Shown here piece after piece: positions 1 to 64,000 of a DNA stretch of 64,000 nt (its first letter is position 1; each line of letters starts with the position of its first letter). The stretch covers positions 2,232,001-2,296,000 of the forward strand of contig OZ287070.1 of assembly GCA_965645245.1 (NCBI GenBank). Direction: 5' to 3'. The notes beneath the pieces are model-generated. The model searched no databases. It saw only the letters and a list, made by a program, of their open reading frames with translations, and was not told the DNA's origin. The DNA comes from Massalongia carnosa. Its lineage: Eukaryota. The position numbers were made by a program, and so were the translations under genes.

Positions 1-854
1 GGCAAAAAAAAACATGATGTTGGCCAAGATGTGTTAATTTCTTTGTCGCTATCTCAACACGAATGAAGTGGTGATGATTGATTTTCTTCTTTTCCGAAAC
101 GTTAATTGTGTGTGCTTCGCTCACAGAACTCTATTCTGTTCGGAAATATGGATGAAAGTACTACCAATAATCCGTAACTCACCCACCCACCCGCCTGTGC
201 CTACCTACTACCTATGTATCCTGCTCCCTCCAAGTTCTCCACCAATCCATCCATCAGGCAGTCGCATCTGGCCTAATACTAATCACGCTTACTTCCATCC
301 ACCAAGCAAGCTCTTAGAGCTTTGCTCTTCTTCCCACCCCCCTCCCCAAAAGGGTTTATCAAGGCAGTCAATCATTCATACACTCTCTTTCCAATGATGG
401 AATTCTTCTCCCCATCATCATCATCATCATCATCTTGGCGGAAGTAAGTAATTGAGACTATACATTCACTTCTCCGAGAACACCCTTCTTCCCTCAATCG
501 TCAGGGGTCCACAGGCCCATGCAAATCGTTCCCTGGACCCAATCTAACCTAACCTAACCTGAAGTTTAAGCAACAGCCGATAAGCAAATTCACAGATAGA
601 CCTTCGTCCCATCCATGGTATATGACAAGGATAGAAACAGGGCTGGCTGGGTCGGCTATAAACACAAGACTCGCTCGCTCGCTCCTCAGATTCCTAAGTA
701 AACAAAAACATAAGTCAACGAAACACTCCAACAGCAATCCTCGCCACGCTTGTTGGGTGGAGGAGAAAACAAAGCACACAAGATTATCTTTACCAAAAGC
801 GTCACGCTCCCTGGATTTGGGAACGGGAAGGAGAGGAAATATTCTTAACACAGC

Positions 855-2568
855 ATGCGTGGACTCTTCGTTGCGGGCATAGTATTCGTTTCGAGTGTTT
901 TCCCCGAAGTCGCGACGCAGGCGTGTGCCTACGGATCCGCCCAGCTTTATAAAGGCAACTGGTACTGTTCGGCCGTCAAGGCCATCACCTACACCAATTT
1001 CCCGGGGACAGGCTCCTACAACAAGGTCACGTATATGAACGCTAGTAACGGGCAGTGCACGCAGGAGCGATACGCCTACAGTGGTTCCCTTGCTCCGTTG
1101 AATGAAGAGGTTGGTTACTTTGCGTTTTGTTGCCCTGATTTAGCCATGCGGCGAGCAGGGAAACTGGCTTACCTGAACGTGTAACCTTTTTCAGCTATCC
1201 CTACATATTCGCGGGCCCACCTGGCTGAAACAGCTCGCCGTCTATAACCCTGCTGCAAACCATCCAAAGCGAAGCAACAAAGCCGGCTTCCGTGAACGTC
1301 GCCATGGTCATGAACATCTTCACCAGCGCGAACGGGCCACCAGGAAAACCAAGGAACGGGAGTTGGCACGCCGGTCGGTCGGCGAAGTCGTATCTGCGAT
1401 GATCGATGGAGTTTGGGTCTCTTGGACCAATACTTACGGGGGCCAAGCAGCTGCTCCGGCTACAAGCCTTCCAGAGCCAGCGGCCTCAGTGGCTTTTGCA
1501 AGCGTCTCCGGTCCGATAGCCCTTGTGGCTCCTGCCGTTTCTACTAGCGTTGCAGAACCATCATCACTTGCGACTTATATGATTGTTGGGGAGCCAATGG
1601 CTGCCGCACCTGAGGGAATGAGTGTCACCCCCGTGCCTAGCGTCCGCAGCACGAAAACTCAGATACCCCAATCCTCTTCTGCAGCCAGCGCAGTCGATGC
1701 AAATAGCTCAGCTAGCGAAGATGGAAGCTGGAGTCGCCAAGCATATTACAACGCTGCCGCTGGCATTTCCGAGGGTTTTACTTTTCTAAATCATTATGGG
1801 GGCGTCAACGGAATACCAGGTACAGCAGCCGGGGGAACCGAGTGAGTGAAATGCGATGACTATGGAAAGATAGGTCTTACCTGATCGCTTGAATAGATTC
1901 GGTGCATCTCTGAGCTACGCGTCTTCGGACGGTCGATCAGGGGCTTCTTCTGCGCAAATCCTCTCTGACGCCCTAATCGCAGACGATGTGGAGTTCATCA
2001 TCATGTCTGATAAGAGCTGCGATGATGGAGGCTGTGGCTACACCCGTCCTGGCGGCGTCGCGTACCGTACGCTACTGTGATTTGGGAACACTGGCGGATA
2101 GCTAACATGAGCGCAGACGGCTTTGGTGGCGATCACAAAATCTTTCTCATGGAATTCTCCATGCCCTTCACCGGGCTATCTGGCTTCAACGGCGACATGC
2201 CAGCCATCTGGCTTCACAACGCCCAGATCCCGCTGACATCCCAGTACGGCTCCAACCCTGATTGCTCGTGCTGGAGCTCGGGTTGCGGCGAGTTTGACCT
2301 TTTTGAGATCCTCGACTCCGGAGACTTTCGCTGCAAATCCACGTTGCACATGGCACCCGCCGGTGGCTCCTCAGATTATTTCCAGCGGCCCACGCACGGG
2401 ACTATCACAGTCGCTGTTGTGTTCACGGGCAGCAACGAGGTGGCACATATTCAGATTTTGGAGGATGGGCAAGGGTTTGACGCGGTCTTTACAGCGAAGC
2501 AGGTGGACGGGCTTATAAGCCTAAAGGGCAATAGCGGGAGTTCTTCGTTATTTGTCTTGTCACCGTGA
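855..2568 (+). CDS. TOS1: Secreted cell-wall TOS1/PGA52-like putative glucanase (DUF2403 + DUF2401), 4 exons
   Basis: Signal peptide; GNWYCSAVKAITY...YSGSLAPLNEE N-domain; S/A/P-rich linker; C-domain DMPAIWLHNAQIPLTSQYG...CSCWSSGCGEFDLFE. The ORF-track pieces join through GT-AG introns. Confidence 0.88.
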
Positions 2569-3082
2569 TTTGATCCGCGTGGGGGAACTGTAAGTGGGTG
2601 GTATTGTATGTTGGAATGAAAGTGGCTTCTCTTGGCTTCGTGGATGAGTATGGAGTTTGAGGGAAAGAATGTTGGATGTGGGTTCGTCTTCAACGAAAGG
2701 AAGGGAGACTGGATAGGTAGTATTTAACGCGCGCAGTATGGCTCTAGAGTTAATGCAGTCGTGTTGGTTGTAAAGGGTTTTCTGATTCTTGGCAAGAGGT
2801 TCACCCCGTAGAGAGATATATGTGGCGGTTTGTGTGTCAATACTGAGCCGAGATCAGGGCTTCGGGATTAGAAACCCTTTCGACGTTGGAAGATAGAATT
2901 ACGAGACAAGGCACGTGGAATGAACAAATAGATTTCGAGTTCCTCTGAGTTACTTGAGCATGAGTTTTTATCATGGAATTTTATTTTTCTGTATTTCTGG
3001 ATTTTGTATTTTTTTCAGGTGATTGAAGATTCGTGAAATCTAACTACGTTCGGCTTTAGCTTTGCAACCCCAAAGTGTCTGA

Positions 3083-4514
3083 ATGTCGTCGCAGTCTCCT
3101 CCCAAGCCTTGGGAGAGGCAAAGGCGTGCCAGAGTGTGTGAGTTGTTCTACTTTCGCGCGCTCCATGCCTTATCGATAACCCTTCGATGGCATTGCTGAC
3201 CGACCATCCTTCGGCGCAGTATCAGCGCCGGTCACCGATCCTCACCGCGAAACCTCATCAGCAACACCCGCCGCCGCCACGACAGCAAACGCCATAACAA
3301 CCTCGCAACGTCCCCCGCTCCCCGCGAGACCTTCCGCGTTGAACTCGGTGGTGAATCGAACGGCAACGAATTACTCGCCTTTTCGCGGTGGGACGCGGCT
3401 TGGTGCCACCCCATACGGGGGGGTTGGTAGCTATGGCAACTACTCTTCGCCCTATTCGCGGTTCGGCGGCATGGGCAGTTCGATGTACGGCGGGGGATAT
3501 GGCTCCATGTATGGAGGCATAGGTGGCATGGGTGGGGTGTATGGCGGAATAGGTCCGCCGGGCAGGATGGGCATGGATCCAAATGATCCCAATAGCTTGA
3601 CGAACAGCTTCAGTCAGAGCACGCAGGCTACCTTTCAGCTTATCGAGAGCCTCGTCGGCGCCTTTCAAGGGTTCGCCCAGATGCTGGAAAGTACCTACAT
3701 GGCTACACATTCAAGTTTCTTCGGTGAGCTACATTCTCTACATTTTCTATAACTAGGAGGAGTCCGTGCTGAACATACTTTCTCCCCAGCAATGATCTCG
3801 GTAGCCGAGCAATTCGCAAATCTTCGCACTACCCTTGGCTCTATCCTCGGCATCTTCACTCTCCTTCGCTGGCTACGCACCCTCTTTGCCAAAATCACAG
3901 GCCGTCCTCCACCCGCAGACGCAACGTCCCTCACCCCATCCGCTTTCGCTTCGTTCCAGGGGCTTTCTCCTTCTTCTCCCTCCAGCGCTCCTCCAAGCCC
4001 CTCCAAGAAGCCCTTGCTATTCTTCCTTGTCGCCGCCTTCGGTCTCCCTTACCTCCTCGCCAAGCTTATCCGCTCCCTTGCCGCCGCCTCTCCCCTCACC
4101 GACGCCCCCGTCCTTGGGCCCGACGGCACCCCCCTGCCCGATCAGTTCCCTATGCCGCGCCTCCCGCTCGATGTCTCGAAACTCGATTTCTGCCGCGTCT
4201 TGTATGACTACATCCCTCCACGCTCGACGGATCAGAACGACCTTTCGGTCAAAAAAGGGGAGGTTGTGGCCGTGCTGTCGAAATCGGACCCATTAGGCCG
4301 CCCGAGCGAGTGGTGGCGGTGTAGGACTCGAGATGCGCGCATGGGATATCTGCCTGGCGTTTATCTGGAAGCCATTCAGCGAAAACCGAAGGAGATTGGC
4401 GAGGGCAGGGCGGATACGATGAGTAGCGTTGATAGCGTGGGTAGTGTGGGAAGCATGATTGTCGAAGGGGCTGGCGTTGAGGCAAATCACAAAAGGGAAA
4501 CGGGCGGCGGGTGA
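3083..4514 (+). CDS. PEX13: Peroxin 13 (peroxisomal docking protein with SH3 domain), 3 exons
   Basis: Starts MSSQSPPKPWER; YG-rich region; STQATFQLIESLVGAFQGFAQMLESTYMATHSSFF; C-terminal SH3 (FCRVLYDY...EWWRCRTRDARMGYLP). Confidence 0.95.
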
Positions 4515-6404
4515 TGAAGTGGCTCGGATTACGTAGTGGAATGGTCCTTTTTGCCCTGTTGGCTAGAGAGGAGGGAGATGCATGAATTGCTTCTAGGAGG
4601 GAAGTACGGTGTTGGGGTGTTTTTTAGCGGGGGGTCAACTCCTTTCATCCCGCCGCGTCGGTGGCACAGTCAGGCATGGTCCGTCGGGGACGTAAGGCCT
4701 CGATTGATGCAAGGATCCCGACTCAAGACCCACAACAAGAGACTACCTAGGTATTTCTACGCTTTGTGAAATCCGCAACACCTGGGGAATTGTGCCGTCA
4801 TGCACGATATATACATGTGCTTGTGCCGGACGTTCTTACACAGGGGAAATCAAAGGCATAATAAGTCTTTTATGTACTATTCTGTATATTTTCACCATCA
4901 AGGGTTCATCATCTACGCACACTTCACCGGTTTGGGTTGGTTTATTGTGACTTCTTGGCCCGCCGAACTTACTTTTGGAAAACGGAACCTTTGTTTTTGT
5001 TTTTTTCGAGAGGGGGGGACCGGGCAGAAAGGTAAGACAGGCTGGGTATGGGTGGGTGGGTTGGTGGGTGGGTATGGACGATTTGCTGAGGTCCGGGGAG
5101 GGATGATGGAGATGAGGGTGATATCGGATTCGGAAAACAATAAAGAGATAGAGGGCGAACATAAAGACAAAGAAGAAGAAGACGAAGAAGACGAAGAAGA
5201 CGAGCATAACGATCTCCTTTTCTCCCAAGTTCTCTCATTTCCTCTACCTTTCCAATCTCTAGAAATCGTCCTTTTTTCTCTCCCTTTTATTTCTTTTCAA
5301 GAACCCCCCCCCCCCCTCCCTCTCTTCATGTCTAATTCAACAAATGAATACCTATCCATCTGCATACGCGTTTCGTCCTCGTCCCTTGCCCTGCCAAATA
5401 GTGAAACGACTACGACAACGACGATGAGACAACCGGTTTGGGGATGGGAAAGAAAGATGGGAGGGGTGGAGAAGAATGGAAGATAGAAGATCAGAAAAGG
5501 GGGGGGAGATGGTTAGATGGGAGAAATACAGGGGAGCGCGGGAATAATACCGAAGAAATGGGGAAGGTAGGTAGGTGGTTAGGTAATAAGCTAACGAAAT
5601 CCATTCGTAAATCAAAACACACATTAAAAACACAGATCCCCGTAAAATAGGGAAGCCCAACAAAGCTCGACAAACAATGAAAAAACAACAAACAAACCAA
5701 CCAAAAATGCAAAAATCCCCCCTCCCCCGCCGGAAACCGATTGCTACACAAATCCCTAATCCAGAAAAAAAAACAAGAAGAAACCAAAAGAAGCGACTCC
5801 TCCCTCCCGGTCAAGCCGAGATGCGAAGGTGCCACCTCTTGCATACCACACGGGTATCATTATACCTATCCCACCATTTCCTGCTACTGCTGCTGCCTTT
5901 CGGCCTGTGTCTGTGCCTGTGACTTTTAACTAAAAAGGGGGAAGGAGCGGGGAAGGGAACCTTGTTTTTGAGCAGTTGCCAAGTGAAGAAGCTAGGTATG
6001 AGCTGTGGGCAAGGAGGAGTTTAGTTTTGATGTGAGGGGGAGGCATGAAAGATGGTGAGGAGTGGGGAGAGGGGGAAGGAAAGGGAATACCGTATAGATA
6101 ACAGCGCAGAGTTATCGTCACCAATGCTGGGAAAAGCCTGCAGACGTGTAGAAACTCCAAAGAGCCGCTAAGGAGATGTTAGTTTTTAGACCGAGTAAAC
6201 AAGGCCGACAAATACCTTATAAACAAAGACAGCAAAGCCACCATCATCTTTAGATCCTGAGCAAAGCAAAATAGAGCAAGCACCTACAAGTCAGTAGAGA
6301 GAGAGGTGTCTGGCAAGTCAGCAGGATAGGCCCGTCCCAGTGGTAAAAAGATGCAAGTAGATGATTAAACCAGAACGACGCAAAACATGGAAGACTGACA
6401 AAAA

Positions 6405-6640
6405 GTGCTGCAGAAGCGGTGTGTGTGTAACAAGTAAGTCCCCTTTTCGAGGAAAATGTTTTGTAGCAATGGGGATTTTCAAGTGTTTTTGGGATTGTTT
6501 TGGGGAGGTTCCTGTGTAAAAGCAACGCGAGTGATAAAGGGAACGTGCTGTAGAAGCGGTGTGTGTAACAGTGAGCCCCTTTTCGAGGAAAATGTTTTGT
6601 AGCAATGGGGATTTTCAAGTGTTTTTGGGATTTTTTGGGG
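6405..6640. repeat. Two-copy direct repeat (period ~140 bp) with a 57-bp identical core
   Basis: ccccttttcgaggaaaatgttttgtagcaatggggattttcaagtgtttttgggatt at 6440-6496 and 6576-6632; flanks gtgctg(c/t)agaagcggtgtgtgt are also shared. Confidence 0.92.
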
Positions 6641-6688
6641 GAAAACGCAAATCAAAACCATGGGAAAGAAAGCCACGATACTTTACCA

Positions 6689-7651
6689 TCAAGCATCCTC
6701 CATTATCAGATCACCCACCTCATCCTCCATCGCCACGTCACTTACCTCATCCTCCATCATCACATCCCCTGCCTCATCCTCGCGGCTCCACTCAGACTTG
6801 GCCCAGATCCACTTGGTCCTTGGGAAGCTGATCTGATTGTGCCCATCGGGCTCAATCCATCGAGCAACATCCATAGTCCAAGCGTGATCCGAGAACCGAA
6901 GTCGCTTCTTGACGTGTTTGTGGATCGCGGTGATGAACCAGTTCTCCACCTCAACCGTCTCGTTCCTCTCCAGGTCGAACGAGACTGCCTTACCTTTCCC
7001 CTTCGACTTCCGTCCGGTCCCGACACAGGAACGGAGCGGAGCCAGGTTGGGGTTAACCTTTCTTACCAAGGGTGGAAGGGGAGGGGCATCCTCACTTACC
7101 TCCTCCGGCAGGTCGGTAACCGTCAAGGATCCAAGCTTCTCCGCCACGTCCACGATTACGTCCAAGTCGGCGTCAGCTGGTAACTGACGTCGTCCTGGAG
7201 TCGCAAACCGGGAATATAGGAGAGCTGGAGTGGCAGTTCCCTTGCTGCAGGAGGGGATCCTGGCTTGCTTCCTCGTCTTCGACAACACGGATCCAAGGTT
7301 TTGTGCCGTCTCTACTACCGCATCCGGAAAGCTGCCAGTTGGGGGCTGACGTCTTGGCCGAAGCGAATAGCGAGGATGAGACAAACCTGGATTAGTGCTC
7401 GCCGTAGGACGAGGATAAGACAAACCGGAATCAGCCCTCGCCGTGGAACGACGAAGGAGCCAGCTTTTCCCCCACTTTGCCCACACCCAGTTGCCCAGGC
7501 AAGAGGCCGCGCCGGTGAAACACGCGGCCTTGGCTGTGATAATGGTTAACCGGTGGGTACGCTGGTGTCAAGGGAAGTAAGTTCAAGTACCCAAAGTGGC
7601 CCCAATGCTGAAATAGCTCTCCAGCAGCTGTACAGTCTGTAACTTAGACAT
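6689..7651 (-). CDS. Orphan/hypothetical protein (~301 aa), 2 exons, with RVxF-like motifs and acidic C-terminal 9-aa repeats
   Basis: ATG at 7651, exon 7651-7591, 57-nt GTACTT...TTAAC...CAG intron (7590-7534), exon 7533-6689 in frame with the 265-aa track ORF; pyrimidine-rich 5' leader upstream. Confidence 0.65.
6694..6780 (-). repeat. 27-nt coding tandem repeat (3 copies; DEAGDVMME/DEVSDVAME/DEVGDLIME)
   Basis: catcctc recurs at a 27-nt period on the + strand. Confidence 0.8.
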
Positions 7652-10245
7652 CGCGCCGAAGCTTGATGGTAAGTTAACAGTCGGTAGAAAGAACGGAAGG
7701 AATCAGAAGAGCAGGGGTAGAGTTTGAGAGTGAGAGCAGGAGTGGTAGGAATGGCTGTAATAGCTTCAACAATCTTGAGAAAGTTTCAGCGTTGCAGGAG
7801 GAGGGAAGAAGAAGAAGAGAAAAGGGAAGGAGGGAAAGTTTTCAACGTTTATGTATTTGGGTTGATAAGGCTACTAGGGTGGATAAACAACTGTCGGGCT
7901 AAGGAGATGTACACAGCAACGAACATCATCAGTCGTTATGCGGCAACAGTCAAAGAGAAACAACATTCGGTAGGCTCATCACATGAACGGAGTCCGAAAC
8001 CTATGAAATTGATTGAAAACCTCATTCACAGCCGCTGGAGTATGGTCGGTTCCTTCCTCCCATAGTGTTACCAGCGTGTAACCGGCTCAATAATCTCCTC
8101 TCTCTAAGTTAGCATATCTTAAAATTTTTCCTATATCCCACCGCATGCTCATACTTAGCTTCATTTAGCATCTATTCCTCGTATCCTCACCTGATCCCAT
8201 AGCATGATCAATACCCCTATTCAGGGAACGCCGAGCTCAAGACGCCAAAGCCAGGGACATCGTCACATTCCTGATAGTACCAATTAAGGGGAAAAACCGA
8301 ACTGCAAATAGATTCTAATACTGGCTCAGGCAGCAGAAAACTTCTTCCTGTGTGAGCACTGGACAGCAAAATGAAAGCAAGACACCCTTATGCAAAGGAT
8401 CTGAACACCACACCATGGGGAATCGTCCATGCAGCAGGATATTTCTCTTGAGCATGCGAAGCCTATCAATACCGCGTTCTAAATGTCAAATGCAGAAGAG
8501 AAGAGAAAACCCCTGACAACCAAATACATATTCATGATTAACGGAAATGATTGAACCAAGAGCGCAAGCATACGGAAACCACATCAAGCACGTTTGCCGA
8601 CCCTCTCCTTAAAGACATGAAACTTATTCTAAACCCACGCACAGAACCTTGGAACGGGGATAACGGCCAGTCCTCGTCCAAAGGGAGGTAGTTTGCGAGA
8701 CGTAGCATAACGTTTACTCGTCTGCCGGAATTATCACCTCACAAGCAAGACATCATATGCATGCAGCAAGAGAACAACCACTTAACATAATCGTCCTTGT
8801 GCCTCCCAAACTCACACGCCATTTCTCCAAGACTGACCTGTCGTCCGAAAAAAGTTTGACACCTCAAGGTATGCTAATGCTTACATAACTACATTTGCCT
8901 ACCGATCCATACCAACCCTGCACCTTCCGTCCCAAGATCTAGGCGTTCAGCCTTGCTATACAATTCGCGCGTTTAACTCAACCCCCCCACGACCAAAACG
9001 AGGCAACCCTCCTTTCCCCCCCACCGCCGTCATCGCGGACAACCCGCTAAACCCGGCTCGTACGATCCGAGAGGGAAAGGAGCTAGGAATATGATAGACA
9101 AGGGTTGCCCCGCCGACCATGGAATGTCCGAATGCCTATTGGCTGGCTGTAAAGCCTCACTGTTCCTCATCAGTTCCCCCACAGCCGAAGCACCCGAGTC
9201 TTGAGCCCGAGCCGCTTTGCCTAACTCCATTAGCCTTAACCAGCCATGCAGATTGTGCGCAAGGGTATGCAGCCTCCCCGAAAATCACGCGAATTGGCAA
9301 GCGGCGGGAGTCCGCCACTGACGCAATCGACGCGGTCGTACATGAGGGTGCCGTCGGAGGAGGGGTTTTGGGGACAGTTGGACGCACAAGGCTACCGAAA
9401 AGTTACCGAGTACAGAGTATAGGTTGGGAGTTCGGGAGCTCGAATAATAAACGTACCTATACAATTCGAGGGTTTTGCGTTCGCAGACAATTTTTTTGGA
9501 ATGAGTACCGTTATGGTGGATTTCCCTGTGGACGGATGTATAATGACGACCGTAAATTACCAACCTACAGAGTATCTACCTAAGTACCTAGAACCTTCCA
9601 ATCTACTACACCACTCTGTTGGTTTAACTTTTTTTGGCAGCATTGTCACCTGACCCAAAAGCTAGGTTCCTGCAACAGATTGCTAAGGCTCTGGTTTGGG
9701 ATCTGCGACTTTTTTAATTACAGTTGGTTTGCGATAGGTTTGGGGTTCGCAGAGGGTTTCCTGTTGGTGGTGGCGGGTTGAAGGATGATGAGAGCTATTT
9801 TGGGCGATTTGAAGTGTTTGTTTGTCTCAGCTCCTGAACTAAAAATGCTGGAAAGAAGTCTATGAACTTGGAATTGAAAACAGATATACAAGAAAATTAT
9901 TCCAACCCAAAATAAATGAACTCTCTCTCCATGCATCCCGCAAAAAGTAAATCGCAAAGTCAATCGCCATAGCGAGAGTGGGTATAACTAGTGGTACAAA
10001 AATCCGAAATCCCAGAAGTCCCTTTCCAACGCCGCGCTTCGTAATTTCCAATAATCGTATTGCGATTCAATGAGGATTGATGTTTCAATCCGGAATGAAA
10101 AGTCGTCAAAATGCGGCGGTAATTATTATACAATGCCAAATGACGCGACGAAATAAGCGGCTAGATGGTATGCCGAAAACATTTTCCAAAGGCTAGGCAC
10201 TGCGCTGAAGAAGAACAACAATTTTCGAAGAACCCTCGTCAAATT

Positions 10246-11636
10246 TTATAAAATAGAAGATGACTTCTCAGACATCCATGAACCCTCTGGTGAGCCACGA
10301 TCAGATGATCGATCGCCTTTGTGGACTTTGCGATGCCGCCGGAGGTTTGAAACAACGGAGAAATGTCGACCGCAGCCTTCAGCTTCACAAGCGTATGCTG
10401 TTCATTTTGTAAGCGGCTGATATAGATAGTTTTAACTTTCAGCACTTACGTTTCTCGCCTGTATGACTGTACATATGTGTTTGTAAGGAGCTTGGGCGCG
10501 TAAATCGCTTGTCGCAGACCTTACACTTGTGTTTTTTCTGAGTGCTCGAGGAGATCTTCGAGTTGAACTGCCCCATCATTGATCGCGGTGGTGCGGGTGG
10601 TGGGTTGGGCCCTACCAAGGCAGACGGCCTAGGCAGAGTGCGCGAACTGATAGATTCCATGGTGTCGGACTGAGAACTGTAGTCCGACACGGAAGACGTG
10701 TCCACTGAGCTGCCATAATAGGATGGATAATTGCTCGCTGAAGAAATAGACGAATGCGAGGAGTGTGGCGTAGGGAATCCGTACGAATCCGTACCATCTC
10801 TATCACCTCTGGCCCCAAAGATGTTTCGTGGTGTCGTTAAATCCTGACCGACTCCTGCCAAACCTCGGCTTGCATCGAGTGCGTCTCCATATGAAGCTTG
10901 CGAATGGGACGAAGAAGCGCTTCTGTAGAGCATGTTAAGACTTCCTCGAATGAATCAGCGAATGGAGAAACCTACTGCTGAGATAATCGCCTGTTNNNNN
11001 NNNNNNNNNNNNNNNNNNNNNNNNNNNNNNNNNNNNNNNNNNNNNNNNNNNNNNNNNNNNNNNNNNNNNNNNNNNNNNNNNNNNNNNNNNNNNNNNNNNN
11101 NNNNNNNNNNNNNNNNNNNNNNNNNNNNNNNNNNNNNNNNNNNNNNNNNNNNNNNNNNNNNNNNNNNNNNNNNNNNNNNNNNNNNNNNNNNNNNNGAGAC
11201 TGTTGTACGCGCCAAGATAAGGTGCTAAAAGAGGAGTATATGTTGTAACAGACGAAGTTGAAGTAGAAGGATAGCCCTGATCATATGTTGATCGCGGAGG
11301 ATTGAGCAGATCATGAGACAAGTTTAATAACTCTTGCTGCCCGTATGCACTTTGCGAATATCCTCCGCTAATGCTAATCGAGGGCGCACTCGTTGAAATC
11401 GATGTATATGGCATGGATACATTGCTGGCTCGCGCTGCTTGTTGCTTTGCAACGGCCTCGAAGCCACTACTAGTTGACCCTAGGGGTGTCGAGAATAGGT
11501 GGGCAGAATTGGATGAAGACGTGCCGACCCACGGGTTACTGAATTGAGGACCTGGACCCGAATACGGCATATGATCAAACCCTACCGCTCCCAGCTGGCG
11601 ATGTTGCTGGTCCATTGTCATGGTCATTGTCGTCAT
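10246..11636 (-). CDS. flbC: C2H2 zinc-finger developmental transcription factor FlbC (contains assembly gap)
   Basis: SSTQKKHKCKVCDKRFTRPSSLQTHMYSHTGEK spliced to PYACEAEGCGRHFSVVSNLRRHRKVH, the FlbC-type double finger; stop at 10246-10248. Confidence 0.88.
10996..11195. other. Assembly gap (200 N)
   Basis: Run of N inside the flbC coding region. Confidence 1.
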
Positions 11637-14320
11637 AGACTTTTGAGCAAAAGCAGAAACTGTCGTTGGGACCGCTTTGCGCGTCTATTTGGTTGACTGC
11701 ACAATACGCGACGTCGCGAAGTGGTAAGTTATCGTCGCTAAAGGTGGCGAATCGAAGTGTAAAGGAGACGTGTTTTGTGGTACTAAGTGGTAGTTGAAGG
11801 GTACTTTCGACAAGTCAATGGTTCAGGTTGTCTTGGAAGATGTAGCAGATCAACTGTTGAAAGTTAATTACTTGTCGATTAATAACGATCTGCGAAACAA
11901 AGTGGGAAGATGGTCCAGATAAAAGTAAGCTGGAGTTTGGAGGAAGGGGTTTTTGACGACAAGGGGTCGAACTGTCTATGGCGTGAAAACTTGCTGCCCA
12001 AATTATGACGCTAAGTTTTTGGATTGTTCGGGGTGACGAAGGGGGGTTGTACGGTGGGGCTTCTTGCTAAACGACGTTGTCAGGCTCGTCTGGTTCAGGA
12101 AAAATAAGCTAGTACTGTTAAGGAAAGGCGGGTGAGATTAGTTGAAGCCAACCTGCAAGCCACAAAAGCCACGGATACTACGGCTGAGTTGATTTGCTGC
12201 TGGCGAGCTTTTCTTGAACTTTGTGAAATAGGAGTGTAAAGAGGGGGGTCCGGGTCTCAATGGTTGTGTGGGGACGTCCCCGAGAGGACAAGGAAATTGT
12301 GAACGAGCTGAGTGATAAGTAATGAAGGAAATGGTCTCAACGTCAAGCAAAATAACCACATGTCAACAATGATTTGAGGAACCGCCTTTCAGCCATTCGG
12401 TCTTCTCTCGTCGCATGGCCTGATCAGCACCTTTCAAATCTTCAATAGTGCTTCCTGATTTCTAAAATCCTTCAGTACATGAGCAGTCAACAGCCATGCT
12501 CATAGCACCTTCCGTATCTTCATTGATTGCGAACGGGTGGCAAGTTCTATTTTGGTAGCAATCTCCATTCAGGGGAGTTTAACCCCGTACTATGTACACG
12601 TTACGTTTCAACCCCCCATGGGCCCATGAAGGCTCTCAGCATGGAGTTTGGTCCTGGCCTCCGCCCCAAAACCCAACCAGTTGGTCAGATTCCTCATGGG
12701 GTAGGATATTTCCTCTCTAGCTGTTGGAATACCAATCGATAATTCATGCTCTGACGTGATAGGCCAGTCACTTTGTCGTTCAAAGCAGTCATTGTCTGAG
12801 TAGCGCGCAGCTGCGAAATCAACCCAAGCCTCAAACTAAACCTATGTACATGAACTTAAGCGTCTCTAGGAGAAGCCCAAGGGCGTGAATCAGCGGTATG
12901 AGGATGACGGTGCGTATCAATGTGGAGACCGATGAACGCTAGAGCTTCCCAAGCCTGGTCAGGGACTCACGGCCACCTGCATTTGGTGGCGCTCGGTTAA
13001 GCGATCAACCCGGCTAGAAGACCTCCGAAATGATGTCATCATGCATCACAGGTTCAAAGAACAAGCTGTAGGGGTTTGCGCCATAGAGACGGGAACAAGG
13101 CGCTACGGCAGGTAAATGGAGCTTCCACTGTCGTCATTGTTGTATTGTTGATGAAATGTTCTTTACAATACATGTCAGGAAACCCCGCTCTAGGGAGTTT
13201 GCTCATTAGTCGAAATGTAACCAACTGACTGGTCACCAAACATCACCAATAGAAATACTGCCCTCTCTTTGATTGAATATAGACAAAAGGCACCGGCAAG
13301 AAGCCACAAATGAAAAAGTCCATGATGGCTTATCTGGTGTTCTAGAAAATGCTGGATCGTCAGGCGTTAACTCGCTGTGGTCGGGGGAGTGGCGATATGT
13401 ACTCCGTAAATGAAGACAGATTTTTTGCCTCACGTACAGCCTCTAGATAATGGTCTGTGGTCATGACTATCCCCATGTACCAAGCTAAGCTCCTGAGTAT
13501 CTCCCTCCTTTGATGACCACTACAGAGCCATTTCCATCTTAGACCCAGCCAAAAAGCATAAATCTCTCGGTTTGATGAGCTTGCCGAACCTTTGAAGCCG
13601 AGCACGTCGATTAACAAAACGTGGCACGCCGCCCAACCATGCCCATGAATTCCAAAGTACTATGTAGTAGGTACGTGAAACGAGGTTCAGAAGAGCAAAT
13701 AGAGTGGGGGATCCGGCGTTCGGATCTCGCCGAGACAGCCGGTAGTGCATTCTACGTTTCTTTCGCAGCGTTTGATTGGAAAGGTTGTGGTGGCTGGGTG
13801 AGTAACGGTTGATGAGACGGCAATGCAATCCCATCTACTGCTGTTTGGATGCAAAAAGACGAACGAGATACTCTGTGATTTCAAAGAATACCAATGCTAT
13901 ACGAATCCTTTACTTAACCATTTGCATCTGACTCGATGGGTATGCTTGTTGGGCGTCGCAGTTGCAGATCGTACGGTAGAGTCAGGCATCACCACGGCGC
14001 CTGGTCCCTCATGACCCAAGCTCAGGTCCGCACGGTTCATCCTCGATGCAGCCAAAGCACGTGCTGCTGCTTAGGGCTTTCCCATGTTAGGTAATCTACA
14101 TAAGCCAGGGAAAAGTGCCGTCTAGGTGGTGAAGCAGCAGGCTATTTACAGCTCCGAAACGAGGCTGTGTGGTCTATGCACTATCTATCTATTCAAGATC
14201 CTTGATGCTGCGGAAGTATGGTGTGAAGGTACTACTTTGTTTAAGTTGATATAGAGGAACGTCCTGCCTCGGAAACGCCCCTCGAAAACACCAATCCTAG
14301 ACAACAAGTTCATGGAGTAA

Positions 14321-15757
14321 TCAGTGGAACCGATCTAATCTTGCCCTATTCATCGCAATTTGATCATCCACATTCGTGCTCTGAAGGGGGCGTTAGCGAT
14401 GAACTCGTAGAAATGGACGTGCATCTGGTGAACTTGCAGCAGCACCGACATGACATACCTTGTTGTTGATTCGTTCCAAATGGCGGTTTTGTTCGTCAAG
14501 CTCCTTTCCCGTTGCCTTAGCGAGCCCGTTCAGCCTCGTTGCCGCCCCATGTAACGCGTCGATATTCGAGTCGATTTCGTTTTCCATTTGATCGTCCTCC
14601 TCGTCCGCCTCGAACTGGTATTTCGCCCGTTCGGCCAAGGTTGACTTCTGCATCTTGGCGGCGTCGGCAGGATCGTTCGATTGTAGGTCTTTAAACGTCT
14701 TTTGAAGGCGCTGGTCGCTATCGTATCCTTCGCGGCGTGTGGCCTCGCGCATCGCGCGCTCAGTACGATGTTTCTCCATAATGTCATCGTCACGTTTCTG
14801 GCGACGTGAAGCTCCGGTGAAGGGATTGGAGACGTGAACCGCAAACATGCTCTTGTTGAGAGTCTTCAGCTCCCGCGCTCTTTCTGCGGCCACCCGATTG
14901 TGATTGGCCGTGAGGTCAAGATTCTTCTCGGTATTGTGTATCCGCTCGCCTTGAGCTCCAATCCGTGCCAGTGTGTTTCTACCAGTCTCTTCAGCCTGCG
15001 CTGCCATTCGAAGCGCATTTCGGGTCGAGGACACATCCTCTTGCTTCATGAAGCGAATCTCTTGTTTTGTCGCTTCAACATCCTCTTCTTCCTCTTCTTC
15101 TGCGGTCAATTGACGGTCCCCATAAGCTTCATATCCTTGGTTTCGTTCTCCACCATATGTTCCTGACTGACCACCTTGCCCATAGTCTGCACCATATGGT
15201 GGAGGTTGTCCCAAGCCGCTAGGGTTCTGTGGCTTTTTCTGAAGGCGCTCTCTGACTCCTCCAAAGAGAGCATCCCGATTATCGTCTGTAGCACCAGTAT
15301 CTTGGCTGTCTGCTCCACCAAGACCACCATATCCACCAGGGCCGTATTTGGAACCTCCATTGGTGAATTGAGACCCTCCCGCTTTAGTACCATACCGGTC
15401 GGCACCATAGCCACCTTGTGCTCCATATTTTTCTGATCCGTAAGCTCCACAAGCAGCGCTGTTGCTCGAAGTACCATTATCGACTCCCCCGTAACGATTA
15501 TCGCCTCCATACCCAGCCTGACGACCGGGAGGACGGCCTTGGCTATATTGACTATTTGCTGGACTTGGCTCACGTACAACTCCTCCAACACCTGCGTTCA
15601 ACTTGGCACTATTATAGGGGTCAGATGTCGAAGGTGGTTGAGCGTACGGATTGGTTGAGGCATTGGGAGATTTGTTCTTTGAGCGAGAGCCGAACAAAGC
15701 TGATCGATTTGAGTCATCATCGTCGTCACCTTTCTTACTAAACCCAAATTTCCCCAT
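14321..15757 (-). CDS. SEC9: Plasma-membrane t-SNARE Sec9 (SNAP-25 family), 2 exons
   Basis: G/Y-rich N-terminus; two SNARE motifs (KQEDVSSTRNALRMAAQAEETGR...; ENEIDSNIDALHGAATRLNGLAKATGKELDEQN); last exon STNVDDQIAMNRARLDRFH*. Confidence 0.95.
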
Positions 15758-16273
15758 GCTTGAGAATTAGTTTAAGGATTAAGCAAGAGTTAAAACTAAA
15801 CCGAGTTCAAGGAAGTTTTGTGCATGGACTTCATGGGATGTTGAAGTTGAAGCAGAAGCGGCCTGATCTATTTTCGACTATGTAAAGCGCGCGTTCCCTG
15901 TGGCTGAATTTATGGATTCGGCGGCAAAATCTTTACTAACTTCCACTATTCATGCGCCACCTTAAAGGCTCAGGCATAGGTATGTAGGTACCTCTACTCC
16001 GTACAGAACAGTCATCGATTCATATAACAATAAACGATTGCACAGCTTCTCATCCATGTGAGGATTCACATAGCTAACAACTTACATGTTCAGCTATTCT
16101 TTCAGCCCTATCTTTTAGCTGGGTGGACAACTGACTAAGAAGCTCATCAGATGGCTACCTAGTTACCCACTGATGCAGACATGCAGCTGGATGGGGAGCA
16201 GAAGGTTCTTGTATTCGTAGCCTTCGTCTTCAAGACTCTGGATTGAATGTAGGAGCGCTTCAGATACTTCTTC

Positions 16274-17105
16274 TTATTTGGCTTGGGCCATTCTGGTTTT
16301 GTAATCACGAGGACTTTCGAAATCCACCTTCTTCCCGCTCCATAGTCCTTTTCGCTTCTGTTTCGCCCATTGTTCCGCCTTTCTGTATTTGGCTTCAAGT
16401 TCCCCAAACTCTGCGCCGCTTTTGGCCTCGTATACGGTTGCTAGCCCCATCCGTAGCATCTCCAAACCTACATCTCTTCTCCATAACCACCTCCAGACAT
16501 ACACTGTGGCCACTGCCCTATCGTAATGATCGCGCTTATAGATGTAGGCTCGTATTCGGCGATGTAGAAGATATGATGTAAGCCAATCAAGGGCTTCTTG
16601 CGAGAAAGGTTGAGAAGGGCGGCCAAAGTGAGCCAATTCCGGAGCATCGATGCCTGCCAGACGAATGTGAATCTACGAGACGGTTAGACGATGCTGATAG
16701 GCTTCAACCGGAACTTTTGCAGCGTACTGTTTTATCTTTCAGATCCTCCCTCTTGTTTGGAACCCTTCTCCCAGGCATCCATCCCCATCCCGCTAGCCGT
16801 CCGCCAGGTGTATGAAATAATCTGAAGTTGTCTCCATCACCAACGCTTGTAACTCGGCCCAGCAAACTCCTTCGTCGCCAGAAGGCAGGCTGTATGTTCG
16901 CCGCTTGTGGAATGCGACGTAGGTAAGACCGGTAAAAGCGCGCCCAGAGTAGAATGCTTCCTGTGAGGATAACGGTTGGTATGATCGTGCGAGGATCAGT
17001 ATAGTGCTCCCAGTCAGTTGCGTTAAGTGAGTCCGTCCAGCTTACAGACCGCGCCTTGTCTTTCTGATCTTTCGAATTTGTGGTCGACCAAGGCGGCCAT
17101 CGCAT
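16274..17105 (-). CDS. LCL3: Probable endonuclease LCL3 (staphylococcal nuclease-like), 2 exons
   Basis: [68 protein letters not shown]. Confidence 0.93.
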
Positions 17106-17264
17106 AGCTAGTTGAAGAAAGTCTCAGTGTAACTCTCTACACGTATACGGATGAGAGAAAACGCGCTTCGCGAGACCTCTGGCACACCACCCCGCTATGT
17201 GCTTGCCAACAACCTTCCCGGAAAAGCGACGAAGGGGACGTTTGGCACCGCTGTAAATAACATC

Positions 17265-18934
17265 ATGAACTGCCAAAATTGTCGATTGCCCCTTAAACTT
17301 AACAACTCTCTTCAGAATCTAAATCCAGCGGCTTATGATTTGCTAGTAGGTCCGTGAATGATACTGCCTAGCCAAATCCTTTACTGATATATAGTTTAGG
17401 CTCTACAGGCCATTCCCATGGGTCAAACACCTCTACAACGCGAGTTCCTTTTCCTCAGGAAAGAAAAGATCTCTACAATCGTGTCTCCCAAGATGCGGGG
17501 TCTCCTGTGTTCAAGAGGGTTATCCATCCTCCAGCCCACCCGGGTTTTGGGACTCAATCGGCGATGGCAGCATCAACAAAAGCCGGATTGAAGGATAACC
17601 CTGCAATGTCCTTTGTGATGCTTACCGACTCTCAAGTCGTCCCTCCCCCGCCGGTCTCAAATGGTCCGGAGAATCTCCAGTCTGAGTCAAAATCAAGCAA
17701 AGCAAACACCGCCTCCTCCGACTCTTCGGATGAATCCAAGCAAACCCTCTCTCATCAAATCGAATCCACCACCCGTCTCTTCGAGATCCTCTCTTCGCGA
17801 TCAGATATCGACCACCCGATCTGCACCGAATGCACCGAACTCCTACTCTCTTCCCTCCAAGCTCGTCTCACTGCCTCAACCAAAGAACGAGACGCCTACA
17901 TCGCCTTCCTCAAAAACCTTAACAGCACTCTCCCCACACCCTCCGACGTCGCTAAAGCCCAAACATCCCTCGCCACCACACGCGCAGCCGAAGCCAGTGC
18001 CATGTCCGAGCTCCTAGCCCTCGAGCGAGAAAAGGCCTCCCTAGACGCCGAACTCGCGGAGTTGGAAGCTGACTCGCTCTCTCTCGATGCCGAAGAGCAA
18101 GCCTTCTGGCGCTCCCGCAACGCCTTCGCCCTCACCCTCTCCGCTTTCCAGAACGACCGCGACGCTCTTAACGCCGCCTACGATCACGACGCCCGCCAGC
18201 TCGAGCGTCTGCAGCGCACCAACGTCTACAACGATACTTTCTGCATTGGGCACGACGGCTTCTTCGGCACTATCAACGGCCTGCGCCTGGGCCGCCTGGC
18301 GCCGCCTCAGAACGTCGACTGGGCCGAGATTAATGCCGCGTGGGGAACCGCCTGCCTGCTGCTCGCCACCGTGGCCGAGAAGCTGGGCTTCGTCTTCCGT
18401 GGCTACAGGCTGAAGCCCATGGGCAGCACCTCGAAAATCGACAAGATCGAGCAACCCGTCCAAGCATCATCCACATCATCACCCTTGTCCAAAACAACCC
18501 CCTCGTCCGCCCCCCACCCCAAAATCACCTCCCTCGACCTCTTCTCCTCCGGTGACCTGCCCCTCGGCCGCATGCTGCTCCACCGCCGCATCGACGCCGG
18601 CATGGTCGCCTTCCTGGAATGTGTGCACCAACTCGGCGAATTTGTCGAAACCGGCGCTCTCTCTTCACCGCAAAACCACCTGCACCGCCATAGTAGTGTG
18701 GGTACGAACGAAGGGGGGGGGGGAGTAGTGGTAACGGAACGGGGCATCAAGCTACCGTACGAGATCCACAAGGACCGGATCGGCGATGCGAGCATTCGGC
18801 TTGGCGTCAGCCAGGACGAGGCCTGGACGCGCGCGTGCAAGTATGCGCTTACGTGCTGCAAGTTTTTGCTGGCACATGCAAGTAATGTTGGGGGAGCAGC
18901 AGGGGGAAGGCGGGGGGGAGGTGATTTGGGATGA
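17265..18934 (+). CDS. ATG6: Autophagy protein Atg6/Vps30 (beclin 1), 2 exons
   Basis: MNCQNCRLPL start; SDIDHPICTEC; coiled coil; TNVYNDTFCIGHDGFFGTINGLRLGRL; WAEINAAWG; WTRACKYALTCCKFLLAH. Confidence 0.96.
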
Positions 18935-19227
18935 GGGAAGGCTAGTGGGCTAGAATTTCTGAGCCGTATAGAATCAAACAACATAACTAATCATGAACAA
19001 CTCTGTGACTATAATTTTATCCATAAGCAACCCCTTTTGCAAATTACATTCAAACAACAAGCATCAGCCGAAAAAGATGAAGCCCCCGCAACCGTTGACT
19101 AACAGAATCTCCTATTCCACAACGAAACCCTAACCCCGCCACCCTCTTCCCATATGCAAAAAAACGCCCAATCCCCTTCCCTTCCCTTCTAAGCCACCCT
19201 CCTTTCCTCAAGAACTCCCTCGAGGTA

Positions 19228-22200
19228 TCACAGCACAATCCCCAACTCATGCCTTCCCAGCCTCTCCTCGTCCAGCGTCGGAAAATAAGGGACCATGGCA
19301 TCCGCCCCCTGCACGTAGGCATTATTGTAGCACTTCCAATATGGCACGCGCACTTTCCGCGCCGGGTGGAACAGGCCGGCCCAGACGTAATTCATGACCA
19401 GGCCCGTCCCGACAGCCATGCGGATGGCGTCGATGGCCTCGATCATGCGGTCGATGACGTGCGGGGAGGTTTCGAACAGGTTTGGGTACAGCAGGTTGAG
19501 CAGGTGCAGCATGGCGTCCTCGCAGCCAAGGCCGACGACGCCGAGCGCGACGTGCTTGACGACCGAGGCGGCCGTTTGGCGATGCACCTGATCGCGGTCG
19601 ATAAGGGCGTCCTCGAGCAGCGGCGTCACTGCATAGACGTAGTCCTTGGCCATTTCGCCAATGTACTCGAAGAGGAAGGAGAGGGATTTGAGCACGCCGT
19701 TCTGCACGTTCAGCTCCGGAACGCGGTACTCGTTCATGAGAGCTGGCAGCACGGTGAAGGGCGCGCATGTCTCGGCCACAATCCCGATGGCCACGGCGGT
19801 GCAGACGCGGGATTGTCGCTCCTGCACGCGGAGGTTATTGAGTAGAGTAGCGAGCACATCCTGGGGTCCAATGGCCTTGGCGATGAAGCCGAATGTGTTG
19901 TTGGCTGCGCGGCGGATGCCTTTCTTGTGTGCTTTGAGCATGTCGAGGAGCTCGAAGCAGATGCGCATCCATTCACGCGCATTGACGCTTTCAGGACCTC
20001 GGTCGGCGATACGTCCGACCAAGTCAATGGTGTTTTCTTGGACTTTTTCGTGCCGGTTGCGAAGGATGGGCGTCAGGCGGGGGAGGAGATCTTTGATGGG
20101 AGGTTGCATGGAGTTGATGCCGACGACAGTGACAATGGAACGCAGGGCGCCGAGGATTGAGCCCAGCACTTCGGGGTACTCTTCTCCAAGGTACTCATAG
20201 AGTACTATACCAAGCTTGCCCATCAGAGCATCCTCGCCGCATTGCTTCATGACCATTGCAATGCGCGAGATAAGATCAGCTGCCTGTTGCCGTACGGTGG
20301 CGGACTTATTATTCAAACGCCAGAGGATTGTGCTGACGATTTGTGGGAGGTATGGTTTGCATCGGGTCCCCAGCGCATTGACGACCGTGCCAAAGCCATT
20401 CAACATGACAATATCTTCGACGCTTTGTTCTTGAAAAGAATGAAGTACGCCATCGATCAGTCGCTCTTCCAGGCGCTCCCCAATATCTGCTGCACCTAGA
20501 CTTGCGATGACCTTTTCAACGGTCTCCAAGGTCATCTTACGGTACGCTTCGCTCTCGTCCTTGAGATTGTTGACGATTCTTTCCACAATCTCACTCACAC
20601 CAACGTTTTGACCCAAATCCACGGTAGTTTCCACCACCTGTCGATAGTTCCTCTTGTCCAAAGCCATTCTTCGAACCCAAAAACTTTTGAAAAACTCGCT
20701 GAGCACATGATCCTTTAGATATCCAGCGGTGACCCCATCAGTGCCAGCGCATTGGGAAACCACCTTAAGCACAACCTTCTTCATTTCTTCGTCGGGTGAA
20801 GAAAATTCTCGCAGCAAGATTTCCATGATCTGGCTTGTGTAATAGTTGGCATATTCTTCGTCCATAAGAGGTATGATGTATCCAACGGCCTTGAGGAAAC
20901 CTGCTAATCCTTTCCCTCGCTGCTTCCGGGCACCAGTCCACAGCGGATTTAAGATCTCGTCGAAACTCTCGATACCGTAGGGATTTGCTGCTTCTGCGAG
21001 CGCTGCAATTGCAAGACTTGTCACGGTGCGAACTTTTGCCTGCTCATCGCTAAGATTATCCCCAATGCAGTCTACCAGACCCTTGAGATGAGGAAGGATA
21101 GCACAACCCATGAGAATAGGGATCTGCTGGACGATTTTAACGCCCGTGTGACGAGCCTGCCACGACTTCTTGCTTCGGCACACAGCACGAAGAAACGGTA
21201 GCAGAGCTGGAATTCCTAGCGCAGAAGCAACAACAGCAAACGCTCGTGCAGTTGTATTTCGCACATACTCATCAACGTGATCAATATCAGGTCTCATTGT
21301 ACTGATCATATGGGCCAACCCTGCCGCTTTGCTAAGATTTGAGATGATTTCACGACCCTCGACTCGAGCATAGTAATCTTGATCGATGAGTAGAGGTTCA
21401 ATGACAACTAGGATTTTGTGGACGAAGGGACGCACGAGGTCATCGAGCTTATACAAAACACGGTCGATGACCTTGACGAGCAAATGCCGCTCCTGATCTT
21501 CCAACGTCTTCTCCATCAGTAAGGGAAGGATTTGATTAAACAGAGGGCCTGCGCCGAATTGGCGTGCGTTATCTGTGAGTTGACGTAGTGCAGTCTTTCT
21601 CATGGGTGGGGTTCCGTTCTTAACTTTGAGTAAAAGTCGCATAATCTTCCTCTCCTTAAGCTCTTCCACCGACATGGCGTTTTCGTCTCCGCCATCTACT
21701 AGCTTACCAAAGTATGCCATGTCCTCGGCTTTGAAGAACTGGAGATCACCTACTCCGGGTATCTCGGTAGGAAGTTGTTTTCCCATTGCTCGAGCATTCT
21801 CTGGTTCCTGCATCATGAATCCTCCAAATCCCGTTGTGCTAGCTATCGGAGCAGGGGTGCTCATCAGTTTACGAGCAGGAGTCCGGATTGGTGCGTATCC
21901 TGGGGGGGGATCAAGTATCTTGTATCCCTCACTTGGTAGCATTAGATCTAGCTCCTCATCCGACAGAGGAGCGTTCCGAGACGATATATCTGTGCCGAAG
22001 GTAGTAGGAATCATAGCGCTCATCGACTGCGAAGGATGCATCGGTGTGGACAGACCCTGTTGGCCAATTGGAGTAGCACCTTCAAGAGACGGAGCCTGAT
22101 CCCATCGCGAGCGCCTTGGCGTTGCATCCACGGAGGATCCTCCAGGTAAGGGTGTTTGATCCCAGCGAGATCTTTTGCTCTTGGAGTCTAACGACTGCGA

Positions 22201-22974
22201 ATCTTCCGGAGCGGGCGTGCTCTCTACAGAGACATCCCATCGCTGCTTTCGCTTCCGCCCCGACGCCACCACAACGGTGGAACCAGCATCTTTGTTTTCT
22301 TTATCACTTGTGTCTTCTTGCTTGAGTGTGGCCTTATGCTCCACGAGAACATCTTCTTCCTTTGCTTGCTTTTCTGCTATGAGCCTCTTCACCCGTTCCT
22401 CTTCCTTTTCGAGCTCCCTCGCCGCCATGATCTCGCGATAACTCTGACCTTCATCTTCCACGCCGGCTTGTCGGTTTGCAGCGAAAGGGTCTGCCCGGGT
22501 CGGGGTGAGTGGGCCGCGGTTCAAACGACGCTTTTGGTAGTCAGTTTCGCGATCAGCGATTCTGGCTTGTTTCTCACGCCCTAGCAGGATATCTTCTTCC
22601 TCCACTCCCGCTCCAGTTGCAAATTCATTCATCTGTTCCTTGGTGGCCGTATATTGGCCCACAAGGCGTCTGCTAGTATCTTCTGCATCTGGCATATCCT
22701 CATCATCCCCATCCACGGCTATCGACGTGTTATAGCCCGCGAACCTATCCCCACCATTGCGTTCGTAAAGCTCCGTATCGAAGCTTTCAGTCAGGGAAGC
22801 CTTGGTCGATACGTCAGTGCGCTGGTTGGAAGGGTCGAAAGTCTTTGAACCTTTCTTTCCAGCTGCAGCTACATTACGCTCGGCTTGGAGGCGCCTGATG
22901 GTATCGAAATCGGCTAGGATCTGTGTTAACTGTGTTAAGCGCCCGAGATCATGGGAAAACTTACCGTCAGACAT
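19228..22974 (-). CDS. SF3B1: U2 snRNP splicing factor 3B subunit 1 (Hsh155/Prp10)
   Basis: RWD(Q/V) ULM repeats; [32 protein letters not shown] repeats. Likely ATG at 22974, 10-nt exon 1, then a 51-nt intron (22964-22914). Confidence 0.97.
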
Positions 22975-23615
22975 CTTGGGAGGAGGATAGGTCGCAGCTC
23001 TTGATGATCCGATGAGGCCTGGCTGATGGTGGGTCTGAGTGGTGTTGCCTTCAGATTTGCGATGCGGCAAAGTCAATGATGCACTAGTCTTATCTGGGAA
23101 TATGTCGGTAAAGGGGCATGAGGGCTAACCAAACAAAGCCTAAGTAGTCAACAATGTTATGCCCACCCGGCATCTACTCACTCACGTGCCAGTTGCTGCT
23201 GTAAAAAAAATGATTGAATGAATGTTTTCATCTTGTAGTCATGATCTATTGATTTCATACTTTGCATTTCAAGAAGAGAAGATTTGTTTTCGCAAAATCT
23301 TAATCAATGGCCCTAATCCTAGCCCTAACAGGATATCAGGACCATGAAATATCCATCAGGTTTGCTTTTTGGTCCCGTACCCGATAATGCGCATACGGCA
23401 TTGATTATCAGCATATCTGTCTCATACATATAGGTTGGGTAATAAGAATGACGGGTATCAAGCAAACCCCATCTTGTGTACTGAAATCCTCAGACTGTTC
23501 ATAAGCATAATCCAATAATGAACCGGCTCCAAATCCATACTTGTATCCCAGCGTGCCAAATGATTTTCTTCGTTTTCTTCTTTCAGCCGTTTTCTCCCAG
23601 CCTTCTTCCTCCGCT

Positions 23616-24391
23616 ATGCGCAGCCTCCTTCTCTTCCTTCTCCTCCTCCTCCTCTCCTCTAAATTCATCGCCCCTCTCCCACTTTTAAATCACCCGGACT
23701 CCACCCTCAATTACTATTCCTCAACCGTCACTGACAACGATTGCCCATCAATCTTGAATCTCAGACTGCGTGCGCGCCAACCCTGCTTCGATGCGTCAAT
23801 TTCCACGAGTGAGCTCCTACCGAGCCATAGCCTCTATGAATCCAGCTCCGTCATCAACCCTGACTCGAACATCTTGAACGCGGGTCCAGTCAAAGTTGAG
23901 GATCCCTCCACTACCGCCCAAGCCGCTGGCTCGAGTATCATCCCTGGGAGCGGTTCCGTCCCAGTTTTTCCTCCATTCGGCACGCTCAAATTAGCGGATT
24001 CTGGCACCGAGGAAGCGTTTTGCGCGACGAACACATATGACGTCTGCTGCACTGGGTCGGTAGGACCAAGCCTTTTGGGGCTGTATTATAGCGTGGGAGG
24101 GTGTAACAAATGTGTGTCTTCGCATTGTTCTTCTCCCTTCTCCCATTGTTCAGGGCAAAGGATGATAACGAGAGTATAGATGACTCCAGGTCGTCTTCAT
24201 GTTTATATTCCGGGAAGGAATTTGTAAATCCGGAGAAAGTATTTTGTTGTAATAATGTTAAGGTAAACCCTTTGGCCCCCCGGCTTCTCGTTCACCCGAT
24301 TTATGAGCTGAAGATCGTTGTGGACGGGACCTGACGATTTATGTAGAAAGACAACATAGGCTACGGATGCTGGCGACCGCTTTATAACTAG
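23616..24391 (+). CDS. Secreted 8-Cys hydrophobin-like protein with long N-terminal extension (~207 aa, 3 exons)
   Basis: Signal peptide MRSLLLFLLLLLLSS; exons 23616-24111, 24180-24262, 24347-24391 give C-X7-CC-X17-C-X9-C-X14-CC-X11-C. Confidence 0.72.
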
Positions 24392-25043
24392 AAGAAAGGG
24401 GGTTGGATAGATGCGTTTGAGCTAATGAAAAAACAACGACAAAAGGTGACCTGATAGTATGAAGCCGAAGCACTTTGATCATAAGAATCATTATACAAAC
24501 AAGACCCATATTCATGCATGTTGAAAGGTGTTCTTATGTTGCGAGTTTCAGGTCTGCAGCGCCAGGCCAAAGATGTTTGTATTTACTTCCAGATGGGTGG
24601 CTGAATTTGCGATGTGCAGGTAGTTATGGTGGGAGCGAACAAGGTGAGTCGAGTGGATGCCTTCGACATATCCAGACATCCAGACACTGGACGCAGTCAT
24701 CCGTACCTATCATTCTCCTCATAACGCGGGTGTGACAGTGCCGAGTGACGATAACTTGGTAACCTTTTGTACTTAGTTGTGTGAAGTAGCCATCAACCAT
24801 TCGGTTTCGAGTAAACATCAATCCTCGTTGCCTGTCCCTCTCTGGCCGGGGCCCCCAACCCCTTCCGCAAATCCCGTCATCTGTCTCTCAACTTGATACT
24901 TTACGCTACCTTCAGCGACAGACATGCAATCTACATCCCACCCCGTGGGTGCTCGATGGGTAGGGCTTGGGTATTAATATTCAGCGAGTGCCATTTTCAC
25001 CCTTTCATCCCTTTCCGCCAAATTACTTAACTACATTCTCACA

Positions 25044-26366
25044 ATGCCATCTGCAGGCCTCGTCACTTTGGCAACAGTCGTCTCCCGGTACCTGCCAGCT
25101 CCAACCCCGTTCAAAATGCCTTCCATATGTATATCCTTCGCTAACAAAACCATTCTGTAGGCTCTTCGGCTGGATCTAGTAATCCCTCCGTCCCCCTCTC
25201 CACTCCACCCTCCCCTTCCCCATCTAACGAAATACCACAGTACCCTCTCCTGGTCCCTTTCCTTCTACCCTCAACCCTTGCTGAACCTCCGCCGTCGCTC
25301 CACAATTGGTACCACCTTCTCCTTCCCAACGGTCAATGTGCTTGGCTTCCTAGCCTACTTCCTCTCTAATACCGTCATGTACGCCTCCCCGCTCATCCGC
25401 GCCCAGTACGCGGCCCGTAATCCGGCAAGCCCTCTACCGACCGTGCGCGGCAACGATATCGTGTATGCGGCCCACGCACTCGGGATGAGCCTCTTCACGT
25501 GGAGCATGTTCTGGAAGCGGGTGTGGGGTTTCGACCAAGGGGGCGATGGGAAAAGCTGGAGGATTGGGCGGGGCATCTTGGGAGTGATGGTAGGGTGTGT
25601 GGTGGCGGTCGCATGGGTGGTGGGGCTGGTGTTGATAAAGGGCAGGGACGGCGGAAGGGATCCGGAGGGCTGGGCATGGATTGACGTGGTAAGTGGTAAA
25701 ACCCGTGAACTTGCCTCACATTGTGTGCTCCATTCGGTCTCGCTGGCACTCATTGTACCAAAGTCCAAAGATCGTACTTAAGCAACTTTCGTTGGAAAAA
25801 AATCAGCTAGCTAACAACCCCCCCTCCCGCCCCCTTATGGAAATAATCAGATCTATGCTATTGGTTTCGTCAAGCTGGCTATCACAATGGTCAAATATAT
25901 GCCGCAAGTTATCACCAATTACCGACGCAAGTCGACCGTCGGGTGGAGCATCGAGCAGATTTTCATGGACGCTCTCGGAGGGGTTCTTTCGGTCCTGCAA
26001 CTCGTCATCGACTCCAGCCTGCAGGGAGATTGGTCCTCAGGCCTGCGGGGCAACCCGGTGAAGCTGGGCTTGGGGAACGTTTCCGTGTTTTTTGACATTG
26101 TGAGGGGCTCTTTCGTTCCCATCCTTCGTCTCCTTCCCTTTCCCTTTCTCCCCAATTTCCTCTTTTCATGTCCTAAGGTTTCGTTCCAACAACCTTCAAT
26201 AATCTCACTATACGCCTTTCATACGCTAACCACCACCCCTCCACGCCAGATCTTCATTATTCAGCACTTCATCCTCTATCGCAACGCCAAAGCCCCCAAG
26301 GAGAAACAAGACGAGGAGCACGGCTCGCTGGCGGGCGACAGCGAGGCCACCGCCCTGTTACGGTAA
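25044..26366 (+). CDS. ERS1: PQ-loop vacuolar/lysosomal cystine transporter (cystinosin/Ers1-like)
   Basis: [16 protein letters not shown] and [25 protein letters not shown] loops; [22 protein letters not shown]; 18-nt micro-exon at 25161-25178. Confidence 0.9.
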
Positions 26367-26799
26367 TCCGCCTCGTTTTCATCTATCTATCTACGTTCCG
26401 TGTCTGTTGCATTATGTTGAGGGATTGCTGTTGGAGGTAGTCCGACCCGCGTGCGTGAACGAGCCAGTGGAGAGGGTGAATATATGTGAGGATATTAGAA
26501 TAGAACGGATGTTGCGTTGCGTTATACCCCCTCCTGATATACAACTAGACCAGTCGTTTTTCCCCTTGTCCTGTTATCGGGGTACTTGGCCCGCGGTGGT
26601 TCACTCGTATATATACCTAGGTAACCACTTTACATTAGAGATACCCGGACCTGGTCGATGAATCGTATGTATTCATCTACCCCTTCGAAACTCATCATTT
26701 CGCCTTTCTTCACCTCTCTTTAGGCGCCTGATTCTCCCCCACCTCTTTTTTTAATTTTATTTTTAGCGCTTCGCGCCGCACTGTATCACGGATGCTTGT

Positions 26800-26875
26800 T
26801 TTCTCTCTCTCTGAGTCTGTCTCTCCTTGTCCATCTGTTTGTTTGTTTGTCTGTCCGTCCGTCCGTCCATCTATG
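26800..26875. repeat. Compound microsatellite (CT)n/(GTTT)n/(GTCC)n
   Basis: ttctctctctct...gtttgtttgtttgtctgtccgtccgtccgtccatct. Confidence 0.7.
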
Positions 26876-28418
26876 CGGCTGGATCCGCGCTATGCGTCTA
26901 TCCATAATTTATCTGTCTGTCAATAGATATCTGCTCTAATCCTCCCCCCCTCCCCCTCCCAAACAACTAGCGCTTACCTACACTACCTCCACTTTCTCAG
27001 TTCCTCGGTTCAGTAACCCGATACATACCTTGGTTTCGGGGTTTGGATTTTATCAAGCCAAGTTTTGTGTGTGTATGTGTGGCTCGTCCAAGTCTGGATT
27101 ATATATAGGTTTGAAGGAAGGGTGGAAGTTATGGTGGGGAGAAAAAGGAAAGAGCATTTGAGCTGTTGTGTTTTTTTCTTTCTCTTAGTCTTTCTTATTG
27201 CTCCTTTTTTATTCTTCTTGTCTCGAGGTTTTGCATCCAAGTTGGGAGAAAGAGGGCCGCGGGGTGAGTTGGGTATGGATATTGGTTTAAAGATGAGGAA
27301 TAGGAAAGGAATGGATGAAGGGAGGTATGGATGAAAGAGAGAGAGAATAGGTATCAAGAGTTTCACTTAATCTTCCTTGCTCTTCTTGCTAATCCTATTC
27401 ACGGACCGCATAGATACATTACAACCGTGGCCCGCCAGCAGCTTGGACAAGATAGAGAAATAAGCTTTCTATATTTCCATCCATCCACTCATCCGTTTCT
27501 TCGTCTGCGATCCAATCCGATCTGATCCCCACTTGTTGTTCCTTCTTCCTCGAGCTCCTGCATGCTATTTTCTCTTCTGGTTAGGAGCGTCCTGGCACGC
27601 CGCGCTGTCTGTTGTTGGCTGCATCGATCGAGACAAAGGTCTCTTTTCCTCGCGATGGATGGCGTTTTGGTGCATTGGCAAGGATTCGAGGATAGGGTAC
27701 GGCGACGCGGGTGATGGTTGAAGGTGAGGAGGTGGGTTCTTTGGTACGAAGCTAATTCTAGAGGTCACGGCGGTGATGGCAACAACTGTTGCTCTTAGAA
27801 GAATGGTGGCTGCGACTCTCTATTTGCACTCCAGCTTCAACGCCATTCTGGGTGTGTGCTGACTATCATACACGAATTTCGCCAGCGTATGCCCCTGCAA
27901 CGCTGGAAAGCTCCAGATGAGTACAGTATGATTGATTCAATCACACACTATTGGCCACCAGTTCTTCAAGCACTAAATATGAACAAGGTGATAGACTAGA
28001 CGCCGCGTCAGTTTCTAGGATGGCCCGGACCATGGTATTGGACTTGTGCGAGTAATACGTGAATCAAGCTATACATTGGATATTATCTGGAGTGTGAGCG
28101 AAAATCTTGATGACATTTTGCGCCAAAGCACCGCATAAGATCCGAAGAGTCCAGAATCTGTAGTATAAGTTGGATGCTGTAAAGTAATATGGTAAGTGAG
28201 CCGAGATAGCTTGTGGAGTAGTACGAGATATAAACTTTTAGAGCCGTATGTAAACATGGAGGTGACCCAATAATTTTCTTCACAAATACAATTGACGCTA
28301 TTGAGAACCATTCTTGAAATACAAAAGCTTTTCTGGATAAATCCTCAGGGGTGGCCATAGTAGGATAGGTGATAAAAAAATAGTACGATTCAAATCTTCT
28401 TAAAGAACCCAATGCAGC

Positions 28419-29890
28419 TCATTCTGCATGATGAACGAGCTCCTCATAGACCTCAGGTGGGATCTTTCTGACCCAGTTCAGCGTAAGCTCGATGACTGGC
28501 TTGGCTTGCAACGGCGGAAACGATCTGAGAAGTTTGGTAGGGCTATAGATCATCAGCATGCATCTTATCTACAACCAAACCCATATCTTACCTGGGACTT
28601 GCCATTAGCGTGTCCTTCATCATCAGCAATTGGGCGCAGATGCACAATATGTTTAGATGGGCTCCATAAGAGAAAAGAAAATCCCAAAGCTGAAGTACTT
28701 CTGGTAATGGAGGCGTACAGGCACACATAGTCAGAACAGATGCAAAAGCATATATCTCCGCCGTCATGCCTTTGGATCGCAAGTACATGGCAAGCTTCGG
28801 TTCCCCAATAGCAAGGCACTTGTCCACAAGGACCAGACCCCTGTGAACGCCATCCATAGCGCCTCGAACATAACCCGGACACTCCTTTGTGATGAACCGA
28901 TGAAACGCGACAAAGGCTTCTGCTTCGCTTCGGGCAGCGTACAGAAAGGGAGCACAAAGGACGTTCATCCCTTGCACGTAGATCCCCGGCTCAGCCCCCC
29001 CTGCCTCGGACCCTTCTGTAGTCACCGTTGGAGGATGCTGTGTATGTTTCATGACCGGCGAGGCATGTTGTAGCTCTGGGCTGCCAAGTTCGCTTGACGC
29101 ATGAATCATTCTTCCTGATTCCGTCATCCTCTCTATCTTGGCATCATGAAGCCTCCAGGCTACCGCATTTAAAAGTCTTATCAGGGAGGCTTCGCTGACT
29201 CTGCGTTTAAACAGCGGATTGGTGGCAAGTGTGCGAAAGGTATCATTGCGAATTTTGGAGTAAGCAGGTGAAGGGCCGCGCCGTATCAAATCCAGGTAGG
29301 TGTCGGTCGAGAGCGGGGGAGCGTTGAGGAGGATGAGCCAAATATATATCCGCAATTGAGACTTTACCCTTGTCAGGAGCTACACTCGATACTAGGGGAA
29401 ACAACCTTACCATGCCGTCATTATCTGCCTCTAATCCATCGCATAAGATCAAATGTCGAAGGCGCTGCAGACCGGTAGGAACATCCCCTCGGGGTCCCTG
29501 GCGCACAAGATTCTCCAGCTCGTCCTTTGGGGTCTGAGTAACAGTTCCTTTCTTTGGCGCTGGGTTGCGCCTTGATGGTACAGCTCCAGAATTGGACAGA
29601 CTTGGAATGATGGCATCGCTATTTGATCGGGTCCTGTGATGGGATGGGAGCGGCGGTAACGGGGGAATCGGCTGCGGTCCAGGGTTCTGCGATGAACTTG
29701 TGTTACGCTGTTGCTGTTGACGTTGCTGCGAGATGAGCGAAGGCGCGTTCAATGCTGCATAATTGGAAGACAGCGCATGCGCCGATTGAAGCTTCCGAAG
29801 CGTTCGAGTACTTCGAGGGGAGCTTAAAAGATGCGTCGTGGAAGCGGATGCGAGGTTCTGTTGATAATGCCTTGAAGGAGAGTTTGCCAT
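28419..29890 (-). CDS. BUB2: Mitotic exit/SIN GAP Bub2/Cdc16 (TBC domain), 3 exons
   Basis: YSKIRNDTFRTLAT, YVQGMNVLCAPFLY, YAFASVLTMCACTPPLPEVLQLWDFLFSYG; last exon ...LLRSFPPLQAK...YEELVHHAE*. Confidence 0.94.
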
Positions 29891-30028
29891 ATTCGACTGA
29901 GAGGCGTCCAATAGATGCAAGGTGTCATCAAAGAGGGTTAAATGAACTCGCGATACCTACCTCATACGTATCAACTCTTGGTGAACTATCATTTGTGGGC
30001 AGAATATCATGATAGGCGGATAAATCAG

Positions 30029-30048
30029 ACGCGTAGAGAACGACGCGT
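30029..30048. promoter_or_regulatory. Two MCB (ACGCGT) elements upstream of BUB2
   Basis: ACGCGT at 30029-30034 and 30043-30048, ~140-160 bp 5' of the BUB2 ATG. Confidence 0.5.
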
Positions 30049-32367
30049 CAAGGGTTCACCGGCATCATCAGTTTTTGACATCTACCTGCTAGGTATCTTC
30101 AACTCTGATTTCTATATTCTTTTAAAACGTGAAGCCACTCCTATGCATCTATGTTTATACGCGCTTACGACTGATTTCACTGCAAGTTTATGCCTCAAAA
30201 AGTGATTGCCAAACATCAGATGGCCAAGGCCAAAAGCTCCTCTATTAAATTCAAACGCTCAGGCAGTCTATCCCAAAGTATTTTTATGCATATTTCTCAG
30301 ATGTATTAGATGAAGAATTTTTACTGAGCCGCTCATGTCGGGGCTCGTCAAGTCTATCGGAAACTAAACGGCTGAGCGGTCTTATAAGCATGGATAGCTT
30401 CTTATTAGAGAACCACCATTACTAGGACGGCTATTAGACCCTTAGTTTTGATATAAAAGGACTAGGATCGGTTTTGTCACCCAAAATCCTTCTTTCGCTG
30501 TTTAATGGCATATGCACCTTAAACCAGGAACTGCAAAAGGTCTGGGCCGCAGAAGAAGCAACGCCATTATTTCAATGAACTCTGGATCATCAAATCGCTA
30601 AACTTTACTCTGGTTGTCAAGTACTTAGATTTGGTCTGCCACATGGAATCCTGATGAAATCCGGTCCCAGACGTCCCCAAAGAAGGGCACATATGTAAAG
30701 TGTAAATGCAAAGACACCCTATGCAAACCGAGCAGCGAGGTGTTTCCTCCCAATGGGCAATCACTGAAAAGATTTACGAACGTAACGATGGCTAAAAAAG
30801 TACCTTGGTGAGTATCGAAGCAATCTTGCTACTTGATCCATAAGTTCGGTCTTCTTTTGAACCTACACATGAGTGCAGCCAAAACGTCTAGCTAGATGGT
30901 ATTTTTCTAAAGCCTGGTAGTATCTACTATCAAAATAAGAGGCTTCTTAAATAGCGCCCAGATTCTCAGTTTCCATGTGGGTGTGGTTAATGCGATGTGT
31001 GAAGAGACGAAAAAAACAAGGCTTATGCCATTGAAATCGAATGAGAAAGTCGTTCGTACTCAAGTTATACGATGCAAAAAACCCTTTGGGTATCAATATC
31101 TCCAATCCACCACGGCAGCCTTTGATACGTCAATAAAAACCTCTGCTCTGCAGAGGGGCACAAACAAACGAAGTCTGAGAAGTCGAAAATAGCTTCCCGC
31201 TGCATTACGTTCCCAGTCTTGGACAAAGTGATATAGACAAGCCACCACGAGCCACCCCTGCATACAAGTTACAGCCTGACTATGAATACGATATAACCCC
31301 CATCCAAAAGACAATACTAATCTTCTTCAGACGCGCGGAGAAAGCAATGCACCCTTCCGCAATTTAGCGAGCTTCGCTCAATTATATTATGATACCTTCC
31401 TACTCATCGCTCGTCTTGACCATCCACGCTTCTTATTTAACACCCCCAATTCCCGCTTCCTTTCTCGCATCCTTCCCTTATCTCCCAGTCCCCCTAAAGC
31501 CCATCTCACCCCATTATCATACACCGGCTTCAATGCCTTCCGCTCTCCGATCAAACTCCTTTTTTTCAATTTCCGATCTTTCTTCCATCTTCCTTCCCCT
31601 ATCGATGGCAGGAGTTTAGTTGTGAATTAACAGTGTGGGCGAAAAGAAAGATTGACTAGGTTTGGGTTTGGAATGAATTGTAAACAAGATGAAAGAAAAG
31701 AAGATAGGAAGAATCACTCATATAGATGCGCAGCTTTTACCTCTAAGAACCCCTCATCCCTCCTCCTTCCTCCATTGACTCCAAACTCTCTCACTTCCCC
31801 TCTTTATTCCCTTCAGTCCTTTCTCCTCCTTCCTCGCCTTTCACCCCCTACCTAATCCAATCCCTCACGCGCCAGTCCCCCACCCCCAGATCCCCACCTC
31901 CCATTTCCAGTTTCCCAATATCTAAAAGTTCCGAAATCCGTATACGGAGTCTTGAATTCATCCCAAACCCAAAGCGTTGGCGCGCTTGGGGGAGGGGAGG
32001 GGAGGGGAGGGGAGGGTTCTATACTGATGGATTGATTCTTCGGGTGGAAGGAAGACGGGATGATAGATAGGGTGGCGAAAGGGAGCCAGATCGGGAAGAA
32101 GAAAGGAGGGCGAGCGATAGGCAAAAGGCAGACAAGGCCGACCGAGAGAAGGAATTCCCAACAATAAATGGACACCCGTTCGTTTATAGTCTTCATGTTA
32201 GATGCTCTAGTTTGACGAGATGGTAGAGTAAGGTACTGGCTGCACCTTCCGAAGGCCCGCGAGTTGGAATATAGGTATCTAAATAAAAAGACGTTCGTTC
32301 ATATACAACGATGCCCCGGCCCCCTTACCCCATTCCCACCAAATCCATCCCGACCCACTTCCCTAGC

Positions 32368-33949
32368 TCATCGCTGATGCAGTTTCCTCACCCTTATCCC
32401 CCCTTCGTAAACCCCGCGATCGATGGCCGCCGCCACGGTTAGAGTGCCACCAATCACGGCGCACACGCCTGTTAGGAAGCCGGAGAGGGTTTTCGTGCGC
32501 GATTCGCGGTTGATGACTTTCATGGGGGAGATGTCCTGTTTTGGAGGGGAACGGTTAGGAGGGAAAGGGTAGAAATTGAGATTGGGGAGGGGCTTACATA
32601 GCTGACAAATACGCCGGGGATGCCACCGCTAGAAGTGAAGATTGGGGGTTAGCGTGGGGAGGATAAAGGGGACTATAAGGGCTGTAAAAGAGGAAGAGAG
32701 GGCTTTACCTCGCGTGTAGGCGCTCCTTATGACCTTCTTTGGAGTCGTTGCCGCCGTGGAGGCTACGCTTATGACTCGTGACCGAGTACTGATGCGTCTC
32801 AACGCTGCCGTCGGCGGCGCGGCCGTGCGAGCCGATGGGGTAGAGGTTGTTCAACATTTCGCGGTTGGCGTTCGACGGCGCCGTCTTCGGATCCCAGCCC
32901 AGCGGCAAATACGAGGTAGAGACAACCTTAACAAAGTACATGAAATTGAACACCGGGTCGTCGGTCAGTTGGGAGGTGTTGTCCAGCGGGTTCACGTGGT
33001 GATTCGTCCACGGCATGGCCTTAGAGCCCAGTTTGCGCGTCACCTCCTCGGGGATCTGCGGCCCAAAGCGCAGCGTGTGGATGTGGTGCGAGAACGTATG
33101 CCCCCCCTCCACGGGCGTATCGAGGTAGTTATTCAGGTCGTGTACGTGCATGGCGCCATTGCTGAAACTGCGCCCGGGTGCGATATGAAAGTTGCCGACC
33201 ACCTTATTGACCCGGAAGCCGCCCTCGATGCGGCACCCCTGCTCGCGTTGCTCGTCGAGGCGCTCGGCATAATGTTCACGCTCGCATTGCTCGACGTTTT
33301 CGCCGCGGCCAAAGGCCCACGACACGGACGCGTAGGCTTCCCGCACTTCTTCGCACGTATTGCAGCAGCCTGCTTTGGCGGCATTGGAGGGAGCGGGCGC
33401 GCCGTAGCAGTTTCCGCAGTAGGCGGGATCAAGGTGGATGGCTACGCTGTCTTCGGCGTGGCTGTTGTTTCATGAGAAACCATTCCAAACAGCAGAGAAT
33501 CGCCAAGGTCTACTTACAGATTGAGGAGACTCCTGTCGATGGGACGACCGCCTTCCTTAAGGGGGGCTAGCTGTACTTTACTGATTCCATGTTGTACCCC
33601 CGTCTGCTGCTCCCCTGACACATCCATTACATCTAGCGTAAGCAGCTCGCACGGTATGTGAGGAAACGAGATGTTCAGATGGATTTCCATCTTCTCTCCT
33701 GTTGTTTTTCGGTCAGCATTAATTCTTTGATATACGATTCCCAGTTGTATTCCTACCTCTTCCTTTATCTACGATTAACTCAGGATGCACCACCACCCGC
33801 CTGTAATCCACCCATTCCCCCCACACCAAATAAATCACTATTAGCAACGAAGCTATCGTAACAATTCCTCCAGACGTCGTCCGTATCCGTGCATCTTCCA
33901 CCGTCTTAGTGAACGCATCTAAGCGTGTGAATCGGGATTTTGTAGGCAT
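32368..33949 (-). CDS. ERV46: COPII vesicle protein Erv46 (ERGIC3 family), multi-exon
   Basis: RLDAFTKTVEDARIRTTSGG; CGNCYGA...CCNTCEEVREAY; EGCRIEGGFRVNKVVGNFHIAPGRSF; ETHQYSVT; GIPGVFVSYDISPMKVINRE; C-terminal TM. Confidence 0.95.
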
Positions 33950-34423
33950 ATTGGGTTAGGAACTAGGGGAGGTTCTGAGAGCGGTATTTTGCGCGCAAGC
34001 CCGTCGCGCGGAGGGGGGAGAGGGGAGAGGGGTGGATGGGGAGTATTGGCTGTTATGAGAAAGACCGTGAAGGCATAAAGCCGGGATGTAGTGCAGAAGA
34101 AAAATTCTCAAAAGGATGATGGGTGGATTTGAGTATTGTCTGATTGAATTCTTGATCCAGCATTTCAGGCCACTTTCATCAACTCCATAATCTGATCCTC
34201 GGATTTGAGCTAGAGCCAAAATGGTATAGTGGCCGGAGCATAAGACGGGGCAAGCAGAGAAGCTCCGAACCGATGTGTTCTGGAAGCCTCAAGAATCTTT
34301 AGTCATTACTCTGTACCTATTTAGGTGTGCAGTGCCAGGTAGAGGACATAATATTTTCTGCTCTAGTTTTTGTATACTACATTTTTATGTATTGCCGAAC
34401 TTGTTTACATATCTGGTTGTAGC

Positions 34424-36330
34424 TCAATATAGCAGATGTGCTAGATTAGCTCGCTTCACCTGTTGATCCGCCACGGCACGCGCGGTGATATTGCCTACCA
34501 CCGTCCCGTTGGCATCTGCCTGTGATGCCCATGCGCTCTTGAGACCCCAAATCTTGGCACTCACTTTGACCCCGGGATTGAGACCGCCGGTGGCTATGAT
34601 GACAGTGTCTAGAGAATCTTCGGCGAAAAAGGTCGTGGTAGCGCTTCGTAGGCCATTGTCTAAGAAGACTTCCAAGATGCTGCGGTCAATGACCCCTTCA
34701 AGTTTGAAGGATTGTGTGTTAGTGTTGATGAGATTGTTGGTGCTGAACTTGTCGGTGAAGAAGGGGTTATCGAAGCCTCGAATATTGCCACGGTTGATAA
34801 AGAAGGGGGTATCACCACCAAGGTAGAACCCACCGCGAATGGACTCTCCGGAGACGGAAGACAAGAAGGTGAAGTTAGCTGTACCGGTTGTGTTGGCCAG
34901 TGGAATGCCGCTGAGAACGATGGAAAAGTACAGCGCGCCGCTGGGCACTGTAGTGGAGTAATCATAAAGGAGAGAAGAGTTAGCAGTGGTAGTGTTCGCC
35001 AAAGATGAGGAACTCGTGTAGAGTGGTGACAAATCGTACGGTAGCGAAACCAAAGTGTAAGGTCCGCGAGGAGTGTTGGCAAGGACATTTTGACGAGGAA
35101 GACTCATAGAAGAACGATAATTCTCTAAGGGACCAGTGGGAACGATCTGCGAATACTGCCAATTACTAGCCCAGGCAATACTAATCTGTGGCGACGATGG
35201 AGGAATACCATAGAAGAACTGGCCAGCATAATTGTCTTTGCCGAAGTCGGCGATACGAGCACCATCATCAACTGGGGTAAAATGAGTGCCATTGAAAGTA
35301 CCAGGAAAGTATTGCGTGATGGAACCGCCCAGAGGTGCTCCAGGATTGATGCTGATGGCTAGCAAGTAAAGAGACTTCGAGGAGTCAATGTTTGAGGCTT
35401 CGAGGGGAGATTCGATTGAAACGTTCTTGAGCATGGGTATAGCAACAAGGTTCGGGCACTCGTATTGAAGCCCGAATAAGCCATGATGACTGAAGTTCGA
35501 TGCGTGCGTCCACTCTTTCAGGTTAGGGGATGTGTAGATGCCAATCACAAACTCCTGCGCATAGGCGATAACCATAACCCATTTCTTAGTTTCGGCGTTC
35601 CAGATAACTTTAGGGTCTCGGAATTGAGTGCTGCCAATAGAAATGACAGGATTTTTGGAATACTTGGTAAACGTATAACCTCCATCCGTGGAATAAGCAA
35701 TTTCTTGAGTTTCTTCCTTGTTAGTGTTAAGGGTGTAAATGGCAACAACGCCGTTTTTCTGGTTTGGGAAAAAGCCACTTGTATTGTCCACGTCGACTAC
35801 TGCAGAGCCCGAGAAAATTCCTTCCCCTTTAGCACCAGGGAAGATGGCGATGGGTTGATTTTCCCAATGATACAAATCCTTCGAAGTAGCATGGCCCCAA
35901 TGTTGATTTCCTGCGACAATGTCGGTAGGATTATCTGAGAATCAAGGTTAGTAGGGATAGGTTGATGGAAGCTAGGACTTGTATACATTGGTAGTAGAGA
36001 TGATAGACTCCATCAGCATCGACGAACATGCCATTTGGATCGTTCTACTCAAAAAAAAAAGTGGTCAGTATTTATAGATCGTGGATACTTTGCTCGATCA
36101 AACATAGGAACAAGTCATCTAGCGAGTACGTATTAGGCACCATCGGGTTCACTAACCATAAATTCCTTCGGGGGACTGAAATGGATCTGTGGCCGCAAAG
36201 CACCGCTATAATCGCCAGAGATTGGTTTTCCAGTTGGCACAGTCGGCTCAATGTAGAGAGCTGGCGTAGCTTGTGCATGAGCAGATGAAGCCAGGGCAAG
36301 CCCAGCCAATATGGCGGAGTGGAACAACAT
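34424..36330 (-). CDS. Secreted GH32 beta-fructofuranosidase (invertase/exo-inulinase type), 3 exons
   Basis: Signal peptide; RPQIHFSP; (F)MNDPNG split by an intron; HWGHATS; FSGSAVVD; FRDPKV; YECPNL; GKDNYA; C-terminal beta-sandwich (IDRSILEVF). Confidence 0.94.
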
Positions 36331-37475
36331 GGTGAGGTAAACAGTTATTAGTCGACCTTTGTCGTAAGGAGAACGAATCGCTTGTTGACAGGGTGTGTAC
36401 CCATCTTATACCAACAATGCCAAACGGAACACCCAGCTTTGGCTGACAGCTGGTGCATGGAAACAGCTTCATCGCGTCATTCCCACAATTTCCCCGCATT
36501 TTACATTTGCATATGCCGTGTTTTCGGAGGATGTAGATTCTGAACTAATCCTCTGCCGCTTGTGTACAAGGCTCCCCTCGCGGGAAGCAGGTTTTAGCCT
36601 CGAGTAATATTGAGCTAAGATCTGAGCGAAAAGGACCGAAAGACAGGGGTTATCCAATCATGTAGAAACTATGATGGAAGAACTTCGCCGTTAAACTGAG
36701 GTCACTTGTCAAGCTTCTTCCCGTAATGCAGAGAAAACGTTGCTCGTCTCCACACTTCAATTAAACGAAATGCGTTGGAAGACTGTACTTACACAAGATG
36801 TACGAGTCTTCCAAAATGCAGTCCAGAAAGGGATGTATTAGAGCCCGAGCTAAACCATGGAGAAACAGAGTGATAACAATTTTGAGAAGTGGTAGGTCAG
36901 TCGTGAGGATGAAAAGATCACATCTTACGAATAGATGTAAGGCTTTCCAGCCACATTCGTCACCTTTATGATCCCCGAACCCCCCAACTCCTAATGCCTC
37001 ATGTTTCTGCAGATTGAACGTCCACGTGATCCATCAGCTTGAACTGATCTTCTGGAATCGTTAGAGGAGCCTTGCCTTGTTTAGTAACGGCATGTCGAGG
37101 TTGCAAATTTTGTTCAATTATTGTTGCATGTGCGTGTCTAGCCCAATACGAAAAACGGTTTTCCGGAAAAGAACTGGCTTTCCAGCACCAAAGCCCGTTG
37201 GTAAAGAAAGACATCGAGGTCTCGTTAGATAGAACTAGAGTACGATGAAATCCATGAAGAGTACTGCGAGCCTCTGTATAAAATCTTTAGTTTTGATTTG
37301 TTTCGACTAAGTCAATATTCTCATAACGATCTCAGAGTTGGACTAAACCATTGTCAATCTCTTACGCAAAAAGTAAACCTAAATTTAATACTCCGAGAAC
37401 GTAAAGAAACAAACCGATTCGAGAAGCCTATATAGTAGATGGAAAACAACGGTCAAGTACCTTTTCTTGTTACCC

Positions 37476-40122
37476 TCACCGCACAACCACTTCCCTGGCA
37501 ACGGCATTACAGAGCTCCACCCGGATCCCTGATCCCGTGAGTACATGTATCCACAGCCTCTGAGTATCGCTCAAACGATCGTTTACAGATTTGACCTCGG
37601 AAAACATAATCTCTTGCCTCTCAGGATGCCAGAGGAAAAGATCGGGGATGCCTCCACCTCGTTGCTGGTATTCCTGAGCCATAACTTTACAGATCGCGGC
37701 CAGCGCTTCGCCACGGAAGCATTTGACAATCTCTAAGAGGTCAGCAATTTCAAAAGACCAGTTAATTCCCACAACACAGGTTTGCTTTTCATTTTCACGG
37801 TCATAAAATTCTTTTAAGAGACTTTCGGCATCACCGTTGCTTATCCTGATAAGGCGATGATTGATCTCCGAAGCTCTGGATGGGTAGAATGCATCAGTGT
37901 GAAGATCAAGAGGGCATGTCTGGTAGGGTGTTTGGAAGACATTGGGAATGTAGGTAAAAAGAACATCATAGAAAAGGAACCCGAACTAGAGTGATTTTAG
38001 TATCTCGCTCCCTAAAAGAGAAGTAGATTTACCAATGTGCGGACTATACCGCCTTCAGAATGATAGCCCTTCCAGCCTTGATCTCGATACCAGCTCAGAC
38101 ACATGGCTTCGACGCTACACTCACCACCGCCCTCCCTTTCATCCACCCATATTGTCTTACCTCCCCTTCGAAGAGCACCGGCGTCACTTAATCTACGGAC
38201 TCCAGTCCGGCTTAGCGTTTGTTCTTTCTCAATCCGAGTGCCTTCGACTGTTCGTTCGATGGCTTTGGATAACAAAACATGCCTGAAGTCATGCTGCTGC
38301 CGCTTTGCCACTTTCAATGATTTCTCCAATTTGATGATTCGCTTTTGGAGATCGTAATGGTATACAAGATGGCAATCCTTATCTTGAAGACCCTCCTCAC
38401 ATGTTTGAAGCGCAATTCTTTTCCAGAACTTCTTCTGCTCTGTTTCTGAGCGGCCATCGTCTAGCTCTAGCGCCCACATATAATGCTCTTCTAAAAGCGC
38501 TTTACGCTGATACCATGCACCACGTCGAGCAGCATGAAACAGATGTTGGATGAGCAGCTCGGTCAGTATTTGATGTTCCCTTTTATGTTCCTTGAAGCGT
38601 CCAAGCACATAGGTGCCTTTGTGCACAATGCGAGTATATACCCAGGCAGGAGAGAAACGTCGAAGATAAGCCCCTTCTCCGCTTTCATAGATACTATCTT
38701 CCTTATACTGTTCTTCTTTGACCAGCTTTCGCCAACGAGGATAAACCTCTTCAAAGATGTCCTTGACTTTTTGTAATCCATCTTTGTTGACAGTGCCGTT
38801 CATTTCAAGTATGTTGTCTATCCGAAATTGTGTACGTATTGAAGTCTCGAATTCCAACAATGCGAACCGAGTAGAAAAAATGTTTGTAGACCTTGACACG
38901 ATATATTCGGGAAAGTTACGTTTAGAAATTCTAGCAAGTATAATGGTTGTGAGAGACCTATCAGTCCACTCGCTGGAACGGTAGAAAACCAAATGAACTC
39001 TTTCAAATAACTTAAGTGGGGCTGAAGAAAGACGTATGCATGGACCAGTACAAGATAATATCTTTCGAAGAAAATGGGAGTTTCTATTTATCTTGACACC
39101 TTCAGTATCACCTGGAAACTCGTATTCAGGAAAATTGGAGGACTCCGAATTTACAGAATCCCCAGTGTCTGATCTTTTGAGACTTGCCCACCCAAGCCCG
39201 CCTTGCGCCTGGCTTGTTCGTTGCAATGCCTTCAAGAGTTCGGATTTATTCTTGCCTTGTAATTTGGCTTCTTTCGCAAGACTTTGCAGCTCATCCAGTC
39301 TCAGCAGTGACGAAGCTTCCTCCAAAGTGTTGATACAACCCTGAGATCCATCGGCAAATTTGAAACTAGTACCCAATACACCCACCAGAGCCTCACCTTT
39401 TCCTGGGGGTTTTTGGGCAACTCCTGGTGTTGCCAGAAGAGATCGTGTATTGAGGAGGTCTCCAGCAGCAGCAGGAATATTTGATATGTCGCCGTAATAT
39501 CCCAACCGATTAAGTCTATGCCAAGCAGCAGTCTTGCGCAGAAACAATCGAACATATCTGATTCGTATGTCACATTACCCTTACCAGCCTAAGCCAGATT
39601 GGAAGAGCATACTCACAAGTACTGAGCCTCATAGCCCAGCTTTCTCCATTCTTCAAATACGGACATCTCTGCTGCGTCAAACAGGTGTGATTCGTCCTCA
39701 AGTACGGTTTCCAAAGCTAAATTGAACGCATCGACATAGATTGAGCTCTTTCCTTGAACCCATTTCCTCTGTCCCAAACGTCCACGGAGGTCCAATCCCT
39801 CTGTTTCCGCAACTCTCGCTGCTTCATATTCTGCAACGGCTTCTTCATCTGTCTTTATTGGAGGTAATGCATTCTCTAGTTCTGTCTTTTGGGAAGAGCT
39901 GAGCGAAGGCTCGGCATTGTTGCTTTCAGTCCCGGAACCTGGTATCTCGCGGGAGGACGCTTGGATTGGAGGTGGACTCGTGCTTTCATCATCGTCCGAT
40001 GATCGGAGTGAGAAATAGCTCCTTGTACTATCGAGTCTTTTGAGACGCTTAAATGAAGGAGTTTCAAAATCTTCTTCTTCAAAATTTATGGATAACGGGT
40101 GGGATACCCGTTGCCTAAACAT
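37476..40122 (-). CDS. FAN1: Fanconi-associated nuclease 1 (VRR-NUC), 3 exons
   Basis: SIYVDAFNLALETVL; YVRLFLRKTAAW; GWKGYHSEGGIVRTL; FQTPYQTCPLDL; GGIPDLFLW...FSEVKSVNDRLSDTQRLW. Confidence 0.95.
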
Positions 40123-40303
40123 CTGGTTATGATAGGTTGGACTTTGCGATCAGTTCTGAAGTCAAATAAGTTTGAGTCACGTCGCGTGAAAAGTGAAGCA
40201 AGGCAGACGCCAAAGCACGTGAGGTTGTGCTTTAGCGGCGAACCCTAGTCGAGTTTCTCTGAGCATGACTCGTTTTAGAGCAACACTTGAATCATTTGCT
40301 GTG

Positions 40304-40858
40304 ATGATGGCGGAGATAAGTTCAAGCGATGTTCCAAATGGAACTCCAATAACCAATCCAGGTCTAGGTGAAAGGGCAGAACAGCAAGATCAGACAACAA
40401 GCCTACAACCTGTACCTCCTCTGCCACCTCCAACGATCAGCCAGCCTGATACCGAAATGGCAGAGATAGCTGTTCGTACTAGCGTCTTGGACCTTTCCTT
40501 AAGCTAACTGAATCTACGTATCAAGCCCTCTCCCCTTCCCCAACCCCTTTCAACCACATCGACCCCTGCTCCTCACCGAACAGCTACGCCAACACGCAGC
40601 ACCAATGGTAATATTGATACCACGCCTATGCCTGTTAAAGTAGCGTCTCACGGCGCTCCTGCTCGGCGATATCTAAACGAGAAGGTCACTGGTGTTTTAC
40701 TGGAGGGAATGAAGAGACTGGCAGCAGAGCAGTATGCATGAGCAGATAGTATTAAGGCAGAAACTATAAACTGATGATGATGCAACAGACCGGAGGATCC
40801 TTTAAGGGTCTTGGGAGAATTTCTTCTTCAGAAAAGTAAGGACTTAGAAGGGATTTAG
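40304..40858 (+). CDS. SDC1: COMPASS subunit Sdc1/Dpy-30, 3 exons
   Basis: Spliced product contains HGAPARRYLNEKVTGVLLEGMKRLAAEQ-PEDPLRVLGEFLLQKSK (Dpy-30 motif); only exon 1 appears in the ORF track. Confidence 0.88.
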
Positions 40859-41139
40859 AAAGGAGACTGGGGTCGGTCCTTTCGTAGCTTGTGAGCTCGT
40901 TTGCAGTATATACCCAGTGAAAGTATTTTCAACGTAAGGGGATGGCAATTCGCCGAGCTTTGTCAAGCACACCTCAAATGGGTCCTAAATGAAGCTTATG
41001 ATATACTGAACCGCATACTGCCAGGGTCTGATTTGTAATTTGGGTACAAGCTGCGTCCTGCCTATCAAGATATTGCCGATTAGGAACTTCGCCTACGAAT
41101 CATTCCTTCACCACCTGATTCTTCCCGTCATCAAATCCT

Positions 41140-41845
41140 CTACGCAACTAGCGTGCTTGCCGTTGCGCTTTCGTACCTCCATGTTGGTGGGAGTACTCCG
41201 ACGGTCTTGTAGTATCTCGATAAGCGATGAATTCGGGATTCAATTAGGATAAGCCGGAACTTCGAGTCCTTGTCCTTGCGATTGCGTTCGAGATGCTTAC
41301 GGACGGCAACAGCCTAATTAGGTTCAGCAAGTTATATATAACCGGACCATTCATGAACATGAAATGAAGAGTGACTGTACAGACCTTCTTGATCAACATG
41401 TATAGGTCCTCGGGTATTTCGGGCGCGAGGCCTATGATGATCATGTCACTCTGTCAGTCCAAGACCAAACAGAGGCATTTATTGTATGAAAAGGCTCCTG
41501 AGAGCCAACTCATATTTGTAGAGCAATATTTTCACACTACAGTCATCGTACCATTGGATTTAAGGATGCGCAGTATTTTGTTGCCTGATGTAGCGACTCC
41601 GGTTAGCCCTGCGTTGACTTCATAATACAAGTGTTGTACATACCAGTAACTACCTTGACTTGAGCAATTCCGTGCGAGTCTCTGAGAACAACGCCAATTT
41701 GCGATGGGGTTGCGCCCTTCTTCGCGAGCTTGCAAATCTGATCAACGACTTGCTCGGGGGTTGTCTTAAGCCATGCCGGTGGAGTACGAGAGTATGGAAT
41801 GGCGCTTGCCGATATGCCTTTACCATTGCTATGAAGACGACCCAT
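41140..41845 (-). CDS. RPS13: 40S ribosomal protein S13 (uS15), 4 exons
   Basis: [20 protein letters not shown]...[55 protein letters not shown]. Confidence 0.97.
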
Positions 41846-42145
41846 TTTTGCGGAGATTCTTATGAAAGAAAGTTTGATGTCCAAAGATTTGGAAGAGGTC
41901 AATCGTGGGAGGCGCTAAATTAGCCGAAAAGGATCTTTCTAAGTCGGGATTGACATTCCACGAGTACATAAGATGGATTCAATAACAATGAACGAAAATT
42001 TGCCACCAATAGAATCTTATACATGAAGGGCGGAATTCTTAATGGTCGTTTGTATTTGAGAATTCAAGGGATTAATGATTCAATTCCTTTGTCAATTTCT
42101 CTTATCCTCAAATCTTGTACTCAAGATACTGGCCCGACGCTGATA

Positions 42146-43990
42146 ATGGAGCCTCGAAAGCGCCGTCGAGTTGAAGTAGCTATCCGTGGGCATGAAGACC
42201 AGGAAAATGTTCTAGCTAGTACATCCAGTACGGACAGATTGAACGTGCCCTATACAAGAAGGTCAATCAGTCCCCCCTTACGGAAAAGATCGTATACTAC
42301 TCAAGGAGCATTTGGTCTTAGGACAGAATCTCCCTCCTCTATGAAACTGGCCTCGACTTTTCCTAGTGTGGGTTCTTCGTCAGAGCCAGCTTCCAAATTT
42401 TCTACTTCATATCTTTCGTCTATCGAAAATACAGTTTCTCCAGCTCCTCTGACTTTAGTACCTTCTCCTATACAGCTTATTTCAATCAAAGATCTTCCAG
42501 ATGCTCTCAATGTAGATACAATATCTCTCAAAGATATCCTCGGTGATCCACTAATCAAAGAATGCTGGGTTTTCAATTTCTTGATTGATGTCGATTTCGT
42601 TATGTCGCAGTTCGATGAAGACACGCGAGATTTGGTTCAAGTCAAAATAGTCCATGGGTCATGGAAGAAGGACGCTCCAAATAAGATCCGAATTGACCAA
42701 GCTGTGGCGCGTTATCCTAACGTCCAAGCAATTGTAGCATATATGCCTGAAGCCTACGGTACCCATCATTCAAAAATGATTGTTTTATTCCGACACGATG
42801 ATCAAGTCCAGGTTGTAATTCTCACTGCAAATATGGTGGCTGGGGATTGGAGAATGTGCCAAGCTGTATGGAGATCTCCTCTGCTCCCATTGCAGACAGG
42901 CCACAACAATCCGGAACGGACTGATTCAGGTTTACCGCCTTTGGGCGGCGGAGAAAGGTTCAAGCATGATCTATTCGCATATCTACGCACTTATGAAAAG
43001 AGAACCAAGGATTTAGTGGCTCAATTATCTCAATACGACTTTACATCTATACGAGCAGCACTAATAGCAAGTACACCGAGTAAACAAAACCTTCGAAGCC
43101 TCAACTCAGAAACCGAAGATCTCTGGGGATGGCCATCAATTAAGCGGGTCTTAAGCGGCATCCCTGCCACGTCCCCTAAACCTCATATCGTGAGTCAAAT
43201 CAGCTCGGTGGCCTCAATCGGAGAGAAATGGGTTGAAAAGACCTTCTTTGAAGCTCTATCCTCCTCCGCTGCAGCCAAACCCGCTAAATCCACCAAACCT
43301 AAATTCTCGATTGTCTTTCCAACCCCAGACGAGATCCGCGGCTCCATCGACGGCTACGATGCCGGCGGCTCCATCCACATGAAAATCCAATCCACTACAC
43401 AGAATAAGCAGTTGGCGTACTTACGACCCATGCTCTGCCATTGGGCTGGAGATCGGGAACACCGCTCCTGTAACCCCCCTTCTCCCACTTCCCCATCATC
43501 AATACACCTCGCAATCCCTGTTCAGGAAGCCGGTCGCCGCCGCGCGGCCCCCCACATTAAAACCTACATCCGCTTCGCCGACGCTTCCCACTCCCGCATC
43601 GACTGGGCTATGCTCACGTCTGCGAACCTCTCCACGCAAGCCTGGGGCGGCGCCACGAACGCGGCAGGCGAGGTGCGCGTCTGCAGCTACGAGATTGGCG
43701 TGGTGGTTTGGCCTGCGCTTTGGAACAAGGGGGCTGAAGGTGGTAACGGTGCAGAGATGGTGCCGGTGTTCCGAAAAGATACCCCAGATGAGACTTCCAC
43801 GGATGTAGTGCTGCCAGAGAGCGGGAGCGGGAGCGGGAACGGGAACGGAGGAATCTTGACGACTAAGGTAGGCTGGCGCATGCCGTACGATCTTCCGCTT
43901 GTGCCATACGCGCTGGGGGAGATGCCCTGGTGCGCCTCTGAGGCGTGCGAGGAGCGCGACTGGATGGGGAGGAGTTGGCCGGGGTTTTGA
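42146..43990 (+). CDS. TDP1: Tyrosyl-DNA phosphodiesterase 1
   Basis: Two HxK...N motifs: YGTHHSKMIVL...TAN and AAPHIKTYIRF...TSANLSTQAWG; SYEIGV; PYDLPL. Confidence 0.95.
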   Translation: MEPRKRRRVEVAIRGHEDQENVLASTSSTDRLNVPYTRRSISPPLRKRSYTTQGAFGLRTESPSSMKLASTFPSVGSSSEPASKFSTSYLSSIENTVSPAPLTLVPSPIQLISIKDLPDALNVDTISLKDILGDPLIKECWVFNFLIDVDFVMSQFDEDTRDLVQVKIVHGSWKKDAPNKIRIDQAVARYPNVQAIVAYMPEAYGTHHSKMIVLFRHDDQVQVVILTANMVAGDWRMCQAVWRSPLLPLQTGHNNPERTDSGLPPLGGGERFKHDLFAYLRTYEKRTKDLVAQLSQYDFTSIRAALIASTPSKQNLRSLNSETEDLWGWPSIKRVLSGIPATSPKPHIVSQISSVASIGEKWVEKTFFEALSSSAAAKPAKSTKPKFSIVFPTPDEIRGSIDGYDAGGSIHMKIQSTTQNKQLAYLRPMLCHWAGDREHRSCNPPSPTSPSSIHLAIPVQEAGRRRAAPHIKTYIRFADASHSRIDWAMLTSANLSTQAWGGATNAAGEVRVCSYEIGVVVWPALWNKGAEGGNGAEMVPVFRKDTPDETSTDVVLPESGSGSGNGNGGILTTKVGWRMPYDLPLVPYALGEMPWCASEACEERDWMGRSWPGF

Positions 43991-44508
43991 GCTCGTTACA
44001 TTCTCGAATGGCTTATTTAGGGCTGGGAGGTTTGCTTTGACCAGTGGGGTTTCTCTTTGTTGCTGGAGCGAAGCTTGTGCTGGATATCTGGGGGGGTTAC
44101 TGAGAGATGCGATCTGCATTTTGCAACTGGGTCGTTCACGCTTTCTTTTAATCTTTTAAAAAGCTCTTTGCGGAGGTGTATTAAAGCCGCTTCCTTCCTT
44201 CGCTAGTGAGGACGAAAGGGGAAAGATTGTTGCCTTGGATGGGTATTCAAGGCCATACTTTAAGCGGGCTAACGAAGAGTAGCTAGGCTTCGTTTGATAC
44301 GACCGGTTGTATTTGATATGTATCTGCGGTTCTCTGAGATCCAAGTAAAGTCTCACTCTTCACTCTAGCGCATACTCATATTCGTGATAAAAGAACTCGA
44401 CCCCACCATCCTAGTTTGCATTCCACACTCTTCCTCCCATCTCTTCAATCCTAACCTCCCCCTTCCCCCATCTAACTCCTACAAATTTATCACATGTTCT
44501 CACTATCC

Positions 44509-45887
44509 TTACCTCGGCCTCCAACTCCCCAACCGCCTCTTCAACAGCCCCCCGCTTGCCCTCCTCCCCGTGGTCGACGCGCGCCTTAATTCCCCTTCCC
44601 ACTCCGCATATCGCTGTCCTTCCCCATCCACTAACCCGGTGGTTTCGCCCGCCGAGCTCGAAGGCCGGGGCCGGGGCCCAGATGTCGCGGTGAGCTCGAT
44701 ACCGCCGGCGGCGCTTTCGGAGATGATGCGGCGATGCGAGTTTTTATTCTCCTTAAGGGCCTTCTCAATCGAGTAGGAGGGTTCGCCTTTTCCTTTGCGG
44801 TCTAGAGGGTGGTATTGCTAGTTTTGAAGTTTAGTTGTTTGTCGCGAAGGACGGTTGGAGGGGAAAGGTATAAACGAAGTGTATCAGTGACTTACGATTC
44901 CCGGCCATCTTTTGTAGTCGGCGCCGTCCTCAAGGTTCAAGTCGGCGCCTTCTTCATAATGGTATGTGCGCCCGTTGCGGTCGGGAACGCCGGGCGGAAT
45001 GCTGGCAACCCCGTCCAAGGGTCGGTGTGCTCGGAGGCTATCGTGGATCCGCTCTCTTGGGGTTGCTTTCAGGGCCTCCAGGTTCGTTCCGTGCACAGCG
45101 GCAACGGGGCTGCTCGCAAATACGGTGTTTCTCGCTAGGAGCGTTGCGTCAAAGGGTCCTTCGTGATGATAACCTCCCCCAACGGTATCCAAGACGTCAA
45201 TCGTATCAGGGCCAACATGGTGATTCTTCCGCAGATGCGGGGCGCGGTTGGCGAGCTTGACGTCGCGCTTGATGATCTCGAGCGGTCGATGGGATTGATC
45301 GCCCTCGAAGCGGGAAAAGAGGGAGTAGGTGGGGGCTGATGTGGATACTTGGTCTATGCTCTGACGGTTGAAGGACGCCTGATCACCGCCGATGTGGGAA
45401 ATTTGTGAGCTTCGACCTGCGGTGGAGGTGGGGATTGCGGTGGATGCTCTATCTGTACTTTGACGTCGATTGCCAGTCGAGGCAGGTGTTAGAACGGATG
45501 CTCGACCAGGGCTTTGACGGGTCGAGAAGCCACCGTTATCCGCTCCTGGGCCAGGTTTCTGTTGATGGGGCAGCGTGTTATGCCGTGATCCTGAGTAAGA
45601 TGGTGGCGGAGGATAGCTCGAACGATTGTTACTACTATTATTGGTATGCCCTTTATGTGCTGGAGGACTTCGGTTTGGATTTGGTTCGCTAGCGTGCGAT
45701 TGCGGTCTGCTGGGAGCGTTAAGTGTGTTATTATGAGTTGTCCCAGGGCCAGTTTCTTGACTGGGCTCTGGAGCCGTGAGTGGATCGAGAAGATACTTGG
45801 TCGCCTAGGAGTGAATTGTTAGGATTCGTGCGCTTATCAGAATGCTTCTCTCCGACCTACCCACAGCTTATCCTCAGAGCTCTCCAT
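44509..45887 (-). CDS. Pal1-domain cell-morphology protein, 3 exons
   Basis: MESSEDKLW|ATKYLLDPLTAPEPSQETGPG; DTIDVLDTVGGGYHHEGPFDATLLARN; YKRWPGI|QYHPLDRKGKGEPSYSIEKALK. Confidence 0.85.
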
Positions 45888-46951
45888 TCTGCCTTCTCTG
45901 TACTCTGTAAGGTTACGTAATAGGCGATGTGCAGACAAAGGTACTCTGTACTCTTTAAAGGATAGGGGATAGAGTGGTGAGTCCTACAGATTGACGAAGG
46001 AAACGGTGATGCCCAAGACGATGACTATGTACAGAAAAGTTCTCTTCCCTTCAGTGTTTTATTTTTTGCTTAGGCCTTCACTCGTACTCGTATATCGGTC
46101 GGCCGCGTGGCCAGAAGGAAAAACGAAGCGTCAGATTTGTGTCATCGCGTGATTTGAAAACTGCGGATACAACAGTATCTACTCTGTATGTTTTGAAGTA
46201 TCTGGATTATTGGTCGGCCTGACGGGTGGATACATCGTTGCTGGGTTTTGAGACTAACTATCTACTCCCTGGCTCATTGGTGATACAAAGTATAGCCAGG
46301 ATTGAAGTCCCCCCAGGTCAGTGGGGGGTTTTCCATGTGGCCTTGGGATACTCAACGACCGAGATGAATAATCGGGAAGCTTCAAAATTTTACCATGCTG
46401 GAAGGCTAGATGTCACTAGTAAAGCAATACAACAGACACCCGGCTGTTCTCAGCATTTTATATAGGCAGCCATGGTTTGTCTTCCATTTCATCAGTCGAC
46501 GACCAAATCGATGAAGATTTGGAATATGGCGCCCACAGAGACCGCTATCACCGAGTCACTCGGAAGAGACTACAAGGTATCAAGTAAGGACCTGCATTGC
46601 TCTAAGATCTGACGGCTAGAAGATAGACATCATGGGGATTTGATGGCTCTTTGATGCCGTAATGAAGGCGCATTTACGTATTAGAGACGTCGAACGCTGA
46701 TCACAGATCTATGAAGCTAGATAAAAATTCAATCCTTAAAACTTCTCAAGTGAATTTAAAGCATCGCCAAGAATTACAGATCATGCTGAGCTAGCTTTAT
46801 CTAGACTAGCGCTGGATAGGTAGATGCGGTTGGCCAGAAGACCCTATGATGTCATCTATCAGTACTGTTCACAGTTCTCCCATCGAATCATTATGCATAA
46901 CAGTTTAAGTACTCACCTCCTCAAGAATTTGTCTTGATACCAACTGAGACC

Positions 46952-48057
46952 ATGGCCCTAGTGAGTTATTCTGATAGTTCCAGCTCCGATGAGGACAGTT
47001 CAGAATGCATCGACAACCAGGGAATTGCTAGTGGAACGCTAAGGAGGAAGCGCAATACTGCAATGGATTCAAGCCTACCCTCGCTCCCACCATCATTCTA
47101 CAATCTCTATGCTTCAACCTTACGAACAGCGGGGCAAGATGACCCTAGTTTGCATGCTGGCCGCCAGCGGCAGACTCCACATGTGGAAGGGAATTGGCCG
47201 ACTCATGTCTACATAGAGTGTAGGTGCGACTCCCTAGCTTCCGAACGTACAACCTCAGCAACATCACAGCAAAGCTAACGTATAGGAGGGTATCCTTTAA
47301 AGGAAGAGTCAAGCCATTTGCAAAAGCTACTACTTACTATTGGCGGTGGCTCATCAGCGAAGGATCTTCATGTTCACAGCCTGCTGATGAGCGATCTTGG
47401 AGCAATCCAGCCAGTCCACATTAGCCTTTCACGACCTATCGTACTTCTTGCTCATCAGCGCCAGTCCTTCACTGACTCTTTTTCTCTTGAGATTAGCAAA
47501 GCTAGGATAAGACCGTATGTTTTTGTTGAAGGAATCGGAGGTAGTATGAATTTCTGACTTGGCGTTACAGTTTTCATGTTCATTTACAGGGCCTTGATTG
47601 GGTTGCTAATCAAGAAAAGACACGATGGTTCTTGGTCTTGCGAGTGAAAACCTCTACTAAGAATGAACTCACCCAACTTTTGCACATATCCAACCACGTT
47701 GCGCAAAATTTCGAGCAGCAGCCCCTCTACGAATCTCCTTGTTCTACTTCATTGCCTTTCCACCAAGACCGTAGTGCTCGTGGCAGGGTTGATAGGAAGA
47801 ACGCATCCTATTCTAAGCATCAGATAGCGCAGTTGAGCCACGATTTCAACGTATCAGCCAATCTTCATGTCAGCATCGGCTGGAGTCTCACTCCACCCCC
47901 AGAGGACAGCATCATGAGGCTATATGGTGGTATTGATGTGTCTCAGATCAGTTTTGCATTTAAAGCCGACACAGTCAAACTAAAGATTGGCAATGGGATC
48001 ACCGTATTTCCATTAGAGGCAAAGGTTGAAACATTGAATGGAGTTATTGGAGCCTAA
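46952..48057 (+). CDS. USB1: U6 snRNA phosphodiesterase Usb1 (2H family), 3 exons
   Basis: [37 protein letters not shown]; 2H motifs VHISLSRP and LHVSIGW. Confidence 0.93.
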
Positions 48058-48910
48058 ATCTCTCAGCCCCAAAACCGGATCGATTTGAAGATAGGCTGAA
48101 AACCCGCTTTGTCAAGGTTGGCTCCGTTTATATTTACTTCGAAACGCACGATCACGTTTTATGCGGAAACTGTTTCTGGTCAATGTGGAAAATTCTTTTG
48201 ATGGAATAGTTCATCTTATTCGTAGTGCTGAGATCTTTCAATTCTCGCTCGAGCAGTTTAAGTAGTTCCAATAAGGCTTTAGCAGAACTACAAAAGGTTA
48301 TACTTTTCTGCTCAACTTGTGGATTGTCTTAGGATGAATATGAAAGGACATTGATTATCCATTCCAATCTACATCAATCATATACGACAGAAATCGAGAT
48401 AACGAGTCACAAATCTAGTCACTACTATCAAGCCGGAAAATTTCTGTCACGGGTAAATAGATATATATTTGTTGTCATCGAAGTAGGGACCTCGACCGCG
48501 ATTGTTAGATTGGGCTTCCTGTGGTTATCGATAGAGACAAAAGAAACAAAAGTCGAAGCGTCTTGCCTCAGTGCCTCATTAGGAATTGCGTCTATTTCTT
48601 TGCAGGATTCTCTAAATGAAAATTAATTCGGGGAAAAAAATTTCATTCGTAGATTCCAGATGAATCGTCACTAACTCTCCACCATTTTGCTCGTGACATC
48701 CGACAGCGGCCCAATATCCCCACAAACTCGCGAATATCCAGTCTTGGCTTCAACTTCCTGGTTGGATTGATTGCAGTTCTCCAGCAAACAATATGACTTA
48801 GCATTAGCGGTCGATCTCTTTTAATTGCCCCTACGCCTAAGATTTACATGTCACTCCTTCCACTCTTCCGAGAACCTAGTGGCAGCGCTCAGCTTTCGGA
48901 AAGCAACACG

Positions 48911-50569
48911 ATGGTCAAAAAAAGTATTACTCCTAAGAAATAAATTTGGTGCTCGTAGGGTGTTCCCTATATTTGATACCGAAGGCTAATCTATTTTGCT
49001 ATCAGGCACTGCTGTCCACGAGTGTGTCTCGGAAGAAGCGCTCATATACCTCAAGTCCTACAAATACTCCAGCGTGGACAAATCGCTGATCTCCCGATAC
49101 ATTCTTAAACACTACGTACCTCTCCTACTCATTCCGTTCTACTGGAGGAAGCTGAATCAACGGCCCTTGGTAGTGGAATGCCTTTGTCGAACTTCTACCT
49201 CTATGGCTTGCTCCGAACATGGTGACCCTCCTGGGTTTCTTCTTTATTGTCGGTAATGTCGTATGCCTAGAGATATTCATGCCCGATCTAGTTGGACCGG
49301 TAGGGTTACATGTTTCTTCAATGTTCAAAGCGCACGGTCTTATTTGCCTGGGATGCTGAATCGAAAACCTAGGGTCCGTCATGGCTCTATTATAGCTTTG
49401 CATTTGGATTGTGGATGTGAGATGAGACCGGAGAGAGTGGTAGCCAAGATATCAAAAGCTGATAGTATTTCTGGCGGCAGGTACTCGACCATGGATAACG
49501 TAGATGGCAAGCAAGCACGGAGAACAGGACAATCTAGCGGGTTAGGAGAGCTCTTCGAGTATGAGTTATGTGGTCAGCATTGACTATAAGTACTTATTAT
49601 TCAGCAGTCATGGCATCGACTCGTTGAACTGCACGCTAGCAAGTCTTTGCGAGACTGCGGCAGTGGGACTAGGATCTTCCCCTAAAGGAGTCTTCACCGC
49701 TCTGATACCTTGTTTGCCAATGTTTTTCTCGACATGGGAGACTTATCATACACATACATTGTATCTCGGGTACTTCAATGGGCCGACAGGTAAAACCCAT
49801 CTCTTTAGCATATGTTCACGCGTTTGCTAACCTGCTACCAGAGGGACTAATACTAGGTTGTACAATGATGATACTCTCTGGTTACTATGGCCCTCAAATC
49901 TGGACCCAGCGTATTACGGACCTTATCGACCAACCTGAGATCTTTGGCGACTCGTCCATCATTGATCTTTGGATACCTATCCTCTTAATATCCTTCTTCG
50001 TTGCTCATCTCCCAGCCTGTGTATACAACGTGGTCAGAGCCCGCCAAGCTCAGGGCCTTCCCGTGGCTCCTGTGTTCTTGGAATGGACGCCGATGGCTGT
50101 TTTCATCGCTTCCTCTGGCGCTTGGCTTTACTCACCACATTCAAGCCTCATGCGTGATAATAGGCTGGTTTTGTTCTGCGTAACTATGGCCTTTGTTTTT
50201 GGACGAATGACCACCAAAATCATTCTGGCTCATTTGACCCGGCAACCATTCCCGTACTGGACGGTCATGCTTGTCCCGTTGGTTGGCGGAGCCGTACTGG
50301 GGAACCTACCTCGGATAGGTCTTCCGGGAGTGAGCCCGTTCGTTGAGGTCTGGTATTTACGCGGTTACTTGGTTTTTGCGATGGTTGTGTACTTCCGCTG
50401 GGCCCTCCTGGTCATCAACAGTATCTGTGCTTACCTAGGGATCAACTGCCTTACGATCACGGACAAGCCTGCCCCCAACCAGAGCGCGCAGGGCGAGAAG
50501 ACGGGGGCGAATGGTTCGCTTTCGGATAAGCACCTTTCTAACGGGAGCTTTCCACGGAAAGGCGACTGA
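48911..50569 (+). CDS. EPT1: Diacylglycerol choline/ethanolamine phosphotransferase (CDP-alcohol phosphotransferase), multi-exon
   Basis: [70 protein letters not shown]. Confidence 0.9.
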
Positions 50570-51025
50570 AGAGCCAAGTATCGTGGTTCGAGAATGGCTA
50601 GGCTCAGGGGCCAATAGTTTGCTGGATTGGGGGGGCTGTTTGATAGGTTTTCGATTCTCATTACGACCTACTTTCTCAATTCTGCATTGGACTATTTTTG
50701 CGATGGCGTTTTAGGTTCCGTAGCATTCACATCGACGTGGAGGGTTCAGTAGGATGGGTTGTATGTCATTATCATTCGCCTTGAGCCAAGCTTCGCCTAA
50801 TCATATATACATGCTGAACCTTAAATTTCCAAATTGTTCAATAACTTTATGACGTTTGGAAACATTTATGCCAGCTACCTAGTATACAATAGATAAGACA
50901 TTTTGCCAAAAAATACATGGTAATCAAATGCCGGACCAAATGACAACACTTTGATGTCCCAAAAAAAATCCAAACCACGCTTATGTTGTCAATCTCAAAT
51001 AAAGATGTTGCTTGCCCCCCAAGGT

Positions 51026-54000
51026 TCATTTTTTCTTCTTCTTTCCACCGCCCAAACCCAGCGACTCCGTAATGCTGCCTAAGCCAAGACCACCAAGTAA
51101 CTTGTCGATACCTAATCCGCCTAGCAGTCCATTGACCAAGCCACCCAAACCAAGCCCATTGAGCAACTTGCCGACCAAGCCCAGGACACCTGCCAGGAGC
51201 AAACCGACAGCAGCGATGATCTGGAACAGCGGCTCCGTGAGCAGGCCCCACAACGGGTTAAGGCCCTTCTTGGCGTGGGGCATGTCGGCAATGCGTTTCT
51301 TAGCATTGTCAATGGTCTTGACGACGGTGGTGGTGAGCTCCTTCAACGAGTCGGCGAGCGCATGCTCCTCGGGCGTGGCCTCGTGGCTAGCGGCGCGCGC
51401 TTTGGCGTTAGCGGCGATGCGTCCGTCCGGATCGAGACCGCGGATCGCGCCGTTGCACTCTTGCAGGATGCGTCCACCTTCTTCGATCATCGGCTTGACA
51501 TCTTGCACCAGTTGCTCTTCGTCCAGTTCGTCTTTGGGGGTGCGGTCGGCAGCTTCAATACGCTGGGAAAGGGTTAGTTAGACGGGTATGGTTTAAAGGA
51601 AGAAAGGAGTAAACTTACCTCTGTGATGTTTTTGCATACGGGTTCCATTCTGTCGAGAGTTTGCCTGAGAATCGAATTCATTTTCTTTGCCAACTCGTTG
51701 TCTTCCTCAGCCTTTTTCCGAGCGGCCAGTTCTTCCTCCGAAAGTTCTTCCTCTTCCTCTTCCTCTTCCTCTTCCTCTTCTTCTTCCTCCTCTGGCTCTT
51801 CCTCTTTAATGTTCTCAATTAAAGTACATTGTCCTACTCTGTTGCCGTCGTTGTCGATGACGTATCCATCATCATCAATTTCCTTACCAACCAGTGTGGC
51901 CAAGTCACCCTCGGTCAATTTTCCAATAACATTGCCATCTTCATCGCGCACTTCACCTTCTTTATTGACCTTTCGCCCCGACATGGGACTGACATGTCGT
52001 TCCTTTTCGGGGGGGGTGTATCGCTCTGCCTTGCCAATACTGTTGCCTTGCCTGTCAAGGATATCACCATCATCGTCCACCTTACGTCCGAGAAGTTTCA
52101 CCGGATCGCTGCCTTCTACTAGTTTGCCAACAACCTGTCCGGATGCGTCTTGAACGAAGCCATCTTTCACAACGACGAGACCTTCAAACCCGGAGAACGG
52201 GCCTTCAGATTTTCCTTGTTCGTCACCAGTGAGAGCTTGTGCTTGGCCAATAACCTTTCCATTATCACTCCATATTTGGCCTTTGCCATCGACTTTTCGC
52301 CCGGCCAATTTGAGAGGGTCTCCAGATACAACACGACCATACACTGTACCATGTTCGTCGACCACATTGCCAGCTTTGTTGACTACTTTGCCTTCTAGCG
52401 AGGACAGGTCCGCTTCCTCTTCTGTAGGTTCTTCGTACGGCTCGGCGTGGCCTTTAACGTTGCCAAACTTGTCAATTATGTCCCCATCTTCGTCCACAGT
52501 CCGGCCAACCAATTTCTTAGGATCACCTTCAGTGACTTGTCCAACAGTATTGCCATCTTCATCTTCCACCATACCACCCTTGACCACGACAAGACCTTGT
52601 AGGCCTGCAAATGGTCCTTCGGGTCGTTCCTCTCGTTCATTCGGAGGAATAAGTTCGACGCGACCAATGACTTTACCGTTGTCGTTCCACAACTGACCTT
52701 CTTCATCGACTTTCTTGCCTGCAAGCTCCTTAGCATTGCCTTCGACAAGTCGTGCAATGGGTACACCATCTGGGCCAATGACATTGCCTTGCTTATTAAC
52801 AGTTAAACCCTTGAGTATTGATAGGTCTGGCTTCTCTGGCTCAGGTTCCGCTTCAGGCTCGGGTTCATCATATCGTTCAGCATGGCCGACAACGTTGCCA
52901 CGCTTGTCAAGTACATCTCCATCCTCATCCACTGCCCTGCCGACCAACTTCTTAGGGTCACCTTCCGTGATTTTACCAACCTTATTCTCGTTGATATCCT
53001 CTACAAATCCATCCTTGACAACAATGAGGCCTTCAAGACCTGCAAACGGTGCTTCCTCTTCGTCATCATCTTGAGGTAGTGTTTGAGCCCTGCCGATTAC
53101 GTGGCCTTTTGAGTCCCAGAATTGACCTTCAGCATCGCATTGAGCACCGCTCTTGGCTATTTTCTTAGGATCCCCTTCTATCAGCTCACCCAGAGGTTTA
53201 CCATCAGCATTAACAATCTTGCCTGACTTATTGCACTTAAGCCCTTCAAGGATTGACAGAGGAGGTAGCTTAGGACCGGTATCCTCTTCCTCTTTCTCTT
53301 CCTCCTCAGGTTCTGGCGTGATAAGCTCAACTTTGCCAATGACCTTACCTTCAGAGTCTAGAACCTCGCCCTTTTCATTAAGTTTCTTTCCGATGAGCTC
53401 GGTAAGTTCGCCTTCCGAGACCTTTGCAATTGGATCGCCATCCTCATTCACCACTTCTCCCTTTTTGTTGACTTTTAGGCCGTCTAGGATGGAAAGGTCA
53501 GGACCGGTAGCTTTAGCTTCCTCGGGCTTTTCCTCAGGCTCTTCCTCGGGTTCTTCCTCGGGTTCTTGTGTGATAAGCTCAACCTTGCCAATAATATTAC
53601 CCTTGGAATCTAGAACCTCGCCTTTCTCGTTAAGTTTCTTTCCGATGAGCTCAGCGAGTTCGCCTTCCGACACCTTTGCGATTGGATCGCCATCCTCATT
53701 CACAACCTCGCCCTTTTTGTTGACTTTTAGCCCATCTAAGATAGAGAGGTCAGAATCACTAGCTTTGGCTTCCTCGGCAGCTCCTTCAGCATCTTCTACT
53801 GCATCTTCAGCACCTTCTTTAGCACCTTCAGCATCATCCGCAGCACCCTCGGCGTCTTCTGCAGCGCCTTCGGCATCTTCCGCAGCGTCCTCGGCATCTT
53901 CCGCAGCGTCTTCAGCTGCTTCAATTTCTTTAGGAACAACCTCCACTTTGCCAATTACATTGCCTTCTTTGTCCAATACTTCTCCTTGATCATTGATTTT

Positions 54001-56529
54001 CTTCCCGGTGACGTCCTTCAGTTCACCCTCTACTAGTCTTCCAATTGGCTCGCCGTCCTCGTCTAAAACTTCTCCTTTCTTGTTGACCTTCAGACCTTCC
54101 AAAGTGGAAAGATCAGGAGTTGCGGCCTTCTCGGCTTTCTCAGCAGCTTTAGCAGCGGCGTCTTCGACGGCTTGCTGCAGCTTTTCAACAATATCTGGAT
54201 TCAGAGCCTTCATGGCTTCATCAGCAGCTTCACCAGGTATAACTTCAACTTTCCCGATTACCTCCCCTTTATCATTGAGGATTTCTCCCTTCTCATTCGG
54301 TTTCTTGCCAACACATTGCTTCAGGTCCGAATCTTCAGTAAGTTTTCCAATAGGCTCGCCTTCTTCATCTAAAATATTGCCTTTCTTGTTGATTTTCTTC
54401 CCTTCGAGAATCGATACAGTAGGCTTGAGGGCATCGGTGTAAGGCTTTGTGTAGTATAATTTTTCTGCAGCTTCACCAGGAACAACTTCCGCCTTCCCTA
54501 TGACGTCTCCATCTTCATCAAGAACTTCACCCTTGTCATTGATGGTCTGGCCGACAAGGTCTTCCAGATCTCCTTCAACAATTTTGCCCAGAGGTTTGTC
54601 ATCTTCTCCTAGGATTTCACCACCTTCACCGACCTTGAGACCATCGAGAACTTCAACTTCCGGGAGAGCGTCCTCGTCGTCCTCTTCTTCCTCTGGTTTC
54701 TTTGTAGGAACAACTTCTGCTCTTCCGACAACGTCGCCGTCTTTGTCAACAATCTCGCCCTTGTCATTAAGTTTCAGACCAACCAGATCTTTTGGATCAC
54801 CTTCTATGACTTTGCCAATAGGCGTACCATCTGCTCCAAGAATATCACCGTCTTTGCCAACCTCGAGGCCGTCGAGTACACCGATGTCAGGAAGGTCTTC
54901 TTTCGTCTCATCCGCAACTTCTTTTGCTTTGTCTGGTAGTACGCTAGCACGGCCTATGACGTCTCCATCTTCATCCAGGATTTCTCCGTCATCACCAATG
55001 GTTTTACCTGCTAAATCTTCGGGGTCACCTTCGTCTAGCTGGCCTATTTGTTCGCCATCGGCACCCAGAATTTTTCCATCTTCACCCACTTCCAAGCCCT
55101 TTAGTACCGACAAATCAACCGGCGCTTGATCGGCGGCATCTTCGGCGGCGTCTTCAACTTCCTCAGCTACGTCTTCAACATTATCAGTATCAAGCGCCGC
55201 GTCTTTCGCGTCATCAACGGCGTCCTCGGCGTCATCCTTGGCACCATCAACCGTATCTTGTGCATCATCGGGAGCAGCGCCCTTTACACCATCCGCGGCA
55301 TCCTCGGCATCATCTTTTACACCGTCCACAGCATCCTCGGCGTCATCAGGAGCAGCATCTTCCACGCCTTCTTTTGTTTCCTCAGCTGCATCTTCGGCAT
55401 CATCGACTACATCTTCAACTCCTTCGTTAGCCTCATCTCCTGCTTCTTCAGCACCCTCTTTCGCGTCCTTAGTGGCACCATCCACATCACCTTCAGCGGC
55501 CTTTCCAGCAGTATCCTTGGCACCTGCCGCTTTCCCTGCGAGGCCACTCGCGGCACCATCCACTTTATCTTTGACACCTCCGGCTTTGCCCTTGGCACTC
55601 TTTGTCGTCTCGTCAGCTTTGTCCTTTGCACCCTTTGCCGTGTCATCGGCCTTATCTTTTGCACCCTTTGCCGTGCCATCGACTTTCTCTTTAGCATCAG
55701 CAGGAGCGGGCACATCGGTATCTCCGGCATCTTCAGCCGTGTTCTCAGCGGTGTCTTCCGCACCAGCCTCAGCATCCTCCTCCTCCTCTTCGTCGTCATC
55801 ATCATCATCATCATCAACAGGTTCAGGGGCGGCTTCATCTAAATCTGCCGTCGAGTTTGCCGAGCTTTCTTCTTCAGCCCCGGTTTCGTTGCCTGCTTGG
55901 CTGATTTTGCCTCCTGGCGTATCAGTTTCTTCGGTATCGGCTTCATTTGCAGGATCGTTGTCTTTTAGATCAATCTTGTCATCCGCGTCTTCGGTCTTGT
56001 CTTCTACTTTGTCCTTGGTCTCCTCCGCTTTGCCTTTGGCGTCCTCGCCCTTGTCTTTGACATCTTCTACCGGCTCCGAGGCTTTGGACGCTTTTGACGT
56101 TGCGTCCTTGGCCTTTGGAGTAGCTTCACCCGCGTCTTTCGGCCTTGGTGGTAGCTTCGGCGATGAGGTGTTCGACTTACTCGGAGCGGAGCTCTTAGCC
56201 TTATCGGTGGCACCTTTGGTTGCCGACTTGGGGGTGTCAGCTGCCGATTTCGCGGCATCTTTGGGTGAGTCGGCCGCGCTTTGCGATTGCCCGAGTTTTG
56301 AGGTGGTACTCGAGGCAGGATTCTTGCCTGACTTGGTAGGGGTTCTGGGAGCGTTGCTTGGGGTTTTCCCCGCGGCCGGTGAGGGCGCCATGCTTTTGGA
56401 TGTGCGTGCGGTTTGCGGGGAGGGAGTTTTGGAGCTCGTTTCGGGGCTCTGGGGGGGGGATGATCGATTCGGTGTGGGAGGGAAGGAATAGTATGCGTAG
56501 GAAGCAGAGGAGCGGGGATCGCTTGGCAT
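51026..56529 (-). CDS. Giant acidic LEA-like / DUF3659 repeat protein with hydrophobic Gly/Leu-rich C-terminus, 2 exons
   Basis: Many repeats of the type DLSxLxGLKVNKKGEV.DEDG.PIG.LVEG..K.L.GK.V.E.GEV.D..G.VIGK.E; LEA-like KDKA/EDAA tracts; intron ~51573-51618; ends GLGGGKKKKK*. The ATG at 56529 is the most likely start. Confidence 0.87.
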
Positions 56530-58078
56530 AAACAATGGTGAGTCTGAACAAAACGGGGGATCGGATTTTGTTTCGTTCACGGGGGGGGGGAGGCCACAAG
56601 TCTATGGGGGAGGTTGGGGGACGGGGCTATATCAAGTAATTATAATTCCCAGGGCCCGTTCATACTTGTTTACGGAGAGAGGAGCCAAAGCGACAGGAGA
56701 GTACGTCATTACCGCTACAAGTTGGATCCACAGGTACTCGGTAGTCTCCCCCCTTAGCCTGTCGAGTCGCGGCCGAAGCTCCCGCTGTGGCTGCAAAGCA
56801 AGAAATAAAAAGCAGGAAACCGTACATAGGCCGGGGAGGAGGTGCTGGCGATAACTACTGTGAAGCTAAGGGGAAGCTCTTTTTGCCGCAAAAGCGCTAA
56901 CATCCATTCGGCAGGATGAAGTTACGTCACTGACTCCGTGAAGAGGGAGTTTTGGATCCTCGGGTATGATCGCGGCCAATCAGCGTACCGAGACGGATGA
57001 ATTACGAGGAGAAAGCGCAGAAAAGTGGCTGGAGACCAGGGGGGGATGTGGGGGGTTCTGCATGTTACATTACTACAGCAATATTCTGTACTGTAGTACT
57101 TTGCGCGAATCGACGATTTAACCTTGTCGCCCATGACTTCATCCAACGTTCCCAGTCAACGTCGATCTAGACTCGATTGTGTGCTAGCGCCTCTCGGCTA
57201 CCATCCGACTCACGACATCCCTCACCTTTTGATTTGACCAGCGGAGCGCTTTTCTCTTTGTTTTCTCTTTGATGTACTGTGTAATTCTTTTCTCTTTGAC
57301 GTAATTGTTTTCCCTTTCCCTTTCCCTTTCCCTTGGCCACGTGGGGGTGATGGATTCGAGGGAAACAGCATTTCCAGAGCTCGAGCTTTGCTTTGTATGT
57401 CAACCCGTGTGTCTTCCCTCAGGACAACACGACGTTGCCTTCATGGTGATGCGGAACTACTCTGTACAGCCTAGGGATCCTAGGGATTATTGCGCTATTA
57501 GCCTGTCCCTCGGTTAGGAGGAGTTACGTCTAACATAATACAGAGTACACAGTACGGAGTACATGCTGTGATCTGGCGAACGGCGTAAAACCTGCTTTGG
57601 TCATTTGTGGAAATTAAAAAACGACTCGGACCGTTCGAAGGATGAAACTAGCTAACGTAACTACAAGGTACTCCGTACTCCGTACAGAGTAGTTACCTAC
57701 TTAGTCAAATGTCAAGCCACGCGCTTGTAAGTTTGTTAGCGAAGGCTACTGGAACCGAGACGAGGATCGTGGCTCTTCCACCCCACCTTCGCGTACACAT
57801 AAACCTAGCGTAGCAAATCCGCACGGCGAAGGGAGTATCACTGATGGATTGATAAGTCTGATGGGCAAAGTAACGGACGGTGACAACACCATCGTATTCG
57901 AGCCTTCAGTGAGTCAGCTCATTGAATTTACGTCGTGTAGAAGCTAAAGAATACCCACAGCGAACCGGAAGTTACCCCCTGATTGATAAAACTTCCCGGG
58001 CATAGCACACCAGCCTCTCGAACCCCTGCAAGAGCCACCCTTGGGTCTGGTCAGCTTGTGGTGACTTAATTGCTCGTA

Positions 58079-58789
58079 ATGAGGGGACCTGGCCCACATA
58101 CAAATGCAGCGAGGTGAATTCCATCCGATTTGGCTCGAATCCATCAAGAAACACGAGGTGATTACGTATGCAGATTGCAGGCTCTTGCTCTGGTTGAACA
58201 CGGCGTTCCCCCGGGGCAGGCCAGTCACACCACGAAAATATCCGTGAAGACCATCCAACGTCTACGGCGGCAAGCTCGAGCCCGCGGCTTCGACCCGGCG
58301 GTATCGTCCATTCTCAAGCTCGAATACGTCGAGGATGCCCCGCGTTCCGGCCGACCCCCCAAGCTAAACCCAGAGATCGAGGACACCATTGTCGCGTCGT
58401 TTGTGGGAGAAGGGGAGGAGAGAGAGAGGGTGACAAAGGCACAGGTGGCGGAAGCGACGGGCGTGTCGACCACGACCATTCGACGGGTATTGGCATCGCG
58501 AGGAGTGGTGTTTGAGCCGAGGCCAGGAAGCCACGCGGTGGACGACGGAATGTGGAAAATGCAAGAAAAGAAGGTTAAGACACCAAGGAGGCGAACAAAG
58601 GAGGTACAGGGTCAGAATGCGCCGGGTCAAGAAGTTTATACACAGCAGGGGGAGCCTGGGCCGGACGTGATCGATGAATTTGGCGGCAGATTGGACCCAT
58701 TACTCACGGCAGAAGCGAGACCGGAGATTTCGTTACAATGGCGGGTTTCTGGACTGGACAAAAATGGGAAATTAGAGAGAAAGGAATGA
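58079..58789 (+). CDS. Tc1/mariner transposase-derived bipartite HTH protein lacking the DDE domain, 2 exons
   Basis: ATG 58079 plus a 60-nt GT-AG intron (58114-58173) gives MRGPGPHTNAARLQALALVEHG; HTH1 (ISVKTIQRLRRQARARGFDP), EDAPRSGRPPKL linker, HTH2 (AQVAEATGVSTTTIRRVL). Confidence 0.68.
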
Positions 58790-59148
58790 CTGCTACCTTT
58801 AGCTTACATACTGCAACTACTAAGGCGATGCGGGGCAAACCCGATTTGGGCGATAGGGGAACTCGAGAAAAGACCAGGAAACATGTGAGCAGTGCGGGGG
58901 GGGGGAGGCGAATTGTGATCCAGGTACATCCTTTTGATGATTGAGAGTGTTATTAGGCTTCTCACATCCCTTGAGATGTATCATGCTTTGGTCAGAGCAT
59001 TTCTAGGAGGTCTATGTAGTCTTTATAGACGAGATATCCATCAGATGCGCCTGCATCCGTCGTTTTTGCGCGGTTGTTTTGCTCCTTGATTACCCCGCTA
59101 AGACCTCCCATTCCACTATTGCTGTCACGAAGTCGCTCAGCTGTGGAA

Positions 59149-60914
59149 ATGACAACAATCTCTGAACCCTTAGAAGGAAAGGGACAACAAATCGAGGGAA
59201 ACGATAATCGCGGAGCTGGGATTCCAACTCGCGATCCTGCGGATCATAGGGAATCCGACGCTGCAAGAACCCTTCAAAGAACCTATAGAGGTCACAGAGA
59301 TCGGCGAGCGCTCAAAGGTCTGAGCCTCGATCCTTCGACTCGATGGGCTGAAGTATGAAGTTGATGTTATATGAAAATAGCTTTCTTGTTTACCAGCTGT
59401 CTAAATAGGCCATAAAGGAAGCTCAGTACCGCTCGCTCACAACTCCTCGCCCCCGCTCCTCGAGCGCTCAGACCGAAGGCAAGCTCACCAGCCCATCTTC
59501 GGAAGCGCACCGAAACTGGCTTAGGGCGGCGAAGATCGCTCGGCGCGCGGTAGGAGAGGATGAAGAAATCAGCTCCTCCTCTTCGGACGAATCGCAGATC
59601 CCGGCGCAGAAGGAAGCCCGGCGGGAGAAGCGCCTGGAGGAGAAACGGGAAAGAATCAAGGGCGCGAAGATGATGGATTTACAATATTTTCTGGAGATGG
59701 TCGATCTCAAACATCGCTACGGAAGCAATCTGCGTAAGAGACCGATTTTGAAGGACGGGTAAGCCATGACTTACCACGTAATGACAGGCACGTACCACAA
59801 TGAATGGAAACGACACAGCACAAGAGAAAATTTCTTTTATTGGCTTGACTACGGCGAGGGAAAAGAGCTAAGCTTGCCAACGTGTCCAAGGGAGCGCCTG
59901 GATCGGGAACAGGTGCGGTATCTGAGCCGGGAAGAAAGACTGCATTACCTGGCAACCGTAGACAAGGAGGGAAAGCTTTGTTGGAAACGCAACGGGCAAC
60001 GCATCGATACCAGCATCAAGTGGAAAGATTCGATCCAGGGGATTGTGCCTGTGGAAGATACAACGCCCAGCTATGCTCCTGCTACGGCCAAGGCAACCCC
60101 ATCCGGAGACTCATCTAGCGCAGAGAGCAGCGATTCGGGAGACTCGAGCGTGGACGAGAGGAAAAAACGCTACGTGAACGAAGATTTGAAGGGTGCCAAG
60201 GGAACCAAGAAGGTGCTTCGCGTGTCCCCAGCGACAATATTCAATCAGTTGCTCCGAACTTCCGTGAGGAAGAACACATGGATATTCGTAAGTTTCTTCG
60301 GTTGTTTCAATCCATGATCTTTCCGGTCAGGGGATAAGATCCGAGACGTCAAGCGTTCATCGGGGAATCCGCTAAAACGAGGGGAATAGGTCGCCGATAC
60401 GAATTTCAACCTCTACATTGGAATCAAGCAATCGGGAGCATTTCAGCATTCCTCGTTCCTGCACGGGTCTCGCATCTCGGCCGCAGGACTCATCAAGATA
60501 AAAAATGGTCAGGTCCGAAGTTTGTCTCCCCTCAGGTATCGCCTCCTCTACCCTTTTGATTATATCGATTTTTCCACTTTCTCATTTCCACCAACCCCCT
60601 TTCCAGCCACAAAAACTAACTCACTAGTCCTCCAACCGCGTAGCGGGCACTACCGGCCCCCCTCATCTAACTTCCGCGCCTTCATCCGCGCCCTCCAGGC
60701 TCGCGGTGTCGATATGTCCGCCATGAGCGTGTCGAAGAGCTACGCCGTCCTGTTGGGGTTGGAGGGTTACACGAAAACGAGACGGAAGATTGAGGGGGTG
60801 GGAAGGGTTTTCCGGAAGAAGGACGGAGGAGAGGGGAAGGAAAAGGATGGGAGCTGGAAGGGAAAGGAAAGGAAAGGAAATGGGGAGGGAGAGAAGGTGC
60901 TGGTAATTAGATGA
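59149..60914 (+). CDS. IQ calmodulin-binding motif protein (IQM-like family), multi-exon
   Basis: IQ-like AARTLQRTYRGHRDRRAL; YFLEMVDLKHRYGSNL; FFYWLDYGEGK; FQHSSFLHGSRISAAGLI; SGHYRP. Confidence 0.88.
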
Positions 60915-61588
60915 GCAAGGAGGGGGCAGCATCCATCATGAGATATTGGGAATGGGGGGACATGCTCGAGTAATCGGATTCCTTTTTCTTTTCTTTTTCC
61001 TTTTATCATCCATCATCCGTCCTTCATCTCTTCTTATCCGTCAATGCCAAAGGAGAGGAGGGAAAGAAATCGATGAGAAGAGCAAGAGAAGAAACAGGGG
61101 GGTCATGACGCGATGAAACGGAGAGACAAATGTTGAAGACGAATTGAGAATCAGATATAAATTAAACAACCGATTTTGCGGGAAAACGATAACGAAAACA
61201 GAACAAACATTATGCTTGACATCTCTACTCTCTGTATGCCTCACTTCAGGTAACGCCTGTTGCGGCTGACTCCACGTGGCTGGTGCACCAACTGGACGCC
61301 ACACATCGTTCTCTCTCCTCGGTCGGTGAATTTCCAGCAGAACTCGATGTGAGGTGCAAAGGGCAACTATAGGAAGCGCTTTATAGCGCTCCCCCCGCTT
61401 CCCGTGATTTTTGATTGTGCCATCTCAGAGCTTTCAAAACTCGCTCAGCTTGCGGGCTTTTCGCCGTGTTTTAGACCTTGCTTGCAGTTAGCACGCTAGC
61501 AATCCCAGAGAGGTCCCACTGCTGTTTGTTTTCATATAGGCGGAGCTCGTGAAGAGCTTTTCCGGGGTTCTGTATTCATCCACAAAGC

Positions 61589-62014
61589 ATGCCTTCGTGT
61601 TGCGACTCTCCGCCGGAGCACAAACCATCTTTGAGCCATTCTAAACGTGGTGCCCTTGCGTCGTTTTCTTCATTGTCGCCCATCGCGTCGGCCATCCTTA
61701 CCAGTTCTTGTTGCTGGCTACCAGTGAGTGTTCTCATACCGTCTAGGGTGTAAGATGAATAACGCTTGTTCCTTTAGGTCTTGCTTGACTTTGCATCCAT
61801 AGGGTCTGCATCCGCAACAGCGCTCCATCGCCTTCGACCACTTTTCTTGCTGGTCACGGTTCTGGCCCTCACTGAGAGTGTTCGTCGGCAGGGACTCGGC
61901 AGCCGTAACCTGCTTCGGATCTTCATATCCTGTCTCATAGTAGCTTTACCCCAACTTTCATCCTTCATCGAGCGGTTCCGGACGTCTGAAGCGTCGCATG
62001 GGAGCTGCCATTGA
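61589..62014 (+). CDS. MerT-like small heavy-metal-binding membrane protein (~123 aa), 2 exons
   Basis: Exon 61589-61723 (MPSCCD...IASAILTSSCCWLP), 54-nt GTGAGT...TAG intron (61724-61777), exon 61778-62014 (VLLDFASIGSASATALHRLRPLFLLVTVLAL...SHGSCH*). Confidence 0.7.
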
Positions 62015-62068
62015 ACCCCTCGAGTCTTTCTATAAGGTCTCATAGCGTTTCAGAACCGAGCAGGCGAT

Positions 62069-62779
62069 ATGGCGAGCGGTTCCCTCAGGCCAGGTTTTTG
62101 TCCTATGGCTCGGGCATGGCCTGTATCACTAGGGGCTATTCTTTTCACCAACACGTTAAATCCAGTATCGCTCCAGAAAAGATATTCCAAAGTATTCGTT
62201 CGTACGGCTGCTGGAGATTCAAATCGTACTCTTAAAGGATGCAGCGCGAACGCTTCAGTAACAAAATCTGCCACTACCCTTAGCTTCTGGGACTCGCCAT
62301 ACGTGTGGAAGAGGGCTGGGATTAACACGCTACGATGCCTTGCTGGTTGTTCGCTCGGCGACTTTTCAGCTATGTGGTTTCTACAAGTCAACTATCCGGA
62401 AATGGGTATGAGCATGATCATGGCTACCTCCAGTTAGGATTTCGTTTCAACCATTTTCATCCTCTGTCTCTAACGTTTGCTTGTAGTTGCAGCGGGCCTG
62501 GCCACTTCTATGTCGCTCGAGACCGTCCTCCTCCGACTAGGGCGTGATCGGCTGAGCTGGGAAGCAGCAGCAAAGACAGCTACTGGCATGAGCTTAGCAT
62601 CTATGTTGGTTATGGAGCTAGTTCAAAATACAGTCGACTACCAGTTGACAGGCGGAGTGGTTGCGCTTGACGACGCTCAATTCTGGACAGCAGCAGCAAT
62701 TTCCATGCTCGCTGGTTTTCTTGCACCTCTCCCGTACAACTACATTCGATTGCGGAAGCATGGAAAGGGTTGCCATTAG
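62069..62779 (+). CDS. DUF4396 membrane protein, 2 exons
   Basis: NTLRCLAGCSLGDF; intron 62433-62486; GMSLASMLVMELVQNTVD; AGFLAPLPYNYIRLRKHGKGCH*. Start could be 62069 or a slightly downstream ATG. Confidence 0.85.
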
Positions 62780-63485
62780 AGCGGAGGCATACGAAAATTG
62801 GACATTTGGGACGAAAGGAGATGCGATGATGGCTGTCGCTACTCGGTTGCATAGCACTCTACTACTGTATCCTGCAATATTTCAATCCTGTTCCCCCCAA
62901 TATACACGAAATACTCATTGCTATAGCAAATCCACCGATAGCTCCAACCGTCCCCCCCCCTGAATAGTACTTACTATATAAGAGCCATGAGGCCATTATC
63001 TAGTTATCGTATACCCTTCACACCTATTTGTGACGACATGACCGCTATGCTTCGGCCCACCTCTGGTTTGTACAAGGCGTGAGGGGGTGAGAAGAGCCAG
63101 GCGGCGTCCAGACCACCGTGCCTGCAATGCTTAAGGGCGTTCAAGGGGTAGCGGCATCGCACTTTAGCTCCTGATAGCGCTTGAGTGATTTGTGCGTTTT
63201 GTGGAGCACCCGGGCATTTTAGTGGCCACGCAGAAAGCGCTCGTCAAGCCACAGGGACAGGGTCATACCATACGACTGGCCATTTTGGACACCTTGTGGG
63301 GTACACGGTTATGGCGAATAGCTGCCCTTGACGACCTATGGACAGGGAGGAGACATACCCGGACTCGGTGGGCAGAATGAATACCCCTCTATCCCTTCAA
63401 TATGGAGGAAAGCATTACTATTATTCCTTCAGTCTATGTATCAATGGTGGCCTGGAATAATTACATGCTGGCTAGGTACTCAAGA

Positions 63486-64000
63486 CTAGCGTGAGACGGT
63501 AGTGGTGCACCTGAACCCCACTCCAGGCAACTTGCTTCGCAAAAGGAGACTGCTGCAAACTACGCTCACACTGCTTAACGCCATGGCTAAGCTAGCCCAG
63601 ATAGGATCAAGTCGAATATGGCTGCCTTTGCTCACCACCGGGTACAATACGCCAGCAGCAATGGGGAGAGCGATGAGGTTGTAAACAAGAGCCCATCCAA
63701 AGTTGAACAAAACCCTCCTGAAGACGGCTTGGCTTAAATCAATGAGCACCAAAACCGATGTCAGGCACGAAGACATAAGCACAAACTCAGCAGACGATAT
63801 GGCAACGTCCGAGCCCGAACCTACCGCAATACCGACATCAGCCATGGTCAATGCCGCTGCGTCGTTGATGCCATCACCTATCATGGCGACCGTCGACCTA
63901 TGCTGAGGGCCGCGGCGACCTCGGCCTACCGAAGTCTTCTGAAGATATTGTATCTTCTCCGCCTTTTCATCAGGAAGAACTCCCGCAATCACCCTTTCCT
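63486..64000 (-). CDS. Heavy-metal P1B-1 (Cu+) ATPase, C-terminal part (gene runs off the window)
   Basis: AGVLPDEKAEKI; AMIGDGINDAAALTMADVGIAVGSGSDVAISSA hinge; YN motif (VYNLIALPIAAG) and MxxSS motif (AMALSSVSVV). Confidence 0.93.
   Translation of the reverse strand, partial: ERVIAGVLPDEKAEKIQYLQKTSVGRGRRGPQHRSTVAMIGDGINDAAALTMADVGIAVGSGSDVAISSAEFVLMSSCLTSVLVLIDLSQAVFRRVLFNFGWALVYNLIALPIAAGVLYPVVSKGSHIRLDPIWASLAMALSSVSVVCSSLLLRSKLPGVGFRCTTTVSR

Follow-up and report, generated by a model that had tools for sequence, protein, structure and literature searches.

At positions 61589-64000 of a 64-kb stretch of Massalongia carnosa DNA, here referred to as the window, we identified a gene for a small Cys-rich membrane protein with three helices (denoted G1), a gene for a DUF4396 protein and, convergent to them, the 3′ end of a P1B-1 copper ATPase (Table 1). 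On balance, we favour the reading that this locus is a conserved fungal cluster for the handling of soft metals, most likely copper(I), which would work by the mechanism proposed below. The three genes called by the first-pass annotation were all recovered at their coordinates, with the CC pairs, the CxxxC, YN and MxxSS motifs and the His/Cys tails that had been claimed for them.

Table 1. Features of the G1, DUF4396 and copper ATPase locus of Massalongia carnosa (positions are those of the window)
Feature	Position	Strand	Description
G1 exon 1	61589..61723	+	45 aa; ATG at 61589; N-terminal CC and the CCWLP of helix 1, as read in the translation
G1 intron	61724..61777	+	54 nt, GTGAGT...TAG; in-frame stops inside, so that read-through closes the frame
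G1 exon 2	61778..62014	+	78 aa; remainder of helix 1, helices 2 and 3, tail SCH; stop 62012-62014
G1-DUF4396 spacer	62015..62068	+	54 nt from the G1 stop to the DUF4396 start; ATG-free
DUF4396 exon 1	62069..62432	+	ATG 62069; basic N-terminal extension, then helix 1 with RCLxGC and GDF
DUF4396 intron	62433..62486	+	54 nt, GTTAGG...TAG, phase 1
DUF4396 exon 2	62487..62779	+	Helices 2-4, tail GCH; stop 62777-62779
P1B-1 copper ATPase, 3′ end	63486..64000	-	Last 170 aa; stop 63486-63488; gene extends past the window

The spliced product of G1 has 123 aa, with CC at residues 4-5 and again at residues 41-42 (within CCWLP) and SCH at its C terminus, while that of the DUF4396 gene has 218 aa, with CxxxC in helix 1, Met-rich helices and a C-terminal GCH. 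Both splice junctions are consistent with intron-free homologues. In those of G1, CCWLP continues directly into the exon 2 sequence, and the spliced DUF4396 protein aligns gap-free with its homologues. The intron position of G1 is common to metagenome loci and is found at the same site in the database entries that retain the intron; likewise, the exon boundary of DUF4396 (query residues 121/122) is the same in many metagenome loci. The minus-strand frame of the ATPase (63486-63998) leaves the window, and the bases up to 64000 belong to the same frame. A scan of 45 ORFs of the window revealed ordinary housekeeping genes upstream and a transposase-like HTH fragment 3 kb upstream of the locus.

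The P1B-1 ATPases carry the transmembrane signature CPC, N-x6-YN-x4-P and M-x2-SS-x5-S/N, and both N-x6-YN-x4-P and M-x2-SS were read in the translation of the window fragment. Its best NCBIfam model was TIGR01511 (copper P-type ATPase, E 5.4e-45), with a score below the full-length cut-off, as expected since only a fragment of 170 aa lies in the window. The full ATPase was taken from the database protein P0157 (1232 aa), which is 100% identical to it over the window part. Pfam identified E1-E2_ATPase, three HMA stretches and Hydrolase in P0157, which also contains the CPC motif and has five CxxC motifs in its N-terminus, at residues 28, 136, 212, 299 and 381. By model, domain set and motifs, the ATPase is a copper(I) P-type ATPase of the P1B-1 group. 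P0157 also aligned over its full length to proteins named 'copper resistance-associated', at 49-60%, and resembles them in its five N-terminal CxxC motifs. As described in PMC6981102, CrpA has two Cys motifs and three HMA domains, and the order seen in CrpA of Aspergillus and Crp1 of Candida albicans, first two Cys motifs and then three HMA domains (GMxCxxC), is also that of the P0157 N-terminus, with CPC and the P1B-1 helix motifs in common; the Cys motifs of CrpA are written there as CxxxC, whereas P0157 has CxxC. The likeness of P0157 to the CrpA/Crp1 type is one of motif layout and alignment. Exporters of that type are further marked by copper-induced expression under AceA and by sensitivity to copper when deleted.

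As the trio arrangement is seen again in other fungi, it is far beyond chance. The ATPase and DUF4396 genes are adjacent in Peltula (locus tags 001816 and 001817), and in four species of Aspergillus section Flavi they share a contig, with protein accessions 2 apart. Among 35 fungal-like metagenome clusters, the ATPase was present in the locus at 9, which amount to fewer than nine independent cases because several are close relatives; where at least 5 kb was available on both sides, it was found in 4/9 clusters and was absent in 5/9. The order of the two genes varies: they converge in the window, L013 and L014, follow each other in tandem in L027 and L024, and diverge in L031 and L006. The ATPase-linked cases fall at scattered positions of the DUF4396 tree, a quick tree with mostly weak branches. 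In Onygenales and other lineages, G1 immediately precedes DUF4396; in Malbranchea the two have adjacent locus tags (994 and 995), and they were linked in 4 of the 35 metagenome clusters. The full trio occurs together in L006 and L024. The linkage is conserved but not universal, with DUF4396 and the ATPase 143 locus tags apart in Penicillium argentinense, and G1 and DUF4396 on different contigs in Pseudogymnoascus verrucosus and Aspergillus caelatus. The first-pass annotation had held that unlinked genes in other fungi would speak against a metal module, and linkage was found to recur in several fungi and to be missing in others.

Perhaps the three genes are merely neighbours by descent, and the functions of DUF4396 and G1 involve neither the pump nor metals. 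Such inherited synteny would fit the five long-flank clusters without the ATPase and the unlinked genes of P. argentinense, P. verrucosus and A. caelatus. However, the adjacency survives changes in gene order and strand and is scattered over the DUF4396 tree, while a chance neighbour within 8 kb would be expected in well under 1% of cases, if a few P1B genes in a genome of tens of Mb are assumed. The HMA domain fused to bacterial DUF4396 and the relation of G1 to MerT, both described below, also argue against it, and we regard synteny by descent only as quite unlikely. The best reading of these sequences is that the trio would be an ancient fungal module for soft metals, chiefly copper.

Both exons of the DUF4396 gene passed the 27-bit cut-off of PF14342, exon 1 with 42 bits (E 1.5e-10) and exon 2 with 99.2 bits (E 3.4e-28). 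Exon 2 shares 73-76% identity with its best homologues in fungi, and the protein is about 45-53% identical to proteins of Bacteroidota. Conserved Cys, Asp, Glu, Met and Ser residues are spaced by roughly one helical turn along helices 1-3, and in the alignment the Cys, Asp, Glu and Met residues and the terminal CH are invariant from bacteria to fungi. The N-terminal extension in the window is basic with zero acidic residues, and those of fungal DUF4396 proteins in general are about 54-81 aa long with few or no acidic residues. This N-terminus looks like a mitochondrial presequence, and DUF4396 may therefore act in an organelle membrane. The core of the predicted model reached a pLDDT above 90, and Foldseek gave no match to PDB at E<=0.001. 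The TRIC channel was considered as the fold and rejected, as its best Z of 6.7 (VIA-align wide) is within the noise range of the tool for helical bundles.

The bacterial relatives, from Bacteroidota and others, share with the fungal proteins the same four-helix core, including C-x3-C, GD, E, MS..SM..ME, PLPYNY and the terminal CH, at 39-48% identity over the aligned rows. Most of them have an HMA domain where the fungal proteins have the basic extension: Pfam detected it in the same ORF at 11/16 bacterial loci, and CxxC is present in the N-terminal extension at 72 of 80 genome loci. The bacterial genes, unlike the fungal ones, have no intron, and they often follow an AraC-type regulator (7/16 loci), whereas fungal DUF4396 often lies beside a P1B ATPase. 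No P1B ATPase was found within 6 kb of DUF4396 at any of the 80 bacterial loci; therefore, the trio as such is fungal.

Comparison with its relatives indicates that G1 is a real, conserved fungal family. phmmer detected 26 relatives at E<=1e-3, with 9 at E<=1e-10, and among the relatives listed most matches reach the relative's last residue, that is, the same terminal CH. The named members are from Lipomyces, Pseudogymnoascus, Malbranchea, Aspergillus and Paracoccidioides; no protein of Saccharomyces was among the named matches of either G1 or DUF4396. CCWLP occurs in the window G1 and throughout the full-length family members aligned, except that one has CCWVP. A word-indexed search with exon 2 of G1 at similar length returned one candidate, and none scored.

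At the level of profiles (superfamily), G1 is likely a remote relative of MerT, the bacterial carrier of Hg(II). Using hhalign, G1 and MerT were matched with a probability of 96.6% (E 5.4e-10, 57 columns), while the controls, reversed MerT and DUF4396, gave 0.4% and 0.3%. In a reciprocal genome search, the G1 profile had matches in 14 of 201 bacterial genomes; at 13 of these 14 places the match was a MerT gene. An Atlas match (score 0.86), taken as a lead only, also points from G1 to MerT. With the Pfam model of MerT (PF02411), 6 of the 8 full-length G1 members scored 11.7-18.9 bits; as the best of these is below the cut-off of 32.9, G1 is not a member of the MerT family by that measure. The same model gave no match on the exons of the window G1, and the G1 members were far under the cut-offs of the NCBIfam MerT models. 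Neither phmmer nor the genome search found a close bacterial relative of G1, only the remote MerT.

MerT/MerTP (PF02411) and G1 are both small proteins with three predicted helices, and both have CC-x-x-P in helix 1, a Gly/Ser-rich turn and an RP motif opening helix 2. However, the cytoplasmic loop between helices 2 and 3 carries a DCxCE-like Cys pair in MerT, whereas that of G1 reads RRxGxxxR and has no Cys. Unlike MerT, G1 bears CC or CxxC at the N terminus and Cys-His at the C terminus, is eukaryotic and contains an intron; it lies next to DUF4396 and a copper pump, in contrast to the merP, merA and merR of the mer operon. Thus, the name MerT-like given to the small protein by the first-pass annotation holds for the hhalign match and the reciprocal search, but does not extend to the Pfam cut-off or to the second Cys pair, which is missing. 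The predicted structure of G1 (pLDDT 61, pTM 0.27) was too poor for a fold search, and its profile gave 0 matches at E<=10 against the PDB sequences.

The relation to MerT raises another explanation, at which G1 and DUF4396 form a mercury or organomercury pair, G1 importing in the manner of MerT and DUF4396 acting as carrier, and the pump lies nearby only via shared regulation by thiophilic metals. HMA domains serve mercury systems too, and in the fungal-like locus L024 an ORF with a MerB domain (PF03243, E 7.3e-14) was identified about 6 kb upstream of G1-DUF4396. Since that linked locus carries MerB, mercury, and not copper, may be the shared theme. On the other hand, DUF4396 and the pump of L024 have a multicopper oxidase between them, and the neighbour that recurs is a Cu-type pump carrying the P1B-1 motifs. 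The absence of MerT's second Cys pair from G1 counts against a mercury pair as well, as does the scan of the 45 window ORFs, in which no MerA or MerB was found, and no merR or merP either. We consider the mercury pair unlikely, and copper(I) the better candidate for the metal of the cluster.

The first-pass annotation had also suggested that the genes descend from bacteria and gained introns later, possibly in a Starship or island setting. The identity of DUF4396 to Bacteroidota proteins and the transposase-like HTH fragment would suit a metal island of bacterial or mobile (Starship-type) nature that was acquired recently. Yet both small genes have introns at positions common to several lineages, both families are widespread in Ascomycota, and the paralogues of section Flavi are sisters in the quick tree. 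Moreover, the upstream neighbours are housekeeping genes, the pump is absent from all 80 bacterial loci and G1 is only remotely related to a bacterial family. No Starship or island feature was seen within the 64-kb window. Bacterial ancestry with later intron gain is thus weakened, no support was gained for the mobile setting, and a recently acquired island is hardly credible.

G1 and DUF4396 are two complete ORFs on the same strand, and the spacers between them measure 54, 27, 37 and 50 nt in four lineages, too short for a terminator and a promoter; the arrangement is kept across lineages. With codon shuffling over the four lineages, 5 ATGs were observed in all frames of the upstream message while 13.65 were expected (P 0.003); in the single lineages P was 0.07-0.31, none being significant. 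Because the upstream mRNA is depleted of AUG, one dicistronic message is suggested, and G1 and DUF4396 are probably expressed from it. The start codon of G1 is in a strong context, with A at -3, which is not favourable to leaky scanning. Protein-coding operons are rare in Ascomycota. The operon-like metal unit envisaged by the first-pass annotation is borne out by these short spacers and the AUG depletion, and by its recurrence in Peltula, Aspergillus, Malbranchea and the metagenome clusters.

The candidate message has known counterparts. In Glarea lozoyensis, glpks3-glnrps7 is likewise a pair of same-strand ORFs a few tens of bases apart. An AUG-poor upstream message is a further feature that G1-DUF4396 has in common with fungal and algal dicistronic genes, including the green-algal polycistronic loci. 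Pairs of the glpks3-glnrps7 type are confined to one species, whereas G1-DUF4396, read from sequence alone, would span classes of Ascomycota. Re-initiation over a short spacer works in yeasts and in A. nidulans (PMC10352335).

In six annotations from Onygenales (Blastomyces silverae, B. percursus, Helicocarpus, Emmonsia crescens, Paracoccidioides brasiliensis and Trichophyton soudanense), the pair is modelled as one gene, spliced to a fusion protein of seven helices. The junction of these fused models varies between species, however, and the G1 stop and the terminal CH preceding it are kept in stand-alone members, including the Ajellomycetaceae-like P0127. Malbranchea is annotated with two genes, and the majority of DUF4396 proteins in fungi are separate and have an N-terminal extension of their own. 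It is highly improbable that the two are one gene, and we retain the reading of two ORFs on one message.

For the copper module that we favour, we propose that the CrpA-type P1B-1 ATPase, with its two N-terminal Cys motifs and three HMA domains, would pump Cu(I) out of the cytosol. DUF4396 and G1 would be small metal carriers lined with thiols and thioethers, and may accept metal from, or pass it to, Cys-pair domains of the HMA type; such a domain is fused to DUF4396 in Bacteroidota and would be supplied in trans in fungi, by the N-terminus of the pump or by a chaperone. Both carriers would be translated off one dicistronic mRNA via leaky scanning or re-initiation, and DUF4396 may be located in an organelle membrane. 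With a presequence-like N-terminus, DUF4396 would be in another membrane than a pump of the plasma membrane or Golgi, a point against direct hand-over between the two. A complex prediction, made without alignments, for the DUF4396 protein of Malbranchea (residues 70-217) and the neighbouring G1 scored 0.00 in both runs and speaks neither for nor against contact. The order of uptake, relay and export put forward by the first-pass annotation, and its extension to Ag and Hg, would be hypothetical. The metal, the direction of transport, the location, co-transcription and physical contact are all points that we infer.

We know of no identified exporter of the mitochondrial matrix copper pool. A bolder version of the proposal, at which a single conserved dicistronic G1-DUF4396 mRNA and a CrpA-type pump form an ancient eukaryotic soft-metal relay, with DUF4396, bearing a mitochondrial-type presequence in place of the bacterial HMA domain, moving Cu(I) across the mitochondrial inner membrane, seems to us very unlikely.

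No description of the fungal trio was found in the searched literature, in line with the statement of the first-pass annotation that none was known from fungi. There, DUF4396 appeared only as the flank of a bacterial metal island, and neither a MerT-like protein in fungi nor the Paracoccidioides locus tags were mentioned. The searched passages of three copper papers (PMC6177249, PMC7705104 and PMC6981102) mentioned no companion genes beside crpA.

The locus provides a concrete hypothesis for two uncharacterised families, Pfam DUF4396 and an unnamed eukaryotic relative of MerT, through a Rosetta-stone link: bacterial DUF4396 is fused to an HMA domain, and in fungi an HMA-rich pump adjoins DUF4396. 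It also holds a candidate dicistronic gene pair that is naturally conserved in Ascomycota. Moulds, among them pathogens and the targets of copper fungicides, defend themselves against copper mainly by export of the CrpA type. If the proposal is true, two components would be added to the copper homeostasis network of fungi, and the MerT-type carriers would gain a eukaryotic branch.

All three elements that the first-pass annotation had proposed at 61589-64000 as a fungal metal module were present, with their translations and motifs. The spliced product of G1, the small Cys-rich gene, was computed by script and carries CC at residues 4-5, CCWLP in its first helix and SCH at the end of its tail. 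Both exons of the following gene match the Pfam model of DUF4396, PF14342 (E 1.5e-10 and 3.4e-28). The top model of the ATPase fragment was TIGR01511, copper P-type ATPase (E 5.4e-45), and its translation contains both N-x6-YN-x4-P and M-x2-SS, which are signatures of P1B-1 pumps.

Positions of features in the window and, where an L number is given, on metagenome loci encoding DUF4396 relatives
Feature	Position	Strand	Remarks
Open frame with DUF3659 repeats	51577-56601	-	1675 aa, 14 repeats, very Asp/Glu/Lys-rich
ORF with transposase-type domains	58118-58786	+	HTH_29, HTH_23 and HTH_32, without the catalytic part; ~3 kb upstream of G1
Low-complexity tract	60800-60900		Purine-rich, GGAAAGG-like repeats; ~700 nt upstream of G1
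G1	61589-62014	+	One intron; spliced product 123 aa
G1 intron	61724-61777	+	54 nt, GTGAGT...TAG; read-through closes the frame
DUF4396 gene	62069-62779	+	Product 218 aa, GCH at the end
DUF4396 intron	62433-62486	+	54 nt, phase 1
P-type ATPase, 3' end	63486-63998	-	Last 170 aa; gene continues past the window
MerB-domain ORF	L024:271-1245
Multicopper oxidase	L024:10356-11243		Between DUF4396 and pump
Abhydrolase_3 esterase gene	L006:4919-6019; L004:5206-6249; L024:2037-3152		Near G1/DUF4396
DUF4396 without HMA	L080:2016-3456		Followed by ECF sigma factor and 'Heavy-metal resistance' (PF13801) protein

A word-indexed search found no relatives of G1. Exhaustive phmmer searching of 1.84 billion representatives with its exon 2 found 26 matches at E<=1e-3, 9 of which were at E<=1e-10, with named members from Lipomyces, Pseudogymnoascus, Malbranchea, Aspergillus and Paracoccidioides. 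Most of the matches listed extend to the last residue of the relative, that is, to the same terminal CH. The N-terminal CC or CxxC, the SSCCWLP-x-LLD of helix 1 with the GSAS turn after it, the RP motif at helix 2 and the basic loop between helices 2 and 3 are also conserved, and judged by these sequences G1 is a real family.

The label MerT-like, given to G1 at first pass, stood as remote homology and failed as membership. The Pfam and NCBIfam models of MerT were weak on G1, PF02411 scoring 11.7-18.9 bits in 6 of 8 members against a cut-off of 32.9. When compared with a MerT set built from bacterial genomes (match in 52 of 201), the G1 profile aligned across 57 columns spanning helices 1 to 2, with a probability of 96.6% and an E value of 5.4e-10; the controls, reversed MerT and DUF4396, gave 0.4% and 0.3%. 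In the reciprocal direction, the fungal profile matched 14 of the 201 genomes at E<=0.01, and 13 of these 14 places were MerT genes. A language-model atlas also led from G1 to MerT clusters, its scores serving as leads only. However, G1 is without the loop Cys pair of MerT, and the mer operon context is absent around it. Because of these matches and these two differences, we place G1, on sequence grounds, in the MerT superfamily as a new, eukaryotic branch, a remote relative rather than MerT itself. In the sampled bacterial phylum, most MerT matches lay in open frames of ~200-240 aa, twice the MerT length, which suggests fusions such as MerT-MerP.

The DUF4396 protein had 183 matches, and all those named among the 120 listed were from Ascomycota, the closest fungal homologues among them showing 73-76% identity. 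Scanning of prokaryote genomes yielded 374 confirmed DUF4396 loci, the best 80 of which were mostly from Bacteroidota and 39-53% identical to a fungal protein. C-x3-C and GD in helix 1, a Glu in helix 2, MS..SM..ME in helix 3, PLPYNY and the terminal Cys-His are invariant across bacteria and fungi. The conserved helix residues are spaced by about one turn, as a putative metal path would need. The helical core of an AlphaFold model is confident (pLDDT above 90), and structure searches with the model gave no convincing solved relative.

In bacteria DUF4396 has a link to metals. Among 16 bacterial-like metagenome loci, Pfam detected an N-terminal HMA within the DUF4396 ORF in 11, and an AraC-type regulator precedes DUF4396 in 7. 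Of the best 80 bacterial genome loci, 72 have a CxxC in the part of the ORF that extends DUF4396 at its N-terminus (31 in the strict form G[ML]xCxxC), and the CH ending is found in 80/80; a P1B ATPase within 6 kb was found in none of these 80. On seven Bacteroidota-like contigs (L047, L049, L050, L051, L053, L055 and L058) DUF4396 directly follows an AraC-family regulator and, except in L053, is fused to HMA; in several of them the Glu/Gln tRNA synthetase gene lies next to it, suggesting that the chromosomal site is conserved.

The complete ATPase of the window was recovered from the protein database as P0157 (1232 aa, 100% identity over the fragment), with E1-E2_ATPase and Hydrolase domains, three HMA stretches, a CPC motif and five CxxC motifs at its N-terminus. 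Five-motif proteins, including a Peltula protein and others named 'copper resistance-associated P-type ATPase', align with P0157 over the full length at 49-60%; the alignment of the four-motif class ('related to CCC2' or 'copper-transporting ATPase 3') starts only near residue 265-289. In A. nidulans CrpA, as described in passages of PMC6981102, two Cys motifs come first and three HMA domains with GMxCxxC after them. Since layout, alignments and this description agree, the pump is read from its sequence as CrpA-like. In Cadophora malorum, from the cluster of the database protein P0197, the copper ATPase IFR04_003287 is listed with a neighbour named laccase (IFR04_003286), one more copper enzyme next to a pump of this type.

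Linkage of these genes recurs across fungi, as the module claim would have it, although exceptions exist. DUF4396 and the pump have consecutive locus tags in Peltula sp., as do G1 and DUF4396 in Malbranchea. In A. parasiticus, A. novoparasiticus, A. arachidicola and A. transmontanensis a DUF4396 paralogue of 217 aa lies on the same contig as a Crp-type pump, their protein accessions two apart; passages of PMC6177249 report two Crp-type pumps in species including A. flavus, A. parasiticus and A. arachidicola. On the other hand, DUF4396 and pump are 143 tags apart in P. argentinense, and G1 and DUF4396 lie on different contigs in P. verrucosus and A. caelatus.

Of 425 metagenome stretches encoding a DUF4396 relative, 80 were kept, and their 46 fungal-like loci formed 35 clusters. 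A copper ATPase was found in 9 of the 35; among the nine clusters with flanks of 5 kb or more in both directions, it was present in 4 and absent in 5. The linked pumps had the five-motif N-terminus in four cases and four motifs in three. The window, L013 and L014 have pump and DUF4396 in convergent order, L027 and L024 have them in tandem, and in L006 and the L031 group they are divergent. The pump-linked DUF4396 copies are scattered in a quick, weakly supported and unrooted tree, in which the L031, L039, L042 and L046 clusters are closely related and were counted as one case. G1 adjoins DUF4396 in 4 of the 35 clusters. All three genes occur in L006 (pump, DUF4396, G1) and in L024 (G1, DUF4396, multicopper oxidase, pump), where the MerB-domain (alkylmercury lyase) ORF lies upstream of the trio. 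The esterase gene recurs in two unrelated clusters. L035 encodes a DUF4396 near-identical to that of the pump-linked L031 group with no pump within 5.7-7.8 kb, and may represent an additional copy or result from a rearrangement.

In every locus with G1 ahead of DUF4396, the gap from the G1 stop to the first in-frame DUF4396 ATG is short, measuring 54 nt in the window, 27 nt in L024, 37 nt in both L008 and L011, and 50 nt in both L016 and L017. Six gene models from Onygenales fuse G1 with DUF4396. Because the junction differs between these models, while the G1 stop and the terminal CH preceding it are conserved, two proteins are more likely than one. Pooled over four lineages, the spliced messages hold 5 ATG triplets in all from the G1 start to the DUF4396 start, against 13.65 expected by codon shuffle (P 0.003) and 20.06 by mononucleotide shuffle (P below 0.0002); by codon shuffle, none of the four lineages was significant singly. 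Bicistrons with a short spacer and re-initiation are functional in yeasts and A. nidulans, according to passages of PMC10352335. A fungal operon has been reported from Glarea, and leaky scanning from green algae. G1 and DUF4396 are read as a likely dicistron.

A bacterial or mobile ancestry had also been raised. A recent origin of this kind is not supported, since the genes upstream have housekeeping functions (Pex13, Atg6, SF3b1, PQ-loop, a TBC domain protein, GH32, FAN1 and Tdp1), the window showed neither MerA or MerB nor an island boundary, and intron positions in G1 and DUF4396 are common to several lineages. The ORF with transposase-type domains is probably a DNA transposon relic, and the 200 N bases in the window are presumably an assembly gap.

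The view that such a module is undescribed in fungi agrees with the literature searched: 'DUF4396' occurred in one paper, on a bacterial metal island, 'MerT-like' did not occur with 'fung', and the copper passages covered say nothing of the genes found here beside the pump. Gene clusters for metal resistance are already known, as are relays based on MerT or HMA; what is likely new here is their presence in fungi, with two uncharacterised families and the probable dicistron.

We propose that DUF4396 and G1 would act as small carriers lined by thiol, thioether and carboxylate groups, exchanging Cu(I), or a different soft metal, with Cys pairs of the HMA type. HMA is fused to DUF4396 in bacteria; in fungi this partner might be supplied by the neighbouring pump or by a chaperone. 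In the first 40 aa of fungal DUF4396 proteins the median number of basic residues is 6.5 and that of acidic residues 0 (no acidic residue in 18 of 26 proteins), a composition resembling that of a mitochondrial presequence. If the N-terminus is mitochondrial, the cluster would couple cytosolic export to organelle protection, rather than direct hand-over.
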